From Nanobdellota archaeon (GTDB taxonomy: Archaea > Nanobdellota > Nanobdellia > Pacearchaeales > GW2011-AR1), in the NCBI GenBank assembly GCA_038045705.1, contig JBBSXO010000001.1, positions 1-64,000 of the forward strand: 64,000 nucleotides of DNA, read 5' to 3'. Every line of letters begins with the position of its first letter. The stretch's first letter is position 1. Positions 1-64,000 of this stretch are shown here, in pieces. A program made the position numbers and the translations under genes. The notes under the pieces were generated by a model that saw only the letters and a program-made list of their open reading frames with translations, searched no databases and had not been told where the DNA came from.

Positions 1-40
1 GTCGTAGTTTAGCTCAAATATAAGCTTTTTTAGTCCGTAA

Positions 41-352
41 ATGCCTCAATCACCAATATTTATTATCAAAGACTTAAAAGTTAGACGAAAAGTGTCTTTT
101 ATATTCTATTTTACCCCTTTAATATTGACTTATTTAAGCACATCTTTCATAGAAGGTAATATCCTCATAGATAATAATATTTTAGTGTGGTTTGTTACAT
201 ATCCAATGTTTTTAATTATGGGAATCCCCTTTTTATTATATACAAATGCAAGTGAAAAACAAAAGGAAAAGTTATTCTATCCTGGAGTCATATTAGCATG
301 GGCTATAGTAATAATGGTTAAAGATTTTATTAGAGAAGTTTTAGTAATATAA
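41..352 (+). CDS. hypothetical membrane protein
   Basis: 103-aa ORF with about three hydrophobic segments; no recognisable family. Confidence 0.55.
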   Translation: MPQSPIFIIKDLKVRRKVSFIFYFTPLILTYLSTSFIEGNILIDNNILVWFVTYPMFLIMGIPFLLYTNASEKQKEKLFYPGVILAWAIVIMVKDFIREVLVI

Positions 353-409
353 GGGAGTCATTAGTCAAACTATAACAATCTTTAAAAACCATTCTTAATA
401 CAACAAAAC

Positions 410-835
410 ATGAAAGTCATAGGATTTAGTATAGAAGAAATAACAGCTAAGAAAATAAAAGAATTCAAGCGTTATAGTATTAATACAGATATTACATTTA
501 CTAATGTAGATAAGGCAAAATTAGACGTTCTAAAAGATAACGAAGCCTTAAAATTAAACTTTAAATTTGCAGTAAATTATAAAGATGCAGAAAATAAGTC
601 TGAAGAAGTAAAAAGTGAAGTATCTATATTAGGATCAATTCTACTAATGGTTGACAAAGAGCTATCAAAAGAATTCTTAAAATTATGGAAAAACAAAGAA
701 TTACCAAAAGAAAAAATGATAAACCTCTATAATTTTATATTGAAAAAATGTTCTGTAAAAGCTCTTCAACTAGAGGAAGATTTAAATTTACAACCACATA
801 TACCATTTCCTCAAGTTAAAAATAATCAAATTTAA
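410..835 (+). CDS. conserved archaeal hypothetical protein (possible SecB-like fold)
   Basis: 141-aa ORF, TTTAAA box ~25 nt upstream; beta-rich N-half then helix and C-terminal LQPHIPFP, a pattern reminiscent of SecB-like proteins (inference). Confidence 0.6.
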   Translation: MKVIGFSIEEITAKKIKEFKRYSINTDITFTNVDKAKLDVLKDNEALKLNFKFAVNYKDAENKSEEVKSEVSILGSILLMVDKELSKEFLKLWKNKELPKEKMINLYNFILKKCSVKALQLEEDLNLQPHIPFPQVKNNQI

Positions 836-1542
836 TTTATTTTCCCAAGTTCTCCAAAATCAAAGACTTTTAAATCATCTCCTACAATATAAACTTTAAA
901 TTTCATTAAATCAAAATCCCAAGCAAATTTCATTTCGAAATCCCTAGCGTCCGTACCCTCAACAAGAGGAAAAAAACTAGGAACAATAATAATTTTTTTA
1001 GTTTTATATTCTCCATATAAAAAACACTTATATTTCTCTTTTTTAATATCATCATATAATAACACAGCAGGATGTCCGTGCCCTATTACCCAATAATTAA
1101 TATCTTTAGAATTAATTTCTTCAAATTTCTTATCTCCATGCATAAAAGCAACATCATTCCAAATAAAATAGTCATTACTAATAATCCCCATTTTTTTTAA
1201 TATTGGGAATAATACAACATCATGATTTCCTTCAATAATAATTAATTTTTTACATTTAGTCTTAACATATTCTATAAATCTAATAATATATTTCCATTCA
1301 TCTTCAAGTATAAATCCAAACTCATGTTTTATATCACCAAGAATAACAATATTATTCACTTCTCCAATATTTTTTATTATATTATCAAAATCAACAATGC
1401 ATTTTTCATATAATCTAACTGGAATCATAACTCCAGATTTTCTCATAGCACCTTCATATCCTAAATGTAAATCTCCTATTGCAAGAGTTTTCTCACTATT
1501 TTCAGTTAGGAGTAAACACTTACCTACAAAATCAACTTTCAT
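832..1542 (-). CDS. metallophosphoesterase (Lhr-associated MPE / ICC-like)
   Basis: Motifs DLHLG, GDIKH, GNHD, HGD, GHGHP; overlaps the stop of the upstream Lhr helicase, a known Lhr-MPE pairing. Confidence 0.9.
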   Translation of the reverse strand: MKVDFVGKCLLLTENSEKTLAIGDLHLGYEGAMRKSGVMIPVRLYEKCIVDFDNIIKNIGEVNNIVILGDIKHEFGFILEDEWKYIIRFIEYVKTKCKKLIIIEGNHDVVLFPILKKMGIISNDYFIWNDVAFMHGDKKFEEINSKDINYWVIGHGHPAVLLYDDIKKEKYKCFLYGEYKTKKIIIVPSFFPLVEGTDARDFEMKFAWDFDLMKFKVYIVGDDLKVFDFGELGKIN

Positions 1543-4124
1543 CTTTTTTCAATAATCCTCATCTGTAATTCATGCATTCTTTTCAAGAAGTTAATCCTAT
1601 CTTCAACTTTAATAAAATCAGCATGACTTTGAGTAAGTAAAATTAAACCAAAGGGAGAAACCATTGGAGTTCTAATAATCTCAAAATTTATTTCTTTTCT
1701 TTCTATTTTCTTTAATATTTCTTCAGCATGGCCAATATCCATTAAGTCCTTCATAACTTCACGTCTTGCTTCTCTCAATATAGGAAAATCCTTGCTTAGC
1801 TCATTAACCGCACTCAATAAAAAGTGAGAGTGAACTTGTTGTTTTCCAACACTCTTACTTCTTCCCTTATAATTTCTCAAGATCATTAAACTTCTAGCAG
1901 CGCAATGTCTAAATCTTCTTCGAAGAATATCTGTCTTATTTATTGCTTCTTCCAATATATTCCTTAAATTAGTACTAGTCAAACCCTTTAATATCTTGTT
2001 AACATCAAGAGACTCACCAGCTAAAAAGAAACCATTGTCATTTATTCCAATTTCAATATCTCTATGTTTCAACTGAGCTGCAACATAAGCATACGATCTG
2101 GATAAAGCATCATTTACTCTACGCCCATAAAGAGAATGGAATAAAATATATTCTTTATCTTGCTTAAATTGTTCAATAACTAATTTTTTATCTGTTGGTA
2201 GTTGCGAGAAATCTCTCTGTTCAAGACAATATCTATATATCTGTCCGGCAGATTCTGCAGAACAATAAACATAATCTTTAATGAATTTAACACATTCAAT
2301 GGAATTACTTAATCGTTCATTAATAAGACCTCTAAATTTACCTATTGCAGCTGCAAGGTCATAACTCAAAGGCAACTGTTCAGAAAACCAGCTAGGAATA
2401 GTAGGAGATCTACTAACATTAGCATTAACATAAGCCTTCATACCCTTACTATGTATAAATTGATATTTCGCTCCTCCAAGAACAAAAACATCTCCTTTCT
2501 TCATCTTTTCAAGAAATGCTTCATCAATACTTCCGACTACTGCTCCCTTAGATTCGCCCGAGCTAATTACTACAGAGATAAATCCTTCTTCAGGTATAGT
2601 TCCTATATTCGTTAAGTAAATTAATCTAGCAAGCTTTCCTTTTTTACCAACCTGTTTAGTTGAAGTATCATACCATATCTTTGCATAAACATTTCTATGT
2701 TCCAAATCATAATCTCCAGATAAATAACTAATAATGCTCATAAAATCTTCTTTACTCAATGTAGAATAACAATAACTCTTTCTTATCAACGCAAGCATTT
2801 CATCAATATTCCAAATTCTAGCAATAGCCATCCCATAAATATGTTGGGCTAAAACATCCAAAGCATTTATTGGAATGTCTACTCTATCAATTATTTTCTC
2901 CTTCATGTGCTTCATTAATACAGCACACTCAACAAGATCATCTCTATCCATAACTACAAATCTACCCTTAGGGTTAGAATGTAACTGATGACCCGCTCTT
3001 CCTATTCTTTGCAGTGCCCTAGAAACACTCTTAGGAGATCTCAATAAAATTACTAAATCAATAGAACCAATATCTATTCCAAGTTCTAAACTAGTGCTTG
3101 AAACTGCAACTTTCAAGTCTCCTTTTCTAAGTCTTTCTTCAATCATAAATCTCTGATCTTTACTCATAGAACTGTGATGTGCTCCTATCAATCCAGAATA
3201 TTTTCCAGGAAAATGATCGTCTAAATAATGAATAATTCTTTCAGTAGCATTACGGGTATTTGTAAATATAAGTGTAGTCTTGTGATTCTGAATTAATTCA
3301 TCAAGGATCTGATAAAGTCTTTTTTGATCTTCAGCTCCATCCATTGTAAGCAAATCGACTCCCGGGCTAATCAGACCAATATCAATATCTTTTACAAGTT
3401 CTACTTTAGCAATCAAACATTCTCTTTCAGTTCCAACTAAAAATTTAGCAATTTCTTCAATTGGAGCTATTGTAGCACTCAACCCAATCCTTACAGGAGT
3501 TATTACACTAAAATCTTGAAGTCTTTCAAGTATCAAACTCAAGAAAACTCCTCTCTTATTTGCAAGAGCATGAATTTCATCAACAACTACAAACTCTAAT
3601 GATCTCAAATTCTCTGAAAATTTAGGTGCAGTAAGCACAATTGCTAAACTTTCAGGTGTAGTCACAAAAATATGAGGTACTTTACGAACCATTTTAGCCC
3701 TTTCGGAGACTGTAGTATCTCCAGTACGTAACCCAACCCGAATGGGTTGCATTTTCAAACCATTCTTCTCAGCCAATTCATTAATTTCAGCAAGAGGCCT
3801 CTCAAGATTAAAATAAATATCATTAGACAATGCTTTTAGAGGACTCACATATACTGCATACATTTTATCTTCTAATTCATTTTTTAATGAAAGTCCAACT
3901 AAATAGTTCAAAATACTCAAAAAAGCAGTCAATGTCTTAGTTCCACCAGTAGGTGCAGAAATTAGAATATTCTTGCGTTCATGAATCGGAGCAACTCCAT
4001 ATAACTGAGTAAGACTAAAATCTTTAAATTTAGTAAAAAACCATTCTCTCACTACAGGGTGTAGCATTTCTTTTACATCTGCACTTTCTCGTGCTTCAAT
4101 AAACTCTATTTTATTTTTAGCCAT
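1539..4124 (-). CDS. lhr: Lhr-family ATP-dependent SF2 helicase
   Basis: 861 aa; SPLKAL, RTGDT, TTPESL, DEIH, SAT, HHSS, STSLELGIDIG, QRIGRAGH; C-terminal DEAD-associated region. Confidence 0.93.
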   Translation of the reverse strand: MAKNKIEFIEARESADVKEMLHPVVREWFFTKFKDFSLTQLYGVAPIHERKNILISAPTGGTKTLTAFLSILNYLVGLSLKNELEDKMYAVYVSPLKALSNDIYFNLERPLAEINELAEKNGLKMQPIRVGLRTGDTTVSERAKMVRKVPHIFVTTPESLAIVLTAPKFSENLRSLEFVVVDEIHALANKRGVFLSLILERLQDFSVITPVRIGLSATIAPIEEIAKFLVGTERECLIAKVELVKDIDIGLISPGVDLLTMDGAEDQKRLYQILDELIQNHKTTLIFTNTRNATERIIHYLDDHFPGKYSGLIGAHHSSMSKDQRFMIEERLRKGDLKVAVSSTSLELGIDIGSIDLVILLRSPKSVSRALQRIGRAGHQLHSNPKGRFVVMDRDDLVECAVLMKHMKEKIIDRVDIPINALDVLAQHIYGMAIARIWNIDEMLALIRKSYCYSTLSKEDFMSIISYLSGDYDLEHRNVYAKIWYDTSTKQVGKKGKLARLIYLTNIGTIPEEGFISVVISSGESKGAVVGSIDEAFLEKMKKGDVFVLGGAKYQFIHSKGMKAYVNANVSRSPTIPSWFSEQLPLSYDLAAAIGKFRGLINERLSNSIECVKFIKDYVYCSAESAGQIYRYCLEQRDFSQLPTDKKLVIEQFKQDKEYILFHSLYGRRVNDALSRSYAYVAAQLKHRDIEIGINDNGFFLAGESLDVNKILKGLTSTNLRNILEEAINKTDILRRRFRHCAARSLMILRNYKGRSKSVGKQQVHSHFLLSAVNELSKDFPILREARREVMKDLMDIGHAEEILKKIERKEINFEIIRTPMVSPFGLILLTQSHADFIKVEDRINFLKRMHELQMRIIEKR

Positions 4125-4174
4125 AAAAGTAGTATTCTAAGCCCCAACTTAAACTATAAAAACATTGGCTATCA

Positions 4175-4453
4175 ATGAGTGATATGCCTGCAATTTCTAA
4201 AAAGAAGCGTTCAAAAATCTCAGAACAAATACTTTCATATCTTTATAGCATATCTCCAGAGGCTAGCTTCACAGTAAGAATTGCAGAAGAAATAATTAGA
4301 GATGAAGAATTCACAAAATCTTTACTCGAAGAACTAGAAAAAAGCAAGCTTCTAGTCAAAGTAAGTAAGGGTCCAGACGGCCAAAACTATTCTAGATGGC
4401 AACGCTGGCGTCTATCTAATGCAGCCTTTGAAGCCTATAAGAAATTGAATTAA
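4175..4453 (+). CDS. small winged-helix DNA-binding protein
   Basis: 92 aa; helix-helix-helix-wing pattern (EQILSYL...IAEEIIRDEEFTKSLLEELEKSKLLVKV...RWRLS). Confidence 0.65.
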   Translation: MSDMPAISKKKRSKISEQILSYLYSISPEASFTVRIAEEIIRDEEFTKSLLEELEKSKLLVKVSKGPDGQNYSRWQRWRLSNAAFEAYKKLN

Positions 4454-4600
4454 AGTTTAAATCTTCTTCTAACTTGTAAGTCTGGTTTTGTTTTCTAAGT
4501 ATTCTATACGTAATTTCAGCACCCAAAGTAGTTAAAAAATAATTATAATAATCAATTCTAGAACATAAAACCTTATATTCTAATTAAATATCAAAATAAC

Positions 4601-5248
4601 ATGTCTGATCCTTTAAAAGAAGCATTCTCAAAAGTACGTCAAGATATAGATTTCTTATATCAAGAATTAGCAGAGATAAAATATCTATTGGAAGAAATAA
4701 AATATCAACAATCAAACCAACCAACAAACCAACAGATAAATCCAACACACAAAGAACCATCTCCAACACAAGACTTACCCTTAAAAGCCATAATAACCGA
4801 AAAAACAAGCTTTTCCACTGGAAACGAAGGGGTTCCAACAAACCAACCAACAAACCAACCAACAAACCAACACCCCCTTATTTCCACTCCAAGTTCGTTT
4901 AATGACTCAATAAGTAACCTTAGACGAGTTTCAGAAATACTAGGAACACTCGACGATTTAAAGAAAGAAGTTCGTTTAAAATTCAAGAGACTTACAGAAC
5001 AAGAGATGCTAATCTACAGCACAATATATCAATTAGAAGATTCTGGTTTTACTGTAGACTATGCTATTTTAGCTCAAAAAACAGGTCTTACTGAAATCTC
5101 AATTAGAGATTACATAAGAAAAATCCTCCAAAAAGATGCACCCTTGATAAAATCGAAGGAATCGAATAAGAAAGTTATTCTTTCTATCCCTCAAGATTTG
5201 AAAAGAATCGCGTCGATAAATACTATAACTCAATTAAGAAACTTATAA
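4601..5248 (+). CDS. coiled-coil / repeat linker / C-terminal winged-helix protein
   Basis: N-terminal LKEAFSKVRQDI coil, (PTNQ)n linker, C-terminal LTEQEMLIYSTI...YAILAQKTGLTEISIRDYIRKI wHTH. Confidence 0.75.
   Translation: MSDPLKEAFSKVRQDIDFLYQELAEIKYLLEEIKYQQSNQPTNQQINPTHKEPSPTQDLPLKAIITEKTSFSTGNEGVPTNQPTNQPTNQHPLISTPSSFNDSISNLRRVSEILGTLDDLKKEVRLKFKRLTEQEMLIYSTIYQLEDSGFTVDYAILAQKTGLTEISIRDYIRKILQKDAPLIKSKESNKKVILSIPQDLKRIASINTITQLRNL
4721..4870 (+). repeat. 12-bp repeat CCAACAAACCAA inside the wHTH gene
   Basis: Perfect copies at 4721-4732, 4835-4846, 4847-4858, 4859-4870; partial copy at ~4712-4720. Confidence 0.9.
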
Positions 5249-5464
5249 ATTCGTCATACCGAATAAACTTGCAGTTCTCACTAAATGTGGTAAAAAGCCC
5301 TAATAACCTTATTTTTTGCACTTTTAAGGCCTAATAACTCTTTTGAGTTTTCACACTCTCTTTTACCAAATCAGACCAAATGCACTCCACACGGCAAAAA
5401 GCCCTCATCTTTGTCTCACTTTTAATTTTTTGATTTTGAATATTCATTTTCCCTCACTTTTTAT

Positions 5465-6106
5465 TCAAATTATGCTATCTTTAGGTAATTTCTTATATTT
5501 TTTATCATTTTTAACTCTCACTTTTGCATATTTCTCTAGTTTGTTACGAACTTCTTCACTCACAAACAGTCTTTTCTTTCCATTAGGTTCGGTTAACTCT
5601 TGTATTAAACCCTCACTTTTCTGTTTTATTGTATTTATTTGACCCCTAATTGTAGCCCTCTCTTTTCCTAAAAGTCTAGCAATATCTTCATAACTTAGCT
5701 TTAATTCTGTGTTCATCAACGTAAAAACAATAACTCTTTCATTACTGCTCAATCCATTCAAAATATCATGAAAATTGCCTGTTTGAACAGGTGTTTGAAC
5801 AGGTTCAACAACATCATAAACAGCCTCCTGTTTATCCAAAACAGCTGTTTTTTTAAACACCTGTTTATTTTCAACAGCCAAATTTGTAAGTGAAACAGCT
5901 TCCTTCAATCCATCAACATCATCTTTTATCGACGATAGTTCTATTTTAAGATCATTTACTAAATCAAACAGCTGTTTATCGCTGTTGTTCAGGTGTTTAA
6001 TCCACTTACTAACGCCTTCAAAGTCTTTTCGAACTTCAGAAAAACTCTTTTTTGTCTCACTTTCAAGCTTCTTCACTTTCTTCGAATTTCCAAACAACCC
6101 AAACAT
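5465..6106 (-). CDS. coiled-coil / C-terminal winged-helix protein (probable paralog of 4601-5248)
   Basis: KKSFSEVRKDF N-terminal motif and LSSNERVIVFTL...YEDIARLLGKERATIRGQINTI wHTH; same architecture as the convergent gene. Confidence 0.75.
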   Translation of the reverse strand: MFGLFGNSKKVKKLESETKKSFSEVRKDFEGVSKWIKHLNNSDKQLFDLVNDLKIELSSIKDDVDGLKEAVSLTNLAVENKQVFKKTAVLDKQEAVYDVVEPVQTPVQTGNFHDILNGLSSNERVIVFTLMNTELKLSYEDIARLLGKERATIRGQINTIKQKSEGLIQELTEPNGKKRLFVSEEVRNKLEKYAKVRVKNDKKYKKLPKDSII

Positions 6107-6776
6107 ATCATTTTATAGACGTATACACTATATAAATGTTGTGCATTTAAGTAACAAAAATAAACAGACTTAAACAGCCTTAAACACTATATAAACACCC
6201 CTCATTCAAAAACAAACAGGTGTTTAAACACCCACCAACACCTGTTTGACTTTTTACACACTTAAACACCCCTAACAAAAAACACCAGAAAACCTATAAA
6301 AAATGGATTAAAAAGGTAAAACTATTTAAACAGCCTCTGTGTCTATAAAATATCTTTAAAGAGAGGTGAAAGGAGGTCAAATGAACGCACTAAGCTGGAT
6401 CACAAAAATTCTTGTAATCGTTGGAGCCATTAACTGGGGTTTAATGGGAGCATTCGATTGGAATCTTGTTTCCGCAATATTTGGAACAGGAACATTCGCT
6501 ATGATCATATATATCCTAATAGGATTATCAGGATTGTGGGAATTAATTGCTTTATTCAAGAAGTAATTAAAAACAAGTTTTTTCTTTCCATTTTTCTTTT
6601 TCTTTCTTTAAAATCAAAAAATCAATGCAACCACCACGCTAAAGTGTGTGGTTTTAGGAGACATAATAAACACCTATTTAAACAGGTCTTATCGAAGATA
6701 AACAGGTGTTTAAAACACCCGTTCAAACAAGCCGGTTGTAAATATTAAACAACTTAACTTATATAACTGTTTAATC
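5778..6776. repeat. dense array of (T)AAACA[G/C] motifs and AAACASSTGTTT (near-)palindromes
   Basis: TGTTTGAACAGG x2 (5780-5803), AAAACAGCTGTTTT (5838-5851), TAAACACCTGTTTA (5854-5867), CAAACAGCTGTTTA (5965-5978), phased TAAACA at 6161/6171/6181/6192, CAAACAGGTGTTTAAACACCC (6213-6233), TAAACAGGTGTTTA (6699-6712) and others. Confidence 0.85.
6381..6566 (+). CDS. DUF378 family small membrane protein
   Basis: LVIVGAINWGLMGAFDWNLV...IYILIGLSG signature; AGGAGGT Shine-Dalgarno at 6371-6377 supports the ATG at 6381. Confidence 0.88.
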   Translation: MNALSWITKILVIVGAINWGLMGAFDWNLVSAIFGTGTFAMIIYILIGLSGLWELIALFKK

Positions 6777-6827
6777 TACCTATATCATGGCTTTAACATT
6801 TAAATATACATTAATATTTAGTAAGTT

Positions 6828-7118
6828 ATGAAATCAGAGATTATTGAGAAACTTTCCATTCTTTCAACAGGTGCATTTGGTCTTGTGGCCGCGTTGGCAT
6901 GGAACGAAGCAATCCAAGGTATTTTCAAACAAGTTTTTGGAGAGCAAAGTTCAATCCCTGCAATGTTCTCATATGCTCTTCTAGTCACAGCAGTAGCAGT
7001 AATAGTCACAATTTGGACTGGTCGAATTGCAGAGAAAGCAAAAAACGCAGAGTTAAGAAGCATCTTCAGAAGAAAAAAAGAGGCACAAGAAGCAACAAAA
7101 CAAGAATCAAAAAAGTAA
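6828..7118 (+). CDS. DUF5654-like membrane protein
   Basis: AFGLVAALAWNEAI...YALLVTAVAV motif. Confidence 0.75.
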   Translation: MKSEIIEKLSILSTGAFGLVAALAWNEAIQGIFKQVFGEQSSIPAMFSYALLVTAVAVIVTIWTGRIAEKAKNAELRSIFRRKKEAQEATKQESKK

Positions 7119-7120
7119 AC

Positions 7121-7175
7121 TAAACTTCTAATCAAAACTTAAATATTTCAGTTAGGCATAAAACTTCGTTTAATT
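7121..7175 (+). repeat. 55-bp inter-gene site, copy A
   Basis: taaacttctaa-tcaaaa-cttaaa-tatttcag-N12-cttcgtttaatt. Confidence 0.7.
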
Positions 7176-7220
7176 CATCAAAACCAATAAGTACTTAAAC
7201 TAGAGAGCATTCATCTAAAT

Positions 7221-7385
7221 ATGGTTTCACTTGTATTAACATTATCAGCAATCATGGCAATAATTGTAGGAATCTTAGTTCTTGTGTTTCCAAAATTCCT
7301 CAGAGTAGCAGTAGGTCTATACCTCTTAATCTTCGGAGTTCTTCAATTCCTAAACATTAATTTCAACCTTTCTCCTTTAGGTTAA
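7221..7385 (+). CDS. DUF3096-like small membrane protein (not in ORF track)
   Basis: Manual translation MVSLVLTLSAIMAIIVGILVLVFPKFLRVAVGLYLLIFGVLQFLNINFNLSPLG (54 aa); TTAAA box upstream. Confidence 0.75.
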   Translation: MVSLVLTLSAIMAIIVGILVLVFPKFLRVAVGLYLLIFGVLQFLNINFNLSPLG

Positions 7386-7437
7386 ACTTCTAAGCGAAAG
7401 CTAAAACTTCCAGTACACCTTTAACATTCGTTTAATT
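7383..7437 (+). repeat. 55-bp inter-gene site, copy B
   Basis: taaacttctaa-gcgaaa-gctaaa-acttccag-N12-attcgtttaatt. Confidence 0.7.
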
Positions 7438-7476
7438 TAACGCAAATCTTTAAAAATAGAATTAATATCTAAGAAT

Positions 7477-7836
7477 ATGCATCAAATCGGTGAGGTGAGC
7501 AGAGCAATCTTAGAAGGCAGAACCTTTGAAGTAGAGAAAAACATTCATCACAAAGGAAGAAAATATAGCGACTGTGAGCGAGATTGTCCTAAAGGCTGGC
7601 AAATAATAACTTACTGGCTTTTACAAGGAATAAGAAATAATTCTAGTTTAATAAAAGAGTTTAATTTATTAGATACCTATGAGTATATCCAAAATCCTGA
7701 TAGTCTTTCTAAAGAAAAAGGTTTTGTTGCGTGGTTCTATGCAAATTCAAATGGACCTTTGATGTATTTCAATAAGGTTCCTTCTTTTCGGGATTCTTCG
7801 CTTGGAGTACGTTACGTGCGCGAAATTTCTAAGTAA
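7477..7836 (+). CDS. probable DGR-type variable protein (C-type lectin-like fold, C-terminal variable region)
   Basis: C-terminus VAWFYANSNGPLMYFNKVPSFRDSSLGVRYVR resembles archaeal/CPR DGR target ends (SxGxRxxR); CPKGW motif; GC hairpin about 20 nt after the stop. Confidence 0.6.
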   Translation: MHQIGEVSRAILEGRTFEVEKNIHHKGRKYSDCERDCPKGWQIITYWLLQGIRNNSSLIKEFNLLDTYEYIQNPDSLSKEKGFVAWFYANSNGPLMYFNKVPSFRDSSLGVRYVREISK

Positions 7837-7840
7837 ATTA

Positions 7841-7882
7841 CCTCCGTAAGAGTGAGGCGCGAAGCGCCGAACTGCGCCGACC
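7841..7882 (+). repeat. 42-bp GC-rich element with GGCGC-GAA-GCGCC hairpin, copy 1
   Basis: cctccgtaagagtgaggcgcgaagcgccgaactgcgccgacc; hairpin 7856-7868. Confidence 0.85.
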
Positions 7883-7917
7883 ACAAATTATATTAACTCA
7901 AAAAAACCTTACTAAAT

Positions 7918-8124
7918 ATGGAAAATCAACAAATAACTCTTGAAGAAATGCATAAAATTCTCTTATATTTAAAGGCAAAAATGCAAAAAATGGATCATTA
8001 TATAGAAGATTTAGAATTTGCAAGACTTACACAAGAAGCATGGCAAGAAATTGAGACTGGGAAGTATACTAAGTATAATTCCTCAGAGGATTTTTTAGCA
8101 ACATTAAAAGAGAAATATGCCTAA
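7918..8124 (+). CDS. putative antitoxin (RelB-like)
   Basis: 68 aa, acidic C-half (QEAWQEIETGKY...EDFL); overlaps the start of a RelE-like gene. Confidence 0.7.
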   Translation: MENQQITLEEMHKILLYLKAKMQKMDHYIEDLEFARLTQEAWQEIETGKYTKYNSSEDFLATLKEKYA

Positions 8125-8362
8125 AATAAATGAAACAGATGCATTCAAAAGAGCAAAAATTAAGTTAGATGGGAGTTATTTAATAAGACTTGAAAAATTA
8201 ATTAGAAAGATTATTGAAAATCCAAATATTGGTAAACCTGTGCAATATGAACGCAAAGGGACAAGAGAATTATATCTTCCACCACTTAGAGTTTCTTATG
8301 CATATGACCTGATGACAGACACATTAACATTACTTACTATTTATCATAAAGACGATCAATAA
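8117..8362 (+). CDS. RelE/ParE family toxin
   Basis: KIIENPNIGKP...TRELY...RVSY...IYHKD pattern. Confidence 0.8.
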   Translation: MPKINETDAFKRAKIKLDGSYLIRLEKLIRKIIENPNIGKPVQYERKGTRELYLPPLRVSYAYDLMTDTLTLLTIYHKDDQ

Positions 8363-8369
8363 TATAAAC

Positions 8370-8424
8370 CCAACTTTTAATTATCGCTTAAATCTTCCAG
8401 CACATATCAAATATTCGTTTAATC
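8370..8424 (+). repeat. 55-bp inter-gene site, copy C
   Basis: ccaacttttaa-ttatcg-cttaaa-tcttccag-N12-attcgtttaatc. Confidence 0.7.
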
Positions 8425-8455
8425 CATCGGTGTTTTCAATACCTAAAAATAATTG

Positions 8456-8497
8456 CCTCGGTAAGAGTGAGGCGCGAAGCGCCGAACTGCGCAGACC
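8456..8497 (+). repeat. 42-bp GC-rich hairpin element, copy 2
   Basis: cctcggtaagagtgaggcgcgaagcgccgaactgcgcagacc; two mismatches to copy 1. Confidence 0.85.
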
Positions 8498-8530
8498 GTA
8501 AGTTTAAAAATAGAGCAAAATCATTAAATT

Positions 8531-8944
8531 ATGGAAAGACCTAGGAGAATTGGAATGGATGGATACATATCCGAAGAAAATAATAGGTTTAGACCATCCG
8601 TAAGATTTCAGACTAATTTAAATAGAACAACTAAGGATATAGCTTCATTAGTAGCTCGACCGTTAGGCTTTTTTATTCCAGGGCGTTACTACATAAGCGG
8701 TCCATATAATAGAGAAGCAAATCATGCAGAAATTTATGAAGAGAGTATATTTACACAAGGACGTGCTGTTCTCGAGGTCGTTAGTAAGATCGATTATGAA
8801 AGCAAAGTTATAGAACATGTTATATCAACTGGTCAAAGTAATCCCAAAGATATTAGCCTGAAAGATTTAAGAGAACTTCTAAGAAGATCATTTAGGCATA
8901 AAAGATTATTTCCTAAAAACCATCCAAAAATTAGGACTTATTGA
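8531..8944 (+). CDS. hypothetical protein
   Basis: 137-aa ORF with TTTAAAAA box upstream; no recognisable motif. Confidence 0.6.
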   Translation: MERPRRIGMDGYISEENNRFRPSVRFQTNLNRTTKDIASLVARPLGFFIPGRYYISGPYNREANHAEIYEESIFTQGRAVLEVVSKIDYESKVIEHVISTGQSNPKDISLKDLRELLRRSFRHKRLFPKNHPKIRTY

Positions 8945-9015
8945 CTCAAATTAATGGTTTCTAGCAACAGTTCGTACATCCAAAGGTTTAAAAACCACTT
9001 CTTAGTAGCAAACTT

Positions 9016-9357
9016 ATGACAAGAGACCTTACATTAACAGTAACAAACTGCTACAAAAGAGGAAATCTAGTGAGGACTTCATTTTATGCAAATGATATTG
9101 GATTTGATTGTAAGACTATTCCAGAATTAGCACAAGACTTAAGGTCAAATTATCCAAAACTTGTAGGAGCAGATTCTACCTATCGCAACGCTCGTCAAGA
9201 AGACTGCGAGATAATAATCTCTGAACCTGGAGAAGTTCTTATAGACAGACCATTTACTCAATCCGAGCTTGAATTATTTGCACAAGAACTGTCTAAACCA
9301 AAAGAAATGTCCAAACCTCGAAGAACAGGTAGAATACCTTTTCCTCCTCAAGACTAG
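9016..9357 (+). CDS. hypothetical protein
   Basis: 113-aa ORF with TTTAAAAA box upstream. Confidence 0.6.
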   Translation: MTRDLTLTVTNCYKRGNLVRTSFYANDIGFDCKTIPELAQDLRSNYPKLVGADSTYRNARQEDCEIIISEPGEVLIDRPFTQSELELFAQELSKPKEMSKPRRTGRIPFPPQD

Positions 9358-9429
9358 ATTTTAGTGTAAATAGCAAACGTTCGCACAACCTTTATTAACA
9401 CGTCTTTTGGGGTCCCTAAAAGCCACTTT

Positions 9430-9603
9430 TTAGTCAATTTTCTGCTTTTTTCGTAAAGTTAAGGTATTATCATTAGAAATTGCTTCCAATTCATCCCCTT
9501 CTTTGAATTTACATTGATCCATGATAACTGAGGGGATATTAATTTTATACTTATAGTATTCTTGATTTTTGTAAGTTCGAGACTTCTCTTTTAAGATTTT
9601 CAT
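9430..9603 (-). CDS. AbrB/MazE/SpoVT-like DNA-binding protein
   Basis: YYKYKINIPSVIMDQCKFKEGDELE swapped-hairpin pattern; ATG at 9603 chosen. Confidence 0.7.
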   Translation of the reverse strand: MKILKEKSRTYKNQEYYKYKINIPSVIMDQCKFKEGDELEAISNDNTLTLRKKQKID

Positions 9604-9655
9604 ATCTTTCAAAATGTAATCAAGTATTTAAATTTTTAGAGACCGAAATTGTTTT

Positions 9656-10069
9656 TTAATGTAAAATCTCTAGGGCTCTTTTTCGGCCACCTAGTATGTT
9701 AAATGGTTTATCAGAGAATTCTATTGTTCCCCCTACATTTTCAAGAAGGTAATCTATTACTGTTTCATTCCCTCTGTATCTTTTTACTCTCCCTCTTAAT
9801 GTTGCCTTTTGTAGTGGAATTCCCTGTGGTCCAATATATAATCTAAAATTATGATAATAACCTCCATTACCTGAATAGACTCGTTGACCCTCATACCCTT
9901 TATCTCCTCGATAATCTTCTCCAGCTTCAGGAGTAGGAGCAAAAACCACAAAAAATAAAGGACTCTCCCTTTCTTCTTCAATAGTTTTTGCTAAGTGTTC
10001 TAATTTATAATTTGCAGGAATATCTTCAAATACCAATTCCTTTCCATCCTTTAATATTAAATTTGTCAT
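9656..10069 (-). CDS. hypothetical protein
   Basis: 137-aa ORF; no recognisable motif. Confidence 0.6.
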   Translation of the reverse strand: MTNLILKDGKELVFEDIPANYKLEHLAKTIEEERESPLFFVVFAPTPEAGEDYRGDKGYEGQRVYSGNGGYYHNFRLYIGPQGIPLQKATLRGRVKRYRGNETVIDYLLENVGGTIEFSDKPFNILGGRKRALEILH

Positions 10070-10116
10070 TGTTTTTTGTAATTTTTAAGCCTATTTAACC
10101 CTTTCTTTTTGAAAAT

Positions 10117-10171
10117 CTAAGTTTTAAGCAACGCCTAAAAATTCTAGCTAACAGAAGAGGTTCGTATTAAT
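10117..10171 (+). repeat. 55-bp inter-gene site, copy D
   Basis: ctaagttttaa-gcaacg-cctaaa-aattctag-N12-gttcgtattaat. Confidence 0.6.
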
Positions 10172-10782
10172 TACTGATTTTCCCTTAATTTCTTACTTAT
10201 ATTTCCTAACTCTTCATAAACCCTTTCACTTAGTGATGCTACTTCTTCTAAAAACTTAGAATTATATACTAATCTTGAATATTCTACTCCGAAGTCTAGT
10301 AATCTTTGTAACTCTTGTATTTCTTTCAGCTCTCCTGTCGAAACAGTGACTCCTCCGGTGTCTTTCCCTGTTAGCACTTCTAAACTATGTTTTTTAGCCA
10401 AGTCTTTTGCAAGTTGTCCTCGTAATATAGCATCAAGGCAAATTAGTTTACTTATCGGATGTATCAAATTTAGACCTGGAAACAGCATTTCTGGATCTTC
10501 AACCACTCCAAGACTTACATAACCAAGATAATCATCTCCCTTAGAGCTAGAATCAAGAAACAAATTTAATTTTCCCTTCCCCTTATCAAAAATCTTAAAT
10601 AGGGGAATTGATGGAAATGTCCTGCTCGTTGCCCTTCCAAAAGCAGATTCTCTTTCATCAAGGGGAGTATATGTTCGCGGAATTGCATACACGTTAAATC
10701 TTAAGACATCCCAGGCTCCTAAATCTTCTACAAAAGGTTGCGAAAGAAGGTATGCTCTAGCTTTCTCAAAGTTTAAATCCAT
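10171..10782 (-). CDS. hypothetical protein
   Basis: ~203-aa ORF, ATG at 10782 with TTTAAA box upstream. Confidence 0.6.
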   Translation of the reverse strand: MDLNFEKARAYLLSQPFVEDLGAWDVLRFNVYAIPRTYTPLDERESAFGRATSRTFPSIPLFKIFDKGKGKLNLFLDSSSKGDDYLGYVSLGVVEDPEMLFPGLNLIHPISKLICLDAILRGQLAKDLAKKHSLEVLTGKDTGGVTVSTGELKEIQELQRLLDFGVEYSRLVYNSKFLEEVASLSERVYEELGNISKKLRENQ

Positions 10783-10853
10783 ACTGAACAAATTTATCTA
10801 TTGATATTTAAACCTTTTCTTTTAGTAACTATCTAGTAGTTATCTCGCACAAT

Positions 10854-10980
10854 CAAATATTCAATCATCGCTTAAAACTTCCAGCAAATAGGGAAAGGCA
10901 TAAACGAGTTCGTTTTATCCTTGCTTGATATTTCAGCTTATGACCTAATCTTTCAGCATAGCTAAGAAGTTCGGTTAAAC
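10854..10980 (+). repeat. two tandem inter-gene sites, copies E (10854-10919, 23-nt spacer) and F (10926-10980)
   Basis: caaatattcaa-tcatcg-cttaaa-acttccag-N23-gttcgttttatc; tgatatttcag-cttatg-acctaa-tctttcag-N12-gttcggttaaac. Confidence 0.6.
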
Positions 10981-11044
10981 CATTAAAATGGTAAAAGTAT
11001 TGTTTAATGGAAAAATATATAAACTATGGAATTACATTAGTTTT

Positions 11045-11302
11045 ATGGAAAAGATAGTTAGTTTTGATAAGCAGGGTAGACTGTATTTACCCGAAGAATT
11101 AAGAAAAAAACTACATTTTAAGATGTTTTTAGCTAAACTTCAAGGAAAAGGAGTTTTCTTAGAGCCTCTAGAAAGTGATCCGATAGAAGCTCTCGCAATA
11201 TTGGGAAGAGAAAAGTTGAAGCACAAGTCTATCGAGCAGCTCAAAAAAGAAGCGAGAGGAGAAATAGAGGAAAATGCACTCAAAAAAGTACGCAGACACT
11301 GA
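11045..11302 (+). CDS. AbrB/MazE-type antitoxin (VapB-like)
   Basis: DKQGRLYLPEELRKKL motif; overlaps a downstream PIN gene; ATG at 11045 chosen. Confidence 0.8.
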   Translation: MEKIVSFDKQGRLYLPEELRKKLHFKMFLAKLQGKGVFLEPLESDPIEALAILGREKLKHKSIEQLKKEARGEIEENALKKVRRH

Positions 11303-11654
11303 TTTTTTTCTTGCTTTAATGAAAGATTTTGATTGGTTAAAAGCAAATGCTAAAAAAATTTACGAATTTAACAAAGATAATATTTTTGTCACTTCTTTTA
11401 CAATAGTAGAGATAATGATTGTGTGTAAAAGAGAAAATATCTCAATAAAAGATACTTTAATTCAAATATCCAGAATTTCCAAATTAGAAAGTTTATCATG
11501 GGATATATTTTTTAAAGCTTGTAGTTTTATAGAAAAAGGTGCAACAATTTTTGACAGTTTATTGATGGCTTCTTGTAATTCTGAAGATCAAATAATAGGT
11601 TCAGACAATATTTATCAAAAATTTGGTTTTAATGTTATTGATCTAAAGAAGTAA
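11274..11654 (+). CDS. PIN-domain toxin (VapC family)
   Basis: YADTDFFLAL...E...FDSLLMA...IIGSD acidic PIN residues. Confidence 0.85.
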   Translation: MHSKKYADTDFFLALMKDFDWLKANAKKIYEFNKDNIFVTSFTIVEIMIVCKRENISIKDTLIQISRISKLESLSWDIFFKACSFIEKGATIFDSLLMASCNSEDQIIGSDNIYQKFGFNVIDLKK

Positions 11655-11733
11655 ATCTCTATTTTTTTACATATTTTCATGTGTATGAATTTGTGTGAGG
11701 AAAATTTAATTACTTAATTTGCCTTAATAAAAA

Positions 11734-11970
11734 ATGCAATCAGATAGTTATTTTAGTGATGAAAAAATCAAGCATATCTTACACAAATACAAAGAAATGT
11801 TTGCTGTTCTTGAGCAATATGATAAAACTCGCGAATGGCCTATTGGAAGAGCTAGATTAGATATTACTCTAAGCAGAAAGACTATTCTGAAATTAAAAAA
11901 ATTAAAGGAGAAAACAGGCAAGCCCATTTCACATATAATCGAAGAAGCTCTTAATATTTTAAACAAGTAG
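11734..11970 (+). CDS. ribbon-helix-helix (CopG-like) protein
   Basis: RLDITLSRKTILKLKKLKEKTGKPISHIIEEAL RHH pattern. Confidence 0.75.
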   Translation: MQSDSYFSDEKIKHILHKYKEMFAVLEQYDKTREWPIGRARLDITLSRKTILKLKKLKEKTGKPISHIIEEALNILNK

Positions 11971-12004
11971 AAAGCCTTAAATATCATTATGTATCATTAT
12001 CTTT

Positions 12005-12274
12005 ATGCAAAAAGAAATAAAAGCAATAACTCGGAAATGGGGAAATTCAATAGCTATAGTTATACCTAACGAGTTTGCAAATAAGGAAAATATTAAAGAA
12101 AATATTGAAGTAAAAATTACTATAGAGAAAACTCGTCCAAAAGCAGGAGTGTTATGGGGATTTGGAAAAGGAAAATTCAAAAGATCGACAGAAGAAACTA
12201 TTAAAGAGGTGAAAGCAGGGTGGTTAAGTGCTTCTGATCGAGAAAGAGAGGCAAAGTGGAAGAATCAGAAATAG
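12005..12274 (+). CDS. AbrB/MazE antitoxin
   Basis: RKWGNSIAIVIP motif; overlaps a PIN gene. Confidence 0.88.
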   Translation: MQKEIKAITRKWGNSIAIVIPNEFANKENIKENIEVKITIEKTRPKAGVLWGFGKGKFKRSTEETIKEVKAGWLSASDREREAKWKNQK

Positions 12275-12636
12275 AATATTTTTTTGATACTTATGCAATT
12301 ATAGAAATTCTTAATTCCAATCCGAATTATAAGAAATATGTTGATAAGCCTGCAGTAATAACTATTTTCAATTTGGCAGAGATTTATTATTTTTGTTTGG
12401 ATAATTTTGATGAAGACGAATTAGAAGAAATATATTCAAAATATAAGGATGCTGTTGTGGATATCGAAGATGAAACTTTAAAAAAGGCAATAAAATTCAG
12501 AAAAGAACATAAGAAAAAGGACATTTCATATACGGATGCAATAGGCTACATTTATGCTAAAGAGCATGGAATGAAATTCTTAACTGGAGATAAAGCTTTT
12601 GAAGGAATGGCCGGCGTAGAGTATGTTAAGAAATAA
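12256..12636 (+). CDS. PIN-domain toxin (VapC family)
   Basis: FFDTYAIIE...EI...SYTDAIGY...LTGDKAF. Confidence 0.88.
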   Translation: MEESEIEYFFDTYAIIEILNSNPNYKKYVDKPAVITIFNLAEIYYFCLDNFDEDELEEIYSKYKDAVVDIEDETLKKAIKFRKEHKKKDISYTDAIGYIYAKEHGMKFLTGDKAFEGMAGVEYVKK

Positions 12637-12654
12637 TTTTATCCTATTTTGATT

Positions 12655-12745
12655 ATCTTGCATAAATACAAAGAAATGTTTGCGGCTCTTGAGCAATATG
12701 ATAAAACTCGCGAATGGCCTATTGGGAGAACAAGACTTGATATTA
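12655..12745 (+). pseudogene. partial duplicate of the RHH gene 11734-11970
   Basis: 91-bp near-identical copy of 11776-11866 (ILHKYKEMFAxLEQYDKTREWPIGRxRLDI), lacking start and C-terminus. Confidence 0.85.
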
Positions 12746-12790
12746 GTTTAATCATAAAATTTAAATACTATAGCGAGTTATATAATCAAT

Positions 12791-13018
12791 ATGGCTCAAA
12801 CAACTATTCAAATAAGCAGAGAACTCCTTGAAAAACTAAAACAAAGAAAAATCAGTGAGAAAGAAAGCTATGAAGATGTAATTTGGGATTTGATGGAAGA
12901 TACAATGGAGTTATCTGAAGAAACAAAAAGATCAATAGAAGATGGAAGAAAACAGATAAAAGAGGGAAAAGTGCACAGTTGGGAAGATATCAAAAAGCGC
13001 TTGTCTTTAGATGTATAG
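12791..13018 (+). CDS. putative antitoxin
   Basis: TTIQISRELLEKLK...ESYEDVIWDL N-terminus and acidic C-terminus; overlaps a RelE gene. Confidence 0.8.
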   Translation: MAQTTIQISRELLEKLKQRKISEKESYEDVIWDLMEDTMELSEETKRSIEDGRKQIKEGKVHSWEDIKKRLSLDV

Positions 13019-13262
13019 TATAAAATTTTCAGACAAGGCATTAAGATTCTTTGAAAAATTAGATAAAAATATTCAAGATAGGATTGGTTCAGTATTAGAA
13101 AGAATTAAGATTCGTCCACAAGACTTTATTGAGAAACTTGTCGGAGAGCAAGGGTACAAGCTTAGGGCAGGAGATTATAGATTATTCTCAGATATAATAG
13201 AAAACCAACTTCTTATTTTTATTATAGAAATCAATCATAGAAAAAATGCTTATAAAAAATAA
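13011..13262 (+). CDS. RelE/StbE family toxin
   Basis: YSIKFSDKALRF...YKLRAGDYRL...HRKNAY. Confidence 0.88.
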   Translation: MYSIKFSDKALRFFEKLDKNIQDRIGSVLERIKIRPQDFIEKLVGEQGYKLRAGDYRLFSDIIENQLLIFIIEINHRKNAYKK

Positions 13263-13295
13263 TCACTTAGTGCTATCTACTCTTTCCCAATTGTC
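13263..13295 (-). pseudogene. remnant 3' end of the GT2 gene (DNWERVDSTK-stop)
   Basis: Encodes the same last 10 residues as 15250-16140; 20-bp identical core 13270-13289 = 15257-15276. Confidence 0.8.
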
Positions 13296-13444
13296 TCTGT
13301 AATATTTGCTTTCTTTTAAATTCGAAATAAAATCTCTTATGGGTTTATTTTATTGAGAATAAATGTTTTTCTATTATTTTTAATTAAACCACTGACAGAG
13401 TCAATTTAAGATAGATTTTTATAGTAAATTATTGTTTTCCAAAG

Positions 13445-15244
13445 ATGAGTGATAAAAGAATTTTACTTGGTTCTGCTCATTCAGTTATAGAGCCCCTAGG
13501 TTTATTGCATCTCGGAGGACTTGCCAGAGATATGGGCTGGGAGCGAGCTTACACTCTTGTTAAAGATCATGATTTTGATGAATTTTTTAGAAGAGTTAAT
13601 GAATTTAGACCAGATGTTGTGGGGTTTAATGTTTACACAGGAAACCATAACCAACTGCACGAAGCCTTAAAAAAACTTAGGAAAGATAATCCTCAAATAG
13701 CAGTAGTAGTAGGTGGTCCTCACGCAACTTATTTTCCTTCTGAAACGCGCGAATTTGCTGATTTTGTTGTAATGAGCGAAGGTTTTGGAGGACTCAAATC
13801 CATTTTAGAAGGAACTGCTGAAAAAGGAATATTGCCTATGTCTAGTGGCATGCGTTTTCCTCGTCCAGACAGAGAAACTTTCTATGCACAATTTCCAGAA
13901 CATGCAAATAGTCCAATAAAAAGTATTATCACTATGACTGGTTGCCCTTTCAAATGTAGCTATTGTTACAATGCTAGTACTGCAAGCACAGTTGCGGGTA
14001 ACATGCCTCCTGAAGTAGCTACACATTTAGCACAAACACTAGGGGTGAATGGAAGACTTTTCCCTACAAACATACGTTCTGTCGATGATGTAGTTGCAGA
14101 AGGTAGAGAAATAGTTGAGAAATGGCCAAATACTAGAGTAGTTTATATGCAAGATGATGTTCATGGTTTCGATACTAAATCGTGGATGCCTGAATTTGCA
14201 GCCCGTTGGCCTAAAGAAGTTGGAATTCCTTATCATGCGCAAATGCGATGGGAAATGGTAAAACCTGATCGACTTGATTTGTTAACACGAGCAGGTTGTT
14301 TTGGATTAACTTTAGCAATAGAATCTGCTCTAGACCAAGTGCGTAGCGAAGTGCTTAATAGAAGAATGCCTAATCAACTTATGTTTGACGGAATGAAGGC
14401 TGTTATTGAGAGAGGTTTGAAAGTTAGAACAGAACAAATTACGGGTTTACCTTATGGAGCAACTTCTGTAGAAACCCCTATTAATCTCGACGCAGATCTT
14501 GCCTTAGTCAAATTAAATGTAGATCTTCGTGCAATGTCTGGTGGACCAACTATGGCATGGGCTTCTACTTTAGCTCCTTACAAAGGAACTGAAATGGGGG
14601 TATATTGTGCAAGATTTGGACATTATGTAGGGAATAATAGCGATGTTCCAGATACATTTTTTGATAAGAGTGTATTGAGATTCCCAGCCAGATGGGTAGG
14701 TCCATCACTAGAACATAGGAAAGATGAATCTGGGATTTGGTTAGAACAAGATAAATTAGAAGAATACAGGGCGAGAAATGCAGAGTTAAGAAGAATCTTT
14801 AATTTTGTAACTCTTGTTCCAGAAGGCCATAAATTAGCAGGAGATTATCTCAAAAGTTCACAACCCTTTAGCCACAATAGATTAGGTGAAGATACTATTA
14901 CTCATCTTCGAGCTATGGGAGAAAATCCGAGGGCTCAGCAAATGCTTGAAAGAATAGATTTAATTAGAATTTATATTTCAGGTAGAGACATTGTAGATCC
15001 AGACTTAAGAAAAGATGTGGAATCCCTAGCCCCTTATTTCGCATGTATTCCTCATGGAACTTTGGCAGTAGATAGAGCTATTAAATATGCAACTAGAAGC
15101 AATGGACATGGAAAAGGAGTTGATCCTAAAGTATTATCCACAGCAGTAAGACATCATTTATATGATAATGATCTCTATGCTCATAATGGTGCGGGCCTAG
15201 GCGGAGAGCGTTTAGAAAATTCTAGAACTCCTTCAAAAGTTTAA
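13445..15244 (+). CDS. B12-binding-domain radical SAM protein
   Basis: N-terminal PLGLLHL...DVVGF...VGGPHAT cobalamin-binding domain; CPFKCSYC (CxxxCxxC). Confidence 0.9.
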   Translation: MSDKRILLGSAHSVIEPLGLLHLGGLARDMGWERAYTLVKDHDFDEFFRRVNEFRPDVVGFNVYTGNHNQLHEALKKLRKDNPQIAVVVGGPHATYFPSETREFADFVVMSEGFGGLKSILEGTAEKGILPMSSGMRFPRPDRETFYAQFPEHANSPIKSIITMTGCPFKCSYCYNASTASTVAGNMPPEVATHLAQTLGVNGRLFPTNIRSVDDVVAEGREIVEKWPNTRVVYMQDDVHGFDTKSWMPEFAARWPKEVGIPYHAQMRWEMVKPDRLDLLTRAGCFGLTLAIESALDQVRSEVLNRRMPNQLMFDGMKAVIERGLKVRTEQITGLPYGATSVETPINLDADLALVKLNVDLRAMSGGPTMAWASTLAPYKGTEMGVYCARFGHYVGNNSDVPDTFFDKSVLRFPARWVGPSLEHRKDESGIWLEQDKLEEYRARNAELRRIFNFVTLVPEGHKLAGDYLKSSQPFSHNRLGEDTITHLRAMGENPRAQQMLERIDLIRIYISGRDIVDPDLRKDVESLAPYFACIPHGTLAVDRAIKYATRSNGHGKGVDPKVLSTAVRHHLYDNDLYAHNGAGLGGERLENSRTPSKV

Positions 15245-15249
15245 ATTAA

Positions 15250-16140
15250 TTATTTGGTGCTATCTACTCTTTCCCAGTTATCTACTTTCTTGATTTTTTC
15301 AAACCTAGATTTATAGAATACCACTAACCACATGTAAAGTCTAGCAATTATTAACAAATTGTTCCAATAAAATTCTTTAATATTATTCGCATAAACATAG
15401 AGATTTAGAAATCCTTTAGCTTCTGTCCAAAAACTTTTAACTCTTGGAGTTTTTTTAGTGTCTACGTATTTATCCAGAGTTTCATGAGCTTTGCTTGTTC
15501 TAACTTTTTGCTTTACCCAATCTTTCCAATTTGTTACGTTTTTAACATATACAAGAGCTTTATCAGCATATCCTATCTTGTATTTTTTTTCCCAAAAATA
15601 ATAAGGTATTACAGCATCTTCAGCAGTATCTAGGGGTATTGTTATTTCTTTATTTGCTCTAAATGCAAAAAGGTAACCAGAACATTCAATAAAACTCTTA
15701 TTTGCAAATGCTTTTTCTCGTATGTTGTGTGCTGCATTAAATAGAAAATTAGCCCAGTAACCATATTTAGTGCTTCTATTTTCCCTTGGTACAGGCCTTC
15801 CAGTAATGCAACCAATTTGAGAATTTTCAAATAATTTTAATATCTCCTCGACAGCTTTATCATTCACATAAACATCTCCATCTGTTAATATTAAGATATC
15901 AGATTTTATTTTTTTAAACAATAAATTTAGAGCAAACATCTTTCCTTTTCCAGGATCTTTGAAAATCTTTATTTTCTTATTTTTCTTGGCATATTTTCTT
16001 GCAACATTTAAAGTTTCTTCATCAGGTGCAGAAACTAATATATCATAATGCCTTTTCGTTTTCTGATTTAGCATAGACTCAATTGCTTTTCCTATTGTTT
16101 TAGGTTCTTTGAATGATGTAATAATTACCGTAGTTTTCAT
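15250..16140 (-). CDS. glycosyltransferase family 2
   Basis: VIITSFKE, GKMFALN, TDGD (DxD), AED, KVR motifs. Confidence 0.88.
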   Translation of the reverse strand: MKTTVIITSFKEPKTIGKAIESMLNQKTKRHYDILVSAPDEETLNVARKYAKKNKKIKIFKDPGKGKMFALNLLFKKIKSDILILTDGDVYVNDKAVEEILKLFENSQIGCITGRPVPRENRSTKYGYWANFLFNAAHNIREKAFANKSFIECSGYLFAFRANKEITIPLDTAEDAVIPYYFWEKKYKIGYADKALVYVKNVTNWKDWVKQKVRTSKAHETLDKYVDTKKTPRVKSFWTEAKGFLNLYVYANNIKEFYWNNLLIIARLYMWLVVFYKSRFEKIKKVDNWERVDSTK

Positions 16141-16191
16141 CTATTACCGAGAACAAATTCTGTTATAAAGTTAATTATCTTTTATTTTAGT

Positions 16192-16219
16192 AAATTACAT
16201 AAACAGGAGTATATCTAAC
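16192..16219. other. candidate dif-like Xer recombination site
   Basis: AAATTACATAA-ACAGGA-GTATATCTAAC: 11-6-11 layout, arms resembling XerD and archaeal dif arms, ~45 bp past the xerA stop. Confidence 0.45.
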
Positions 16220-16262
16220 AGGAACAGAAACTGTTTCATCAACTCCCTCTAGGACATCTGAA

Positions 16263-17087
16263 TTATAAATTTTGTGTAAGGCGATCTAATGGATTTATTA
16301 TTTTCTTTAACTGTTCACTGGAAACATGAGTATAAATTTCTGTCGTGTTTAAATTTGTATGGCCTAGCAATTTTTGAATCATTCTAATATCTGTTCCTGA
16401 CTCAAGTAAATGTGTAGCAAAACTATGCCTCAATGTATGAGGAGTAACTTTTTTTTGAATATCTGCTCGGTTTCTAAGATTTTTAACTATCTTCTGAACA
16501 TTTCTTGTTGTAAGCGGATCTTCTTGTGAAAAAAGATATTTTGTACCCTCTCTTTTTTTGAGATATTCATTTAATTCACCAGCAAGAGCAGGAGATAAAG
16601 TAAACATTCTGTCTTTACCGCCTTTTCCAGATCTAACCCAACCAGTATTTTCAGAAAAATTTATATCACTAGGTTTTAAGTTTACAAGTTCAGAAACTCG
16701 AAGTCCTGATGAATATAGCAAAGATAAAATCAATCTCGATTTTCTAGTTTCAGCAGACTTCAATAACTTAGAGACTTCATCTCTAGTTAAAACCTCTGGA
16801 AGTTTTTTATCTTTTTTAGGCATTTTTATATCTCCAACTTCTTTTTTTAGAACCTCTGTAAAGAAAAATTTAAGTGAAGCAGCTGCCAACATTATAGTAT
16901 TCTTAGACTTTTCATCAAACATTCCTGCTAAGTATGTCCTCACATCTTCTTGAGTTAAACTTTCAACAGGTTTGTTTGCACTCTTCAGAAATTTATCTAC
17001 AAAAAATGAATAGTTTCTAACAGTTAATGGGGAAAATCCTCTAAGTTTTAATTCTGTATGTAATTTTACTAAAGCGTCTATCATCAT
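16263..17087 (-). CDS. xerA: XerA-like tyrosine recombinase
   Basis: N-terminal SAM-like domain; catalytic R (GLRVSE), K (GKGGKDR), HTLRHSFATH, LGH, Y (TTEIYT). Confidence 0.88.
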   Translation of the reverse strand: MMIDALVKLHTELKLRGFSPLTVRNYSFFVDKFLKSANKPVESLTQEDVRTYLAGMFDEKSKNTIMLAAASLKFFFTEVLKKEVGDIKMPKKDKKLPEVLTRDEVSKLLKSAETRKSRLILSLLYSSGLRVSELVNLKPSDINFSENTGWVRSGKGGKDRMFTLSPALAGELNEYLKKREGTKYLFSQEDPLTTRNVQKIVKNLRNRADIQKKVTPHTLRHSFATHLLESGTDIRMIQKLLGHTNLNTTEIYTHVSSEQLKKIINPLDRLTQNL

Positions 17088-17135
17088 CTCAGAATTAAAA
17101 TATGCCTTCTGTTTAAAAGGTTTTGTAATAGAAAT

Positions 17136-17438
17136 TTATTCGTATTCACTTATATTCTCAGCTAATTTTGTAAATGGAAATGGTCTCATATTTGCAACAA
17201 ATGTCATATATCTCTGGAACAGGTACCATTGAGTATTCCATATCTCACTTAGCTCAGCTAGCTCTTTAAGCCTTTTACCAGTAAATAAAGAATATACAAA
17301 ATTAATTATTATAAAAACACCAATTAAGTATCTCCATATTACTAAGATTATTCCTGAGACTATTAAAACAACAATTCTCATCAAAGTCTCTCTTCTTTGA
17401 CTAAATTTATTCAAATCTTTTTTATTTTGTTTCTTCAT
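17136..17438 (-). CDS. DUF4389-like membrane protein
   Basis: Two hydrophobic helices then LFTGKR...YMTFVANMRPFPF; ATG at 17438 avoids overlap with rps9. Confidence 0.7.
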   Translation of the reverse strand: MKKQNKKDLNKFSQRRETLMRIVVLIVSGIILVIWRYLIGVFIIINFVYSLFTGKRLKELAELSEIWNTQWYLFQRYMTFVANMRPFPFTKLAENISEYE

Positions 17439-17448
17439 GATATGATAA

Positions 17449-17853
17449 TTAACGATATGATTTCTGTCTTTTAGCGCGAGCTTTAGAATCTCCTGGTTTA
17501 CGTTGTTCTTTTCTCCTAACATCTGCTACAAGCATATGCCTATCATATTTCAAATAAGCTTCTTTCAATTCAGATTTTTTAGATAAGCTAACCAAAGCTC
17601 TTGCAATTGCTAATCTGGCTGCTTGAACTTGAGATTCTTTTCCACCACCAACCACTTTCAAGTACAAATCATAATTCATTTTACCAATTACATTTTCATA
17701 TATTCTAATTGGTTCTAGTAAGGCTAACTTATGGAATAATTTCATATTTTCTATGACTGTATTATTATAATGGATTTTTCCAGTTCCATCAGCTACTCTT
17801 ATTTTAGCAACAGAAGTTTTTCTTTTTCCAGATGTTTTAATTAACATGCTCAT
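17449..17853 (-). CDS. rps9: 30S ribosomal protein uS9
   Basis: GKRKTSVA...GGGKESQ...ARAKRQKSYR. Confidence 0.96.
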   Translation of the reverse strand: MSMLIKTSGKRKTSVAKIRVADGTGKIHYNNTVIENMKLFHKLALLEPIRIYENVIGKMNYDLYLKVVGGGKESQVQAARLAIARALVSLSKKSELKEAYLKYDRHMLVADVRRKEQRKPGDSKARAKRQKSYR

Positions 17854-18254
17854 CTTAATTCCTCACTTATCTCTTTCAAAGTCATTGTGGACATTCCTTT
17901 GGCTTGAGCAATAGTTTCTTTTTTAGATTCTGCAAATTCTTCAGGCAACCCTTCATAACATTTTACTCTTTTCAAAGCATCTGCTCCCCTTCCTTGTTTA
18001 TGAGAAAGCATTCCTCTAATCGTTCTTTTAACAATCATAGCAGGTTGTGTTGGAAATTTAGGACCTTTCAAAGATGACCCTCCCTTAATTCTTAATATTT
18101 TATATTTTTCAACTATTACTTTTCTATTTCCTGAAACAACAGTTTTTTCACAGTTTACAACAGAAACTTCTTTTCCAAATAAAGCTTGTTTAGCAACATG
18201 ACTTGCAAGTCTTCCCAATATAGCATTTGATCCATCTATCACTATTTTATTCAT
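17850..18254 (-). CDS. rpl13: 50S ribosomal protein uL13
   Basis: ILGRLASHVAK...IVKRTIRGML. Confidence 0.96.
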   Translation of the reverse strand: MNKIVIDGSNAILGRLASHVAKQALFGKEVSVVNCEKTVVSGNRKVIVEKYKILRIKGGSSLKGPKFPTQPAMIVKRTIRGMLSHKQGRGADALKRVKCYEGLPEEFAESKKETIAQAKGMSTMTLKEISEELR

Positions 18255-18309
18255 GTTTAATTTCTTCCTCCAATTAATGAAATTGAACAGCTAAAAATAT
18301 CAATTTTTA

Positions 18310-18678
18310 TCATCTTAATATTTTAACTCCTTGTGCTTCTGGATTTTTTTTAATCTCATCAACTAATTTTACTGCTTCGTTCTTTCCATGTTTTATTTTT
18401 TCACTAGCAGAACTTGAGAAATATAATGCACATACCTTAATTTTTTTTGTTAAGTTACCATTTCCCAAAACCTTTCCAGGGACAACTATGATATCTCCAT
18501 CTGATGCTTCATTTTCAATTCTTTTAAGATTAACATTTGAATAACTTCTTCTTCCTCCAGAAACTATTTGTGCAATTTTATTCCATTTTTTAGCGCGCTT
18601 TGCAGCAAATATAGTCTCTACTATATATGGATCCATTTTTCTTGGTATTCTTTTTGCTATAGATGTATTACTGATCAT
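18310..18678 (-). CDS. rpl18e: 50S ribosomal protein eL18
   Basis: VNLKRI...VVPGKVLGNG...FSSSA; conserved position before uL13. Confidence 0.93.
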   Translation of the reverse strand: MISNTSIAKRIPRKMDPYIVETIFAAKRAKKWNKIAQIVSGGRRSYSNVNLKRIENEASDGDIIVVPGKVLGNGNLTKKIKVCALYFSSSASEKIKHGKNEAVKLVDEIKKNPEAQGVKILR

Positions 18679-18679
18679 T

Positions 18680-19378
18680 TTACTTTACAAATTTCTCAAA
18701 AGCCTCTAGATTATCTTGTAGTGTTTCAATTGCCTTTGTGAATATCTTCTCTGCTTCAATCATTCCAAACGATTCCACAAAAAGCAGAAATTCTTTGCTT
18801 TCTGAAATGGATTCTTTATCTAACCTCTTAATTTCATCAACTTGATAATCATTCAAATCACAAATCCATTTGTTTCCTTTCTTCTCGTGTTTCACTGTTC
18901 CAAAAGCTTCCTGGACTATCGAATCTATTTTCACATTTCCAGTTTTAACTTCAAACAAGTTTCTGTAATAAATTAGTCCTGGGACATATTTTGTATGATC
19001 AAGACCAGTAGCAACATTTGCTGTAGCAATCAATTCAATTTCTTGATCTTTTTCGAGAATAGTTAGTGGAATAGAATCATAAACGACTTTTAAGTCTCCC
19101 TTGAAATCTCCTGAATAAACAGTTCCGGGTCCTATCTTTTTCAGAGATAAATTGCCTGTTGTTTTTGAAGATATTTTTCCATCATTTATTATAGGAACTA
19201 GTCCAATTCTATGGGCGAGAACCTCATCATATAATGCGGAGTCGTTCTTAAAAATTTCCACCTCATCAATGGCAAGAGTAGGAACTTCTTCAACACTTCT
19301 TCTGATTGCATTTAAGATTGAATAATTCATATCTGTTCGGATAATTAATTTATCTGATGTTTTCACAATAACTTCCAT
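18680..19378 (-). CDS. rpoD: DNA-directed RNA polymerase subunit D (Rpo3)
   Basis: NAIRR...VPTLAIDEV...[18 protein letters not shown]. Confidence 0.95.
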
Positions 19379-19446
19379 ACAATCTACTTGAAAAAAAGGC
19401 TTTTAAAATTATGCTAATTCAAAGTATTGGCAAATACCTTGAGCAG

Positions 19447-19917
19447 TTAAACCCTTCTTCCTCTCTTACCTCCTTTCTTCTTAGGTCCGCCCCTAGGCAC
19501 TCTATGAGTATCAAGCACACCAAGTATTTTGAATCCCTCTTTGCTCAATGTTTTTACTGCTGCATGCGCCCCAGGCCCAATTCCAGGAGAGCTTGTCTTT
19601 CCCCTTGTTCTTATATACAATGCATTTATTCCTGCATCACGAGCAAATTCAGCAGCTCTTTTAGCAACAAACATAGCAGTTGTAGGGTTTGCTTTAAGAC
19701 GGCTATGTTTGGTAACCATTCCACCACTTATTCTTGTAATTGTGCTACCAGCCAAATCTGTGATATGAACTATAGTATTATTATAAGATCCAAACACATA
19801 AGCTATTCCAGGAACCACATCGGTTTTTTCCTCTCTTTCTTCAACATCTTCTTGAATTTCGATATCTTTAGTGTCTCGTTCCACCACATTCTCTACTTTT
19901 TCTTCTTCTTTTTTCAT
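19447..19917 (-). CDS. rps11: 30S ribosomal protein uS11
   Basis: SYNNTIVHITD...PGPG-like GIGPGA...GGKRGRRV. Confidence 0.96.
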   Translation of the reverse strand: MKKEEEKVENVVERDTKDIEIQEDVEEREEKTDVVPGIAYVFGSYNNTIVHITDLAGSTITRISGGMVTKHSRLKANPTTAMFVAKRAAEFARDAGINALYIRTRGKTSSPGIGPGAHAAVKTLSKEGFKILGVLDTHRVPRGGPKKKGGKRGRRV

Positions 19918-20390
19918 TGTTCAATCTCCGATTTAGATTTGCTAGATTTAGTCTTTAAAGATATACTTGATTCAATTTCTATATCTACAATATAACTAGG
20001 AATACTTATTGCTCTCCCATTAACAAAAATCTTTTTATGAACAATAAACTGTCTAGCTTGTCTTGCAGTATTTGCAAGTCCCTTTTTCCAAACTACTGTG
20101 GCAAGTCTTCTCTTCAACAAGTCTTCTTTGTTCAATGCAAGAACATCTGCAACCGTTTTAACAGGTAGTCCGATATTCCTAAGTTTAGAAAAGAATTGTT
20201 CTTGTTCTTCACTCGAAGCAGTAATTAAGAATTTAGCCCTGTCTCTGAAATATTTTATTTTAGCTTCAGCTTTCCATATCTCTCTCTTATTTTTCAGACC
20301 ATACTCTTCCACTAGTTTATTTTCATCATTAATTCTAATCTTATCATATAATTTTCTTGGCCATGAAAATTTATTTTTTTTGCGAATCAT
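19914..20390 (-). CDS. rps4: 30S ribosomal protein uS4
   Basis: YGLKNKREIW...RRLATVV...ARQFIVH. Confidence 0.96.
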   Translation of the reverse strand: MIRKKNKFSWPRKLYDKIRINDENKLVEEYGLKNKREIWKAEAKIKYFRDRAKFLITASSEEQEQFFSKLRNIGLPVKTVADVLALNKEDLLKRRLATVVWKKGLANTARQARQFIVHKKIFVNGRAISIPSYIVDIEIESSISLKTKSSKSKSEIEQ

Positions 20391-20902
20391 TTTGCTTTTT
20401 TCTTAACTCCCACTGCAACCCCAGTTGTTCTAAAGTGACTTCTAGTTCTTTGTCCTCTTACAGGTTGTTTAAGTGCATGGCGCATACCCTTATAACTTTT
20501 TATTTGTCTCATGCGCTTAATATCAAAATCCTTAGCCATATCAAGTTCATTAGTTAGAATATGTTTCGATTCTCCTGTGTCATAGTCTCGCTGTCTATTT
20601 TTTAAATATTCAAAAAGCATCGGTTTTTGTAAGAATGATTCTATCTCTTCAATCTGTTTTTTAGAAAGTTCAGAAATCTTTGTTTTTTTGTCTATTTTTA
20701 ATATTCTACAAATTGCATTAGAAACTGACCAAGAAATCCCTTTAATATAAGTCAAACCAGCATAAATCTTTTTATTACCAGGGATATCTTTTCCATGGAT
20801 TCTTATAAGTGACTCAAGAAACTCTTCTTCTTTTTGTTGCTTCAGCTTGTGGTCCTGCTTTGGTTCTTTCTTTTGTTGTTTTTCAGTTTTTTCTTCTGCC
20901 AT
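20387..20902 (-). CDS. rps13: 30S ribosomal protein uS13
   Basis: LTYIKGI...SYKGMRH...PVRGQRTRS. Confidence 0.96.
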   Translation of the reverse strand: MAEEKTEKQQKKEPKQDHKLKQQKEEEFLESLIRIHGKDIPGNKKIYAGLTYIKGISWSVSNAICRILKIDKKTKISELSKKQIEEIESFLQKPMLFEYLKNRQRDYDTGESKHILTNELDMAKDFDIKRMRQIKSYKGMRHALKQPVRGQRTRSHFRTTGVAVGVKKKAK

Positions 20903-20906
20903 GTTA

Positions 20907-21446
20907 TTATATTACGAACAATCTCTGTCGAGGATTTTCAGTTAATTCCTCTATCATTCTTTTCTCAACAGCTTTTTTTGGGTCGGGAGCGCTTTTAACT
21001 CTCTGCCTTATCTCATCAAACGACTCAAAAGTTTTCTCGTTTCGCACGTTGAGCAATTCCTGCGTATGTTTACGACCAAATCCAGGTAGAAGTTCAAGTT
21101 GATGTAATCTTGTGTTGATTGCTTGGGCATTATTAAAGAATTTTACAAATTCTTGTTCATGCTCCCCAACATAAGTCTCTATGAACTCTTGCAATTGGAT
21201 CTTCGCAGTTTCTGTTAACTTATCGACACGTAATCTGCCGATAATGTAGTATATCTTGTCTCTCTTTTCCGGACCTATATAAACCTTTTCTTTATTAACT
21301 ATTTGAGCCCCTCTAATTGGAGCTAATTCAAGCAATGCAAGGTGTTGAGTTCCTATCGCTTGAACAACGGGTCTCATATTTCCCGCTAAAGGATATCCAT
21401 TCGCAAGATAATCTAGTACTAAAGCATAGTCATCTTTCTTCATCAT
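20907..21446 (-). CDS. DUF655 family putative RNA-binding protein
   Basis: VLDYL...FFNNAQAINTRLHQLELLPGFG; conserved position after rpoF. Confidence 0.9.
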   Translation of the reverse strand: MMKKDDYALVLDYLANGYPLAGNMRPVVQAIGTQHLALLELAPIRGAQIVNKEKVYIGPEKRDKIYYIIGRLRVDKLTETAKIQLQEFIETYVGEHEQEFVKFFNNAQAINTRLHQLELLPGFGRKHTQELLNVRNEKTFESFDEIRQRVKSAPDPKKAVEKRMIEELTENPRQRLFVI

Positions 21447-21448
21447 GT

Positions 21449-21748
21449 TTAGTACTCCTTAACCACCGCTAAAATATCATTAACTTCTTTTTCATCAAGT
21501 GAAGATTCATTAAATATCTTTAATAAAGCCTCAGAGTCTTTAGGTAACAGATCGACTATTTTTACCATAACTTCTTCTTTTATCTTATGATTTCCCAAAG
21601 CTTTCAAACTCTCTAAAAGCATGTCTGCTTTATTTTTATCAAGTTTAGAAAATTCTTTTAAGTAATCTCTAAGTTCCGGTTTAGCATCCAAATCTCCTGC
21701 AAGTTCTTTAACATCTCCTAAGTGAACAGGAGTCATCTTCAATATCAT
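21449..21748 (-). CDS. rpoF: RNA polymerase subunit F (Rpo4)
   Basis: YLKEFSKL...KIVDLLP HRDC-like pattern; synteny rpl21e-rpoF-DUF655. Confidence 0.85.
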   Translation of the reverse strand: MILKMTPVHLGDVKELAGDLDAKPELRDYLKEFSKLDKNKADMLLESLKALGNHKIKEEVMVKIVDLLPKDSEALLKIFNESSLDEKEVNDILAVVKEY

Positions 21749-22011
21749 TTTTTAGTTACCTCAATTTTCTTTAAATGAACTGGTTTTACAATATAAGTTT
21801 TAGGTCTTGTAAAATCTTTTATCGAAACTATATATGCTTCTCCTCTTTTACCAATAACGACTCCAGTTCTCCCCTGTATCCTTCTAGGAAATCCTGGACT
21901 CTGAACTGCTAAATCTCTAACAACAGCTACGCTATCTCCCTCACTAAATTCCTGAAAATATTTTGTGAAAGATATTTTCCCCCTACTTCTAATATTCTTA
22001 TTAGTTAGCAT
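21745..22011 (-). CDS. rpl21e: 50S ribosomal protein eL21
   Basis: FSEGDSVAV...RIQGRTGVV...G.AY...PVHLK; ATG at 22011 chosen. Confidence 0.93.
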   Translation of the reverse strand: MLTNKNIRSRGKISFTKYFQEFSEGDSVAVVRDLAVQSPGFPRRIQGRTGVVIGKRGEAYIVSIKDFTRPKTYIVKPVHLKKIEVTKK

Positions 22012-22033
22012 CGAAATATCTGATGAGATACCT

Positions 22034-22240
22034 TTAAAAAGCTTCCGCAGAACCATTCCTTGTTTTTATAGACGTAACACTTCCTTGATAGAGGTCTCCT
22101 TTATCTCGCGCAGAACCCATGTTGCTAATTATTGCTTGAAACATTTTTTCCCCCCATATACCCCTTCCACAAGGAGTGCATACATCAACAGCTCTATCGT
22201 CGGTTATCTCAGCCTTACAATAAACACATTTACTAGTCAT
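22034..22240 (-). CDS. small zinc-binding hypothetical protein
   Basis: CVYC...CTPC; ATG at 22240. Confidence 0.7.
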   Translation of the reverse strand: MTSKCVYCKAEITDDRAVDVCTPCGRGIWGEKMFQAIISNMGSARDKGDLYQGSVTSIKTRNGSAEAF

Positions 22241-22306
22241 TTTTCCTCTTTTCAACAACCCAGCAATCATCTATTTATAAATTTTTATGGTATAAAATAT
22301 TCTAAT

Positions 22307-23491
22307 TTATTCATATCTTAAAGCTTCAGTAGGTCTTAATTTTGCCGCTTGCATTGCAGGCAGAACACCAGAAAGTATTCCTACAACAAAAGCAAATAAG
22401 AGGCCAAAAAGCAACACAGCAGGTTCAATCTTTATATTCAATAAAAATCCCGAATTTGTGGCAAATTTTCCGACGATTATTGCAGCAAGTGTTCCCAGGA
22501 GAATTCCAAAAAACCCTCCAATAAAGCCCATTAGACCTGATTCTATCAAGAATATTTTAAAGATGTCTGAATTCCTTGCTCCAATCGATTTCATTATTCC
22601 AACTTCCTTTGTTCTTTCTAGTACTGAAGTATACATAGAGTTCATGATTCCTACTCCTCCTACAACAAGAGATATTGCTGCAATCCCTACAAGGACAAAT
22701 TGTATTATACCTAAAACTTCGTTGAGTTGTTCAAGAATCTGCGTGGCAGTTACAACCTGAAAATTGGTGTCTCCCCTTTTCCTCTCCAATTTTTTCTCTA
22801 TCTCCTTTTGTAGTCTGGGAATGTCATCGGCTCCTCTTACCTGTGCAACTATTCCATCAACATCATCTGGTTTATTAAAAATTTCACGTGCTGTTTCTAG
22901 AGGAATGCTGATTTGAGAGTCATCTTGTGAATTGCCTGTTTCTTCATATATCCCTACAATTTCAAATTCTTGGCCTTCGATCTCAATATCGCTACCAATC
23001 CCTAACTTATCGTCAAACATGTCTTGTACAATTCTTGAGCCAACAACAGCTTCAAATTTATCCCCATCTTCAAGAAATCTTCCTTCATCTAAGTCTGCGC
23101 CAGAATCCAAAGAAAACTCTTCAAAAATATCTGCAGGAATTCCATTAATTAAAGTAAACCCGACTTCATCTTTGTAAATGACTTCAGTAGAAACAAAAAC
23201 CCATGGTACGACATACTTGAATCCAGATATGTCCTCTACAGTTTCAAGATCCTCTGTTGTTAATCCTTCTGAAACTGTTCCAGGACCCTGAAATCCTTTA
23301 GGGCTTATTAGTATCCTATTAGCTCCAAATTGCTCAAATTGTGCCTCCAATGTGCTTTCTAAGCTTCTGGAAATTGTGACAAGCGAAAGGATAGCAGCTA
23401 CTCCGATTATTATTCCTATGATCGTTAACCAAGATCTTAATTTTCTATGTCTGATGTTACCTACTGCCATCAAGAAATAATCTCTTAACAT
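22307..23491 (-). CDS. ABC transporter permease (MacB/FtsX family)
   Basis: RSWLTIIGIIIGV...GIMNSMYTSVLERTKEVGIMKSIGA...LPA...EALRYE. Confidence 0.93.
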   Translation of the reverse strand: MLRDYFLMAVGNIRHRKLRSWLTIIGIIIGVAAILSLVTISRSLESTLEAQFEQFGANRILISPKGFQGPGTVSEGLTTEDLETVEDISGFKYVVPWVFVSTEVIYKDEVGFTLINGIPADIFEEFSLDSGADLDEGRFLEDGDKFEAVVGSRIVQDMFDDKLGIGSDIEIEGQEFEIVGIYEETGNSQDDSQISIPLETAREIFNKPDDVDGIVAQVRGADDIPRLQKEIEKKLERKRGDTNFQVVTATQILEQLNEVLGIIQFVLVGIAAISLVVGGVGIMNSMYTSVLERTKEVGIMKSIGARNSDIFKIFLIESGLMGFIGGFFGILLGTLAAIIVGKFATNSGFLLNIKIEPAVLLFGLLFAFVVGILSGVLPAMQAAKLRPTEALRYE

Positions 23492-23495
23492 GGTT

Positions 23496-24350
23496 TCACC
23501 TGCTCGCTAATTCTCTTTCTTTCTGCTTCTTGCGATTCTTTCTGACTCTTCTCAATATATACCAAATGACTAAAACAGCAAGAATAATTAATATGTAAAT
23601 CATAGTGTTATTTCTGCTTATTAACCCTAAATCAAGAGCCTCTTCTCGAGTATAGGCTTTCAAAGAAATATCTCTCTCTATCTGTTGCTGTTTGTTATCA
23701 AAGTCTTTGTATTCTAATTTTACTTCTAAATTAGGTCTTCTATTATTATAGATAATATCAAAAGAACTAACCTCAAAGTCATCAGAATCTATCGTGCCAA
23801 TATATTCAGAGTTTTCATTTAGAAATGTGATGTCCTCACTATCTAGAGATAGGGAGACAAATCTTGCATCTGCAAGACCTTTGTTTATAACTCTTATATT
23901 AATTGTTGTTTGTTGCCCAATAATTACCTCTTCCGTATCTACAATAATTTCGATTTCAGGCTGAGCAGACACAATGACTCCAATGGAGCCTGTTTGTTCT
24001 CTTTCATCTCCTTCTTCTTCATAACTCATTACATAAGTTATTGTATAAGTTCCCGCGGGCAGAGTATTTGCAACTTTAAATCTAAATGCAAAAGATTCTT
24101 CTTCGTCTTCTTCCAATCTATTAAAGAAAGCTTCAGAACTTCCCAAGGGTATAATTCCAGAATCTTCAAATTTTAAGTTAAATGATAATAACTCAATATC
24201 ATTATTACCATCATTTTCTACTTCTACTCTAATTATTCCCTCTCCACCAGGCGAAACAGTTTCAACATTTATCGAGTTAACGGATATAGCACTTACAATG
24301 CTAATAAGTAAGAAAAACTGCAAAACTATTATTATAGTTAATTTGTCCAT
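23496..24350 (-). CDS. exported Ig-like (COG1361/CARDB-type) membrane-anchored protein
   Basis: Signal peptide, beta-rich domains (INKGLADA...YIGTIDSDD), C-terminal TM and basic tail; a typical partner of archaeal MacB-type ABC systems. Confidence 0.75.
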   Translation of the reverse strand: MDKLTIIIVLQFFLLISIVSAISVNSINVETVSPGGEGIIRVEVENDGNNDIELLSFNLKFEDSGIIPLGSSEAFFNRLEEDEEESFAFRFKVANTLPAGTYTITYVMSYEEEGDEREQTGSIGVIVSAQPEIEIIVDTEEVIIGQQTTINIRVINKGLADARFVSLSLDSEDITFLNENSEYIGTIDSDDFEVSSFDIIYNNRRPNLEVKLEYKDFDNKQQQIERDISLKAYTREEALDLGLISRNNTMIYILIILAVLVIWYILRRVRKNRKKQKERELASR

Positions 24351-24446
24351 ATTTCACCGCAACAAATATAATTTATAAGCCTTATCTCTAAAATTAACAC
24401 TCTGTCAGTAACAATTACTTCGGCGTTGCACATTTACTAGTTTTAT

Positions 24447-25460
24447 TTATGTGCAAACATACTTTTTGTCACAAGAATTAAAGTCAATTTTGATCCCTGA
24501 TTCAAATGTTTCCTGAACCAAACAGCAAATATTATGTACTAAACATTTTAGTAAAACTTCATTCTTCTGTCCTTGCAAGTTTCTACATTTAAGGAATTCT
24601 CCTAATCTCATTTTAATCATTGAAAAAGTAGTTTCTACGTTTGATCTTCTATGATAATGTTTGTCAAATTCTGCCCTGTTCTGATTAAAGTAAACATACA
24701 TACGATTCCATAATCCATTCTCATTAAGTTTGTGAGAAGTATTTGTCTTAAACGGAACGAATGGTATAAACTCCAAGGCTTGAGCTACTTGCATGTTCTT
24801 TTTAGATAAGTATGCTTTATCCATGGAATATCTTTCAACATTAAAGTTAGCTGCTGTTACCTTAGCAACTGGCTCAAACATTCTATGATCTCCAATGGAA
24901 GAGTTGGTAACCTCGGCTGCAGTTATTACATTGGTCTTAGTTCCTATTGAAGCATGAAGCTTAACAAAATGTCTCCAAAGTTTCTCAGGGTTCTCCGATA
25001 TTTGAGTGAACCTTACTTTCATCCATCTTTCATATTGGTAACAGCCAAAACCAGTTGAGTCATGAGCAAAATCAGATTCCAGTTGTTTCAAGGGCATTGC
25101 TGAAATTGTTATTAGCTTCATTAGGAGCTGTTCAGTAATTGGATTATTCATGAATGTAAGAAGACTATTGAAATGAGGAACTTTCTTAATGAATCCAGCT
25201 TTTTCAGCATGCCTCATATCAGAACTTATCTTTCTGGCAGAGTAGTTAGAATAAATCTTGAGGCAAGCGCAGAAGATCAAATCTCTAAGTGGCACGGGCT
25301 TTCTTCCAACTTGATGTTGAGGTTCTTGTATGATTCTACATAAGTCATCAAGAAACAGATAGAACATAGACTTCTCATTACATTTGGCTTTGTTATATTG
25401 AGTCCAATATGTTTCACTATTAGGGATGAAATCTCTCAGATCTATTTGTTTTTCTTCCAT
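24447..25460 (-). CDS. DDE transposase (IS4/IS5 superfamily-like)
   Basis: AHDSTGF, KLH, SMDKAY, YHRRSNVETTFSMIK catalytic D-D-E motifs. Confidence 0.9.
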   Translation of the reverse strand: MEEKQIDLRDFIPNSETYWTQYNKAKCNEKSMFYLFLDDLCRIIQEPQHQVGRKPVPLRDLIFCACLKIYSNYSARKISSDMRHAEKAGFIKKVPHFNSLLTFMNNPITEQLLMKLITISAMPLKQLESDFAHDSTGFGCYQYERWMKVRFTQISENPEKLWRHFVKLHASIGTKTNVITAAEVTNSSIGDHRMFEPVAKVTAANFNVERYSMDKAYLSKKNMQVAQALEFIPFVPFKTNTSHKLNENGLWNRMYVYFNQNRAEFDKHYHRRSNVETTFSMIKMRLGEFLKCRNLQGQKNEVLLKCLVHNICCLVQETFESGIKIDFNSCDKKYVCT

Positions 25461-25465
25461 CCAAT

Positions 25466-25504
25466 TCAGGTACCTGAGGATTATTTAAATATTTCGGTAC
25501 CTGA
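25466..25504. promoter_or_regulatory. paired operator-like GGTACCTGA sites around the transposase TATA box
   Basis: Perfect palindrome TCAGGTACCTGA 25466-25477 and GGTACCTGA 25496-25504 flank TTTAAAT; third copy at 28127-28136. Confidence 0.6.
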
Positions 25505-25546
25505 AAAATAGATAAGTTTATAATATTTCACAAAGTTGTGACATAT

Positions 25547-25756
25547 ATGGAACATATTAGTAACAAAAAAGGAAAAAGCACTAGAGTAGGACTAAGTTTT
25601 AACGATCAACAAATAATGTTAATTGATAGTTTAATTGGAGAAATGGGAGATAAAAGAGCAGATGTCGTAAAATCTATTTTTTTATGCTGGTTGTCCGAAA
25701 AAAACATCGCTTCAGATTTAATAAAAAAGAGGTTAAAAGAAAATGGAAAAAATTGA
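25547..25756 (+). CDS. ribbon-helix-helix (CopG-like) regulator
   Basis: RVGLSFNDQQIMLIDSLIGEMGDKRADVVKSI. Confidence 0.7.
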   Translation: MEHISNKKGKSTRVGLSFNDQQIMLIDSLIGEMGDKRADVVKSIFLCWLSEKNIASDLIKKRLKENGKN

Positions 25757-26285
25757 ATTAATTGAAAAGTACATTATTTTATTACTTGGTGTTAAAGATG
25801 ACTCTATATATTCAGATTTGCATTTGCAAAAAGAAATGTTTCTATTAGCTAATAGCTTGCCTCACTTAAAAGAAGCTTTTGATTTTGAAAAGCATTATTA
25901 TGGGCCATATTCACAAATAGTAGAAGAAATAATTCAAACTCCTAGATATACTGATAAAGCTTTTTCATTTGATGGAAAGAAGATATTTCTATCTGAAAAT
26001 GGAAAGACTGAGTATAATAAGATAATTAAAATTAAATCTAAAGAGAACTCGTTTAATGAATTATCCGCTTTAATCAAGATAATCAGGAGCCTATATGATT
26101 CCTTGTCAGGAGAAGAGCTTTTATTTTTGATGTATGAAACCTTTCCAGAGTTTACTAAATACTCTGAAGTCTCAGATAATATTCTTAAAAACAAATACAA
26201 TCGTAAAAGAATATTAGAAGGGCTTTACGCAAAATCAATTATTACTGATGAAAGGTATTTGGAGTTAAAGAATGCAAAAATTTAA
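25743..26285 (+). CDS. SocA/Panacea-like winged-helix putative antitoxin
   Basis: LQKEMFLL...FDFEKHYYGPYS motif typical of the SocA/DUF4065-related family. Confidence 0.6.
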   Translation: MEKIELIEKYIILLLGVKDDSIYSDLHLQKEMFLLANSLPHLKEAFDFEKHYYGPYSQIVEEIIQTPRYTDKAFSFDGKKIFLSENGKTEYNKIIKIKSKENSFNELSALIKIIRSLYDSLSGEELLFLMYETFPEFTKYSEVSDNILKNKYNRKRILEGLYAKSIITDERYLELKNAKI

Positions 26286-26820
26286 TAAAGAATTAGTAGC
26301 AGACTCAACTTTCTATATTTTCTTTATAGAAGACTCAAAGAATAGCAATCTATTATGCAAAATATTGAATTCTTTTAAAGCGCACATTTCTCCTACCATT
26401 TATGATGAGCTAAAAATGAAAAGTAGGGACCAAGAATTAAATTCTATAATAAATAATAAATGTAACATCTTCAAAGATTCTAGAATAAAATATTCAGAAG
26501 CTTTGAGGCCGGTGTTTTCTAAAGAGGAACTTAAGAAAGGAGAGCATGAAATAATTGCGATAGCTGTATTATGTGATCAGATGGTAATCGATTTTGTTTT
26601 AGTGATCGATGATGAAGGGCCAAGAAAAATAATTAATAGTCATTTTAAATATCTTTTAACTCGCCTAGTTAGAACGGCAAGATTTATAGAACAGTGTTAT
26701 TCTAAATATGACATATTTGAAAATGGAGAGTCAATTAAATTGCTTAATGATATGAAATCTTCAAAGTTTAGAATAGATGATAAGTCTATAGAACAACTAT
26801 TAAAGGAGTTAGAAAAATGA
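26272..26820 (+). CDS. PIN-domain protein
   Basis: VADSTF...IYDEL...GEHEIIAIA...VIDDEGPRK. Confidence 0.7.
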   Translation: MQKFNKELVADSTFYIFFIEDSKNSNLLCKILNSFKAHISPTIYDELKMKSRDQELNSIINNKCNIFKDSRIKYSEALRPVFSKEELKKGEHEIIAIAVLCDQMVIDFVLVIDDEGPRKIINSHFKYLLTRLVRTARFIEQCYSKYDIFENGESIKLLNDMKSSKFRIDDKSIEQLLKELEK

Positions 26821-27962
26821 CTTCAATAGATATAAAAGAAACCATTTTAGATAAAGATTCTTATTTTAATATAAAGAGATTTAAGATTGGAAGTATTGGT
26901 TCTGACATTGCTCTGAAAACAATAGATTCTTCAAATACTGGCAAAGAAATTGTTTCTAGATACAATCCTGAATTTAATAAATCCAAATTTGTTTTTGAAA
27001 AAAGTAAAGTGATAAAAAATTTTAACATATTAAAAGACTTAATAGATAAAGGAAATCAGAAGAAAATCGATAGTTTCTTTGGTAGACAAGCATGGTTAAG
27101 TGAAGAACCTTTCTTTATCCATATGACTTTTAACTTTAATCCTTATGACAGTATTAAGTCTTTAGAAGAGCTTAGTTCATTTTTAACATTTTATCATAGA
27201 TATTCCAAAACAATTTTGTGTGTTCCTAATATCCTTAGGGCTACAAATCCTTATACCGAAGAAAAATCTCAAAAGGAAGTAGAGATAATTGATCTAGATG
27301 GGTATAAGAGATTTGTAAATGAGTGTTATGACTTCTTACACTCAAAAAACAACAAACCAATTTTTGTACCAATCTCTCTAAAATTTACACCTTCTCAAAT
27401 AGAAAATCTTGTAACTTATTATTTAGGTAAAGAATACTTTTATTTTTGGATAGACATGGAATGCAAACCTATTTCCGAATATTTTGAAGCATTGATAATG
27501 CAAATTAATGACCTAATCACCAAGAAGGGAAGATACGGAGACTGTCTAATTTACATTACTAATATGAAAAGAGAGATTATAACTCATAAGAAGAAAGATA
27601 ATAGCCCTTCTTCAGACATTCTAAGCTCTTTAGCCGGAGCTAATCTTGTAGGGAGTAATAGGGAACCTCCAAGAAATATGAAAAATGCAAAACCCTTAAC
27701 AAATCAAGATAAACAACATAAGGCCAGACTTTTTGATCAAAGTTCTTATTATTACGTAAAAAGACCGGATTTAAATATAAATAAGAAAGAAAATGTAACT
27801 GAAAATTCGATAAGATTAGCTAGAGAATTTGACAATCAGAAAAAGTTCTTTTTAGACCACTTAAAGATAGAACCATATATTAAAGAAAAACAAATGATCC
27901 AAGATCATAAAGAAATACTCACTTCTTTCTTTAAAGGAAGAAAAGTACAATTTCCATTTTAG
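26817..27962 (+). CDS. uncharacterised 381-aa protein (possible TIM-barrel / TGT-like fold)
   Basis: Alternating beta/alpha pattern (LCVPNI, PIFVPI, FWIDM, IYITN, GANLVG); fold is inference only. Confidence 0.6.
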   Translation: MTSIDIKETILDKDSYFNIKRFKIGSIGSDIALKTIDSSNTGKEIVSRYNPEFNKSKFVFEKSKVIKNFNILKDLIDKGNQKKIDSFFGRQAWLSEEPFFIHMTFNFNPYDSIKSLEELSSFLTFYHRYSKTILCVPNILRATNPYTEEKSQKEVEIIDLDGYKRFVNECYDFLHSKNNKPIFVPISLKFTPSQIENLVTYYLGKEYFYFWIDMECKPISEYFEALIMQINDLITKKGRYGDCLIYITNMKREIITHKKKDNSPSSDILSSLAGANLVGSNREPPRNMKNAKPLTNQDKQHKARLFDQSSYYYVKRPDLNINKKENVTENSIRLAREFDNQKKFFLDHLKIEPYIKEKQMIQDHKEILTSFFKGRKVQFPF

Positions 27963-28117
27963 AATTTTTCTATTACTATTTTATTTGTTTCTAATTCTAC
28001 TTTTAGATCTCTACCCATTAATTTAGATTTTTCTACAATATTTTTTGGGAGAGTAATTAGATATTTGTAGTATTTCGTTTCTCCTACTTTTTTATCCATT
28101 ACCTTTCTAATTTTCAT
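27959..28117 (-). CDS. AbrB-like DNA-binding protein (not in ORF track)
   Basis: Manual translation MKIRKVMDKKVGETKYYKYLITLPKNIVEKSKLMGRDLKVELETNKIVIEKF (52 aa), similar to 9430-9603. Confidence 0.72.
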   Translation of the reverse strand: MKIRKVMDKKVGETKYYKYLITLPKNIVEKSKLMGRDLKVELETNKIVIEKF

Positions 28118-28200
28118 AAAAAATAGAGGTACCTGAAGTTTTTAAACCTGTCTAAAAATATTAATAATAATTATTTAAACTATAAACTCTTTAAATTAAT

Positions 28201-28380
28201 GTGGTAAAAAGAAATCGTCAAGTCTTACTTAAAGAAGCCTATACCGTTCTTGGAGCTGTTCTTTTAGGAGAAGGAATAATTAGAATTATACCATTCTATC
28301 CAGGCTTTTTCATTGCTATTGGCATGATCTTATTTATTGTCGGAGTGCTTTGGAAAAATGAAAAAAATAAATCTCACTAA
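28201..28380 (+). CDS. small two-TM membrane protein (not in ORF track)
   Basis: GTG start; MVKRNRQVLLKEAYTVLGAVLLGEGIIRIIPFYPGFFIAIGMILFIVGVLWKNEKNKSH. Confidence 0.55.
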   Translation: MVKRNRQVLLKEAYTVLGAVLLGEGIIRIIPFYPGFFIAIGMILFIVGVLWKNEKNKSH

Positions 28381-28537
28381 ACCACAAAGACAGTTTCATA
28401 AAGATTATTATTTTGGAATTGGAATTGGATTATTGGTCACGGCTGTAGCTAAAGCTTTAGGAGACTTATGGTGGGTTACAATGTTCTGGGGATTTGTATT
28501 TATTGTAATTGCAGCTTTAGGCGGAAGAAAGAAATGA
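28358..28537 (+). CDS. small two-TM membrane protein
   Basis: ATG at 28358; basic N-terminus then two hydrophobic helices. Confidence 0.6.
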   Translation: MKKINLTKPQRQFHKDYYFGIGIGLLVTAVAKALGDLWWVTMFWGFVFIVIAALGGRKK

Positions 28538-28902
28538 AAAAAAGTGTTAAAGAAAAAAGTTATTTTGGCAAATGGTTATGGTGGATTGGTCACGGAGCAC
28601 TAAAATATATTATTTTGATAGTAGTTATCTTGATTCTTTCCTATTTTCAAATACTGTATTTACTTTGGTTTTCAACAGGAATACTCTTTACATTATTTAA
28701 CGGACAAATGTATAAGTGGATGGTTAGATATTCTTTCTGGTTATCTGAAAGAATTGGGGGAAAGCATATTGCACAAGCAACTAAAACTACATTTTATAGG
28801 AGGTTCTACAGAACATGTTTGTTTATTGCAGGACTAATGCTTTTAGATTTAGGAATTACTGGAGGCAAACTATTAGTAGCACTAATTGATAGGTTAGGTT
28901 AA
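28534..28902 (+). CDS. membrane protein
   Basis: ATG at 28534 overlapping the previous stop (ATGA); about three TM segments. Confidence 0.6.
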   Translation: MKKSVKEKSYFGKWLWWIGHGALKYIILIVVILILSYFQILYLLWFSTGILFTLFNGQMYKWMVRYSFWLSERIGGKHIAQATKTTFYRRFYRTCLFIAGLMLLDLGITGGKLLVALIDRLG

Positions 28903-28908
28903 TTTAAA

Positions 28909-29202
28909 ATGAAAAAACAGAATAAAGAATGGCATCGTGACGAGATAGAAAAGCTAAAGTGGCAACAATCAAATGTCAAATGGAAGATTACTGCCATAAC
29001 TACAATTTTTCTAACCTTTGTGTCTCTTTGCTATGTTATTTGGTATAGTGAGGAAGGATTTGTTCCTAGAGCATTAGTAGTAATTGTATTCATTTGTGTA
29101 TTGATATTTACTAGAAGACATTTACGTCAAAATATGGATAGGGGAAAAGAGATTTCAAAAAATATTGAAGATAATTATCGCATTATCTTAAAAAGTTCAT
29201 AA
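28909..29202 (+). CDS. two-TM membrane protein
   Basis: 97 aa, two hydrophobic helices flanked by charged coils. Confidence 0.6.
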   Translation: MKKQNKEWHRDEIEKLKWQQSNVKWKITAITTIFLTFVSLCYVIWYSEEGFVPRALVVIVFICVLIFTRRHLRQNMDRGKEISKNIEDNYRIILKSS

Positions 29203-29248
29203 TTTTTATGATGCTTAAATAATTAAATCCTAAAGACTAAGTTATCTA

Positions 29249-29497
29249 ATGAAAAACAATCTAAACTACCCAATAGAGCATATCTCAAAATCAGATTTTA
29301 GCTTTTATTTTCCGCTTTTAGGAATTAGCTTTTTTATTATTTGTTTCCTATTAGTAAGTCTCTTAAATGCAGATGAATCTTTGACAAAGATAATATATTT
29401 AACAGCATTAGTTTTATTCATTATAATATGGGTGCTTAAAAGAAAGAGAGTAAAGGAAGAAAAAAACAAGTATTTGAGACACTTAATTAAAAACTAA
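29249..29497 (+). CDS. two-TM membrane protein
   Basis: 82 aa hydrophobic ORF with basic tail. Confidence 0.55.
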   Translation: MKNNLNYPIEHISKSDFSFYFPLLGISFFIICFLLVSLLNADESLTKIIYLTALVLFIIIWVLKRKRVKEEKNKYLRHLIKN

Positions 29498-29510
29498 AAA
29501 ATAAAGTATA

Positions 29511-29813
29511 ATGAAAAAAACAAGATCTAATAAATTACCTGATGTAAAAGGAATGGATAGCTTAAATCGCTACATAACTTTAAGATTAGGAGCACTTGTT
29601 TATGCTATTTTAGTTATTATCTTAAAATTATCCATTCTTAAAACGCCAGTAAATTATTTTATCCTGATTATCAGTTCATTAATCTTTTTAACAGGACTAC
29701 AAATAATCTATGAAAATAAGATTGTTATCTATTCAAAAAATTATAATGGTAAAAATGTAAAGTCTATTGGGTGGGTCTTGATATTAATTTCCATTTTATT
29801 GATATTTTTGTGA
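29511..29813 (+). CDS. membrane protein
   Basis: 100 aa, about three TM segments. Confidence 0.55.
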   Translation: MKKTRSNKLPDVKGMDSLNRYITLRLGALVYAILVIILKLSILKTPVNYFILIISSLIFLTGLQIIYENKIVIYSKNYNGKNVKSIGWVLILISILLIFL

Positions 29814-29819
29814 TACTAC

Positions 29820-30612
29820 AATCAACATTTATTATCCTCTAGAATATACTTCCTTGCTTTACACAGCATTTATGTGCAGGATTTAGGAGAAAATGTGCAG
29901 AACCTTTATTTTAATGCAAAGCCAATTACTTCGGCGTTGCACAAAAAGTCTTAAATATAAAATTTTATTTAATGGCTTTCTTCTTTCCCCAAATTCCTCT
30001 CCAGAAATCCATCCATTTACCAAATGGTCTTCCACTAATTGTTGTAACTGCGACTGCTACTCCTAATGCCTTTGCCCATTCTCCTGTTGAAGCTCCAGCA
30101 TTATACAATGCGAGAGAATAAGCTGGAATTTGTAAAGCTAAGATACTTGCAACATCACTAGTCATCTTTTGATACCAAGGGCTTTCTTTTGTTAAATTGA
30201 AATGTTTTGCAGACACATTTCTCAGCATTCCTGATGGTCTCATACAAATCATCTGAGCCACTGAAGCACCCATTCGAGCCTTTAGCACTTCTGGACCATC
30301 CATCCCAGTTATAGCATATTCTCCTAATGCCATTATTGGGTTGTAAAACATAAGTCCAGCAGAGACGTCTACTGCATAATTTGTTACAGCATCTTTAGCT
30401 TTTTGGTATAAACTTCTTTTTTGAGACTCTAAAACTCTGCTAACCCTATTTGTTTCTGGGCTTTCACCTGCTATTTTTTCTAAATTATCCATATGACTTG
30501 GTCTAAAATCTACTTTATAAACCTTACTATATTGTAACTACTATATAGTTATTAATATTTTTATAACACTCAAATCAACATTTATTGTTCTCTAGAATAC
30601 ACTTTCTTACTT
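29820..30612. repeat. ~40-bp imperfect direct repeat flanking the AlaE-like gene
   Basis: aatcaacatttattatcctctagaatatacttccttgctt (29820-29859) vs aatcaacatttattgttctctagaatacactttcttactt (30573-30612). Confidence 0.75.
29965..30492 (-). CDS. L-alanine exporter AlaE-like membrane protein
   Basis: VD...E...GM...KAR...RP.G..R...D...QIPAY...GA...GRPFGKWMD pattern. Confidence 0.65.
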   Translation of the reverse strand: MDNLEKIAGESPETNRVSRVLESQKRSLYQKAKDAVTNYAVDVSAGLMFYNPIMALGEYAITGMDGPEVLKARMGASVAQMICMRPSGMLRNVSAKHFNLTKESPWYQKMTSDVASILALQIPAYSLALYNAGASTGEWAKALGVAVAVTTISGRPFGKWMDFWRGIWGKKKAIK

Positions 30613-31323
30613 CTTACTTATCCAGGTGTTTCCTTTCTTCATGGTAATTTTTTCAACTTTTCCATCTTTGAGCCAGTATATTTTTTTAGCATGTGCTGTT
30701 GCAACATCAGGAGCATGCGTTATCAAAATTATTGTTTTCCCTTGATTATTCAAGTTTGTTAATAATTCCATAACATGTTCTCCTGTCTTTGTATCTAAGT
30801 TTCCAGTAGGCTCATCAGCAAGAATTATTTCAGGATCGTTTGCCAAAGCTCGAGCAATAGCTACTCTTTGTTGCTGTCCTCCACTCAACTGATTTGGATA
30901 ATGATCCATTCTAGTTTCTAAATCCACAAGTTTTAACAATTCTTTACTTCTAGTCTCTCTTTCATCCAAACTCACTTTTTGAAAAAGCATAGGGAGCATA
31001 ATATTTTCTTTAGCAGTTAAATTAGGAATTAAATTAAAACTTTGAAAAATAAAACCTATTTTTTTACCTCTAAGTTGAGCTAACTCAGACTCACTAAATT
31101 TCTCTATATTCATTCCTTCAAGCAATATTCTTCCATTTGTTGCCAAGTCTAAACTTCCAACTAAATTCATAGCAGTACTTTTTCCAGAACCAGATGGACC
31201 CATTATTGCAACAAAATCTCCTTTTTCTATAGTTATATCTATTCCATCTACTGCTTTAACAATAGAATCTCCCATATGGTAGTGCTTAGTTACGCCTTCA
31301 AGAGATATAAGTGGCTCTACCAT
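30607..31323 (-). CDS. ABC transporter ATP-binding protein (LolD/MacB type)
   Basis: [35 protein letters not shown]. Confidence 0.95.
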
Positions 31324-31417
31324 TGAGCAAACTCAATTCAAGGATATAATAAGCTTTCGGATAATGTATTTTTTGATGTTAAGAAACCTTTAAAAACGGT
31401 CAAATGACAATATTAAC

Positions 31418-31615
31418 ATGATAATTCCAGTAAGATGTTTCGGGTGTGGGAAGCCAATTGGGCAACTTTGGGAAGAATATAAAAAACGCACAACAGCTGG
31501 TGAAGAAGCAGGAAAAGTTCTAACAGATTTAGGTCTTAATAGATATTGTTGCAGAGCTGCGCTATTAGGTCATGCAGATGTTTTAGAAGAAGTTTCTAAG
31601 TTTAAGAAATCCTAA
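31418..31615 (+). CDS. rpoN: RNA polymerase subunit N (Rpo10)
   Basis: MIIPVRCFGCGK...LGLNRYCCR. Confidence 0.96.
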   Translation: MIIPVRCFGCGKPIGQLWEEYKKRTTAGEEAGKVLTDLGLNRYCCRAALLGHADVLEEVSKFKKS

Positions 31616-32229
31616 TTTAGTGTTTTAGAGACAGTTACAAAATTATATTTTTTTGATTTTAGTCTACTAATTATTTCTTTAGTAATCTTTACAATTTGTT
31701 TGTTTCTTCCAATATCTTCAAGATAATCATGGAGATTAATTATAGAACCATTTCTAACTCTTTTAAGAACATTATATACTGCAAAGTCAATTCCTTTAAG
31801 CTTCCAATCTTCAGAGACCACATCAGCAAATATAACTCTCTTCTTTAGTTTAAAACTAGCAATCCAAGCATTCAATCCAAATTTAAAGTAAGGTGGACGA
31901 AATAGATTAGTTTTCAGATTAAATTTATCTCTTAATAGTCTATCACATTTTGCTATTTCTTCTTTAACAGATTTATATCCAATAAATAAAAGTTTTTTAT
32001 GGCTGTAAGAATGATTTCCAATTTCATGTCCTTCATTTATTATCCTTCTAATAATTTTTTCTCTTCCAAAAGTTTTCCTTCCTATTACAAAGAAAGTAGC
32101 CATTATTTTCTCCTTTTTTAATAAATTTAGTATTTTTGAAGTTTCTTCAGATGGACTATCGTCAAATGTAAGAGCAACTTGTTTTTTATTTCTATCTCCA
32201 TGGAAGATTATATTTCCTAAGTTAATCAT
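31612..32229 (-). CDS. polysaccharide deacetylase (NodB family)
   Basis: ALTFDD, ATFF, HEIGNHSYSH, FRPPY, IINLHD. Confidence 0.92.
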   Translation of the reverse strand: MINLGNIIFHGDRNKKQVALTFDDSPSEETSKILNLLKKEKIMATFFVIGRKTFGREKIIRRIINEGHEIGNHSYSHKKLLFIGYKSVKEEIAKCDRLLRDKFNLKTNLFRPPYFKFGLNAWIASFKLKKRVIFADVVSEDWKLKGIDFAVYNVLKRVRNGSIINLHDYLEDIGRNKQIVKITKEIISRLKSKKYNFVTVSKTLN

Positions 32230-32481
32230 CTACATTTTCCACCTATTTACCTTTTCACAAGAATTACATTCAACAGTTTTATACCTTTTTGATAATCTAA
32301 ATATTCCATTACTCAAATCCGAATAACATTTTTTGCAAAATCTCTTTCGATATTCTTTAAGACGAATACGATGAGCCATTGCAAATCTTTTAATTTTTCT
32401 TGTTTGTCGAGGTTCAAGTTTATTTTTAGAAAAATAATCCTCTATTTTGTTTTTAGCTTCTATCTTCGATAAATCTTTCAT
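32230..32481 (-). CDS. ribonuclease P protein component Rpp21 (Rpr2/Rnp4)
   Basis: AMAHRIRL...KRFCKKC...ECNSC zinc ribbon. Confidence 0.8.
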   Translation of the reverse strand: MKDLSKIEAKNKIEDYFSKNKLEPRQTRKIKRFAMAHRIRLKEYRKRFCKKCYSDLSNGIFRLSKRYKTVECNSCEKVNRWKM

Positions 32482-33077
32482 TAATCAAGTTTTATCCCAA
32501 GCTCCTTAGATAAATGCTCTAATTCGCCCTCTGCAAATTTTGACCCTCTTAGATATGGAACAGCCATCGAATTTCCAATATACAATTCAAGTCTTGAATC
32601 TCTGGTTTCTTCTATCTTTGAACCTTGTGGGCCAATTATAGGAAATTCTCCTAGTTTTTGATATTCTTCCCAATCGATAATAGGAGCCTCAGGAGGTTCG
32701 TCCATATCTGCAAGAAGGAGTAATCCTTTGAATCCAACTCCTTGAAACTGGGCCGGCTCTAATCTTATGAATTTTCCATCTGTTAGATAAAATGCACATT
32801 CAAGACCTGAGATAAGAAAATTTTGATTACTTGGTTCTGCTAAGTCTCTAAAAACTGTTCTTTCTGTAATTTTTCCTACTTCTAATCTATTTTCCACGCT
32901 GTAAATATCAATAGGACCATGAGAAGTAAATCTCTGTCCTTCATAATCTCTAGAAACAGCAACTACTAATTCTTCAGAAAATCTGCTAATCTTCTTTTGA
33001 AGTCTTATTCTTGTTTCCTCAAATCTTTTTTGAATTCCTTGATAATCTATGATTGCAAGAATTTTTGGTAAACTCAT
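32481..33077 (-). CDS. hypothetical protein
   Basis: Long open frame; ATG at 33077 has a TATA-like box about 25 nt upstream. Confidence 0.6.
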   Translation of the reverse strand: MSLPKILAIIDYQGIQKRFEETRIRLQKKISRFSEELVVAVSRDYEGQRFTSHGPIDIYSVENRLEVGKITERTVFRDLAEPSNQNFLISGLECAFYLTDGKFIRLEPAQFQGVGFKGLLLLADMDEPPEAPIIDWEEYQKLGEFPIIGPQGSKIEETRDSRLELYIGNSMAVPYLRGSKFAEGELEHLSKELGIKLD

Positions 33078-33150
33078 AATTTGAATTGTCCTCTCTAAAA
33101 TATAAGCTTTTGCATACTTTCGCATTTAAATGATTTTTTAAAGAAAAAAT

Positions 33151-33266
33151 CGAAGACAGCATCCTTGGTTTGCCTCTTGACGGAGACTACAACAACGGAC
33201 GTGAAAGGCTTAACTTCTGTGTTCGGAATGAGAACAGGTGTTTCCCCAGCACTATGACTGTCTTCA
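33151..33266 (-). rRNA. rrf: 5S rRNA
   Basis: Reverse strand reads GAAGACAGTCATAG...ACACCTGTTCTCATTCCGAACACAGAAGTTAAGC...GCTGTCTTC with paired ends. Confidence 0.92.
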
Positions 33267-33317
33267 AAATGGAGTTAAATGTTACATTTATAAAACTTCC
33301 TATCGCACTATTTTCAA

Positions 33318-33401
33318 GCAAGAGTAGCGAAGTGGTCAAACGCGGAAGACTCAAAATCTTCTGGCTTAGTGCCTTCAGAGGTTCGAATCCTCTCTCTTGC
33401 A
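33318..33401 (+). tRNA. tRNA-Leu(CAA)
   Basis: GCAAGAG acceptor, GAAGA-CT-CAA-AA-TCTTC anticodon arm, long variable arm, GGTTCGAATCC. Confidence 0.93.
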
Positions 33402-33417
33402 TTTATTTACAAAATAT

Positions 33418-33492
33418 GCGCCCGTAGCTCAGCCTGGATAGAGCAACTCCCTCCTAAGGCGTAGGTCGTAGGTTCAAATCCTATCGGGCGCG
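33418..33492 (+). tRNA. tRNA-Arg(CCT)
   Basis: GCGCCCG acceptor, ACTCC-CT-CCT-AA-GGCGT (one mismatch), GGTTCAAATCC. Confidence 0.9.
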
Positions 33493-34101
33493 TATAGTTG
33501 CTTTGATAATCTTTCTCTTTATTGAGCTGTCTCTTCTAATAGGCTTAAATGTTTTTTCCTCTATTTTTATATTTTTAAAATCATTAAACAAATCAATTAT
33601 TTCATCCTTTTCAAAAAAATGACATATCAATCCATTTTGCTTTTGAATAGTATTCTTCTCTATCTTCTTGATATATCTCTTTGCTCTAAAATCTCCAACA
33701 GCGAAATCTTCAAATAATATTGTTCCATTTTGTTTAAGAAGAGATTTTATTTTTTTAATTACTTTTATTCTATTTTTTTTCTTGAAATTATTTAGAAAAT
33801 AGTAACAGACAATTATATCAAATTTCTTATTGATATTCAAACTAAGAATATCTGATTTTAGAAAAATTATTTTGTCTGACTTTATAGATTCTTTAGCCTT
33901 TTTTAGTGCCTCTTGCGAAATATCTAAAGCAACAACTTCTTTTGGTTTTTGACTAAGTATTGTTTTTAGAGTTTTTCCATTGCCAACTCCAAGTTCCAAA
34001 ACAGATTTTTTATAGATAATTTCTTTAATATCCATGGTGTTCTTTTTCCAAAATAATCCTTCCTCATATAATTTATTCCATACAAATTCTTGGTTTTTCA
34101 T
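33481..34101 (-). CDS. class I SAM-dependent methyltransferase
   Basis: VLELGVGNG, ALDIS, FDII, LKQNG motifs. Confidence 0.88.
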   Translation of the reverse strand: MKNQEFVWNKLYEEGLFWKKNTMDIKEIIYKKSVLELGVGNGKTLKTILSQKPKEVVALDISQEALKKAKESIKSDKIIFLKSDILSLNINKKFDIIVCYYFLNNFKKKNRIKVIKKIKSLLKQNGTILFEDFAVGDFRAKRYIKKIEKNTIQKQNGLICHFFEKDEIIDLFNDFKNIKIEEKTFKPIRRDSSIKRKIIKATIRAR

Positions 34102-34213
34102 GAAATTGATGCGGTTTAAGAGTTATTTAACTTGTTTTAATAAATTTCTATAGTCAATACTGTAAAAGAGGCGAACACAATCTTTAAAATCCCTCTTTAT
34201 GAAAGAATATAAA

Positions 34214-34284
34214 GCGCCATTGGTTTAGTGGTAGAACTTCTGATTTCCAATCAGACGGGAGGGGTTCGATTCCCCTATGGCGCA
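34214..34284 (+). tRNA. tRNA-Gly(TCC)
   Basis: GCGCCAT acceptor, TCTGA-TT-TCC-AA-TCAGA, GGTTCGATTCC. Confidence 0.93.
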
Positions 34285-34292
34285 TACTAAAA

Positions 34293-35213
34293 ATGGAAAA
34301 CATACAACATCATCCACCACAACAAACGCATCCACATGTGAGTAAAAAACACTGGTATGACAAATATTACAAAATAATGTTATTTATCCCAGTTGTTTTG
34401 TTAGTAATCTGTTTAATCTACTTATTCTCTTTTTATGCTAAGAATAATGATATTATCTACAAAGATCCCAGCCTTTCTGGAGGAACAACAATAACATTAA
34501 GTGAAGAAGTTGATGTAATCTCGCTAGAAGAAAGCTTACAACAGTCAATACCAGATGTCCATATAAGAACTATTTCAGATATTTCTACAGGCAATCAAAT
34601 AGCAGTTTTAATTGAGTCTTCAAGTTCACCAGAAGTTCTAACACCACTAGTTGAAGAATTTATAGGACATGAATTAACAAGTGAAAACTCAAGCATAGAG
34701 TTTAGTGGATCAAGTCTATCTGATAACTTCTATAAGCAATTAGCAATAGCAGTACTAATCTCTTTTGTGCTTATGTCTTTAGTAATATTCTTTCTTTTCA
34801 AATCATTCATCCCTAGCATTGCAGTAATATTCTCAGCATTTGCAGACATAGTTATGGCTCTGACAGTGGCCAATATTTTAGAAATAAGACTTTCAGCAGC
34901 AGGAATAGCAGCATTTCTTATGCTGATAGGTTATTCTGTAGACAGCAACATTTTATTGACTATGAGAGTCATAAAAAAGAGAGGAGAATCTGTTAATTAT
35001 AGAATTTATAGTTCATTTAAGACAGGGATATTTATGACAATTACTGGATTAGCTGCGCTAATTCCAGCCTTTTTTATAGTAACTGGTCTTCCAGACTCAT
35101 TCAGACAAATATTCTTCATTCTTGCAATAGGACTTTCTGCAACAATAATAAATACATGGCTCACAAATGCATCCATAATAAAATGGTATGCAGAGTATAA
35201 AAAAATAGGATAA
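34293..35213 (+). CDS. secF: protein translocase subunit SecF
   Basis: LSGGT, AAFLMLIGYSVD.NILL; adjacent to secD. Confidence 0.9.
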   Translation: MENIQHHPPQQTHPHVSKKHWYDKYYKIMLFIPVVLLVICLIYLFSFYAKNNDIIYKDPSLSGGTTITLSEEVDVISLEESLQQSIPDVHIRTISDISTGNQIAVLIESSSSPEVLTPLVEEFIGHELTSENSSIEFSGSSLSDNFYKQLAIAVLISFVLMSLVIFFLFKSFIPSIAVIFSAFADIVMALTVANILEIRLSAAGIAAFLMLIGYSVDSNILLTMRVIKKRGESVNYRIYSSFKTGIFMTITGLAALIPAFFIVTGLPDSFRQIFFILAIGLSATIINTWLTNASIIKWYAEYKKIG

Positions 35214-36733
35214 TGGCAAAACTAACTTTTAGAATTTGGATTTTAATCATTTCTTTAGTCTTAGCGCTACTAATGATTTCCCCTACATTTAAGGAAGGAA
35301 TCATAATAAAAAATGTAGATAAGGACTCAAAAGCATATGATTCAGGATTAAGATCTGGGATGATCTTAAAAAATATCAACTCCGAAGAAATAAAATCTCT
35401 AAAAGAATATTCTTTAGTATCATCAGGGTTCTTGAGTAATAATGAAGAAAAAAGAATTTCAATAACAACTGAAGAAGATTCTTTTGTATTTTTAGATTCA
35501 AATATATCTTCTATTACTGTTGGAAAGCTTCCTAAATCTAATATAAAAACAGGTCTTGATTTAAGTGGTGGAGCTAGAGCACTAGTTAAACCTGTAAATG
35601 GAACGTTAACAGATTTAGAAGTTTCTGACCTAGTAGAAATCACAAATCAAAGATTAAATGTATTTGGTTTGACAGATTTAACCATCAGATCAGTTAAAGA
35701 TTTAGCAGGAAATAATTTTATGCTTGTAGAAGTTGCAGGGGCTTCTAGAGAAGACATAGCAGATTTAGTTGCAAAACAAGGTAATTTCGAAGCAAAAATA
35801 GGGAATCAAACAGTTTTCAGAGGAGGCGAACAAGATATTACACATGTGTTTCGCGATGCAACACAGTCAGCAGTTTATCAACCAGAATCATTAGGGGATG
35901 GTACATATTTAAGCAGATTTACTTTCACAATAACTCTTAGTCCGGAAGCAGCACAGCGTCACGCAGATATAACCAATTCAATATCTATCGATCCAAATTC
36001 AGGAGGACAATATCTGTCTGAGAATCTTACTTTAGTCTTAGATGGGGAAATAGTTGATGAATTAAGAATAAGTTCAGGATTAAAGGGTCAAGTAACAACT
36101 CAGATTTCTATTCAAGGATCTGGTACGGGCACTACACCAGAGATAGCAACTTCTGAAGCAAGAGCACAAATGCATAAGCTCCAGACATTATTATTAACTG
36201 GAAGTATTCCATACCAATTAGAAATAGTAAAATTAGATACAATTTCACCTTCTTTAGGTGAGCAGTTTACTAAAACAATAATAATTTTAGGATTGACTGT
36301 TTTCCTAATAGTTTCTTTAGTTTTATTTGTAAAATATAGAAAAATAAAAATCACTTTAGCCGTTATTTTAACAATGTTTTCTGAAGCGTTTATAACACTG
36401 GGGATTGCAGCACTACTACGTTGGAATTTAGACGCAGCGAGTATAGCTGGAATAATAGCAGGTTTAGGTCTTGGAGTAAATGATCAAATAGTCATAATTG
36501 ATGAATCAAGGTCAAAAGATAATTCAAGCATGAAAGAAAAAATAAAGAAAGCTTTATTCGTAGTGGTCGGAGCATTCTTCACTATAATTGCAGCAATGCT
36601 TCCTCTTTTCTGGGCAGGAGCAGGTCTTTTGAGAGGTTTTGCATTTACAACTATAATTGGAATAACTGTTGGAATATTAATTACAAGACCTGCATTTGCA
36701 GATATTATTAGAAAGATTGGAGAAAAAGAATAA
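35213..36733 (+). CDS. secD: protein translocase subunit SecD
   Basis: GLDLSGG, RLNVFG, ISPSLG, IAGII..G.GVNDQIVIIDE, LRGFA, TRPA. Confidence 0.92.
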   Translation: MAKLTFRIWILIISLVLALLMISPTFKEGIIIKNVDKDSKAYDSGLRSGMILKNINSEEIKSLKEYSLVSSGFLSNNEEKRISITTEEDSFVFLDSNISSITVGKLPKSNIKTGLDLSGGARALVKPVNGTLTDLEVSDLVEITNQRLNVFGLTDLTIRSVKDLAGNNFMLVEVAGASREDIADLVAKQGNFEAKIGNQTVFRGGEQDITHVFRDATQSAVYQPESLGDGTYLSRFTFTITLSPEAAQRHADITNSISIDPNSGGQYLSENLTLVLDGEIVDELRISSGLKGQVTTQISIQGSGTGTTPEIATSEARAQMHKLQTLLLTGSIPYQLEIVKLDTISPSLGEQFTKTIIILGLTVFLIVSLVLFVKYRKIKITLAVILTMFSEAFITLGIAALLRWNLDAASIAGIIAGLGLGVNDQIVIIDESRSKDNSSMKEKIKKALFVVVGAFFTIIAAMLPLFWAGAGLLRGFAFTTIIGITVGILITRPAFADIIRKIGEKE

Positions 36734-37177
36734 ATGCTTCCTCGCTGGCATGTATTTTTTGGAATTGTCTTTTGTTTTATATTCAAATTAATCTCTCCAG
36801 ATACAAGTTACATCTCTCTTTTTTTAATTTGGTTTGCTTCAGTATTCATAGACTTCGATCATTATCTCTCTGCAGGCTTAATCCATAATAAATGGAGTCC
36901 AGCAGAAGCAATTAATCATGGTTATAATGTAAGAGAAAAAATTTTAGATCAAAAATCTGAATTTGGGATGTGTGAAAAAGGAAACTTTCACTTTTTTCAC
37001 ACTGTAGAGTCTCACCTATTAGTGGGCTTAATTGCTATATTTTTTTCACCATTTTATTTCATATTCATTGGAATGGTATTGCATTCTTTACTCGACATAA
37101 TATGGATGGTCAGACATGATGTCTTAGACTCAAGAGAATTTTTCTTAATCTCTAAATTCAGAAATATGTTGTTATAA
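36734..37177 (+). CDS. membrane-bound metal-dependent hydrolase-like protein
   Basis: H...IDFDH...FHTVE...HSLLD metal-ligand pattern. Confidence 0.7.
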   Translation: MLPRWHVFFGIVFCFIFKLISPDTSYISLFLIWFASVFIDFDHYLSAGLIHNKWSPAEAINHGYNVREKILDQKSEFGMCEKGNFHFFHTVESHLLVGLIAIFFSPFYFIFIGMVLHSLLDIIWMVRHDVLDSREFFLISKFRNMLL

Positions 37178-37450
37178 AAAACTAGCAACACTTTTAGACA
37201 TAAGAAACAGACTCAAAACCCAAATCAAAAGAGTCCATGGTGTAAAGAACATTCCGGTAAAAAGGGTTATTGAGGCAATTAAGTCTACAATACTCAAAAA
37301 GTCTCCTCTTAATATAAACAAACCTTTAATAAAAAGCAGACCACCAATAAATAATATTAGTTGAAAATTTAAATCTAAAGAAAAAATCATACACAGCAAC
37401 ATTATTGAAGCAACTAAATCAATCAGTCCAAGAATTTTTACTAAAACCAT
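37172..37450 (-). CDS. small membrane protein
   Basis: 92 aa, hydrophobic, internally repeated IDL.AS motif. Confidence 0.65.
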   Translation of the reverse strand: MVLVKILGLIDLVASIMLLCMIFSLDLNFQLILFIGGLLFIKGLFILRGDFLSIVDLIASITLFTGMFFTPWTLLIWVLSLFLMSKSVASFL

Positions 37451-37520
37451 ATGTTTATGCTTTGTATTCCAATTATAAATTTATAGATTAATTTAAATAT
37501 CTCTAATTTGGGATTTAATT

Positions 37521-38060
37521 ATGGACTATAAAGAATATTCAATTGAAGATAATGAGCTTGTAGAACTTTCTAAATTAAAAGTTGGTTTTATTCCTAAAGA
37601 AGATTTTATAAAAATTCATCAAAATTCCATAATCGTTACAGTAGATATTCTGATTTGGTATAATAGTGGTTTCTTGCTTGTTCAAAGAGATAATGTTCCA
37701 GCTAATGGTGAGTTGTGGAATATAGGTGGCAGGATAGAAAGAGGAGTTAGTTTAGAGGAATCAGTTAGAAAAAAAGTGAAATCTGAGTGCAATCTTAGTC
37801 TTAAAAATATGAAAAATTTAGGAGTTTCAAGATCTTTATGGAAAACAGATCCATTTGGACATGGAAAAGGAACGGATACTCTAACTTTTATGTATCTTGC
37901 AGAAGGAGTAGGGGAGTTAAAATTAGATAAACTTCACTCAAATCCTCTAATTGTGGATAAAAAGAAATTTGAAGAAATTAAGCATTCATTTCATCCATTT
38001 ATGAGTGATTTTTTTGAAATAGCTTTTAAAGATAAATGGTTTCTAAATTTAAATGAATAA
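37521..38060 (+). CDS. NUDIX hydrolase (GDP-mannose mannosyl hydrolase-like)
   Basis: VDILI...LLVQRDNVPA.G.LW.IGGRIERG.SLEE...R variant Nudix box; context with gmd. Confidence 0.75.
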   Translation: MDYKEYSIEDNELVELSKLKVGFIPKEDFIKIHQNSIIVTVDILIWYNSGFLLVQRDNVPANGELWNIGGRIERGVSLEESVRKKVKSECNLSLKNMKNLGVSRSLWKTDPFGHGKGTDTLTFMYLAEGVGELKLDKLHSNPLIVDKKKFEEIKHSFHPFMSDFFEIAFKDKWFLNLNE

Positions 38061-38820
38061 AAAATTAATGATTCTTATAGTAGCCTACAATGCTGAGAGC
38101 ACCATAAAACCACTTCTAGAAAGAATGCCTAATGAAGTTTGGAAAAGAGCATCTGAAATAGTAATAGCAGATGATGCATCAAAAGATTTTACTTCAGTAG
38201 TTGCAAACGAATACAAATTAAGAAACAAAAAAAAGAAATTGACTATAATAAAACACCAAAAGAACAAAGGATATGGCGGAAACCAAAAATGGGGTTACAT
38301 TTATGCAATGAAGAAAGGATATGATATAACTGTAATGATTCATGGAGATGCCCAATACCCTCCAGAATATATAATAAAACTAATAAAACCAATTGAAGAA
38401 AATAATGCTGATTTTGTATTCGGTTCAAGAATGGCAGGACACCCAATAAAGGGAGGCATGCCAATATACAAATATTTAGGAAACGTTTTTTTAACGACAA
38501 CAGAAAATATTGTTCTAGGAACAAGACTAACAGAATTCCATTCAGGATTCAGAGCCTATTCTATTCAAGTTTTAAAGAAGATTCCTCTTCATCTAGATTC
38601 TGATGGATTTCACTTTGACTCTGAGATAATAATGCAATTCGTTCGTTCTAAGAAAAAGATAAAAGAAATAGTTATTCCTACATTTTACGGTGATGAGAAA
38701 TGCAATGTTAAAGTAATAAGCTATGGTCTTAACATCCTCAAAGAACTTTTGAAGTATGTTCTTACAAAATACAAAATCAAATCTTATCCAAAATACGACT
38801 TAAAGAATTTCAAGAAATAA
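38053..38820 (+). CDS. GT2, dolichol-phosphate glycosyltransferase-like
   Basis: AYNAE, DDASKD, NKGYGG, HGDAQY, GSR, SGFRAY. Confidence 0.9.
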   Translation: MNKKLMILIVAYNAESTIKPLLERMPNEVWKRASEIVIADDASKDFTSVVANEYKLRNKKKKLTIIKHQKNKGYGGNQKWGYIYAMKKGYDITVMIHGDAQYPPEYIIKLIKPIEENNADFVFGSRMAGHPIKGGMPIYKYLGNVFLTTTENIVLGTRLTEFHSGFRAYSIQVLKKIPLHLDSDGFHFDSEIIMQFVRSKKKIKEIVIPTFYGDEKCNVKVISYGLNILKELLKYVLTKYKIKSYPKYDLKNFKK

Positions 38821-38885
38821 AAAAGTTCTTGATTTTGAACTTTTGGATGATCAAAGTGTTCTATCAAGATACAATTTGACATAAT

Positions 38886-39626
38886 CTATTTTTTTCTAGC
38901 AACAATCATTACAATACTTGAATTCTTGCTATTATTTAATAAATAAGCCAAATAAATTATTCCAAAAAGAAAATCATTTATTATTTTGAATCCTTCCATT
39001 TTTAGTTTGCTTATTTTCATAGGTTTCTGATTTATTGCTCTTTTAACTAAGAATTTAGTAAGTTCTCTTTCAAGAAAACTTCCTATAGGTCTATTTTCTA
39101 GTATTTCGAATCCTTCATCCCCTATCTCCTTTGCTAATTTCCTTGGATCAAATCTTCTTAAATGGCCAACATAATCATCGTCAAAAGCCCAGTAAGTCAT
39201 ATGTGTGGGTACAGTTAGGAATAGAACTCCACTTTTCTTTAAGACCCTTGCAAATTCCTTTATACTTTTTTTGTAATTGCGTACATGTTCAAGAACTTCA
39301 GAAGAAAAAACAGCATTTACGCTTTCATTCTTAGCATGTATTTTTTCTACATCTCCAAGCCTAGTTTTATACCCTAATTTTTTTAGAATATTCATAGCAT
39401 TTTTATCTGAATCTATGAAAACGGTTTTTGACTTCACAGGAGAAACAGGAGATATACCACAGCCAACATCGAGTATCTTTTCGCTTTTCTTTGAATACTT
39501 ATTATAAACTTTAGCTAACATAAATTTTCTAAATCTATAATTAAAAAGCTGATTTTTTAGTTTAATATAGTCTGTAGAAACAAAAAACTTAGAGAATTCA
39601 TTTTTATTATTATCTTCCTCAACCAT
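38886..39626 (-). CDS. class I SAM-dependent methyltransferase
   Basis: ILDVGCG, SEVLEHV, RVLKKSG, GHLRRF. Confidence 0.88.
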   Translation of the reverse strand: MVEEDNNKNEFSKFFVSTDYIKLKNQLFNYRFRKFMLAKVYNKYSKKSEKILDVGCGISPVSPVKSKTVFIDSDKNAMNILKKLGYKTRLGDVEKIHAKNESVNAVFSSEVLEHVRNYKKSIKEFARVLKKSGVLFLTVPTHMTYWAFDDDYVGHLRRFDPRKLAKEIGDEGFEILENRPIGSFLERELTKFLVKRAINQKPMKISKLKMEGFKIINDFLFGIIYLAYLLNNSKNSSIVMIVARKK

Positions 39627-39677
39627 TATGATAAAGTGATAAAATAGCTATTTAAATGAGCTTAATCTACAAAATAT

Positions 39678-41480
39678 ATGGTCTTGAAATATAATTTAAT
39701 AAAAGAAAAGATCAATTATTTCTTCCACTCTAATGAATCAAAATATGCAAGATACACTCTTTACTTAACCCTCATAGGACTTGTTTTGAGATTTATTGGT
39801 GCGATACATTTGGACGTTTTAGCAGATGATATGGTATATGCATCCCAGAGTGCTGGAATAATTGGCTCTAAAATAATATCCACACACTCCAATCCCCCAT
39901 TATTTTTCTATTTGACTGATTTGGCATACAATATTTTTGGTTATTCTACATTTGCAGCGAGATTTTGGCCTATGATTACAGGTACGCTTCTTATTCCTCT
40001 AATTTATTTAATTTCTAATCACTTGTTAAAAAACAGAAAACAATCTTTCTTCGTAGCGTTGTTTGTGACATTTTCTAGCTTCTTGATAAGAATGACATTT
40101 ACAGAACAAAGCCTAGTTGTTTTCTTCTTCATATTTGCAGGAGTATACTTTGGAATGTTATTTATGGAAAAACAATCCCATAAATTTCTTTTATTATCTT
40201 CAGTATTTTTTGGCTTAGCACTGTTAACAAAGTATAATGCCCCATTCTTTATCATATCATTTGGAATCTATGCTATTTACTCTAATTTTTCTAAAAATAA
40301 TAAATTTTTAACATTAAAAAACACCATTTTATTTATTGGAATATTAGTTTTATTTGCTCTTCCATTCTTATCATTTAATTATATTCTTTATGATCAAAAA
40401 GGAATTGTAGATGTTTATTTTAGTAGATTGGTTCATCTAGATTCAACTCAAGAACTTTATGGGGGTCTTGGCGGACAGGAAAAGTCTTTCTTAGATAATC
40501 TATTTAATCCAGGCAATTACGGAAATTATAAACTTCCATTATTCACAGATCCGCTTTTAGTTCTGTTTGCTCTTTATGGTTTATTCTTATTTTATTTACA
40601 TAATAAGAAAGCTTTCTACTTTATTCTTATTTTCTTATTAATCCCATTTGTTCTTCAAAGTGCAGGGGCGCCTTTGCAAAAACACTTTGCATTCATGTAT
40701 ATTTTATTAGCAATACCAGCAGGTCTGGGATTTAGTACAGCCATCTCAAATTTAAAGAGTAGGAACTTAAAGATAATTTCATTGGTAGTCTTTTTGCTAA
40801 TCGCAATATATTGCTTAGGTATTTCCAATGGGACACCATCTCATTATTTTGCAAAAGGACCTAATGCAGGGCTTAAATATTTCATTAATGATGAAGTAAG
40901 CGACTCAAGTTTAATTGTTTTTGATTCTAGAATATATACTGCAAGATTGATGTGGTTGGCAACAGATAAGGCTTATTTGACTTTTGAACAATCGGTGCCC
41001 ATACTACAACAGGTTTTCGCACAGAATATATCATCTGTTCATCCTATGAAGGTCTATTTTATCGAATGTGTTGTAGAAGACTGTGGATGGGGTTGGGTGG
41101 CTAGTAACCAAAATTTAAACAGTTCATCAGAATATTTTATTGATTCAATTTCGGAAACAGCAGATGTAGTTTCGATAATAGAATCTCCTCGCTTTGATGG
41201 AAATGAATTATTTAATTCTGTTCCACAAGAGTATTACAAGGTCTATTCTGTAGATCTTAGAATACCTCAACCAGCCCTAGAACAAATTAAACAATCTCAA
41301 AGTTTTTACTTCGTGCCTTACTTGTATAAAAATATGGAAAATTATCTTTATAATTACAAAACTATTGACCCATTTTCAGATTTATTGGATAATTCCTCAT
41401 ATGCAATAATTATAGCCTCAATTATACTTGCTATCTTATGTTTGATTTTTGTAATTTTTGTATTTTTAATATTTTCTTAA
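39678..41480 (+). CDS. GT-C fold membrane glycosyltransferase (ArnT/PMT-like)
   Basis: LRF...ADD, PPLFFY, AARF, GLALLTKY; multi-TM. Confidence 0.82.
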   Translation: MVLKYNLIKEKINYFFHSNESKYARYTLYLTLIGLVLRFIGAIHLDVLADDMVYASQSAGIIGSKIISTHSNPPLFFYLTDLAYNIFGYSTFAARFWPMITGTLLIPLIYLISNHLLKNRKQSFFVALFVTFSSFLIRMTFTEQSLVVFFFIFAGVYFGMLFMEKQSHKFLLLSSVFFGLALLTKYNAPFFIISFGIYAIYSNFSKNNKFLTLKNTILFIGILVLFALPFLSFNYILYDQKGIVDVYFSRLVHLDSTQELYGGLGGQEKSFLDNLFNPGNYGNYKLPLFTDPLLVLFALYGLFLFYLHNKKAFYFILIFLLIPFVLQSAGAPLQKHFAFMYILLAIPAGLGFSTAISNLKSRNLKIISLVVFLLIAIYCLGISNGTPSHYFAKGPNAGLKYFINDEVSDSSLIVFDSRIYTARLMWLATDKAYLTFEQSVPILQQVFAQNISSVHPMKVYFIECVVEDCGWGWVASNQNLNSSSEYFIDSISETADVVSIIESPRFDGNELFNSVPQEYYKVYSVDLRIPQPALEQIKQSQSFYFVPYLYKNMENYLYNYKTIDPFSDLLDNSSYAIIIASIILAILCLIFVIFVFLIFS

Positions 41481-41524
41481 CACTATTTATAAAGTATTAA
41501 ATAACAACTTACCCAATCTAAAAT

Positions 41525-43072
41525 ATGGCTGAAAATGAAGAAGTCAATAAAAATCTAACTATACTTGTAAAAGGTTCTATAGTAGTATTTATAGGAATAT
41601 TTTTTTCCAAATTTTTAACTTATTTCTACAAAATTATTATTGCAAGAAGTTTTGGTCCTGAAAGTTACGGTTTATTTTCCCTTGCCCTTATTATAGCAAC
41701 TCTTTTCTCAACAGTTGCTTCTCTAGGTTTATCAGAAGGTCTATTGAGATATGCTTCACTTTATAACAGTAATAAAGAAATCAAAAAAATAAAACCTTTG
41801 TTAAAATTCTCCCTTATATTTTCCTGTTTTTCTAGTCTAATATTTGCAACAATTTTATTTACCTATTCAGATTTAATTGCCATTATTTTTCATGACCCAT
41901 CTCTAACTAATTATCTTGTCTATTTCAGCATAGCAATACCATTTATCTTAATCTCTAATTTATTTTTATCAATAATAAAGGCAAATATGATGGTCTTCAG
42001 ATATACCTTTATTATAAACATACTTCAGAACGCATTAAGACTATTTGGATTATTCTTGTTTATCTTATTAGGTCTAAAGAGTCATGCAATAATAGGTTCA
42101 TATCTTTTAGGAATAATTTCAATAGCAATTGGTTCTTATTTTGCAGCCAGAATTTATTTATCGAAAATAATGTCTCAAAAAGATATAGACTCTAAAAGTG
42201 AAAAGTCTCTTAAAAGAGAATTTATTTCATATTCATGGCCAGTGATATTTGTAGGATTTATTGGAACAGTTCTTTATTGGATAGATTCTCTAGTAATAGG
42301 TTATTTAGTTGATACGACAAGTGTTGGAATATATGGGGCAGCCTTTACAATAGTTTCTCTTTTAGGTATTGCTCCAGAATTATTTATGCAGATGTTTCTA
42401 CCAGTGATTCTAAAAGAATACTCAAAAGGAAGAATTGATGTAATTGGTCAAACAAGTAAACAAGTTTCAAAATGGATAGGCTTGCTAAATATTCCTGCAT
42501 TTACTTTGATGTTTATATTTCCTGAAATAATAATTAATTCTATATTTGGAGCACAATATTTAGGCGCATCATCATCTTTAAGGATTTTAGCAGTAGGAGG
42601 TTTCTTTTCCTCTTTCATCTCATTAAACACAAGTTTATTGTCAATGAAAGGAAAATCAAAATCAATACTTTTAACCCTAATTATAGCATCAATTACTAAT
42701 TTAGTTTTAAGTTTCTTCTTAGTTTCTAGTTACGGTATTCAAGGAGCAGCAATTACAACTAGCATAATATGGTTTTTGACTTTAGTTGTTCTTTCAGCTC
42801 AAGTATATAAATCAACTGGAATATTTGCTGTTAGAAGAAATTTAGTGAAAATAATTATCTTATCGATAATCCCTGCAGTGATCTTAGTTATTTTGAATAG
42901 TCATACCCCTAATAGTTATTTTTGGTTTTTTATAAAAGCAATTATTTATGGAATAATTTATATAACCTTTATTATTTTATGTAAAAGCTTAGATTATAAT
43001 GATTATAATATAATCAGAGCCTTTAACAATAAATTAAATCTAAATATCTTAAGATATGAAAAACCAATTTAA
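41525..43072 (+). CDS. oligosaccharide flippase (Wzx/MOP family)
   Basis: IARSFGPESYG, D.LVIG...VGIYGAA, YGIQGAA; many TM segments. Confidence 0.9.
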   Translation: MAENEEVNKNLTILVKGSIVVFIGIFFSKFLTYFYKIIIARSFGPESYGLFSLALIIATLFSTVASLGLSEGLLRYASLYNSNKEIKKIKPLLKFSLIFSCFSSLIFATILFTYSDLIAIIFHDPSLTNYLVYFSIAIPFILISNLFLSIIKANMMVFRYTFIINILQNALRLFGLFLFILLGLKSHAIIGSYLLGIISIAIGSYFAARIYLSKIMSQKDIDSKSEKSLKREFISYSWPVIFVGFIGTVLYWIDSLVIGYLVDTTSVGIYGAAFTIVSLLGIAPELFMQMFLPVILKEYSKGRIDVIGQTSKQVSKWIGLLNIPAFTLMFIFPEIIINSIFGAQYLGASSSLRILAVGGFFSSFISLNTSLLSMKGKSKSILLTLIIASITNLVLSFFLVSSYGIQGAAITTSIIWFLTLVVLSAQVYKSTGIFAVRRNLVKIIILSIIPAVILVILNSHTPNSYFWFFIKAIIYGIIYITFIILCKSLDYNDYNIIRAFNNKLNLNILRYEKPI

Positions 43073-44261
43073 GAAAGTAATCCTTTTTTATCCACCAAAT
43101 GAGAAGAAACATAGCTTATATGGGGAAACAATAGCCTTTTTATCTAAACATCATCATCTTCTTTATACTCCTTCAAAAAGTTATTCCTCTTATTCTTTAA
43201 TGAGGTTATCAAGGAACTATTTTCTTAGAAAAATATATCTTAATTTTATTAGACCTCATATTTCTTTCATAGAATTGAAAAACATATTTTTTCCTAACAA
43301 AAATATTCAAAAAAGCAAGAATCTAAAATTTGATCTTATTTATTCTACAAATTATATTCCTTCTATTCCAGGATCATATATTTTAGATTTAGAAAATGTT
43401 TCAGCATTAGGTGGATATGATTATTATAGGTTAAATAAATCAAAAATTGGCCAATCATTTGAAAGTGATGACTGTAAGGCGATTATTTGTTGGAACGAAG
43501 CATCAAAGGAATCATTATTAGCGACAATTAAATCTGAAAAGTTTATTAAAAAGATACACGTTCTTCCATTTGCTATAAAAAAAGAAAGAATTAAAAAGAA
43601 ATTACAAATTGGAAAAATAAGGCTTCTGTTTGTATCTTCTATAAATAATCCTCAAGATTTTGAGATGAAAGGTGGTATTATTGCTCTTGAAGTGTATAAA
43701 GAACTTGTGGACAGATTTAATAATATAGAATTTGTTATTAGGTCGAAGTTATCAAACAGAATAAAGAAGAAATATTCTAACTTAAAAAATTTAGTCCTTA
43801 TTGAAGAATATCTCTCAGATAAAGAGTTTTCAAAGTTGTTAAGTGAGACAGATATCCTACTTGAACCGATTCCAGGCATTCAGTTGATGATAGAGTGTTT
43901 AAAATTTAGAATTCCTGCAGTTGTTTTTGATTTCTGGGCAGCTCCAGAGATAATATTTGATGGTAAAAACGGATTTATTATAGATTCTAGGAGTATATTC
44001 GGAGACAAGAAAAATATGAAAAAATATATTCAAAACATGGGTCATAACTTTTTAAAGCTATATTCTCCAGTAAAGAAAAGTGTATTTAATGAATATATTA
44101 ACAAAACTTCTATTTTAATTTCCAATAAAATGTTGAGAGATAAAATGATGAGATATGCTAATAATTTATTAAATAAAGGCAGACCATATAATTCACAACA
44201 GAGAAATAAACTTCTTCTCAACATAATAAACAGGGCCACTAAATCCTCTGTAAAAATTTAA
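43056..44261 (+). CDS. glycosyltransferase family 4 (GT-B)
   Basis: LLFVS...KGG...DILLEP...IECL...PEIIFDGKNG. Confidence 0.75.
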   Translation: MKNQFKKVILFYPPNEKKHSLYGETIAFLSKHHHLLYTPSKSYSSYSLMRLSRNYFLRKIYLNFIRPHISFIELKNIFFPNKNIQKSKNLKFDLIYSTNYIPSIPGSYILDLENVSALGGYDYYRLNKSKIGQSFESDDCKAIICWNEASKESLLATIKSEKFIKKIHVLPFAIKKERIKKKLQIGKIRLLFVSSINNPQDFEMKGGIIALEVYKELVDRFNNIEFVIRSKLSNRIKKKYSNLKNLVLIEEYLSDKEFSKLLSETDILLEPIPGIQLMIECLKFRIPAVVFDFWAAPEIIFDGKNGFIIDSRSIFGDKKNMKKYIQNMGHNFLKLYSPVKKSVFNEYINKTSILISNKMLRDKMMRYANNLLNKGRPYNSQQRNKLLLNIINRATKSSVKI

Positions 44262-44312
44262 CAAAATCAAAACAACTAAATGTTTATATATACCCTTTTT
44301 TGAAATAATAAA

Positions 44313-45374
44313 ATGCAAGATGGTAAAAAAGTAGCTTTAATAACTGGAATTGGTGGTCAAGACGGATCTTACCTTGCAGAACTCCTTCTTGAGAAAGGAT
44401 ATTTAGTTAGGGGAATTGTAAGAAGAGCAAGCCATCCAAATACTAAAAGGATAGACCATTTATTGAACCAATATCCAGATGACAATGATAAAAATAATCC
44501 TTTCATCTTGGCTTATGCAGATCTAACTGATTCACAAAGCCTTAGAAATGTTTTGGAACGATTCAGACCTGATGAAGTTTACAATCTTGCAGCGCAAAGC
44601 CATGTAGGCATAAGTTTTGATAATGCAGAATCAACAATTAATATCAATCTACTTGGCCCTCTTAGATTACTTGAAGCAATACGTCAAATGAGTTATCCTG
44701 TAAAATACTATCAAGCCTCTTCTTCAGAAATGTTTGGAGCAACACCCCCTCCTCAAAGTGAATCTACCCCATTCAAACCTCAAAGTCCATATGGCATAGC
44801 TAAAGTAGGTGCTTTTCATATAACTAGATTGTACAGAGATGCTTACAAATTATTCGCTGCAAATGGCATCCTCTTCAATCACGAATCTCCAAGGAGGGGT
44901 TTGAATTTTGTAACTAAAAAGATAACTGGAGATGTAGTAAAAATTGTTAATGGAGAAAAGAATGAGATAGTCTTAGGAAACTTAGATGCAAAAAGAGATT
45001 GGGGATTCTCTAAAGAATATGTTGAAGCAATGTGGAAAATATTACAACACAATGAACCAGATGATTTTGTAATTGCTACAGAAGAAACTCATACAGTAAG
45101 AGAATTCATTGAAGAATGTTTTAATTTATTAGGGACAGATTATAGAAAGTTTATTAGGACAAGCGATCGTTATTTACGTCCGGCAGAAGTACCTGCATTA
45201 CTTGGAGATTCTACTAAAGCAAAAAATGTCTTAAAATGGGAACCAAAGACTAAGTTTAAGGAGTTGGTTAAAATAATGCTAGAACATGATTTTAGAGAAA
45301 AAGACATGACTCTAGAGCAGGCCAGAGAGAAAATGAAATTATTAAGCCAACAAAAAGATGAACCAAAGAATTAA
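44313..45374 (+). CDS. gmd: GDP-mannose 4,6-dehydratase
   Basis: ITGIGGQDGSYLAE, NLAAQSHV, QASSSE, SPYGIAK, FNHESPRRG, RDWG. Confidence 0.96.
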   Translation: MQDGKKVALITGIGGQDGSYLAELLLEKGYLVRGIVRRASHPNTKRIDHLLNQYPDDNDKNNPFILAYADLTDSQSLRNVLERFRPDEVYNLAAQSHVGISFDNAESTININLLGPLRLLEAIRQMSYPVKYYQASSSEMFGATPPPQSESTPFKPQSPYGIAKVGAFHITRLYRDAYKLFAANGILFNHESPRRGLNFVTKKITGDVVKIVNGEKNEIVLGNLDAKRDWGFSKEYVEAMWKILQHNEPDDFVIATEETHTVREFIEECFNLLGTDYRKFIRTSDRYLRPAEVPALLGDSTKAKNVLKWEPKTKFKELVKIMLEHDFREKDMTLEQAREKMKLLSQQKDEPKN

Positions 45375-46464
45375 CTGGAATGAGCCAAGATTTGATCAAG
45401 AAGATATAGATAATGTAACAGAAGTTTTAAGAAACAACTACGTTAATGAAGGTCCAAAAACAAAAGAACTTGAAGAAACCTTACAAAAATATTTAGGGGT
45501 CAAACATATAATTATGACCTCTAATTGCACAGCTTCTCTTTTTATGGCTATAAAGGCAGATGCTATCATTAAAAAGATAATAGACTTTGAGGTTATCGTT
45601 CCAGATATGACTATGATTGCTTCAGCGACAGCAGTTGGATGGGCAGGTGGAAAGGTCGTATTAGTAGAAGTTGAAAAAGATACTGGTTTAATCAGTTTAG
45701 AAGACCTAAGGAGTAAAATAACTAATAAAACAATTGCATTAATCTCAGTAGACATTCTTGGTAGATCTCCAGATTACAAAGAGTTAAAAAAAATTGCCAA
45801 TGAAAAGAATCTTTCTATAATCGAAGATGCTGCAGGAGCGCTTTCTTCAAAATATGATAAAAAATATTTAGGAACATTCGGAAAAGTGGGTTGCTATTCA
45901 TTACAGTCCAATAAAATAATTACTTGCGGACAGGGAGGGTTTGTTTCAACAGACGATGATGAATATTATGAGGTAATGAGAAGGATAAGAGATTTTGGAA
46001 GATTTAGTAATAAAGAGTTTATTCATGAAAAAGAAGGATACAACCTTAAATTTAGCGATTTAGCTGCTGCCTTGACATTGAGTCAATTGAATAAAATAAA
46101 TTCTCGTAAAAATTTGCTCATTGAGCAAAGAAAATTATATGAAAAAGAATTAGGTGGAATAAAAGAAATCCAATTTCCAAAATTCAATTTAGCTAGTGGA
46201 GAAGTTCCTTTATGGATAGAGATTCTCGTATCCAATAGGGAGGGCTTAGTAGCACACTTAAAATCGAATAATATTTTTGCAAGAGATTGCTGGCCTGCAG
46301 TACATAGAAACCCCCCCTATAGCCACCTTGGAAATGACGAGAAATTTCCAAATGCATCTTACCTGGCAGATCATTCTCTGTGGTTACCAAATGGACCCCA
46401 TTTAACTGAAAATGATATAATTTATATTTGTGGAAAAGTCAAGGATTTTTATGGCAACTCTTAA
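45358..46464 (+). CDS. DegT/DnrJ sugar aminotransferase (perosamine synthase-like)
   Basis: IEDAA, SLQSNKIITCGQGG PLP lysine, GYNLK; coupled to gmd. Confidence 0.88.
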   Translation: MNQRINWNEPRFDQEDIDNVTEVLRNNYVNEGPKTKELEETLQKYLGVKHIIMTSNCTASLFMAIKADAIIKKIIDFEVIVPDMTMIASATAVGWAGGKVVLVEVEKDTGLISLEDLRSKITNKTIALISVDILGRSPDYKELKKIANEKNLSIIEDAAGALSSKYDKKYLGTFGKVGCYSLQSNKIITCGQGGFVSTDDDEYYEVMRRIRDFGRFSNKEFIHEKEGYNLKFSDLAAALTLSQLNKINSRKNLLIEQRKLYEKELGGIKEIQFPKFNLASGEVPLWIEILVSNREGLVAHLKSNNIFARDCWPAVHRNPPYSHLGNDEKFPNASYLADHSLWLPNGPHLTENDIIYICGKVKDFYGNS

Positions 46465-47278
46465 AAAAATTATTCTTGCAGGCAGGGGAACGTTAGCAAC
46501 AAAAGTTCTAGATCACTTAATAGAATCTGGAATAAATGATTTGGTTGTTATTCCAGCAACATGTTTAACCAAAGATTCAACACAAAAAAATCTGAAACAA
46601 GAGGCTGAAAAAAGAGGTATAAAAGTTTATAATGGTAATGCAAGTGATTACCAAAAAGATGTAGATTTAGCTTTTTCAATAGGTTATAACTTAAGATTTA
46701 GGGAAGATTTTCTTAGAAAATGTTCAGGCATTAATCTACACCTATCTCCTCTCCCGAGGTATGGAGGGTTTAATCCATTTTATTGGGCAATTAGAAGTGG
46801 GGATACGGAGTATGGAGTCACATTACATGAAATGGGTTTGGAATTTGACGTAGGTAATATAATTTCTCAAAAAAGATTTTCTATACTCCCAAGTGACAAT
46901 GCAAGAGACCTTTTTGATAGGGCAGGAGATGAAGCATTAATTATGTTTAAAGAAATATTCCCTTCGATTTTAAGCGGAACATATGCGAGCATCCCTCAAG
47001 ATCTTACTAAAAAAACTTATTACCAAAAAGATGCAGTTGACTTCAAAGAAACAATTCCTCTTGAGGGTAGTACAAAAGAACTGCATAATCGAATAAGAGC
47101 CACAATATTTCCCCCTTTACCTAATCCTAAAATTTACCTTTTAGATAGAATTTATTCTGTGGAGTCATCACTACCTCATTATGGGGTAAAAATTGATGGT
47201 TCTAAGATAATTGAAGAAGATAGGGTTTTAGTTGCAACAACTGACAGCAGTGTAGAATTAAAGGTTAAAAAAGCTTAA
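46451..47278 (+). CDS. sugar N-formyltransferase
   Basis: INLHLSPLPRYGG.NP, GVTLHEM...DVG formyltransferase motifs; ATG at 46451. Confidence 0.88.
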   Translation: MATLKKIILAGRGTLATKVLDHLIESGINDLVVIPATCLTKDSTQKNLKQEAEKRGIKVYNGNASDYQKDVDLAFSIGYNLRFREDFLRKCSGINLHLSPLPRYGGFNPFYWAIRSGDTEYGVTLHEMGLEFDVGNIISQKRFSILPSDNARDLFDRAGDEALIMFKEIFPSILSGTYASIPQDLTKKTYYQKDAVDFKETIPLEGSTKELHNRIRATIFPPLPNPKIYLLDRIYSVESSLPHYGVKIDGSKIIEEDRVLVATTDSSVELKVKKA

Positions 47279-47697
47279 TCTGAGCCTATTTTTACTTTAT
47301 CATTACTTCTTCCATTATAAGGACCGTTTTTAAATTCATAGAATTTAGTATTTTCTTCAAGCAATTTAAAGCCGTGCCCTCCGTCAAAATACATATAGCA
47401 ATCCCCAGGGTAAAGAGTTGCCTTTTCTATTATCTTATCATCTAAATCATACATTGTTACTTCAACGCTACCGTTTATAATCACCCATGATTCTTGAGTC
47501 TTATTTATTGTTCTTTCCTGATCTAAATGTCTATGTGGACCACTAAACGTATGTCCTACTGGAAGACCTCCACAGAAAGCAATTTGTAAGAACTCTCCAG
47601 GATCAATAAGACATTTCCTGCCTTCTATTTTATTATCATTTCTCTGAATCAAGTGTAAAACCTTTTCAGGTTTTATTTTAGAGTATATTTCTTGCAT
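47275..47697 (-). CDS. cupin-fold protein (WbuC-like)
   Basis: HRH...QE...GGHGF...E.K.GPY. Confidence 0.75.
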   Translation of the reverse strand: MQEIYSKIKPEKVLHLIQRNDNKIEGRKCLIDPGEFLQIAFCGGLPVGHTFSGPHRHLDQERTINKTQESWVIINGSVEVTMYDLDDKIIEKATLYPGDCYMYFDGGHGFKLLEENTKFYEFKNGPYNGRSNDKVKIGSD

Positions 47698-47775
47698 GTT
47701 TTTAGATATAAACTTAGTTTATAAATATTACACAGCAAGCATTATCTTTTTAAATGAGGCATATTCAAGAAAAAT

Positions 47776-49404
47776 ATGCTCAATGAAAAAATCTTGTTTG
47801 CAGCATGGTCTTGTAATAATCCAAATTATTTTGCTTATCAAACTTGGAATTCTCCACTAAAAAAGCTGTTTAAGAAAGTTATATCATTTGATCCACAAGA
47901 GAACACTTACAAATTTGGCAAGGATAGAATGAATAAAGATTTCCTTAAAATAATTGCAAAAGAAAAACCAGAATATCTGTTTTTATGGTTAATTTATGAT
48001 GAATTCTATCCTAAAACTCTTTTCTCGATAAAGAAAATCTCGCCTAAAACAAAGGTAATCAACTTTTGCGGGGATGATGACGCACAGTTTTATGATTATT
48101 CTAGCCTTAATTCATTCTTTGTAGATTATTCCCTCATCACTCATAAAGAATTTATTAAAAATTACAAAAATAAGGCATTTTTTTCAGTAGGAACCAATAC
48201 GGATCAGTTTAAGCCACTAGGTCTAGAAAAGAAGTATGATGTAACTTTTATAGGCACTCCTAAGACAGACAGAGCAGAATTTGTTTCTTACCTAATGAAT
48301 AAAGGTGTAAAAATAAGGGTTTTTGGAGCAGGTTGGGGTCAATATCCAGAATTTAAGAAAATTTACGGTGGATTTCTTGACAAAGAAGACTATACTAAAG
48401 TAATAAATCAAAGTAGGATAAACTTATGCTTCAATAAAAATTATTTAGGTACAACTCACGTCATCCAAAAGTTCTTTGAAATTAACGCCTGTAAATCATT
48501 TATGCTTACAGAATACTGTAAGGGGTACTCTGATCTTTTTATTTCGGGAAAAGAATTAGTCATGTTTAAGGATTCAAAAGAGTTATATGAAAAAGTAATT
48601 TATTATCTTAAAAATGAGAATGAAATGGAGAAAATAGCAGAGAGCGCTTACGAAAAGATAATCGCTGATTATTCTTCCAAAGTTGAGTTAGATAACATAT
48701 TCACTCAAATCCGCAATTATGGGGATAAAATACCTAAGAAGAAATTACCTGAAATAAAAGAAAAAATCCATTACCTTTCCGTTACGGAGCTCAGTAAAAA
48801 TCAAAATGAATTGAAAAAGATTTTAAAAGATGTTGATTATATTTCATTTAAGACAGGCTCACAAAGTCTGCCCTACAGAAACTTATTTCAAATTACTGCA
48901 ATGAAAATGTTTAATAAAGAAATTAGCTGTTGCGACTCATATCTTTACTCGAGAGGCCTAGGAGATTACTTAGTTTTATACTCAAATTTAGCATTTAAAA
49001 CCCTAAAGCCAGATGAATTCGCTAAATCTATAAGTTTAGATCAATTAGTTGTCAAAAAGAAGTTTTTTATATTTAATTTTAAAAGTTTTTTAGAATTCTC
49101 AAAAGGAAAGCCTATAGATATAATAACACAAAAAAATACTGCATTTGTTACTAGACCGTTCGTCCGCTTAAATAGTAGTCCAGCAATAGATTATCAAACC
49201 GTAAAGAAGATTTTATGGCCAAAATATGAAGAAAACTTGCGTTCCTGGTTATATAGGAGAAATCCTGTTGCTCTTTGGTATATCTTATCCATTTTCTTTA
49301 GTAGATTCTCGAGAAATAAAATAATCTTTAATCATTTAAGTGAAACAATTTCGACAAGAATGAAAAAAAGCAGAATTATTTCTTCTTTGAAAAAGATTTT
49401 TTAG
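47776..49404 (+). CDS. glycosyltransferase (CgeB / Glyco_trans_1_2 type)
   Basis: YDVTFIG...R...G.GW...SRINL...FEINAC..FMLT. Confidence 0.8.
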   Translation: MLNEKILFAAWSCNNPNYFAYQTWNSPLKKLFKKVISFDPQENTYKFGKDRMNKDFLKIIAKEKPEYLFLWLIYDEFYPKTLFSIKKISPKTKVINFCGDDDAQFYDYSSLNSFFVDYSLITHKEFIKNYKNKAFFSVGTNTDQFKPLGLEKKYDVTFIGTPKTDRAEFVSYLMNKGVKIRVFGAGWGQYPEFKKIYGGFLDKEDYTKVINQSRINLCFNKNYLGTTHVIQKFFEINACKSFMLTEYCKGYSDLFISGKELVMFKDSKELYEKVIYYLKNENEMEKIAESAYEKIIADYSSKVELDNIFTQIRNYGDKIPKKKLPEIKEKIHYLSVTELSKNQNELKKILKDVDYISFKTGSQSLPYRNLFQITAMKMFNKEISCCDSYLYSRGLGDYLVLYSNLAFKTLKPDEFAKSISLDQLVVKKKFFIFNFKSFLEFSKGKPIDIITQKNTAFVTRPFVRLNSSPAIDYQTVKKILWPKYEENLRSWLYRRNPVALWYILSIFFSRFSRNKIIFNHLSETISTRMKKSRIISSLKKIF

Positions 49405-50200
49405 TTTTTATCAAGTAACTTTTATCCAAATAATTTGATTTAACCAGATTTGTTTTTTTCAAATCTTCAAATTCCATTTTCATATTTCGAAAGATTATAA
49501 CATAACCTATCAAATTAGGAGCAAATATTTTACCTTTGAACAGTTTTTTATGATTATAATTAGGAAATAGCAAGTTGTATTTGCCTTTTTCTAGGTTAGG
49601 ATTAGCTAAATCCAAAGAACACTCTTTATTTCCATATTTATCATAAACAAATCTTCTGTCTCCTTCAACTTTAAAGTCATCAATCGAAATAACGGCAGAA
49701 GGTATGTTTTTAGAGATTATTTTAAGTTCATCCTCTAGTGGCCAATCATCTAACCAGTGGGCATCTAAATAAAATAGTGGCCTTTCTCCAATTAGATTAT
49801 TTTTAAGAAGATGGTTTAGAAATTTTGGAGATGTTCCAAGGTAGTTATGTACATTCTTGAATTTTTTCAGGTTTTTCTGTGATTTTTTATAAAAATCTGA
49901 ATTTATTTCTGCAGTATATACTTGCAAGTTGGGAAAGTTCTCTGCAAATAAAGCAGTAGTGTATCCTAAAAATGTACCGGTTTCAACTATAGAAGTTATT
50001 TTGTAATCTTTTACTATTTTTTTTAAGGTTTCAAGGTGGATTGTATCTCCATGAAGCCTAAACCTAGAAAGTAGCCATGTGCCATAAGTACTACCTAGAA
50101 AATTTCTAACTCTTCGCAGAGTATTTATTTTTTTTAATAAATTGTAAGTTCTTCCCTTTCTAAATTTCCTATATACTCTAAGAAGATCATCTGAAATCAT
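49376..50200 (-). CDS. putative SAM-dependent methyltransferase
   Basis: IVETGTFLG, AE, FYLDAHW, IDD motifs; ATG at 50200. Confidence 0.7.
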   Translation of the reverse strand: MISDDLLRVYRKFRKGRTYNLLKKINTLRRVRNFLGSTYGTWLLSRFRLHGDTIHLETLKKIVKDYKITSIVETGTFLGYTTALFAENFPNLQVYTAEINSDFYKKSQKNLKKFKNVHNYLGTSPKFLNHLLKNNLIGERPLFYLDAHWLDDWPLEDELKIISKNIPSAVISIDDFKVEGDRRFVYDKYGNKECSLDLANPNLEKGKYNLLFPNYNHKKLFKGKIFAPNLIGYVIIFRNMKMEFEDLKKTNLVKSNYLDKSYLIKTKKSFSKKK

Positions 50201-50295
50201 AAAACCATTCAATAAAGTCTATTTTTAATCATTGTTATCGGCACAAATTATCTCAAATTCGCTAATTTTTTAAACACTCTAAATCTAAACTGATT

Positions 50296-51156
50296 ATGCC
50301 AATTTTAAAATCAAAGCCATTTAATGAAAAATATCCACTGGTTTCTTCAATAATTCCAGCATATAAGGAGGAAGAAAACATTGTAGCATGCATAGACGCT
50401 CTGCTTAAACAATCTTACTCAAATATGGAAATAATCGTTGTTGAGAACGGAGAATCAAATGATCGAACATATGAAATAGCCAAGTCTTATGAAAAGAAGA
50501 CTAAAGGAAAAGTTAAAGCCTTTACAATTCCAGGAAAACAAAGAGGACCAGGAAATGCTTTAATCTATGGTTTCAAAAAAACCAGAGGCAAGGTAATCTC
50601 TCTAGTAGGAGCAGATTTAGTATATGGAAAAGATTATATCTCAAAAGGAATTATTCCAATATTAAAAGGAGAAACTGTAGGAGTAAACCATAAAGAAGAA
50701 GTTTGTAAAAATCTTAATAATTTGTGGGCAAGAGCATTTTTCTATAAAAGATCTTTTATCCAGTCCAGTGGTTTAAGTAAGGTTTTCACAATTATTCGCA
50801 AAGATTATCTAAAAGATCATTTGTGGGACCCCTCGCTAGGATATGCAGATGATCAGACAATCTATAGAAAATATGGGATAGAATTTAAAGGACTAGACTT
50901 AGAAATCTATCAAAATAATCCTTCATCATTTAAAGAGATATGGGAACACGCTTCATGGGTAGGAAAATCTATGAAAATTAATCCTTTATTAGTTATATTA
51001 AGTTTTCCACTATTTCCATTATATGCTCTGTACAAAACAATTAGACATTTAGCCAAAGACGACTTTTACATTCCATTTATAATATTTCTTCCAATCTATT
51101 ATTCTGTTAGGTATATAGCTTATTTTAAAGAGTCGTTAAAGAAGCTCCTTACATGA
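50296..51156 (+). CDS. glycosyltransferase family 2
   Basis: SIIPAYKEE, EIIVVE, GADL, DD. Confidence 0.82.
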   Translation: MPILKSKPFNEKYPLVSSIIPAYKEEENIVACIDALLKQSYSNMEIIVVENGESNDRTYEIAKSYEKKTKGKVKAFTIPGKQRGPGNALIYGFKKTRGKVISLVGADLVYGKDYISKGIIPILKGETVGVNHKEEVCKNLNNLWARAFFYKRSFIQSSGLSKVFTIIRKDYLKDHLWDPSLGYADDQTIYRKYGIEFKGLDLEIYQNNPSSFKEIWEHASWVGKSMKINPLLVILSFPLFPLYALYKTIRHLAKDDFYIPFIIFLPIYYSVRYIAYFKESLKKLLT

Positions 51157-52226
51157 TTAATAACATAATTTGTTTCTTCATCAGTCATTCCAGGAAATAT
51201 TGGTAGTGAAATGATCGTATCTGCATAATTTTCAGATTTTGGAAAGTCTCCTTTTTTATATCCTAAATATTCAAATGCTTTTTGGAGGTGTATTGGAACA
51301 GGGTAATGCAGTCCAGAATCTATGTTTTTTTCTTTTAGATAATTCATTAAAGCATCTCTTTTATCTGTCCTTATTACAAATAAATGGTAAATATGATCTC
51401 TATCTTTGCTAATTTGAGGTAGCTCTACTAGACCATTGAGGGATAAAATATAATTTTCAGCAACTTTCTTTCTTTCTGCATTCCATCTATCTAAATGTTT
51501 TAATTTTATTATAAGTATGCTTGCCTGTATCGTATCCAGTCTTGAATTTAAGCCAGCTATATCATGATAATATTTTTTAGATTGCCCGTAATTTCTAATC
51601 ATTTTCATTTTTTGGGATAGGCTAGAATCGTTTGTCGTGATAAATCCCCCATCACCAAAAGCGCCAAGATTCTTTCCAGGATAAAAAGAAAAAGCAGCAG
51701 CATGACCAAGACTGCCAGCTCTTTTGTTTTTATATATTGAACCATGAGCTTGACAGGCATCTTCAATAACATATAAGTTGTATTTTTTTGCAATACTCAT
51801 TATTTCATCCATATCACATGCCTGCCCATATAAGTGAACAGGCATAATTGCTTTAGTTTTACTTGTTATTTTTTGTTCTATAAGAGAGGAGTCAATTGTA
51901 AAGTCTTCTTTTGCGTCTATGAGTATAGGTATTGCCCCAACAGAAACAATAGAAGCAGCGGTAGCGTTGAAAGTGTTTGCAACAGTTATTACTTCATCTC
52001 CTTTGCCAATGTTCATCGCGCGCATAATAATTTCTAGTGCCTGTAATCCATTAGCTACACTTATTCCGTGTTCAGCTTGGCAGTAATCTGCAAATTCTTT
52101 CTCAAATTTTTCAACAGCCACACCTAAAATAAAATCATTTTTTGTTAGATGCTCATCCAGTTTTTCAATAATCTCTTTATGAAGTGGTTGATGAATCCTA
52201 TTTAAGTCTAAAAATGGTACTTTCAT
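51120..52226 (-). CDS. DegT/DnrJ sugar aminotransferase (WbpE/FdtB-like)
   Basis: PVHLYGQ, IEDACQAHG, SFYPGKNLGAFGDGG, NSRLD. Confidence 0.93.
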   Translation of the reverse strand: MKVPFLDLNRIHQPLHKEIIEKLDEHLTKNDFILGVAVEKFEKEFADYCQAEHGISVANGLQALEIIMRAMNIGKGDEVITVANTFNATAASIVSVGAIPILIDAKEDFTIDSSLIEQKITSKTKAIMPVHLYGQACDMDEIMSIAKKYNLYVIEDACQAHGSIYKNKRAGSLGHAAAFSFYPGKNLGAFGDGGFITTNDSSLSQKMKMIRNYGQSKKYYHDIAGLNSRLDTIQASILIIKLKHLDRWNAERKKVAENYILSLNGLVELPQISKDRDHIYHLFVIRTDKRDALMNYLKEKNIDSGLHYPVPIHLQKAFEYLGYKKGDFPKSENYADTIISLPIFPGMTDEETNYVINHVRSFFNDSLK

Positions 52227-53230
52227 AACTTTACTTCTGCGCCCCCCAGGCTTTTAGATTTTTCCGCTGCTTCTAATATTTTTACAACTTCCATCCCTTC
52301 ATTTCCATCACTCATACATTTTTCCACACCATTAACACATTTAAGAAAATGATCAAATTGCGTAATAAGAGGTTGAGATAAATTTAGTTTGGGAATAAGA
52401 ATATCTCCTTCTCTAGTTCCAGCTTGAAATTCAGAGAAATTATTTGGATTAGGTAAGTATTCAATAGATCTATCATAAATTGTTAACTTTTCAGAAGGAT
52501 GAATATCATCAAAAACAATGGCTTTTTTTGTGCCTCCTATGACTAATTTCCTTTCTTTAATGGGATGGATCCAATTAGCATAGGCTGTGGCAATAACTTT
52601 TCCAGGAAATCTCATATTAACAGAAACAATATCATCAACTCCATTAAGATAACTTTCCCCAGTATAACTAACGCTTAAAGGTTTTGAACCAGTTAGATAC
52701 ATAAAAATGTAAACTTCATGAGATATCAAATCCCACAAAGCACTTGCATCTTGTCTAACCGGACCCAAGGCAACACGCCTTGCGTCAAGATATTTTATTT
52801 GACCTATCTCTCCAGAGTCTATTCTTCTCTTAACTTCTCTAAGAGCAGAGTTGTACTTGAATATATGTCCAACCATCAAAATTTTTCCTTTTTCTTTAGC
52901 CAATTTAATAAGCTTTTCAGAATCTTCTAATTTAAGGGTCAGAGGTTTTTCTATCAAAACATTTTTTCCAGCCATAAGAGCCTGTAAAGCAATATCAAAA
53001 TGAGATTTAGTAGGTGTAGCAATTATAACTGCTTCAACTTCAGGATCAGACAAAACTACAGAAATATCTTGAGTGAAAGTTACTTCTTTTTGAAGATTTT
53101 TACTTGGCTTTTTTATGTCATTGATATATTTAAGTTGAGCATTTCCAAAAGAACCCTCATGGCCGAATAAATTAAGATAATTTTTACCCCAATAGCCACA
53201 GCCAATAAGAGCAAGATTTAGTTTTTGCAT
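52223..53230 (-). CDS. Gfo/Idh/MocA oxidoreductase (WbpB-like)
   Basis: IGCGYWG, IEKP, MVGH, WDLISH. Confidence 0.9.
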   Translation of the reverse strand: MQKLNLALIGCGYWGKNYLNLFGHEGSFGNAQLKYINDIKKPSKNLQKEVTFTQDISVVLSDPEVEAVIIATPTKSHFDIALQALMAGKNVLIEKPLTLKLEDSEKLIKLAKEKGKILMVGHIFKYNSALREVKRRIDSGEIGQIKYLDARRVALGPVRQDASALWDLISHEVYIFMYLTGSKPLSVSYTGESYLNGVDDIVSVNMRFPGKVIATAYANWIHPIKERKLVIGGTKKAIVFDDIHPSEKLTIYDRSIEYLPNPNNFSEFQAGTREGDILIPKLNLSQPLITQFDHFLKCVNGVEKCMSDGNEGMEVVKILEAAEKSKSLGGAEVKL

Positions 53231-53276
53231 AAACTTCCTAAGAAATAGTATTTTTAAGAATATCTATAAAAGAGTT

Positions 53277-54308
53277 CTATGTTCTTCTATTGACTATTTT
53301 ATCTATATCTTCAATAGTGGGGTTGCAAGGGTTTGTTTTTGTACATATATCCATTCTGATTTTTTCATAATCTGCTGAATATACAGAAGATAAATCCAAT
53401 TCTAAACTATTTAGGAATTTCTCAAAAACCTCTATAAAATTAGATTCATTAACATTTTTGCAAGAATTTAGTTTAGAGTATACATTGCTATTCTTTTTGT
53501 TGAGTCTTAGGACGTCAAGCAAGTATAGGGATACAGCTCTGCCATGAGTTAAGCCATGTTTTGGCCCTATATTATGAGCAATTCCATGAATGAGCCCTAC
53601 TGAAGCTGTACTTTGAACAATTCCAGCTATAAACCCTGCAGCTTGTAATTTAGATAATGCTTCAATATCTTTAGACTGATATGCTACTTTTCCATTTTCT
53701 AAAATTGTGTCTATAGATTTTGTAGCTAATATATCATTTAAATTATTTGAGTTTCTTGAAGCAAGACCTTCAATAGAATGAGCTAACGCATCAACAATTG
53801 AAAAAGCAAGTACTTTATTATTAGCAGTTGCACAAAAAGCAGGATTAAATATTACTGTCTCAGGCAATAGTTGGTTGGAAGCAAACACTTTCTTATTTTT
53901 ATTTTCATCAAGAAGAACAGCATATTGGCTTGCTTCAGAACCACTTCCTATAGTGGTTGGGATAAGGATACATTCTAAATTTTCACCCATCTTTACAATT
54001 TTAGTTAAGTCCATTACAGATCCACCACCAATTCCAAGAATTATTTCTGATTTATTCTTTTTTAGTTGATTCTGTACATCTTCTTTATCTTTTAGAGTTG
54101 GTTCATTATTAAGCATAAAAAAACTCAACTCTGACCCAGTTAGAACTAATTTTATCTTTTCTTCATTTTTTTCGTAAAATGTCTTAGAAATAATTATGAA
54201 TATCTTTTTATTTAATGATTTTAAAAACCTCTCTCCAGATTTTGCATCCATAACCATATTTGGAAAGAAAGACTTAGGTAAGAGGCTTAGAATTTTAGAT
54301 TCAATCAT
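53277..54308 (-). CDS. iron-containing alcohol dehydrogenase
   Basis: GIGGGSVMD, PTTIGSGSE, DALAHSIE, HGIAH, HG. Confidence 0.9.
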   Translation of the reverse strand: MIESKILSLLPKSFFPNMVMDAKSGERFLKSLNKKIFIIISKTFYEKNEEKIKLVLTGSELSFFMLNNEPTLKDKEDVQNQLKKNKSEIILGIGGGSVMDLTKIVKMGENLECILIPTTIGSGSEASQYAVLLDENKNKKVFASNQLLPETVIFNPAFCATANNKVLAFSIVDALAHSIEGLASRNSNNLNDILATKSIDTILENGKVAYQSKDIEALSKLQAAGFIAGIVQSTASVGLIHGIAHNIGPKHGLTHGRAVSLYLLDVLRLNKKNSNVYSKLNSCKNVNESNFIEVFEKFLNSLELDLSSVYSADYEKIRMDICTKTNPCNPTIEDIDKIVNRRT

Positions 54309-55729
54309 TTTCTTAACATACTCCTTTTTATTTTACCAGAGTCTGTTTTAGGTAGATCTTTAACAATAATTATTTTTTTCGGCATTTTATATGACTCTAT
54401 CTTACCATTTAAAGACTTAATTATTTCTTCTATCGATTTATTAGGTGAAACTACATATAAGTGAACTACTTCTCCAAATAAATTATCCTTTGCTCCGACG
54501 GCAGCTACATCTTGAGCAATCCCTAGACTCTTTATTATTCCTTCAATTTCTTCAGGGTAAACCTTTTCTCCATTTACATTGATTATATCATCAACTCTTC
54601 CAGTAATATGTATATATCCTTTATCATCAAAATATCCGCTGTCTCCAGTATAAAGCCATCCATCTTTTATTTTTTTAGATGCTTCTTCATCATTCCAGTA
54701 CTGACTTATAACGTGTTTTCCATTTATACATATTTCTCCATTTCTCACTTCTATTTTTGTATTTGGACTTGCTTTTCCTACAGATCCAATTCCTTCTTTT
54801 TCTCTTCTAAAATTAATGAATGATGAGCGTGAAGCTTCTGTAAGACCATAATAGTAATATAAGTTGGTTTTATTGAGGTCGTCTAAAATAGAATTAACAA
54901 GTTCTTTAGATATAGGTCCGGTGTTTGTAATTATTCCTTTGAGTTTTATAGCTTTTTTTCTAAAATAATCTTTATGTTCATTTACAAGCATGTTTAAAGT
55001 TGCAGGGGTTGCAGCTAAAATTGTTGCATTGTTTTCAAGCATATTATCTAATACCCTCTTTAAATTAATGAAATTTCTTTCTAATATGAATTTTCCTCCA
55101 GCAAATATTGAAGAATGGAGGTTTCCTAACCCAAAAGAGTGAGATAAAGGCAATCCGCTTATGAATATATCGGAAGAATCATTTTTTATGAACTCTTTTA
55201 TATTTTCTGTAGCCCGTACAACGTTTTTGTGCTGTAAAAGAACACCTTTTGATTTTGAAGTAGTTCCAGATGTGTAAATAATACTGCATGCATCTTCTGA
55301 AAATACCTCTCTTGTCTTATTCTCTTCTGATATATAATTTTTTGCAGATTTTTTTAATAATATAGTATGTTTCTGCGCATTAATTCTTTTCATTTTTTCA
55401 TCTAGTTTATCTTCATATATTAGGAAAGATGGTTGACAGTCTTTTATTTCAAAGAGTAAGTTATCATCAGATATATTTGTAGGAAACAATACTGCAATGC
55501 ATCCAGCTTTCAGTATACCAAAGTAAGCTATGATAAATTCAATTGAGTTATCAAGTAATATTCCTATTCTTTCTCCTTTTTTACACTTGCTACAAAAATA
55601 ATTCCTTATTTTATCAGATTCATCATTCAGATGACTGTAGCTTATTTTTTCGAGCTCAAAAATTACAGCAGTCTTTTCAGGATTTTTTTTTGAAGAATTT
55701 TCTAAGAAAGAATTAATGGTTTTTTCCAT
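54305..55729 (-). CDS. adenylate-forming acyl-CoA/acyl-ACP ligase
   Basis: IYTSGTTSKSKG, YGLTE, TGD, GRVDD, PKTDSGKI. Confidence 0.92.
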   Translation of the reverse strand: MEKTINSFLENSSKKNPEKTAVIFELEKISYSHLNDESDKIRNYFCSKCKKGERIGILLDNSIEFIIAYFGILKAGCIAVLFPTNISDDNLLFEIKDCQPSFLIYEDKLDEKMKRINAQKHTILLKKSAKNYISEENKTREVFSEDACSIIYTSGTTSKSKGVLLQHKNVVRATENIKEFIKNDSSDIFISGLPLSHSFGLGNLHSSIFAGGKFILERNFINLKRVLDNMLENNATILAATPATLNMLVNEHKDYFRKKAIKLKGIITNTGPISKELVNSILDDLNKTNLYYYYGLTEASRSSFINFRREKEGIGSVGKASPNTKIEVRNGEICINGKHVISQYWNDEEASKKIKDGWLYTGDSGYFDDKGYIHITGRVDDIINVNGEKVYPEEIEGIIKSLGIAQDVAAVGAKDNLFGEVVHLYVVSPNKSIEEIIKSLNGKIESYKMPKKIIIVKDLPKTDSGKIKRSMLRK

Positions 55730-55937
55730 TTTTAGAAGAAATTATTCTTAAGATGTCTTGTGCAGATTCTATTGAAACAACCTCATCAACAGTCAAAGCT
55801 ACGCCAAATCTACTTTCTACTTCAGAAACTAACTCCATATGAGCAAAAGAATCCCATCTTTCATATTCTTGTTGCTTCTTTATCGAGTCATAGCTACCAA
55901 GAACTTTGATAAATATTCCTTTTAGTTTTTCTTCCAT
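55713..55937 (-). CDS. acyl carrier protein
   Basis: 74 aa acidic; WDSFAHMELVSEVESRFGV phosphopantetheine serine motif. Confidence 0.88.
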   Translation of the reverse strand: MEEKLKGIFIKVLGSYDSIKKQQEYERWDSFAHMELVSEVESRFGVALTVDEVVSIESAQDILRIISSKNGKNH

Positions 55938-56281
55938 TTTTCCTCCAAAATCGCAAAAGCAACAGCCATTGTTTTTGCATGGGTAATACTTAAGTGAACC
56001 CTATACTTCTTATTTAAATCTTTTTCTACGAATAAAATCGATGGTATTGTTCCATCTTTTATTACTTCTATTTCATTAAACATTAAATTAATTCCTGTAT
56101 TTGCTAGTGCTTTTTTTACTGCTTCTTTTGCACAGAACCTTGCCGCAAATCTTTCTTTAGGATTTGAAGATTCAAGGCAATATTCTATTTCTTTTTGAGT
56201 AAATAGTTTTTTAGCAAGGTCTTTTTTTAAGTGAGAAAATCTATTTACATTTTCACAGTCAACACCAATTCCAACAATCAT
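55922..56281 (-). CDS. acpS: holo-[acyl-carrier-protein] synthase
   Basis: GIGVD, FT..E, AARFCAKEAVKKAL, LSITH. Confidence 0.92.
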   Translation of the reverse strand: MIVGIGVDCENVNRFSHLKKDLAKKLFTQKEIEYCLESSNPKERFAARFCAKEAVKKALANTGINLMFNEIEVIKDGTIPSILFVEKDLNKKYRVHLSITHAKTMAVAFAILEEKWKKN

Positions 56282-56940
56282 TTTAATTCACTCTCCTTTA
56301 GGTTTCTTACTTTTCTTAACGGGTTTCCTACATAAATCCCCTGAGAGGTTACCGGTTTAGAAATAACAGAACCTGCTCCAATTATTATATTATCTCCAAT
56401 TGTTATTCCGGGTAGGATTGATGAATTTTCTCCTATTGCAGAATTACTTCCAATAGTTATTTTATCCAGTATGTTTGCAGGCAGTCTAAGCATGTACTTA
56501 TCTAAAGCCATAGAAACATGAGGTCCAATAAAAGTGTTTTCTCCTATAGTAGTCTTTTCTCCTATAAGAGCTCCTGCTTGAATGCGTACGCCTTTACTAA
56601 GAATGACATCAAATTCAACAATAGCATTTTTTCCAACTCTTACTTTCTCTCCTAAAACACATCCTTCTCTTACAATAGCTGCATCAGAAACAATGACTTC
56701 TTTTCCTATTGTAGTACCTGCATAAATTATAGCATTTGTACCTATCAAAGATCCTTCCCCTATAGTTACTGGTCCTCTTTCCTGAAGTTTCAATGTGGAG
56801 CTTGCAAGAGTTTTAGGTTGTTTACCTATTACCGCACCATCTTGTATAATAACATTATCTTCAATAATTGTACCTGGGTAAATTACAACGTTTTGTCCTA
56901 TTGAAATATTTTTTCCTTTCATTTCCATGTTACAATCCAC
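56278..56940 (-). CDS. hexapeptide-repeat N-acyltransferase (WbpD-like)
   Basis: Many [IV]G.. hexapeptide repeats; C-terminal IGAGSVI...VGNP. Confidence 0.88.
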   Translation of the reverse strand: MDCNMEMKGKNISIGQNVVIYPGTIIEDNVIIQDGAVIGKQPKTLASSTLKLQERGPVTIGEGSLIGTNAIIYAGTTIGKEVIVSDAAIVREGCVLGEKVRVGKNAIVEFDVILSKGVRIQAGALIGEKTTIGENTFIGPHVSMALDKYMLRLPANILDKITIGSNSAIGENSSILPGITIGDNIIIGAGSVISKPVTSQGIYVGNPLRKVRNLKESELK

Positions 56941-58082
56941 CTTACCATTCTATCTATGGCAAACATACCATCCCAAGGAGAGCCAAATAATGTCATTTCA
57001 CCAACTTTCGGACATCTATCTGCACCAAACATAGTTAAATTATCAACAAAGTCTTCTCTTGAATTATTTTTCATAGCTAGTCCAACTGTTTGCTGATGTC
57101 TGGTATTTAATCCTTTCAGATTTAAATCTTTAAGAGGTTTGACAAAAGCAACTCTAGAAAAGCATGGTTGAGCTAGACCAATTTCTTCAGAATAAATTAC
57201 AGTCCAATCAGTGTTCTCTGAAGAAAAAACTTGTCCTTTTATTATTCCTTCTGCTCTAGCAGATAAAATTTCCATCTTTTTACCAGGTTCAGTATGTCCT
57301 TTAGGGATCATTAGTCTGTTGACTTTATCCAGTTCCTGAGCAAGAAGTTTAGCAAAATCAAGAGCTCTTTCTTCAACAAAAATTGTATGCGGGGAAGAAC
57401 AGGCAGTTTGGTCAAATGTAGAAATATCAAATGCAAGCTTTCTTGCAGAATCAGAATTGGCATTTTCTTTATCAACGACAGCATAGGAATATTTTGGCCC
57501 ATAAACTATATCTTCACAAAATATATTTTTTTTATAGTTGGTAATAGCCTCAATAGCTTCATATCCTCCCCAAGCTATTCTTATATCAGCTGCTTTAGAC
57601 ATTTCTTCATTTTTTTCCTTGTCTTTACTATCTACTAGAACAAGAGCAAACGTTTTAGAGAATTCTTTCCCGTTAATCTTGTTTGTGTTGACTGCAGAAA
57701 AGTTATCCAGTAATTTCTTTAATCCTTGATAAGAAGATGAAGATGTTCTGACTAATGAAACATTCTTTGTAATCATTGCTTGTATTATAGAATAGATTCC
57801 GAGATTCTCTACATTTCCAGCAACCCAGTGAACTGCTAGACCTCTTGGTTGTGCATGATATAGTCTGCCATCTTTAAGAGTCATAAATTCATCCAAAACT
57901 CTATAGTTGCCACGTAACGCAATATCCATCATTAATTTAAGATTATCTTTTGATATAAATTTCTTTATTTCTTTTATACCTATTTTTTCACCAACTTTTT
58001 CTAAATATTCAAGTAAATCATCTGTTTTAATGCTATGAGCATATTCTCTTGCATTTCTTAACGATTCTATAACTTCTTTCAT
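56919..58082 (-). CDS. LuxC-like acyl-CoA reductase
   Basis: PRGLAVHWVAGNV, AWGG, YGPKYS, FDQTACSSP catalytic Cys, WDG; ATG at 58082. Confidence 0.88.
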   Translation of the reverse strand: MKEVIESLRNAREYAHSIKTDDLLEYLEKVGEKIGIKEIKKFISKDNLKLMMDIALRGNYRVLDEFMTLKDGRLYHAQPRGLAVHWVAGNVENLGIYSIIQAMITKNVSLVRTSSSSYQGLKKLLDNFSAVNTNKINGKEFSKTFALVLVDSKDKEKNEEMSKAADIRIAWGGYEAIEAITNYKKNIFCEDIVYGPKYSYAVVDKENANSDSARKLAFDISTFDQTACSSPHTIFVEERALDFAKLLAQELDKVNRLMIPKGHTEPGKKMEILSARAEGIIKGQVFSSENTDWTVIYSEEIGLAQPCFSRVAFVKPLKDLNLKGLNTRHQQTVGLAMKNNSREDFVDNLTMFGADRCPKVGEMTLFGSPWDGMFAIDRMVRWIVTWK

Positions 58083-59128
58083 CTCAATGTATCTCCACAA
58101 CCCTTAAGTTCAGCATCTTTTGCTCTTTCCTTAAAAATAAAATATTTACCCTTTCTTCCACAATGGCAATCATCTTCTCCAATAATTTTACCTATATCTT
58201 CTGTGAGAAGAGATATACCAGGGTAACTATGTGGGACAGGACTTATTAACTGAATAAATCCTTCTTGCGATGGTTTTAGATTATCTATATTCCTCATTAA
58301 AATTTCAGAATATAATGGTATATGTTTGTATCCTTCTTCACAATCAATGTAAATTGTCCCAAGCTGTTCAGTCATTCCATACATATCATATATATTAGAT
58401 GTGCCAATATTATTTTTTATTTTCTTGTTGAACTCTTCTTTACTGACCATCATATCAGTGAGTTTTTTCCAACCACCTATATGTAAGACTTTGCTATTCT
58501 TTAATTTAATAGGGTTTAATTGTAACAATGTTTTATATAAAAGCCAAGTAAAACCAAAGAAACATACTTCTTGGTCATTTATTTTTTCTATAGTTTCATT
58601 AAGTTTTTCAGCATCAAGATTTAGTTCATTATCTAAAACAAAATTAATTGATTTTGCAAATGGCATTAACCCTCTTATCGCAGAGCCTCGTGAAGATATT
58701 TCCCCTTCTTTTGAAGTGATAGTTCTTTCTGTATCAAATATTATAAAATTTAATCTTTTGTTTCCTATAAATGAAGAAAGTATAGAATTTAGACATTTTA
58801 TTTGTCTTTTGCGTGTAACCTCATCGATATAGATTGTGCTTGGTATTCCAGTAGTAATTGCGCTTGATTTTATCACAGATACAATTTGGTCATCAGGTAC
58901 GGAAGTCAATTTCATTTTTTTGAATAAACTAATAGGTAAGTAAGGAATCAATTCAATGTTTTGAGGAAATTTATCTTGTCCAGAATTGTCAATTATTTTC
59001 TTAAATTCTACTGAATTTGAGTAATGAAAATCAATAGCTTCTTTCATTGCAGCAAGAAACAGTTTATATTTTTCATTTTTACCAATATCAAAAGGTTTAT
59101 TCTCAAGTAAAGAATCTATAGGGTTCAT
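58079..59128 (-). CDS. LuxE-like acyl-protein synthetase
   Basis: IPYLPISLFK, SSAITTG, GGWKK, YGMTE, SYPG.SLLTED, C.CGRKG, ELKGC. Confidence 0.88.
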   Translation of the reverse strand: MNPIDSLLENKPFDIGKNEKYKLFLAAMKEAIDFHYSNSVEFKKIIDNSGQDKFPQNIELIPYLPISLFKKMKLTSVPDDQIVSVIKSSAITTGIPSTIYIDEVTRKRQIKCLNSILSSFIGNKRLNFIIFDTERTITSKEGEISSRGSAIRGLMPFAKSINFVLDNELNLDAEKLNETIEKINDQEVCFFGFTWLLYKTLLQLNPIKLKNSKVLHIGGWKKLTDMMVSKEEFNKKIKNNIGTSNIYDMYGMTEQLGTIYIDCEEGYKHIPLYSEILMRNIDNLKPSQEGFIQLISPVPHSYPGISLLTEDIGKIIGEDDCHCGRKGKYFIFKERAKDAELKGCGDTLR

Positions 59129-59224
59129 TATAATCTGGACAGATTTAACTAAAAATACCAGCGAAGCAAGTAATTTTAAATGTATCTATGGTTGCTTTTA
59201 AATAAACCCTATATTTCTAATTAT

Positions 59225-60382
59225 ATGGATAAAATCAAGATTCTTGAGTTATGCCACTTTTCTGAAGGAATATGTGGGGTTTGGAACAGGGTTAAGGAAG
59301 AATCTACGAGATTAGCTGATAAAGGATATGAAGTGAGTGTCTTTTCATCAAATGCAATTAAAGGAAGCAATGAGGTAGCAAGTGCTAATGAAATTATAGG
59401 TAATTTTAAAATCAAAAGATTCCCTTACATCAAATTAGGAGGAGAATCATTTTCATTCTGGAATTTTACAAAAGAAGCATTAGATTATTCTCCAGATATT
59501 ATAATCGCTCACGTATATAGACAAATACATACAACTAAAGCATTAGAAATAAAAAAAGAGCTGAAAAGATTAGGAAAGAAATGTGTAGTATTTTTAGTAA
59601 CTCATGCACCCTTTAATCAAGATAATTCTGAAAGGGGCATACTAGCAAGTCTTTCAGTTAAATTTTATGATAAATTCATAGGTAAAAGAATAATAAATAA
59701 ATTTGACAGAGTTATTACAATTTCTAATTGGGAAGTATCTCACTTAAAAAAAATAGGAGTCCAGAATAAAAGACTTTTCTATATACCAAATGGAGTTCCA
59801 GAGATATTTTTCAGATCTGAATCAAAACAAGGAGACGATAATAAAATATTATTTTTAGGAAGAGTAAGTCCTGTAAAGAATTTAGAGATAGTTATATCTG
59901 TCTTAAATAAAGTTGATAAACAATACTATTTTGAGATAGTTGGACCTATAGAAGGAAATTACAAAGAAAAATTACAATATTTAGCAAAAAAACAAGGTGT
60001 CGAAAAAAGAATTATCTTTTCTAAAAAAATTTATGATATTAAAGAAAAGATAAGAAAACTTGACTCATCACTATTCTTTATTCTTTCAAGTAAAAGAGAG
60101 GGTATGCCTCAGTCACTAATAGAAGCAATGGCTCGCGGGAGAATATGTATTGGTTCAGATGTAGATGGAATAAAAGACTTAATAAAAAATAAAATAAATG
60201 GTTTTACATTCGAGAAGGGCAATATAGTGTCTTTAGCAGACTTATTAAATAATATTAATAAATTAGATTATAAAAAGTTAAGATCTATAAGTAAACAGTC
60301 AGTTATTTTTGCATCCAAATTTAAATTAGACATGATAGCAAATAAATTAAATAACCTCATTAAAGAAGAATTAAGCAAATAA
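59225..60382 (+). CDS. glycosyltransferase family 4
   Basis: IPNGV, FLGRVSPVK, EGMPQSLIEAMA; ATG at 59225. Confidence 0.9.
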   Translation: MDKIKILELCHFSEGICGVWNRVKEESTRLADKGYEVSVFSSNAIKGSNEVASANEIIGNFKIKRFPYIKLGGESFSFWNFTKEALDYSPDIIIAHVYRQIHTTKALEIKKELKRLGKKCVVFLVTHAPFNQDNSERGILASLSVKFYDKFIGKRIINKFDRVITISNWEVSHLKKIGVQNKRLFYIPNGVPEIFFRSESKQGDDNKILFLGRVSPVKNLEIVISVLNKVDKQYYFEIVGPIEGNYKEKLQYLAKKQGVEKRIIFSKKIYDIKEKIRKLDSSLFFILSSKREGMPQSLIEAMARGRICIGSDVDGIKDLIKNKINGFTFEKGNIVSLADLLNNINKLDYKKLRSISKQSVIFASKFKLDMIANKLNNLIKEELSK

Positions 60383-60383
60383 A

Positions 60384-61859
60384 ATGGCAGAAACAAAAAG
60401 TATCTTTCAAAATAAATTAAACTTAATCTTAGTTGGTATAATCTTATTTGGAACAATAATTAGATTTTACTTTTTTAATTTAGTAAAAAACCAAGCTCAC
60501 TGGTGGGATTCACTTGCATATGGAAGTCTTGCAAAAAATATGATATATCATAGATGGGATAATCTACCATTTATTATGCATGAGGCAGTTATACGTCCTC
60601 CTCTTCTTCCAGTTGTTTGGAGTTGGTTAATAAGTCTTGGAGCTTCAGATTATGCAGTAATTATCTTAACAAATATAATCCCTTCAATAATTTCAATATA
60701 TTTAATATATTTAATTGGAAAAGAGATGTATAATAAAAAAGTTGGTTTGGTTGCAGCTATTTTTGCATCAATATCTTGGATTCACTTGTTTTATTCAATA
60801 AGAATAATGACGGATATTCCATCAATGTGTTTAGTTTTAGCAAGTATTTACTTCTTCGTTAAATCTTATGAATCTCTTAATCTTAAGAATTGGTTATTTT
60901 CGGTGCTTCTTTTATCTTTAGCAGTACTCTTCAGATATTCTCATGCAGTTATGGCAGTCGCTTATATTATATTCTTAATTTTTGTTCACAAGACAAGCTT
61001 GTTTAAAAGTAAGAAATTTTGGATAGGTGGAATAATAGGAGCAATTCCATTAATTTTATTTATTTTAATAAACTTATTTGCATATGGCTCGCTTTTGCCA
61101 GCAACTTCAGAATATACTTCAAGTGCTAGCGAAAAAACAAGTTTTGGTTGGTATACAATTGGTTTCATTAATTATATATTGATGAGCCCAGCAGTCTTTT
61201 TATTTTATTTTGGGATTTTGCTAGCTCTTTTCAAAGTTGGGATGAGTTATGGATTTATTTCAAAACACAAAGAATTAAGGATGCATCTCTTAAATCTGAT
61301 TTTGCTTATTTTTGTTCTTTCATTCTTTATATTTGGAATAAAAGCTTCAGAAGATAGATATTTACTTGGGATTTCTAGCGTACTATTTATTATGCCCGCA
61401 GTGGCACTCCTCTATTTATATAAAATTATCTCGAAATATAAGAAAGAGATAGGCGTTGCTGTTTGTATTGCCTTAATTGCTTGGTCGATTTATGCTCAAA
61501 TTTCATTTGCCAATGGTCTTATTCTTGATAAAAAAGAATCTTATAAAGAGATGAAAGAAGCCTATGAATGGATAAAATATAATACTCCTGAAGAGGCAAT
61601 AATAGTAGGTGATTGGGGAGAGCCTTATGCAATATACTACGCAGATAGGGATGTGCAAATTTGGCCAGAAGACTTAGACTTCTCCAATTTTACATTAGAA
61701 GCAGATTATGTGATTTTAACCGCAGTTCATCAACCAAATGAAAAAGTGGTAAGTTATGTCAACGATTTAGCAGAAAATGAGATTGTTATTCCAATAAAAG
61801 TATTTTTCTTTGATTCTGCACAAACTCAACCTGCAGTAATAATTTACAAAAAGTTATAA
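60384..61859 (+). CDS. GT-C fold membrane glycosyltransferase (ArnT/PMT-like)
   Basis: IRF...WWD, RPPLLP, MTDIP, DRYLL; multi-TM. Confidence 0.82.
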   Translation: MAETKSIFQNKLNLILVGIILFGTIIRFYFFNLVKNQAHWWDSLAYGSLAKNMIYHRWDNLPFIMHEAVIRPPLLPVVWSWLISLGASDYAVIILTNIIPSIISIYLIYLIGKEMYNKKVGLVAAIFASISWIHLFYSIRIMTDIPSMCLVLASIYFFVKSYESLNLKNWLFSVLLLSLAVLFRYSHAVMAVAYIIFLIFVHKTSLFKSKKFWIGGIIGAIPLILFILINLFAYGSLLPATSEYTSSASEKTSFGWYTIGFINYILMSPAVFLFYFGILLALFKVGMSYGFISKHKELRMHLLNLILLIFVLSFFIFGIKASEDRYLLGISSVLFIMPAVALLYLYKIISKYKKEIGVAVCIALIAWSIYAQISFANGLILDKKESYKEMKEAYEWIKYNTPEEAIIVGDWGEPYAIYYADRDVQIWPEDLDFSNFTLEADYVILTAVHQPNEKVVSYVNDLAENEIVIPIKVFFFDSAQTQPAVIIYKKL

Positions 61860-62504
61860 TTATGATTTTATAGCAAGTATTGCAATCTCATTTCCACTGT
61901 TGCTATGTTTAGAATATTCAAAGTCAATTAATTTTGAAAAAACACTCACTTTCTTTTTTAATAGATATTTTGCAAAGAAGTGCATATATAGAGCCGTGAG
62001 TTCAAATATAGACCCTCCAGCAAAAACCTTTTTTATTTTAAATCCTTTTTTTCCCAGTAAACTAGTTATTTGGCTAATAGTATAGTGTCTTTCATGCTGA
62101 ACATAGCGGACAGGGTTGAGATAGCTAAGCAAAGTATCGTTAGGTACGCAAATAGCGAGCTTTCCACCTTTCTTTAGAACCCTGTTTATCTCATCCAAGG
62201 CCTTTTCATGATCTTTGATGTGTTCTAAAACATCTAGGATTATTACCTGTGAGAAATATCCATTTTTGAATGGAATATTTGTAGCATCACATTTCACTTT
62301 ATTTATTGATTTGTTGCTTATGCCAAGATTCTTCTTGTCAAGATCAGATGACGTAAAGTTTTTATTGTTTAAGAAAAGTTGGTTTTCAATCCATTGCATC
62401 TCACCAGCACCGATGTTTAGGGTCCTTCCATTTATTTGAGCATCTATGATACTAGCGCAAACTCGTTCTCTTCCATATAGCATTTTATCTTTTTCTTCTT
62501 GCAT
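61860..62504 (-). CDS. class I SAM-dependent methyltransferase
   Basis: LNIGAG, DATNIPF, DVLEHI, RVLKKGG, HERHY. Confidence 0.88.
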   Translation of the reverse strand: MQEEKDKMLYGRERVCASIIDAQINGRTLNIGAGEMQWIENQLFLNNKNFTSSDLDKKNLGISNKSINKVKCDATNIPFKNGYFSQVIILDVLEHIKDHEKALDEINRVLKKGGKLAICVPNDTLLSYLNPVRYVQHERHYTISQITSLLGKKGFKIKKVFAGGSIFELTALYMHFFAKYLLKKKVSVFSKLIDFEYSKHSNSGNEIAILAIKS

Positions 62505-63453
62505 TTTGTGTCACCGCATAGACAATTGATGAAGTTGAAACAATGTTTATGGCTGGCTCGTTCAAGAAGCAAGAATCTCTGTATTTTAATGATTTATATG
62601 TTGCATTTATAATTGGTAATATAAAAGAAAAAGTGTAGATCATCCATATTCCTACCTTTGCCCAATCTCTCTTCCAATCAATCCATTTGAATAATCTCAC
62701 ATTTCGATTAGGAAAATATGTTCTTTGTAGATTCCTTACACGTTTTCTTGATAATTCAGGTAAGCTTCTTAGTAAGTAATGGTGGATTCCGGTCTGAGGC
62801 ACATATGCAAAGTTTTTGTGTCCTACATTAAATAAAGCAACAGGAATATCGTTATCAATAAGTTGAGTTTTGTCTTTTATATAATTTTTAATTAAGCTTT
62901 TACGGTAGATCATCAGTCCCTGAGGAGGTATTTTTTTATCTGTAAGGATGCATAAGTAGTAAGATTTTCTTTTTTCTACAATTATATCTTTTGGAGAAAC
63001 AGTGAAGAATCTAAAGATAGGATCTCTTTGCCAAGCATCATATGACAAAGTTCTAGTCAAAGGATGGTGTTTTGGATTTACTAAGAATCTAACAAAAACG
63101 CCTGCAACTTTAGTAGAATCATAGAAAGGAGATAACATCTGTTCAATGAATGAATCATTTGACAGAGTCATATCTGCATCCATATACATGAAAAATTTTC
63201 CATTCGACTCCCTAAAACCTTTCATCTTGCTTATTTCAGCATCCTTAACTTTATTGAATAAGATCTTTAGATTTATCTTTTTAGAGAATCTTTTTGCAAT
63301 CTCAATAGTTTGGTCTATTGAATAATTATCTACTATTATTACTTCAAATTTATTTTTTTCAATTTTCTGCATTGCTATGGATTCCAAACAAGACAGTATA
63401 TCTATCTCTTCATTATATGTAGGTATAACTATGCTAAGGAGGGGTTTATCCAT
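62485..63453 (-). CDS. glycosyltransferase family 2
   Basis: SIVIPTYNEE, IIVDNYS, MDAD; ATG at 63453. Confidence 0.88.
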   Translation of the reverse strand: MDKPLLSIVIPTYNEEIDILSCLESIAMQKIEKNKFEVIIVDNYSIDQTIEIAKRFSKKINLKILFNKVKDAEISKMKGFRESNGKFFMYMDADMTLSNDSFIEQMLSPFYDSTKVAGVFVRFLVNPKHHPLTRTLSYDAWQRDPIFRFFTVSPKDIIVEKRKSYYLCILTDKKIPPQGLMIYRKSLIKNYIKDKTQLIDNDIPVALFNVGHKNFAYVPQTGIHHYLLRSLPELSRKRVRNLQRTYFPNRNVRLFKWIDWKRDWAKVGIWMIYTFSFILPIINATYKSLKYRDSCFLNEPAINIVSTSSIVYAVTQNARRKR

Positions 63454-63457
63454 TAAT

Positions 63458-64000
63458 TCAAGCAAAATCTAACGCTTTAAATGTCTTTTTGTCCCTAATA
63501 AAGTGGTCTAAAGCTATACTTCTTGGATATATTAGATAGGCATTTCGTTTGATGGTTTCCCTATTCAAATGTTCTTTTTTTGAGAAGAACAGGTAATAAA
63601 TAATAGAAGGGATGCTCATTAAAAAAGGAAGGCCCCTTTTTATAGGAAATCTCATTAGAGAAATTATTTCAAGGCCTAATTTCCACGCTAGAAGATACAA
63701 TCTTCTCCCACCTGTAGTATTTTTTATTAAACAAATTATATGGTTTTTTGATATAAGGTATTCTTTCTTGAAATTAATCTTCTCATTATTTACACTAAAA
63801 CTACCAATATGATAAATTATAGATTGCGGAGAGTACCAAATCTCTTTTCCACTATTATTAGCTCTCCAGCAAAAGTCCAGTTCTTCAGCATACATAAAGA
63901 AAGATTCATCAAACCCTCCCAACCTAATAAATTCTTTTCTTTCGACTAGGAGCGATACTCCACATCCCCAAAATACCCTTATTTCATCATCATATTGGCC
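63458..64000 (-). CDS. glycosyltransferase family 2 (5' part outside window)
   Basis: Frame open to the window edge: GQYD...FWGCG...GGFDESFFMYAEELDFCWR. Confidence 0.85.
   Translation of the reverse strand, partial: GQYDDEIRVFWGCGVSLLVERKEFIRLGGFDESFFMYAEELDFCWRANNSGKEIWYSPQSIIYHIGSFSVNNEKINFKKEYLISKNHIICLIKNTTGGRRLYLLAWKLGLEIISLMRFPIKRGLPFLMSIPSIIYYLFFSKKEHLNRETIKRNAYLIYPRSIALDHFIRDKKTFKALDFA

Follow-up and report, generated by a model that had tools for sequence, protein, structure and literature searches.

In the archaeal chromosome analysed here, a dense array of the short motif AAACAS and of the palindrome AAACASSTGTTT runs through and beside one gene of a conserved three-gene module. 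Our tentatively preferred explanation, to which we give a substantial share of the probability but less than half, is that this array is a conserved docking platform with a single address on the chromosome for PC, the protein that is encoded through the array. Because the array and the gene trio are conserved beside the replication origin in most relatives, the locus looks like an origin-side docking platform and not like an origin. In the following, the window is the whole stretch of 64,000 nucleotides that was analysed; it belongs to contig C1 of a genome (G000) of 844,273 bp. The genes of the module and its neighbour are as follows.

4175-4453, + strand: PA, first gene of the trio, an ORF for a putative small wHTH protein (92 aa)
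4601-5248, + strand: PB, a protein with coiled coil, disordered linker and wHTH (215 aa), distant paralogue of PC
5465-6106, - strand: PC, an ORF convergent with PB (213 aa), presumed binder of the array
6129-6136, - strand: candidate TATA box of PC, TTTATATA, 23-30 nt before the ATG, as read from the sequence
6381-6566, + strand: gene for a DUF378 small membrane protein (Pfam PF04070, E 5.6e-19), divergent from PC

The array consists of three parts.

5779-5999, unstranded: in-gene array, 12 AAACAS half-sites, which include 3 perfect palindromes, in PC codons 36-109
6162-6334, unstranded: upstream array, 11 half-sites, with palindromes at 6214-6232
6668-6773, unstranded: distal cluster beyond DUF378, 6 half-sites, with one palindrome that is perfect and one that has 1 mismatch

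AAACAS was counted on both strands. The window contains 115 matches, 31 of which lie within 5501-7000, and every other 500-bp bin has at most 3. In the genome as a whole there are 1,284 matches (1.52 per kb). Among 1-kb windows, the one at C1:5751 has the highest density in the genome with 28 matches, as compared with 8 in the best window outside the locus, and the Poisson probability of this peak is about 1e-25. The perfect palindrome occurs five times in the window (5839, 5855, 5966, 6214 and 6700), where 0.02 are expected from 100 shuffles, and nowhere else in the 844-kb genome; when up to one mismatch is allowed, 21 palindromes are found in the genome, 8 of them at the locus. Four direct AAACAS copies start at 6162, 6172, 6182 and 6193, 10-11 bp apart. 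The sequence-only reading had described at least 20 AAACA[G/C] motifs at 5778-6776, many of them palindromic and four of them helically phased, at a density unmatched in the window. All of this is borne out by the counts, with 29 matches between 5779 and 6767. The layout that it described was likewise found: the array begins inside PC, passes through the promoter, is interrupted by the DUF378 gene and resumes in the distal cluster. The in-gene array covers the end of the PC helix and the linker. The distal cluster was not seen in the locus of the closest relative (L007) or in L011, and therefore it is probably specific to the lineage of G000.

In PC, an N-terminal motif of the MFxWLFGKK type precedes a long helix, and a disordered linker joins this helix to the wHTH. 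In the AF2 model, these correspond to residues 5-84 (helix), 85-111 (disordered) and 112-193 (wHTH, pLDDT about 90), and the wHTH has the fold of Lrs14/Sta1/MarR-type regulators. Foldseek with this model gave MepR, MarR, AbfR2 and CadC at E values of 1e-4 to 1e-3, that is, a generic MarR/ArsR/Lrs14-type wHTH. PC scored 22.7 bits against the Sta1 family model (cut-off 80) and 14.7 bits against that of Lrs14 (cut-off 90), and every Pfam HTH match of PC was under its cut-off. The PDB profile search gave the Lrs14-like 6cmv at E 0.013; the rest was coiled-coil noise and chance-level matches, and the PolD small subunit appeared in this search at chance level (E 0.14-0.19). The AF2 model of PB comprises helix 4-38, a disordered segment 39-100, helix 101-129 and wHTH 133-214. 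Among 28 PB orthologues, HTH_11 matched 19, HTH_36 17 and DnaD_N 15, all weakly. The N-termini of PB and PC (KEAFSKVRQDI and KKSFSEVRKDF) are similar, as had been noticed from the sequence. PA had an EarA-like Pfam match that was weak and under the cut-off (E 0.0056). Thus, of the three wHTH genes proposed at first, PB and PC have this fold in their AF2 models and PA is only weakly wHTH-like.

PC is present in 87 of 101 genomes of the family, each genome representing one genus. There is one full-length copy per genome, and a second, weak match occurs in 3 genomes. A search of 1.84 billion representative proteins gave 154 clusters at E<=1e-10, and in the ESM Atlas only Nanobdellota clusters were found. 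PB and PC are adjacent and convergent in 19/19 loci. A PA homologue is next to PB in 16 of these, and the remaining 3 loci end before showing PA. The order PA>PB><PC is kept across genera, and so is the motif array; thus, the synteny check that was proposed together with the original claim gave a positive result. At a distance of 2-10 kb from the module there are toxin-antitoxin genes and an integrase.

In each of the 19 relatives' loci, which come from different genera, the array keeps the same position with respect to the start of PC. In the relative G002 it is also unique, with an AAACAS peak of 15 per kb versus 1.6 per kb. Across 20 family loci, the spacings of upstream sites in the same orientation peak at 10-12, 21-22, 31-33 and 42-43 bp, a periodicity of about 10.6 bp; such short repeats, in helical phase and ahead of the gene of the presumed binder, are also a feature of systems of the ParR/parC, TubR/tubC and omega type. 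Inside PC, the codons at the motif columns are biased: Leu is CTG in 9/12 and 7/7 cases (background 4%), Val is GTG in 8/8 (background 8%) and Gln is CAG in 16/17 and 10/11 (background 27%), although the genomes are related, so that codon probabilities overstate independence. In VQT-x-VQT, x is P, A or G among the orthologues, yet the codon is SST in 19/19. The rare codons and the free P/A/G exchanges indicate that selection acts on the DNA itself, and the in-gene array is, as judged from codon usage, kept by DNA-level selection. The selected stretch falls in the PC linker, which is predicted to be disordered by AF2. It is hardly credible that the DNA motif exists only because selection maintains a peptide repeat (KQxF, VQT-x-VQT). 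Although these repeats are conserved in the alignment, the noncoding upstream region is full of the same motif and the rare codons are preferred just where a palindrome gets completed; the constant SST codon at a varying residue and the predicted disorder also count against this explanation.

The recognition helix of PC changes together with the motif. Helices of the type ST[ILV]RGQxNxIK pair with AAACA half-sites, those of the type VTVRRHxNDIK pair with CGTTCATGAACG or TGAACGCGTTCA, and NTVKNHLCHIK pairs with CGCCCATGGGCG; in all three lineages the sites are within linker-coding DNA. In the aligned orthologues, the array motif co-varies with the recognition helix across lineages, and in distant orthologues different palindromes occupy the same layout. 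In the most distant ones, little or nothing of the upstream array is left, and the in-gene palindromes alone remain. From these sequences we infer that PC binds the array. PB and PA are alternative candidate binders.

A rival explanation is plain autoregulation, in which PC (or PB or PA) would use the sites only as operators and the proximity to the origin would be historical. The upstream sites would tune the promoters of PC and of the divergent membrane-protein gene, and the in-gene sites would be an elongation roadblock. We regard this as somewhat unlikely. In its favour, the sites lie to either side of the TATA-box candidates in front of PC and DUF378, the wHTH is of the generic MarR/Lrs14 type, a partner motor gene is not linked, and the retention of in-gene palindromes alone in distant orthologues fits a plain roadblock autoregulator. 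However, about 25-30 phased sites over 600 bp, which constrain the codons of PC, far exceed the need of known autoregulators. Because the genome has no further palindromes, there is no regulon, and because the genes upstream of PC differ between relatives, PC itself would be the sole constant target. Furthermore, autoregulation leaves unexplained the fixed side and strand of the module relative to orc1 across four families.

The position relative to orc1 is as follows. G000 has a canonical orc1/cdc6 gene with ORB boxes on contig C4, and beside orc1, at C4:52514, the AT content over 200 bp is 92.5%, which is the genome maximum. The synteny of relatives puts C4 next to the window start. The ends of C4 and C1 both stop in 55-bp sequences that are common to 2-3 other contig ends; because these repeats are multi-copy, the adjacency of C4 and C1 is given by synteny only. 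In 53 of the 87 genomes orc1 shares the contig of PC, 2.3-12.5 kb away, on the 3' side of PC in 53/53 and on the same strand in 52/53, and in 31/87 it is on a different contig. Three other families show the same linkage, in 6 genomes and at distances of 5.4-14.9 kb. Owing to insertions of Lhr and other genes, the interval that separates the DUE from the module ranges between about 2.5 kb and more than 12 kb.

The array itself is not an unwinding site. In 4001-7300 there is no AT-rich unwinding element; the maximum is 77.5% AT over 200 bp, and the 99th percentile of the genome is 78%. Therefore, the array is no origin. GC skew, which had been suggested as a check, gave no origin signal: within the window it tracks gene strand, and on the 511-kb contig of G002 the minimum of the cumulative GC skew is at about 215-250 kb versus 312 kb for the locus. 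Thus, GC skew is uninformative for the origin position. It is very improbable that the locus is an independent second origin of the iteron type, or that it is a plasmid or virus which became integrated together with its Rep protein and iterons. Phased direct repeats beside and inside the gene of a DNA-binding protein, the analogy with lambda O and ori-lambda, and the toxin-antitoxin genes and integrase nearby would agree with it, whereas the AT maximum at the array stands against 92.5% at the orc1 origin, and Pfam and family-model searches found no Rep-family domain in the module. Since both an AT-rich unwinding element and a Rep-like initiator are missing, an independent iteron-type origin is unlikely. 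PC is also a single-copy core gene in 87/101 genera with conserved chromosomal synteny, relatives of PC were not found in plasmid and phage collections, and an integrated element was likewise rejected.

The DNA of PB carries an element that may connect the module with Orc1.

4811-4836, + strand: canonical ORB in PB linker-coding DNA, TTTTCCACTGGAAACGAAGGGGTTCC, encoding FSTGNEGVP
4837-4870, + strand: 12-nt tandem repeats, CCAACAAACCAA, encoding PTNQ x3, between two ORB-like boxes
4871-4892, - strand: second, inverted ORB-like box in PB, TTGGAGTGGAAATAAGGGGGTG, which matches the G-string pattern and is weaker than the first

The pattern TTCCA-N2-GGAAA-N3-5-GGGG has a single match in the 844-kb genome, and this is the ORB in PB. 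The long form of the ORB includes a G-string; here it is GAAGGGGTT at 4826-4834, a few bases 3' of the dyad, and N3-GGGGTT is kept in 20/20 loci. The dyad core itself (TTCCA-N2-TGGAAA, with invariant TTCC and GAA) is present as TTTTCCACTGGAAAC at 4811-4825, TTCC and GAA being the ORB core motifs given in the part of PMC1904270 that deals with these boxes. The same ORB was found in PB of 20/20 relatives' loci, where its codons (TCC, GGA, GGG) are invariant and the spacer codon is free. The consensus also occurs beside orc1 in three loci (L032, L036 and L044), and inverted boxes flank the AT-rich DUE in 4/4 loci read. Thus, in relatives the PB box lies near orc1/cdc6 and has a consensus in common with the DUE-flanking boxes; in G000 this holds via synteny only. 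In many relatives, (ACAG)n encoding TDRQ repeats replaces the 12-nt repeats, and the second box is frequently a direct repeat and not inverted. Given its sequence, the PB box would be bound by Orc1. In so far as the original proposal was of an origin that does without canonical ORB boxes, it is contradicted by these results, since orc1/cdc6 and ORBs are on C4 and the best ORB of the genome is inside PB.

These boxes raise another explanation, that the locus is a replication-control element of an extended oriC in which the PC array and the PB ORB influence initiation. Orc1 might be titrated or positioned by them, or they might define where the origin ends or link the expression of PB and PC to initiator occupancy, analogous to outlying initiator-box clusters. 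We consider this rather unlikely. It gains from the best ORB of the genome being in PB, 1 kb from the array, from the same consensus flanking the AT-rich DUE beside orc1 in relatives, and from the weak matches of PB orthologues to the DnaD_N and HTH_36 wHTH models. In contrast, the intergenic region next to orc1 shows no enrichment of AAACAS, and the DUE distance is variable. A precedent, which counts for this explanation and for the docking platform alike, exists in Pyrococcus/Thermococcus, where an intragenic ORB/mini-ORB cluster in dp1 (PolD small subunit), beside cdc6/orc1, is bound by Cdc6/Orc1, as described in the sections on this cluster in Matsunaga et al. 2007 (PMC1904270). As far as those sections describe it, the dp1 cluster is similar to our locus in that initiator boxes are within a coding gene a few kb from oriC/orc1, in order-wide conservation, and in being a second cluster besides the oriC boxes. 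The differences are that the host gene PB encodes a DNA-binding protein with the box in its disordered linker, that the Orc1 binding here is putative, and that the paralogue PC carries a second, non-ORB array matching its own recognition helix.

In the docking-platform reading that we prefer, PC would bind cooperatively as a dimer, both at the 12-bp palindromes and at the half-sites in helical phase, and would coat about 600 bp, from -300 to +350 of the PC gene. A nucleoprotein complex would thus form a few kb from oriC, as one unit with PA and PB, and would be an origin-flanking chromosome organiser or handle with a centromere-like role. The conserved hydrophobic-basic N-terminus of PC and its coiled coil might provide a tether, and docking would inevitably entail autoregulation of PC. 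Of the original proposal of a replication-initiation or segregation module, an independent origin is unlikely, whereas the linkage to the origin across genera holds and a centromere-like or origin-accessory role is the best reading. We infer a role of the module in segregation or chromosome organisation. NTPase motor genes linked to the module were not found among the trio and its neighbours, in the window and in 20 relatives' loci; the two ParA/MinD-like genes of G000 (C9:25300 and C3:135005) and its one ParB_N ORF (C5:79082) are unlinked to it. A more specific version is that the module is a previously unrecognised chromosomal centromere or origin tether of this group of DPANN archaea, in which a PC polymer on the array of about 600 bp would be anchored or bridged by MFxWLFGKK and the coiled coil, with Orc1 on the ORB of PB; this version is possible but doubtful.

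Several known systems resemble this arrangement. ParR/parC of plasmid R1, TubR/tubC of pBtoxis and the omega heptads of pSM19035 are centromeres of short phased repeats with small dimeric binders. Our locus has in common with them direct and inverted short sites at 10-12-bp spacing upstream of the gene of the binder, and, if the putative binding holds, cooperative binding on one helix face and the union of autoregulation and centromere in one element. It differs in being chromosomal and archaeal, in lacking a motor gene for ParM, TubZ or ParA next to it, in that half of the array is within coding sequence, and in that PC is a coiled-coil and wHTH protein without specific similarity to those binders. 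In the ParB/parS system, parS sites are near bacterial oriC, also inside the parB (spo0J) gene. Origin-near palindromes, partly in the gene of the binder and at a single chromosome address, are common to both; however, many sites are in one 1-kb cluster here versus few dispersed ones, a linked ParA gene is absent, PC has no ParB_N (CTPase) domain, and HTH_ParB matched only 2 of 19 orthologues, weakly. The iterons of ori-lambda are inside the lambda O gene, so that the sites are within the binder's own coding sequence, as they would be for PC. In contrast to lambda, our array has no adjacent AT-rich unwinding region, PC is outside the initiator families, and a canonical origin of the Orc1/ORB type is present close by on the host chromosome. 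For SegAB, we know of no origin linkage and of no sites in its own coding sequence. SegAB of Sulfolobus includes a protein that binds DNA at specific sites and has been proposed to arrange the chromosome for its segregation, according to the relevant part of a review (PMC7617429), and PC would be similar as an archaeal site-specific DNA-binding protein with a proposed segregation role. The comparison with Rep and SegB that had been suggested found no Rep domain, and no SegB chain was among the PDB profile matches of PC at E<=1; the module has no SegA-type ATPase gene.

To our knowledge, nothing is known of origin organisation or segregation in DPANN, and titles and abstracts of the literature on DPANN/Pacearchaeota replication origins, ORBs and Orc1 gave no paper on this module. 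Archaeal segregation in general is largely open according to the part of the review that covers it (PMC7617429). The module is a concrete candidate for DPANN: its core gene is single-copy, its address of about 600 bp is unique, its position beside oriC is fixed, and a neighbouring gene has an Orc1 box. If the centromere or tether version holds, the cis sites are within linker-coding DNA of the complex's own proteins, so that recombination could not split the site from the binder, and the two would co-evolve lineage by lineage. The locus is also a clean natural case of dual-use DNA, in which selection for protein binding to the DNA shapes a disordered linker and the motif and recognition helix change together. 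In practice, the PB box and the array are markers for locating oriC in fragmented DPANN assemblies.

The genome G000 comprises 844 kb in 10 contigs (91% complete, 31-32% GC); the window covers the initial 64 kb of its contig C1. The window is chromosomal because ribosomal-protein and RNA-polymerase genes are present. The gene trio is as follows.

4175-4453, plus strand: PA, an ORF of 92 aa
4601-5248, plus strand: PB, an ORF of 215 aa
5465-6106, minus strand: PC, an ORF of 213 aa, convergent with PB

The alignment-based AF2 model of PC shows a long helix (5-84), which a disordered linker (85-111) joins to a confident winged helix-turn-helix (wHTH; 112-193). In that of PB, a helix (4-38) and a disordered linker (39-100) precede another helix (101-129) and a wHTH (133-214). 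The wHTH of PC resembles MarR/ArsR/Lrs14 generically and reached no curated family cut-off in family-model searches. The wHTH resemblance of PA is weak.

We counted AAACAS on both strands. Among the 115 sites in the window, 31 lie within 5501-7000, and every other 500-bp bin holds three or fewer. The densest 1-kb window of the genome (C1:5751) has 28 sites, as compared with 1.52 per kb genome-wide and 8 in the best window beyond the locus (Poisson probability of the peak, ~1e-25). Thus, the sequence-only observation of a motif density seen nowhere else in the window is confirmed. Perfect AAACASSTGTTT palindromes occur five times in the genome, all at the PC locus (shuffles predict 0.02 for the window); when up to one mismatch is allowed, 8 of 21 are located there. 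The half-site consensus is approximately (T/A)T-AAACA-S-(C/S)-(T/C).

PC was found in 87 of 101 family genomes, each from a different genus, and in 20 of the 21 of high quality. Each carrier has one full-length copy (43-72% identity); G001, G091 and G096 each have an extra weak match (E 2e-4 to 8e-4). In all 19 relatives' loci analysed, the motif is crowded into a stretch of ~750 bp at the PC 5' end, and PB is convergent to PC. In 16 of these loci, PA follows on the far side of PB; the remaining three stop too early to show it. Counted from the PC start codon, the sites concentrate at -300 to -50 and +100 to +350. Same-orientation spacings upstream of PC peak at 10-12, 21-22, 31-33 and 42-43 bp. 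Therefore, the upstream sites face one side of the helix. The four phased copies in the window have their starts at 6162, 6172, 6182 and 6193. In-gene spacings peak at multiples of three (12, 21, 33 and 45 bp). The PC family is small and DPANN-restricted; among 1.84 billion representatives, E<=1e-3 gives 422 clusters and E<=1e-10 gives 154. The Atlas neighbours of PC are Nanobdellota clusters without names.

The in-gene sites coincide with DNA coding for the disordered linker of PC in the AF2 model. Codon choice at these sites is biased as follows.

Codons at motif columns of PC (codon alignment; the rows are related genomes, and nominal probabilities exaggerate their independence)
KQLF Leu column: CTG 9/12 (background 4% of Leu codons)
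NKQ(V/L)F Leu: CTG 7/7 (background 4% of Leu codons)
NKQ(V/L)F Val: GTG 8/8 (background 8% of Val codons)
Gln, two motif columns: CAG 16/17 and 10/11 (background 27% of Gln codons)

In VQT-x-VQT, x is P (6), A (7) or G (6), yet its codon is CCT, GCT or GGT in 19/19; therefore, AAACA-SST-GTT is preserved. This pattern, opposite to that expected from protein-level selection, indicates that the in-gene copies are selected as DNA. Because the codons run contrary to protein-level selection, the idea that the array is a by-product of a peptide repeat is scarcely credible.

Orthologues outside the family retain the layout with a changed motif.

Helix ST[ILV]RGQxNxIK: in-gene half-sites of the AAACA type, such as GTCCAAACA and AAACAGCTGTTT (loci L056, L057, L059, L061, L064)
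Helix VTVRRHxNDIK: in-gene CGTTCATGAACG or TGAACGCGTTCA (L068, L070, L071)
Helix NTVKNHLCHIK: in-gene CGCCCATGGGCG (L074)

The in-gene sites of all these loci lie at ~+230 to +340, in linker-coding DNA. This co-variation of recognition helix and motif, seen in few lineages, points to PC as the putative binder of the array. A PC bound upstream of and within its own gene might be engaged in plain autoregulation with a roadblock, which we consider rather unlikely as the whole explanation. The N-terminal M-x-F-x-[WF]-[LIF]-F-x-KK of PC is retained across families; contact with a membrane or partner through this motif is speculation.

The orc1/cdc6 gene of the genome is located at C4:50083-52340 (minus strand). 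ORB-like boxes upstream of it surround the 200 bp with the highest AT content in the whole genome (C4:52514, 92.5% AT; next-best contig maximum, 85%). Thus, a canonical origin exists on C4, and the suggestion of a replication-initiation module not based on canonical ORB boxes is not supported. The proposal of a replication-initiation site at the array fails also: AT in 4.0-7.3 kb reaches only 77.5% per 200 bp, an unremarkable value in this genome, so that no unwinding-type stretch is found there; domain searches of the module gave no Rep-like domain; and the plasmid and phage collections searched contain no relatives of PC. These three results rule out the array as an origin itself and make an independent iteron origin or integrated element very improbable. 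AAACAS is not enriched beside orc1.

The orc1/cdc6 frame has 777 aa, versus ~405-420 aa in relatives, and its HMM match is in two pieces ~1 kb apart (G069 is alike, with 767 aa). An intein or other insertion may be present.

In relatives, the order is orc1 < [inverted ORBs + AT-rich DUE] > small PRC-like gene > o410 > PA > PB < PC [array], with an optional insert, < Metallophos < Lhr, after o410. C4 ends with the small gene, and C1 starts with o41/o410, Metallophos and Lhr. By this synteny, we infer that the C4 end and the C1 start adjoin, which would place PC ~6.5 kb from orc1 plus the gap. Both of these contig ends terminate in 55-bp sequences common to other contig ends: the C1 start (window 1-55) matches the end of C6, the start of C7 and the end of C9, and the C4 end matches the start of C2 and the end of C3. 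A multi-copy element breaks the assembly exactly between the origin and the module. The gene o410 (window 410-835) matches no Pfam family at E<=0.01; together with the small gene (C4:52861-53120), it separates oriC from PA in the loci of most relatives. Lhr helicase and Metallophos (window 832-4124; L040-L045) lie there in part of the family only, and their insertion extends the origin-to-array distance from ~2.5 kb to 6-12 kb.

PC and orc1 share a contig in 53 of the 87 genomes, 2.3-12.5 kb apart, with orc1 at the 3' side of PC in 53/53 and on the same strand in 52/53. In 31 genomes orc1 is on a different contig, often <=1 kb from the contig start, and in three no orc1 match was obtained. Six genomes of other families (f23, f36 and f40), in which the match spans most of PC, have the same arrangement (5.4-14.9 kb). 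The orc1 search of G251 gave nothing above cut-off; in G213, G273 and G144, which gave partial matches only, these lie away from orc1. Another reading of the array, and an unlikely one, is that it belongs to an extended oriC as a replication-control element.

Two boxes lie within PB.

4811-4836, plus strand: ORB in linker-coding DNA, TTTTCCACTGGAAACGAAGGGGTTCC, encoding FSTGNEGVP
4871-4892, inverted: second ORB-like box

TTCCA-N2-GGAAA-N3-5-GGGG has a single match in the 844-kb genome and a single match in the 511-kb contig of G002, both within PB. TATTTCCAYWGGAAAT-N3-GGGGTTCCAACAG is found in PB of 20/20 further loci; the rare TCC and GGG codons are invariant, and the N3 codon varies freely, encoding E, R, Q, G, K, D or N. 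L032, L036 and L044 also have the consensus in the intergenic region next to orc1, and in 4/4 loci read the DUE lies between inverted boxes of this type. Between the two PB boxes are 12-nt repeats; many relatives have (ACAG)n encoding TDRQ repeats instead. One relative only (L037:5244, G054) has an additional ORB-like box, TTTTTCCATTGGAAATGCTGGGGC, in the array region upstream of PC. An ORB/mini-ORB cluster within dp1, adjoining cdc6/orc1 of Thermococcales, is bound by Cdc6/Orc1 in vivo and in vitro (PMC1904270); this is a precedent for the intragenic ORB in PB.

Just past the module (window 7918-13262) is a run of small toxin-antitoxin-like pairs: ParE-like; PIN/VapC with MazE/AbrB-like partners; and VapB-like with ParE. 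A tyrosine recombinase (window 16263-17087; Phage_integrase, E 9e-47) adjoins the ribosomal-protein/RNA-polymerase operon and may be a XerA-type chromosome resolvase rather than a sign of a mobile element. C5 and C6 have 35% GC, versus 31-33% for other contigs, and could represent a separate replicon or reflect a binning problem; C5 carries the sole ParB_N-domain ORF (79082-79303).

This ORF and two ParA/MinD-like genes are elsewhere in the genome; no motor gene linked to the module was found, which counts against a centromere. The literature searched contained no publication on the module. The dp1 cluster, ParR/parC-type centromeres, parS in parB and lambda O/ori each match only parts of it. 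Tentatively, and at a little less than an even chance, we propose that PC would assemble cooperatively on a single origin-flanking DNA address. The complex would act as a platform with a centromere-like or organising role, functionally coupled to the PB ORB, and autoregulation of PC would be a by-product of this platform.

Follow-up and report, generated by a model that had tools for sequence, protein, structure and literature searches.

The locus described here raises the question of whether a set of repeated intergenic elements marks the junctions of a new type of gene-cassette array, and what could act on them. The window, i.e., the whole stretch of DNA that was analysed, is 64,000 nucleotides long; its host is a tiny groundwater archaeon with a genome of 844 kb. 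Our answer, which is tentative, is that the element (E) may be a protein-bound junction where cassettes are inserted and lost. The region as a whole is best described as an origin-proximal flexible gene island in which blocks of small genes are parted by E. The initial annotation reported six same-strand intergenic elements, and all six were found on the plus strand where it had placed them:

7119..7176, plus strand: E1, standard three-box copy (iterated-profile span 7122-7176), 2-3 nt past the DUF5654 stop (7116-7118)
7381..7437, plus strand: E2, standard copy (iterated-profile span 7382-7437), its TTAAAC box containing the DUF3096 stop (7383-7385)
8368..8425, plus strand: E3, standard copy (iterated-profile span 8372-8425) after a ParE-like gene, whose stop (8360-8362) lies 7-9 nt before it
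10115..10170, plus strand: E4, variant with CTAGCT as second box (iterated-profile span 10116-10170), abutting the stop of the minus-strand gene 10171-10791
10852..10920, plus strand: E5, long form with 11 additional nt (iterated-profile span 10853-10920)
10924..10981, plus strand: E6, terminal copy directly after E5 (iterated-profile span 10925-10980)

E is about 57 nt long and is built of three direct AAAC(n)TTC-like boxes at intervals of about 20 nt (two helical turns). The layout proposed initially was visible in the alignment: five copies are equal in spacing, and the 11 extra nucleotides of E5 sit ahead of its TTCG box. The closeness to stop codons that had been claimed is evident at E1, E2, and E3. 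A profile scan of the genome had been suggested as a check. In leave-one-out profiles every held-out copy was the top non-training match genome-wide (E-values of 1.5e-8, 1.1e-5, 1.3e-5, 1.7e-4, 3.7e-4, and 8.5e-3, the weakest being E6), and no seventh copy was found in the 10 contigs (844,273 b) with the six-copy nhmmer profile, the next match having E = 0.75. E is locus-specific, all six copies in the genome lying at one place, which counts for the junction reading. A dispersed repeat of the MITE or REP type was rejected, as the copies occupy one locus in a single orientation.

E5 and E6 are indeed back to back, with a gap of 4 nt and no gene between them. The proposal that they represent an empty cassette was not borne out; a pair of this type (long form plus E6) closes the right end of the array in 9/16 genus loci and is also present on one metagenome contig, making it a conserved terminal double site. 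Such a specialised site at the array end counts for the junction reading. The extra nucleotides of E5 build an imperfect 11-6-11 dyad around GAGTTC (8/11 arm positions match) that is unique in the genome; among 120 other genera the core pattern of this dyad was no commoner than a reversed control pattern. An 11-6-11 dyad of the tyrosine-recombinase type is absent from the standard copies, which counts against the junction reading.

Could E belong to a system that is already known? DNA folding gave z-scores of -0.65 to +1.03 (12 folds, six sites on both strands), and RNAalifold predicted 0 pairs in an alignment of 50 copies, in agreement with the earlier view that the sites are not attC-like. 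A search of Rfam over 5000-15000 (E up to 1) gave no match on the sites, the sole match (6206-6254) lying off them. There were no tRNA genes in 1-30000, and tRNA-derived att repeats were rejected on both grounds. The identification of E as an attC, dif, tRNA, Rfam RNA, or ORB site was rejected in each case.

It had been suggested that the array is serviced by an XerA-like recombinase encoded about 3 kb beyond its end:

16263..17087, minus strand: XerA tyrosine recombinase (NCBIfam XerA equivalog, 271.5 bits, cut-off 220)

The protein reached 220.2 bits on the TIGR02249 integron integrase model, below its cut-off of 265. Judged from its sequence, it is a true, housekeeping XerA and a core gene, which adjoins the S9/L13/L18e/RpoD/S11/S4 operon. 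It does lie 3 kb past the interval claimed for the array, but 5.3 kb from E6. In this genus and in a few other genera XerA lies close to the array; it was not found in the fetched flanks of L222, L228, L231, L234, L235, and L253, which represent six other genera. The genome contains four Phage_integrase matches, none beside the array. Among 141 representative proteins of arrays and flanks scanned with Pfam, a large serine recombinase (Resolvase plus Recombinase) was detected in L038 alone, after the last E. Its best NCBIfam match was CcrB (157.9 bits, far under the cut-off of 900), and an enzyme of this kind occurs in 1/33 loci. No recombinase is consistently linked to the array, which counts against the junction reading. 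A Xer recombinase that might service the array is present, but its gene belongs to the core set, adjoins a ribosomal operon, and lies near the array in some genera only.

The explanation that E is a divergent member of a known system, either an integron (IntI, attC) or an Xer-dependent dif/pdif/IMEX element, is largely refuted by the tests made and appears very improbable. It would account for a variable cassette array with repeated sites and toxin-antitoxin modules, for the imperfect dyad of E5, and for an XerA 5.3 kb off with 220 bits on an integron-integrase subfamily model. However, both cut-offs place this recombinase with XerA (271.5 vs. 220) and not with the integron integrases (220 vs. 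265), the sites have neither an attC-like fold nor an Rfam match, and the standard copies have no dyad core. Furthermore, the sites are all direct repeats, none alternating, and the E5 dyad is not kept beyond the genus.

The E cluster was present in 15/16 other genomes of the genus, with weaker forms across the order (96 copies in 33 loci in total), at 1 to 6 copies per species within one genus. Genus clusters are mostly on a single contig. In G001, G002, G006, and G009 a second small contig also matched; several of these matches lie at contig ends, and they are probably fragments of the same array. Contigs G009:C1, G009:C14, G001:C18, L225, and L233 start 25-95 nt from an E, and 12/16 genus arrays are on a contig of <7.3 kb or at most about 2.5 kb from a contig end. 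These assembly breaks near E count for the junction reading. In each of the 33 loci all E copies are co-oriented. Opposite-strand matches (21 loci) were only five, all weak (E 4e-5 to 8e-4) and each overlapping a plus copy. The orientation is constant even though 19 of the 64 genes in the 16 genus arrays sit on the other strand. In other genera, copies are 72-94% alike inside one genome vs. about 63% when compared with copies elsewhere. E is a lineage-conserved, co-oriented, locus-specific site, and its conservation and polarity count for the junction reading.

The genes and blocks between and beside the copies are as follows:

7221..7385, plus strand: DUF3096 small membrane protein gene (c1)
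7477..7836, plus strand: ORFan c37, 119 aa
7836..7889, plus strand: G element copy 1, a hairpin-forming, GC-rich repeat shortly before a TATA-like box
7918..8362, plus strand: toxin-antitoxin pair, a 68-aa gene and an 81-aa ParE-like gene
8451..8504, plus strand: G element copy 2
8531..10069, both strands: four-gene block without internal E, c38 (+), c39 (+), c8 (-), and a 137-aa ORFan (-)
9430..9612, minus strand: MazE/AbrB-like c8, within the preceding block
10171..10791, minus strand: ORFan c40, 206 aa
10988..13262, plus strand: variable toxin-antitoxin block without E, with two VapBC-like pairs, an RHH gene, and a ParDE-like pair

The arrays begin on the left with a conserved unit, c1 followed by E. 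In agreement with the initial description, the cargo genes are short, mutually unrelated, and found on both strands; they have their own TATA-like boxes. Four toxin-antitoxin pairs had been counted as cargo. One (7918-8362) does lie between E copies, but those at 10988-11654, 12005-12636, and 12791-13262 are to the right of E6, in the block that also carries a truncated duplicate of the RHH gene. The sites enclose hypervariable content that comprises ORFans, toxin-antitoxin pairs, and small membrane proteins, and this variability counts for the junction reading. Among the 64 genes inside the 16 genus arrays (median 92 aa), 23 have no relative in any other locus. A comparison of relatives, proposed earlier as a check, revealed that blocks differ across loci: cassettes c12-c13, c8/c17, c37, c38, c39, c40, c44-c45, and c54 change positions and neighbours, and L024 and L032 have flanks 88-91% identical and zero common cassettes.

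Do the edges of the exchanged DNA coincide with E? Over 802 nt, the c40 block matches that of G012, a different species, at 95.8% identity, vs. 79-81% in the flanks. The c40 protein is 98% identical to its G012 counterpart, and among the GTDB species representatives a relative was found in G012 only. This comparison shows a recent exchange of one cassette between species. The highest-identity stretch begins at box 3 of E4 and the right edge of the block falls inside box 2 of E5. The c37 block (88% nucleotide identity to G012 vs. about 80% in the flanks) begins at box 3 of its E. L027 has two copies, 1.9 kb from each other, that match exactly over a 37-nt segment of box 1, spacer, and box 2 and have unrelated flanks on both sides; the left part of E is exactly duplicated around inserted DNA. 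Other observations count against the junction reading. Edges of shared sequence vary with the comparison (left of box 2, in box 2, at box 3, right of box 3), i.e., there is no fixed crossover point in E; the right edge of the c37 block is not at E, nor does the variable zone as a whole have its left edge (about 6566-6604) at one. A search of reads for precise deletions between sites had been suggested. No E-to-E junction was found, and the sole clean structural variant in public runs, seen in one run, lacks 879 bp between 105-nt repeats at 11775 and 12654. This deletion within the E-free block points to homologous recombination there and also counts against the junction reading. Of the cassette array as initially proposed, the co-oriented sites, the variable blocks, and one recent exchange are real; however, variation is also bounded where E is absent.

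The positions of E relative to genes bear on another explanation, in which E arose as, and has remained, a module (terminator or insulator) on the 3' side of genes for small membrane proteins and spreads together with them by tandem duplication, with the cargo swapped later. E starts -10 to +9 nt from the stop of the left-hand plus-strand gene in 28 of 39 cases, and in 15 of those 28 the gene stops at the TAA within the TTAAAC box. Right-hand minus-strand genes end -6 to +13 nt from E in 13 of 18 cases. Such tight junctions count for the junction reading. In favour of the flanking-module explanation, either end of E can give a stop codon to an incoming gene. The first E always follows a small membrane-protein gene (DUF3096, DUF5654, DUF378, or c27), and L039 and L235 contain paralogous c27 genes, each followed by E. 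We nevertheless regard this explanation as quite improbable: the orientation of E is independent of adjacent genes, some copies are flanked by divergent gene starts (L029 2793, L031 2147, and the E5-E6 pair), and E has neither a hairpin nor a run of at least five T (read off the 50-copy alignment). The three copies of L039 are 94% alike, but upstream only the last ~11 nt are common to two of them and the flanks are otherwise unrelated; the cargo genes are likewise mutually unrelated.

The constant neighbour of the array is not XerA; it is a winged-helix gene, c0, together with orc1/oriC.

5465..6106, minus strand: c0, a long N-terminal helix, then a MarR/ArsR-like winged helix

Across the order c0 is single-copy, always beside the array, and transcribed away from it, with the E cluster on its 5' side. 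The gene orc1/cdc6 lies 3-17 kb from c0 in 9/9 genomes having both on one contig. The origin was predicted from sequence only; the predicted oriC (C4:52342-52860) shows ORB-like boxes in inverted arrangement, a G string, and a stretch of 92% AT. The E profile had no match there below E = 5, and E as an archaeal oriC or ORB was rejected, since the ORB boxes and G string are at C4:52342-52860 and not at E.

This neighbourhood suggests that E could be a binding-site cluster of a chromosome-associated protein and part of the origin architecture (initiation control, segregation, or insulation). Variable genes would gather because the region tolerates insertions, and turnover would be due to ordinary homologous or illegitimate recombination. 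We consider this, the main rival of the junction reading, somewhat unlikely. Among the matches listed, E-like copies lie at most 1.5 kb from c0 in 19/26 other-family genomes of the order (our own count, places of E matches vs. places of c0), and 5/8 such c0-side loci have direct repeats of the same box type at a spacing of 280-430 nt. That E-like copies adjoin c0 across the order even with merely two or three small genes also counts against the junction reading. E copies are directed away from orc1 in 4/4 genus genomes, and the three-box spacing is strictly kept, departing by 1 extra nt in 4/50 copies or by one helical turn. A box 3-like GTTCG(T/C)TT(A/T)A is found at a conserved predicted-oriC place in 5/5 genus genomes (a second copy in 4/5), and the genome has three occurrences of the 12-mer TTCGTTTAATTT, one in E2 and two in oriC (0.55 expected). 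Since oriC also contains box 3, something other than recombination may be what preserves E, which counts against the junction reading. However, the likeness between E and oriC ends at box 3, and the box 3 10-mer occurs nine more times elsewhere in the genome (14 copies vs. 3.8 expected). For sites bound by a single factor, identity over 33-37 nt, including spacers, right next to unrelated DNA would not be expected, nor does this explanation sit well with the range of copy numbers within one genus. The region upstream of c0 has a different palindromic repeat, so c0 is not an obvious E binder.

If E is a protein-bound cassette junction, the protein would most likely contact a single face of the DNA duplex. 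A piece that is circular or flanked by E would recombine with a resident E in a Campbell-type insertion, by which E is duplicated, and recombination between two copies would remove a block. As the cassettes have no recombinase, the enzyme would have to be supplied in trans, and the sole conserved candidate is the chromosomal XerA. Alternatively, host homologous recombination may operate, with E serving as portable homology. The role of E as substrate, the identity of the enzyme, and the place of strand crossing are what we infer from the patterns above.

Archaeal oriC ORBs and bacterial initiator-titrating loci provide one comparison. The E array shares with them a conserved polar cluster a few kb from orc1, one box common to the predicted oriC, and boxes in helical phase. 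It differs from both in having genes between the copies and a copy number that varies by species, and from ORBs in that E has no G string or ORB dyad and oriC is elsewhere.

Staphylococcal SCC-type islands lie near the origin, in tandem, with short co-oriented direct repeats and very variable cargo. The E array is likewise near the (predicted) origin, bounded by direct repeats, and very variable in cargo, and one relative, L038, has a serine recombinase with CcrB as best match. In contrast to these islands, such an enzyme is found in 1/33 E loci only, after the last E; each repeat has three boxes in about 57 bp, an rlmH-type target gene is lacking, and blocks are 0.3-2.5 kb vs. tens of kb.

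As in IMEX and pdif systems, a housekeeping Xer in trans could explain cassettes without a recombinase, Xer is present in the genome, and arrays of direct, partly degenerate sites arise likewise. Standard E copies do not have the 28-bp dif-like core (two ~11-bp arms, 6-bp spacer), and the array is near the origin, whereas IMEX are at the terminus. The sites of pdif modules alternate in orientation, whereas E copies are direct in every locus. In Thermococcales, dif does not adjoin xerA, according to PMC2958812.

With sedentary chromosomal integrons the E array shares a fixed chromosomal platform. It also resembles integrons in its co-oriented repeated sites between short, mostly unknown genes and toxin-antitoxin modules, its rapid turnover among relatives, ORFs ending inside the site, and a distinct terminal site. 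Sites are more alike within a lineage than between lineages, as attC sites resemble each other within a genome according to PMC9668308. Unlike in integrons, there is no IntI beside the array, and E has three direct boxes and no single-stranded fold, whereas attC sites are imperfect inverted repeats folding as hairpins. Genes occupy both strands and have TATA-like boxes of their own, up to four of them can form a block without an internal site, and the special site closes the end distal to c0, the constant neighbour. E resembles a new kind of gene-cassette junction with a putative mode of action. The broader proposal, that Pacearchaeal DPANN have a platform in which a three-box double-stranded site by the origin, XerA or a host factor moving recombinase-less cassettes, and a long-form double site as docking end are combined, is unlikely at present; if true, it would add a third kind of cassette platform to integrons and SCC/IMEX-type islands.

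The initial annotation placed six intergenic elements (here called E) at 7121, 7383, 8370, 10117, 10854 and 10926; all six were recovered there, every one on the plus strand. The main features of the region are listed below.

5465-6106, minus strand, c0, single-copy winged-helix gene
7119-10981, plus strand, array of six elements, E1-E6
10171-10791, c40, gene lying between two E copies
10852-10920, plus strand, E5, long form of the element
10924-10981, plus strand, E6, terminal element
10988-13262, toxin-antitoxin stretch
16263-17087, XerA gene

Alignment revealed three boxes common to all six copies: a TTAAAC-TTyCAA-like box 1, box 2 (CTTAAAAC-TTCCAGCA), and box 3, TTCG(T/G)TT(A/T)A, in which TTCG is invariant. 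Twelve variable nucleotides separate box 2 from box 3, successive TTC cores are spaced about 20 and 19 nt from box to box, and E5 has 11 additional nt ahead of box 3. A profile built from the six copies found no further copy in the 844-kb assembly (next match, E-value 0.75), and in leave-one-out profiles each omitted copy was the top non-training match genome-wide (E-values 1.5e-8 to 8.5e-3). Since the profile finds nothing else and the omitted copies rank best, the motif is neither at chance level nor spread over the genome, and a genome-wide terminator or transcription factor site is ruled out by the lack of additional copies. None of 12 DNA folds of the sites was better than shuffled sequences and RNAalifold predicted no base pair from 50 copies, excluding an attC-like hairpin or structured RNA; the sites had no match in Rfam and no tRNA lies within 30 kb, excluding a known RNA family or a tRNA-derived att site. 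The earlier view that these are not attC sites is thus borne out.

The E sites and the variable island that they mark are real and conserved across an archaeal order. With a sequence-only model, clusters of strong matches were detected in 15 of the 16 other genomes of the genus, mostly on one contig per genome. In four of these (G001, G002, G006, G009) another small contig also has matches and is probably a piece of that array. Other genera and families gave weaker matches. The 96 copies counted across 33 loci (fetched via the model and via a sequence pattern) are co-oriented inside every locus; five weak opposite-strand matches (21 loci) each overlap a plus-strand copy, because the boxes are near-palindromic. 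The box 2-box 3 pattern gave 0 matches in viral contigs. A 16-nt box-2 pattern matched at least 118 metagenomic stretches and is too unspecific: real copies were present in just 2 of the 80 stretches fetched, namely L103 (the same contig as locus L029) and L108.

The left flank of the array has a constant order, c6, c3, c0, small membrane-protein genes and array, in 24/24 loci in which it was captured. The c0 gene is single-copy and occurs in 17/17 high-quality genomes of the order sample. Its product has only weak HTH matches in Pfam and no family in NCBIfam, and its atlas neighbours are HTH proteins of Nanobdellota. The predicted structure (mean pLDDT 69.8) is a long helix followed by a MarR/ArsR-like winged helix, a fold that rules out a hidden recombinase. 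In 19 of the 26 genomes of other families with listed E-like matches, these lie within 1.5 kb of c0, and direct repeats of the same box type, spaced 280-430 nt, are found at 5/8 such c0 loci. Repeated AAACAG(C/G)TGTTTAAAC-type palindromes were also observed upstream of c0 (6150-6340 and 6692-6714); this motif, which adjoins c0 in other families as well (loci L263, L273, L275), probably serves c0 or a neighboring regulator as operator. TTAAAC is denser near c0 and the array (4.7 vs 1.0 per kb), an enrichment that was set aside as probably reflecting TATA-like promoters. The right flank varies. Within the genus it consists of a GT2 gene, XerA and then a ribosomal operon (S9/L13/L18e/RpoD/S11/S4); six other genera have different genes there, and XerA is absent from the fetched flank.

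The 16 arrays of the genus enclose 64 ORFs (median 92 aa), 45 of them on the E strand and 23 without a relative in any other locus. Few kinds of cargo were named by Pfam: toxin-antitoxin components (ParE, PIN, MazF, Fic, RHH, MazE/AbrB), small membrane proteins (DUF3096, DUF5654, DUF378, MscL, DUF4383), and EF-hand and dockerin fragments. No recombinase gene was found inside any array. Loci L024 and L032 have flanks that are 88-91% identical and zero cassettes in common, and cassettes common to several loci change position and neighbors; gene content between the sites is therefore not invariant among relatives. Junctions follow a regular geometry. With a plus-strand gene on its left, E begins -10 to +9 nt from the stop codon in 28/39 cases, in 15 of which the stop is the TAA of the TTAAAC box. 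Minus-strand genes on the right end -6 to +13 nt from E in 13/18 cases, and a gene whose start faces E is set apart from it by 36-145 nt of promoter-like sequence. Since some copies have a gene start on either side, termination alone does not account for E.

Two further sequence modules were noted. Minus-strand cassettes (10070-10115 and 10795-10850 here; loci L029 and L030) have in common a conserved promoter-like module, TATTTAA(A/C)CC(T)TTTCTTTT, placed 5-25 nt left of the next E. The second, the G element, is a GC-rich sequence of ~54 nt with a GGCGC-GAA-GCGCC hairpin, directly upstream of TATA-like boxes, and has three copies in the genome:

7836-7889 of the window, G element
8451-8504 of the window, G element
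G000:C3:93029-93096 of the present assembly, minus strand, G element

The window copies have no match in Rfam, and population contigs break at both. In related loci the G element is in plus orientation 30-145 nt past E copies in 12/14 loci having matches; the exceptions are the two weakest matches, L040 (other strand) and L022:7210 (ahead of the first E).

Several observations point to movement of genes at these sites. The c40 protein is 98% identical to the product of a gene in genome G012, its sole relative found among GTDB species representatives, and with 95.8% identity over 802 nt the c40 block stands out from its flanks (79-81%). On the right the similarity runs out inside box 2 of E5. 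At the left end, near-identity sets in at box 3 of E4; the E4 spacer differs by an 11-nt indel, and boxes 1 and 2, together with 24 nt of promoter-like sequence, are ~88% alike. A second shared stretch, containing c37 (88%), also has its left edge at box 3 of an E copy, and its other edge coincides with a G element and the promoter of the next gene rather than with E. In locus L027 an exact 37-nt segment, box 1-spacer-box 2, is present in two E copies 1.9 kb apart, with unrelated surrounding DNA on both sides; this is the trace that would be expected from an insertion duplicating its target site. In other genera E copies within one genome are 72-94% alike vs ~63% to all others, a difference reached in 0/1000 shuffles of genome labels, with the caveat that related genomes are not independent. 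Several contigs begin 25-95 nt from E, and most arrays are on short contigs or at contig ends, which is what one repeat joined to different neighbors in a population produces.

Other observations do not fit a precise site-specific exchange. The edges of shared sequence vary by pair: some fall within box 2 or to its left, others at box 3 or to its right. In an aggregate identity profile of E pairs with a common left or right neighbor, non-independent orthologous pairs predominate, so that no sharp breakpoint stands out. The variable zone starts ~530 nt left of E1, blocks hold up to four genes without internal E, and the toxin-antitoxin stretch is variable, though without E. This stretch contains a 105-nt direct repeat (11775-11879 and 12654-12758, 88% identical) produced by a truncated duplicate of an RHH gene. 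The window is contained in 8 public runs from 2 studies, four of which may be its source, and joints were taken from Logan contigs of runs X5-X8. One run has a contig with a clean 879-bp deletion between the repeats (joint 11807 to 12687, 39 shared letters, 148 letters on the shorter side), by which a VapBC-like pair is lost; this points to homologous recombination. Of 14 listed contig joints, 0 connect two E copies; most have just 21-32 nt on the shorter side and are unreliable, and contigs are blind to rare circles or deletions, so this outcome weighs neither for nor against recombination at E.

The adjacent E5 and E6 had been likened to an empty cassette. We found that a long-form element followed directly by a second E forms the right array end in 9/16 loci of the genus and in L108; the pair is conserved and does not represent a cassette that lost its content recently. 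The extra bases of E5 create an imperfect 11-6-11 dyad around GAGTTC (8/11 positions matching), the core of which is unique in the present genome. A 17-nt pattern of this dyad, with at most 2 mismatches, occurs in 43/120 other genera (44/121 genomes counting the present one), at a rate close to that of the reversed control; the dyad was rejected as a family-wide dif and cannot be named dif. An ATAAAC...GTTTAT palindrome (contig C1:139680) was dismissed because it is inside a long ORF, and no genuine dif was located in the genome.

It had also been suggested that a XerA-like recombinase services the array. Its identity is confirmed: the protein passes the archaeal XerA equivalog of NCBIfam, falls below the integron-integrase cut-off and outscores the genome's other three Phage_integrase matches by a wide margin. 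Its service to the array is possible but unproven. The protein is 63-85% identical across the family, and its gene is a housekeeping gene in a core neighborhood. Outside the genus, XerA and the array are less than 10 kb apart in loci L056, L060 and L068; XerA comes after the array in L225, and is 1.2 kb from c0 in genome G049. In the latter, three box-3-like motifs, two of them an inverted pair, precede XerA (L263:11640-11720), with no array between XerA and c0. A large serine recombinase in genome G057 (L038:8485-9812), split over two frames (256 and 186 aa) and beginning 124 nt past the last E, is the sole recombinase observed at the end of an array; CcrB is its top match in NCBIfam, at a score far under the cut-off. 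We consider XerA a candidate enzyme for E.

A cassette junction is the best single explanation of E. The main rival is that E is retained for a function linked to the replication origin. The orc1/cdc6 gene lies 3-17 kb from c0 in 9/9 genomes with both on one contig, representing three families. In the present assembly contig C4 ends with orc1, and a predicted oriC of textbook-like layout upstream of it (C4:52342-52860, outside the window) has ORB-like boxes and a G string flanking a stretch of 92% AT. By synteny with G012, G014, G016 and G009, the array would lie ~6-12 kb from oriC, with E copies pointing away from orc1. On the origin's orc1 side, 5/5 genomes of the genus have a box-3-like motif at a conserved position; 4/5 have one on the far side, once inverted. 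The 12-mer TTCGTTTAATTT is present in the genome only in E2 and twice in oriC, which favors the origin-linked reading; however, the box-3 10-mer has nine other genome copies, and the likeness between E and oriC is confined to box 3. In a box-3 position-weight scan (weights from 9 long-form copies only) the two copies in oriC came 3rd and about 23rd, a weak result. On these sequence comparisons, a box 3 common to E and oriC is a lead. The oriC region (G000 C4:50035-52860) also contains two copies of GTTCGTTTAATTT, and the orc1 reading frame is 768 aa here, whereas nine relatives have 402-424 aa; the longer frame may be a fusion, or two genes read as one.

DPANN archaea are host-dependent and their genomes very small; little is known about how they obtain and try out new genes. 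As a cassette junction, E would be the defined DNA site marking a conserved, order-wide platform on which gene turnover is focused at a single origin-proximal locus. With small membrane proteins, ORFans and toxin-antitoxin modules as its cargo, such a platform would give these lineages a compact engine for exchanging accessory genes. Because its geometry is fixed and the candidate binders are few (XerA, the neighboring winged-helix proteins, Orc1), the mechanism is directly testable in vitro although the organisms are uncultured. No description of E-type sites was found in the full-text literature searched; if E belongs to origin function, it would represent a new class of archaeal origin-associated element.
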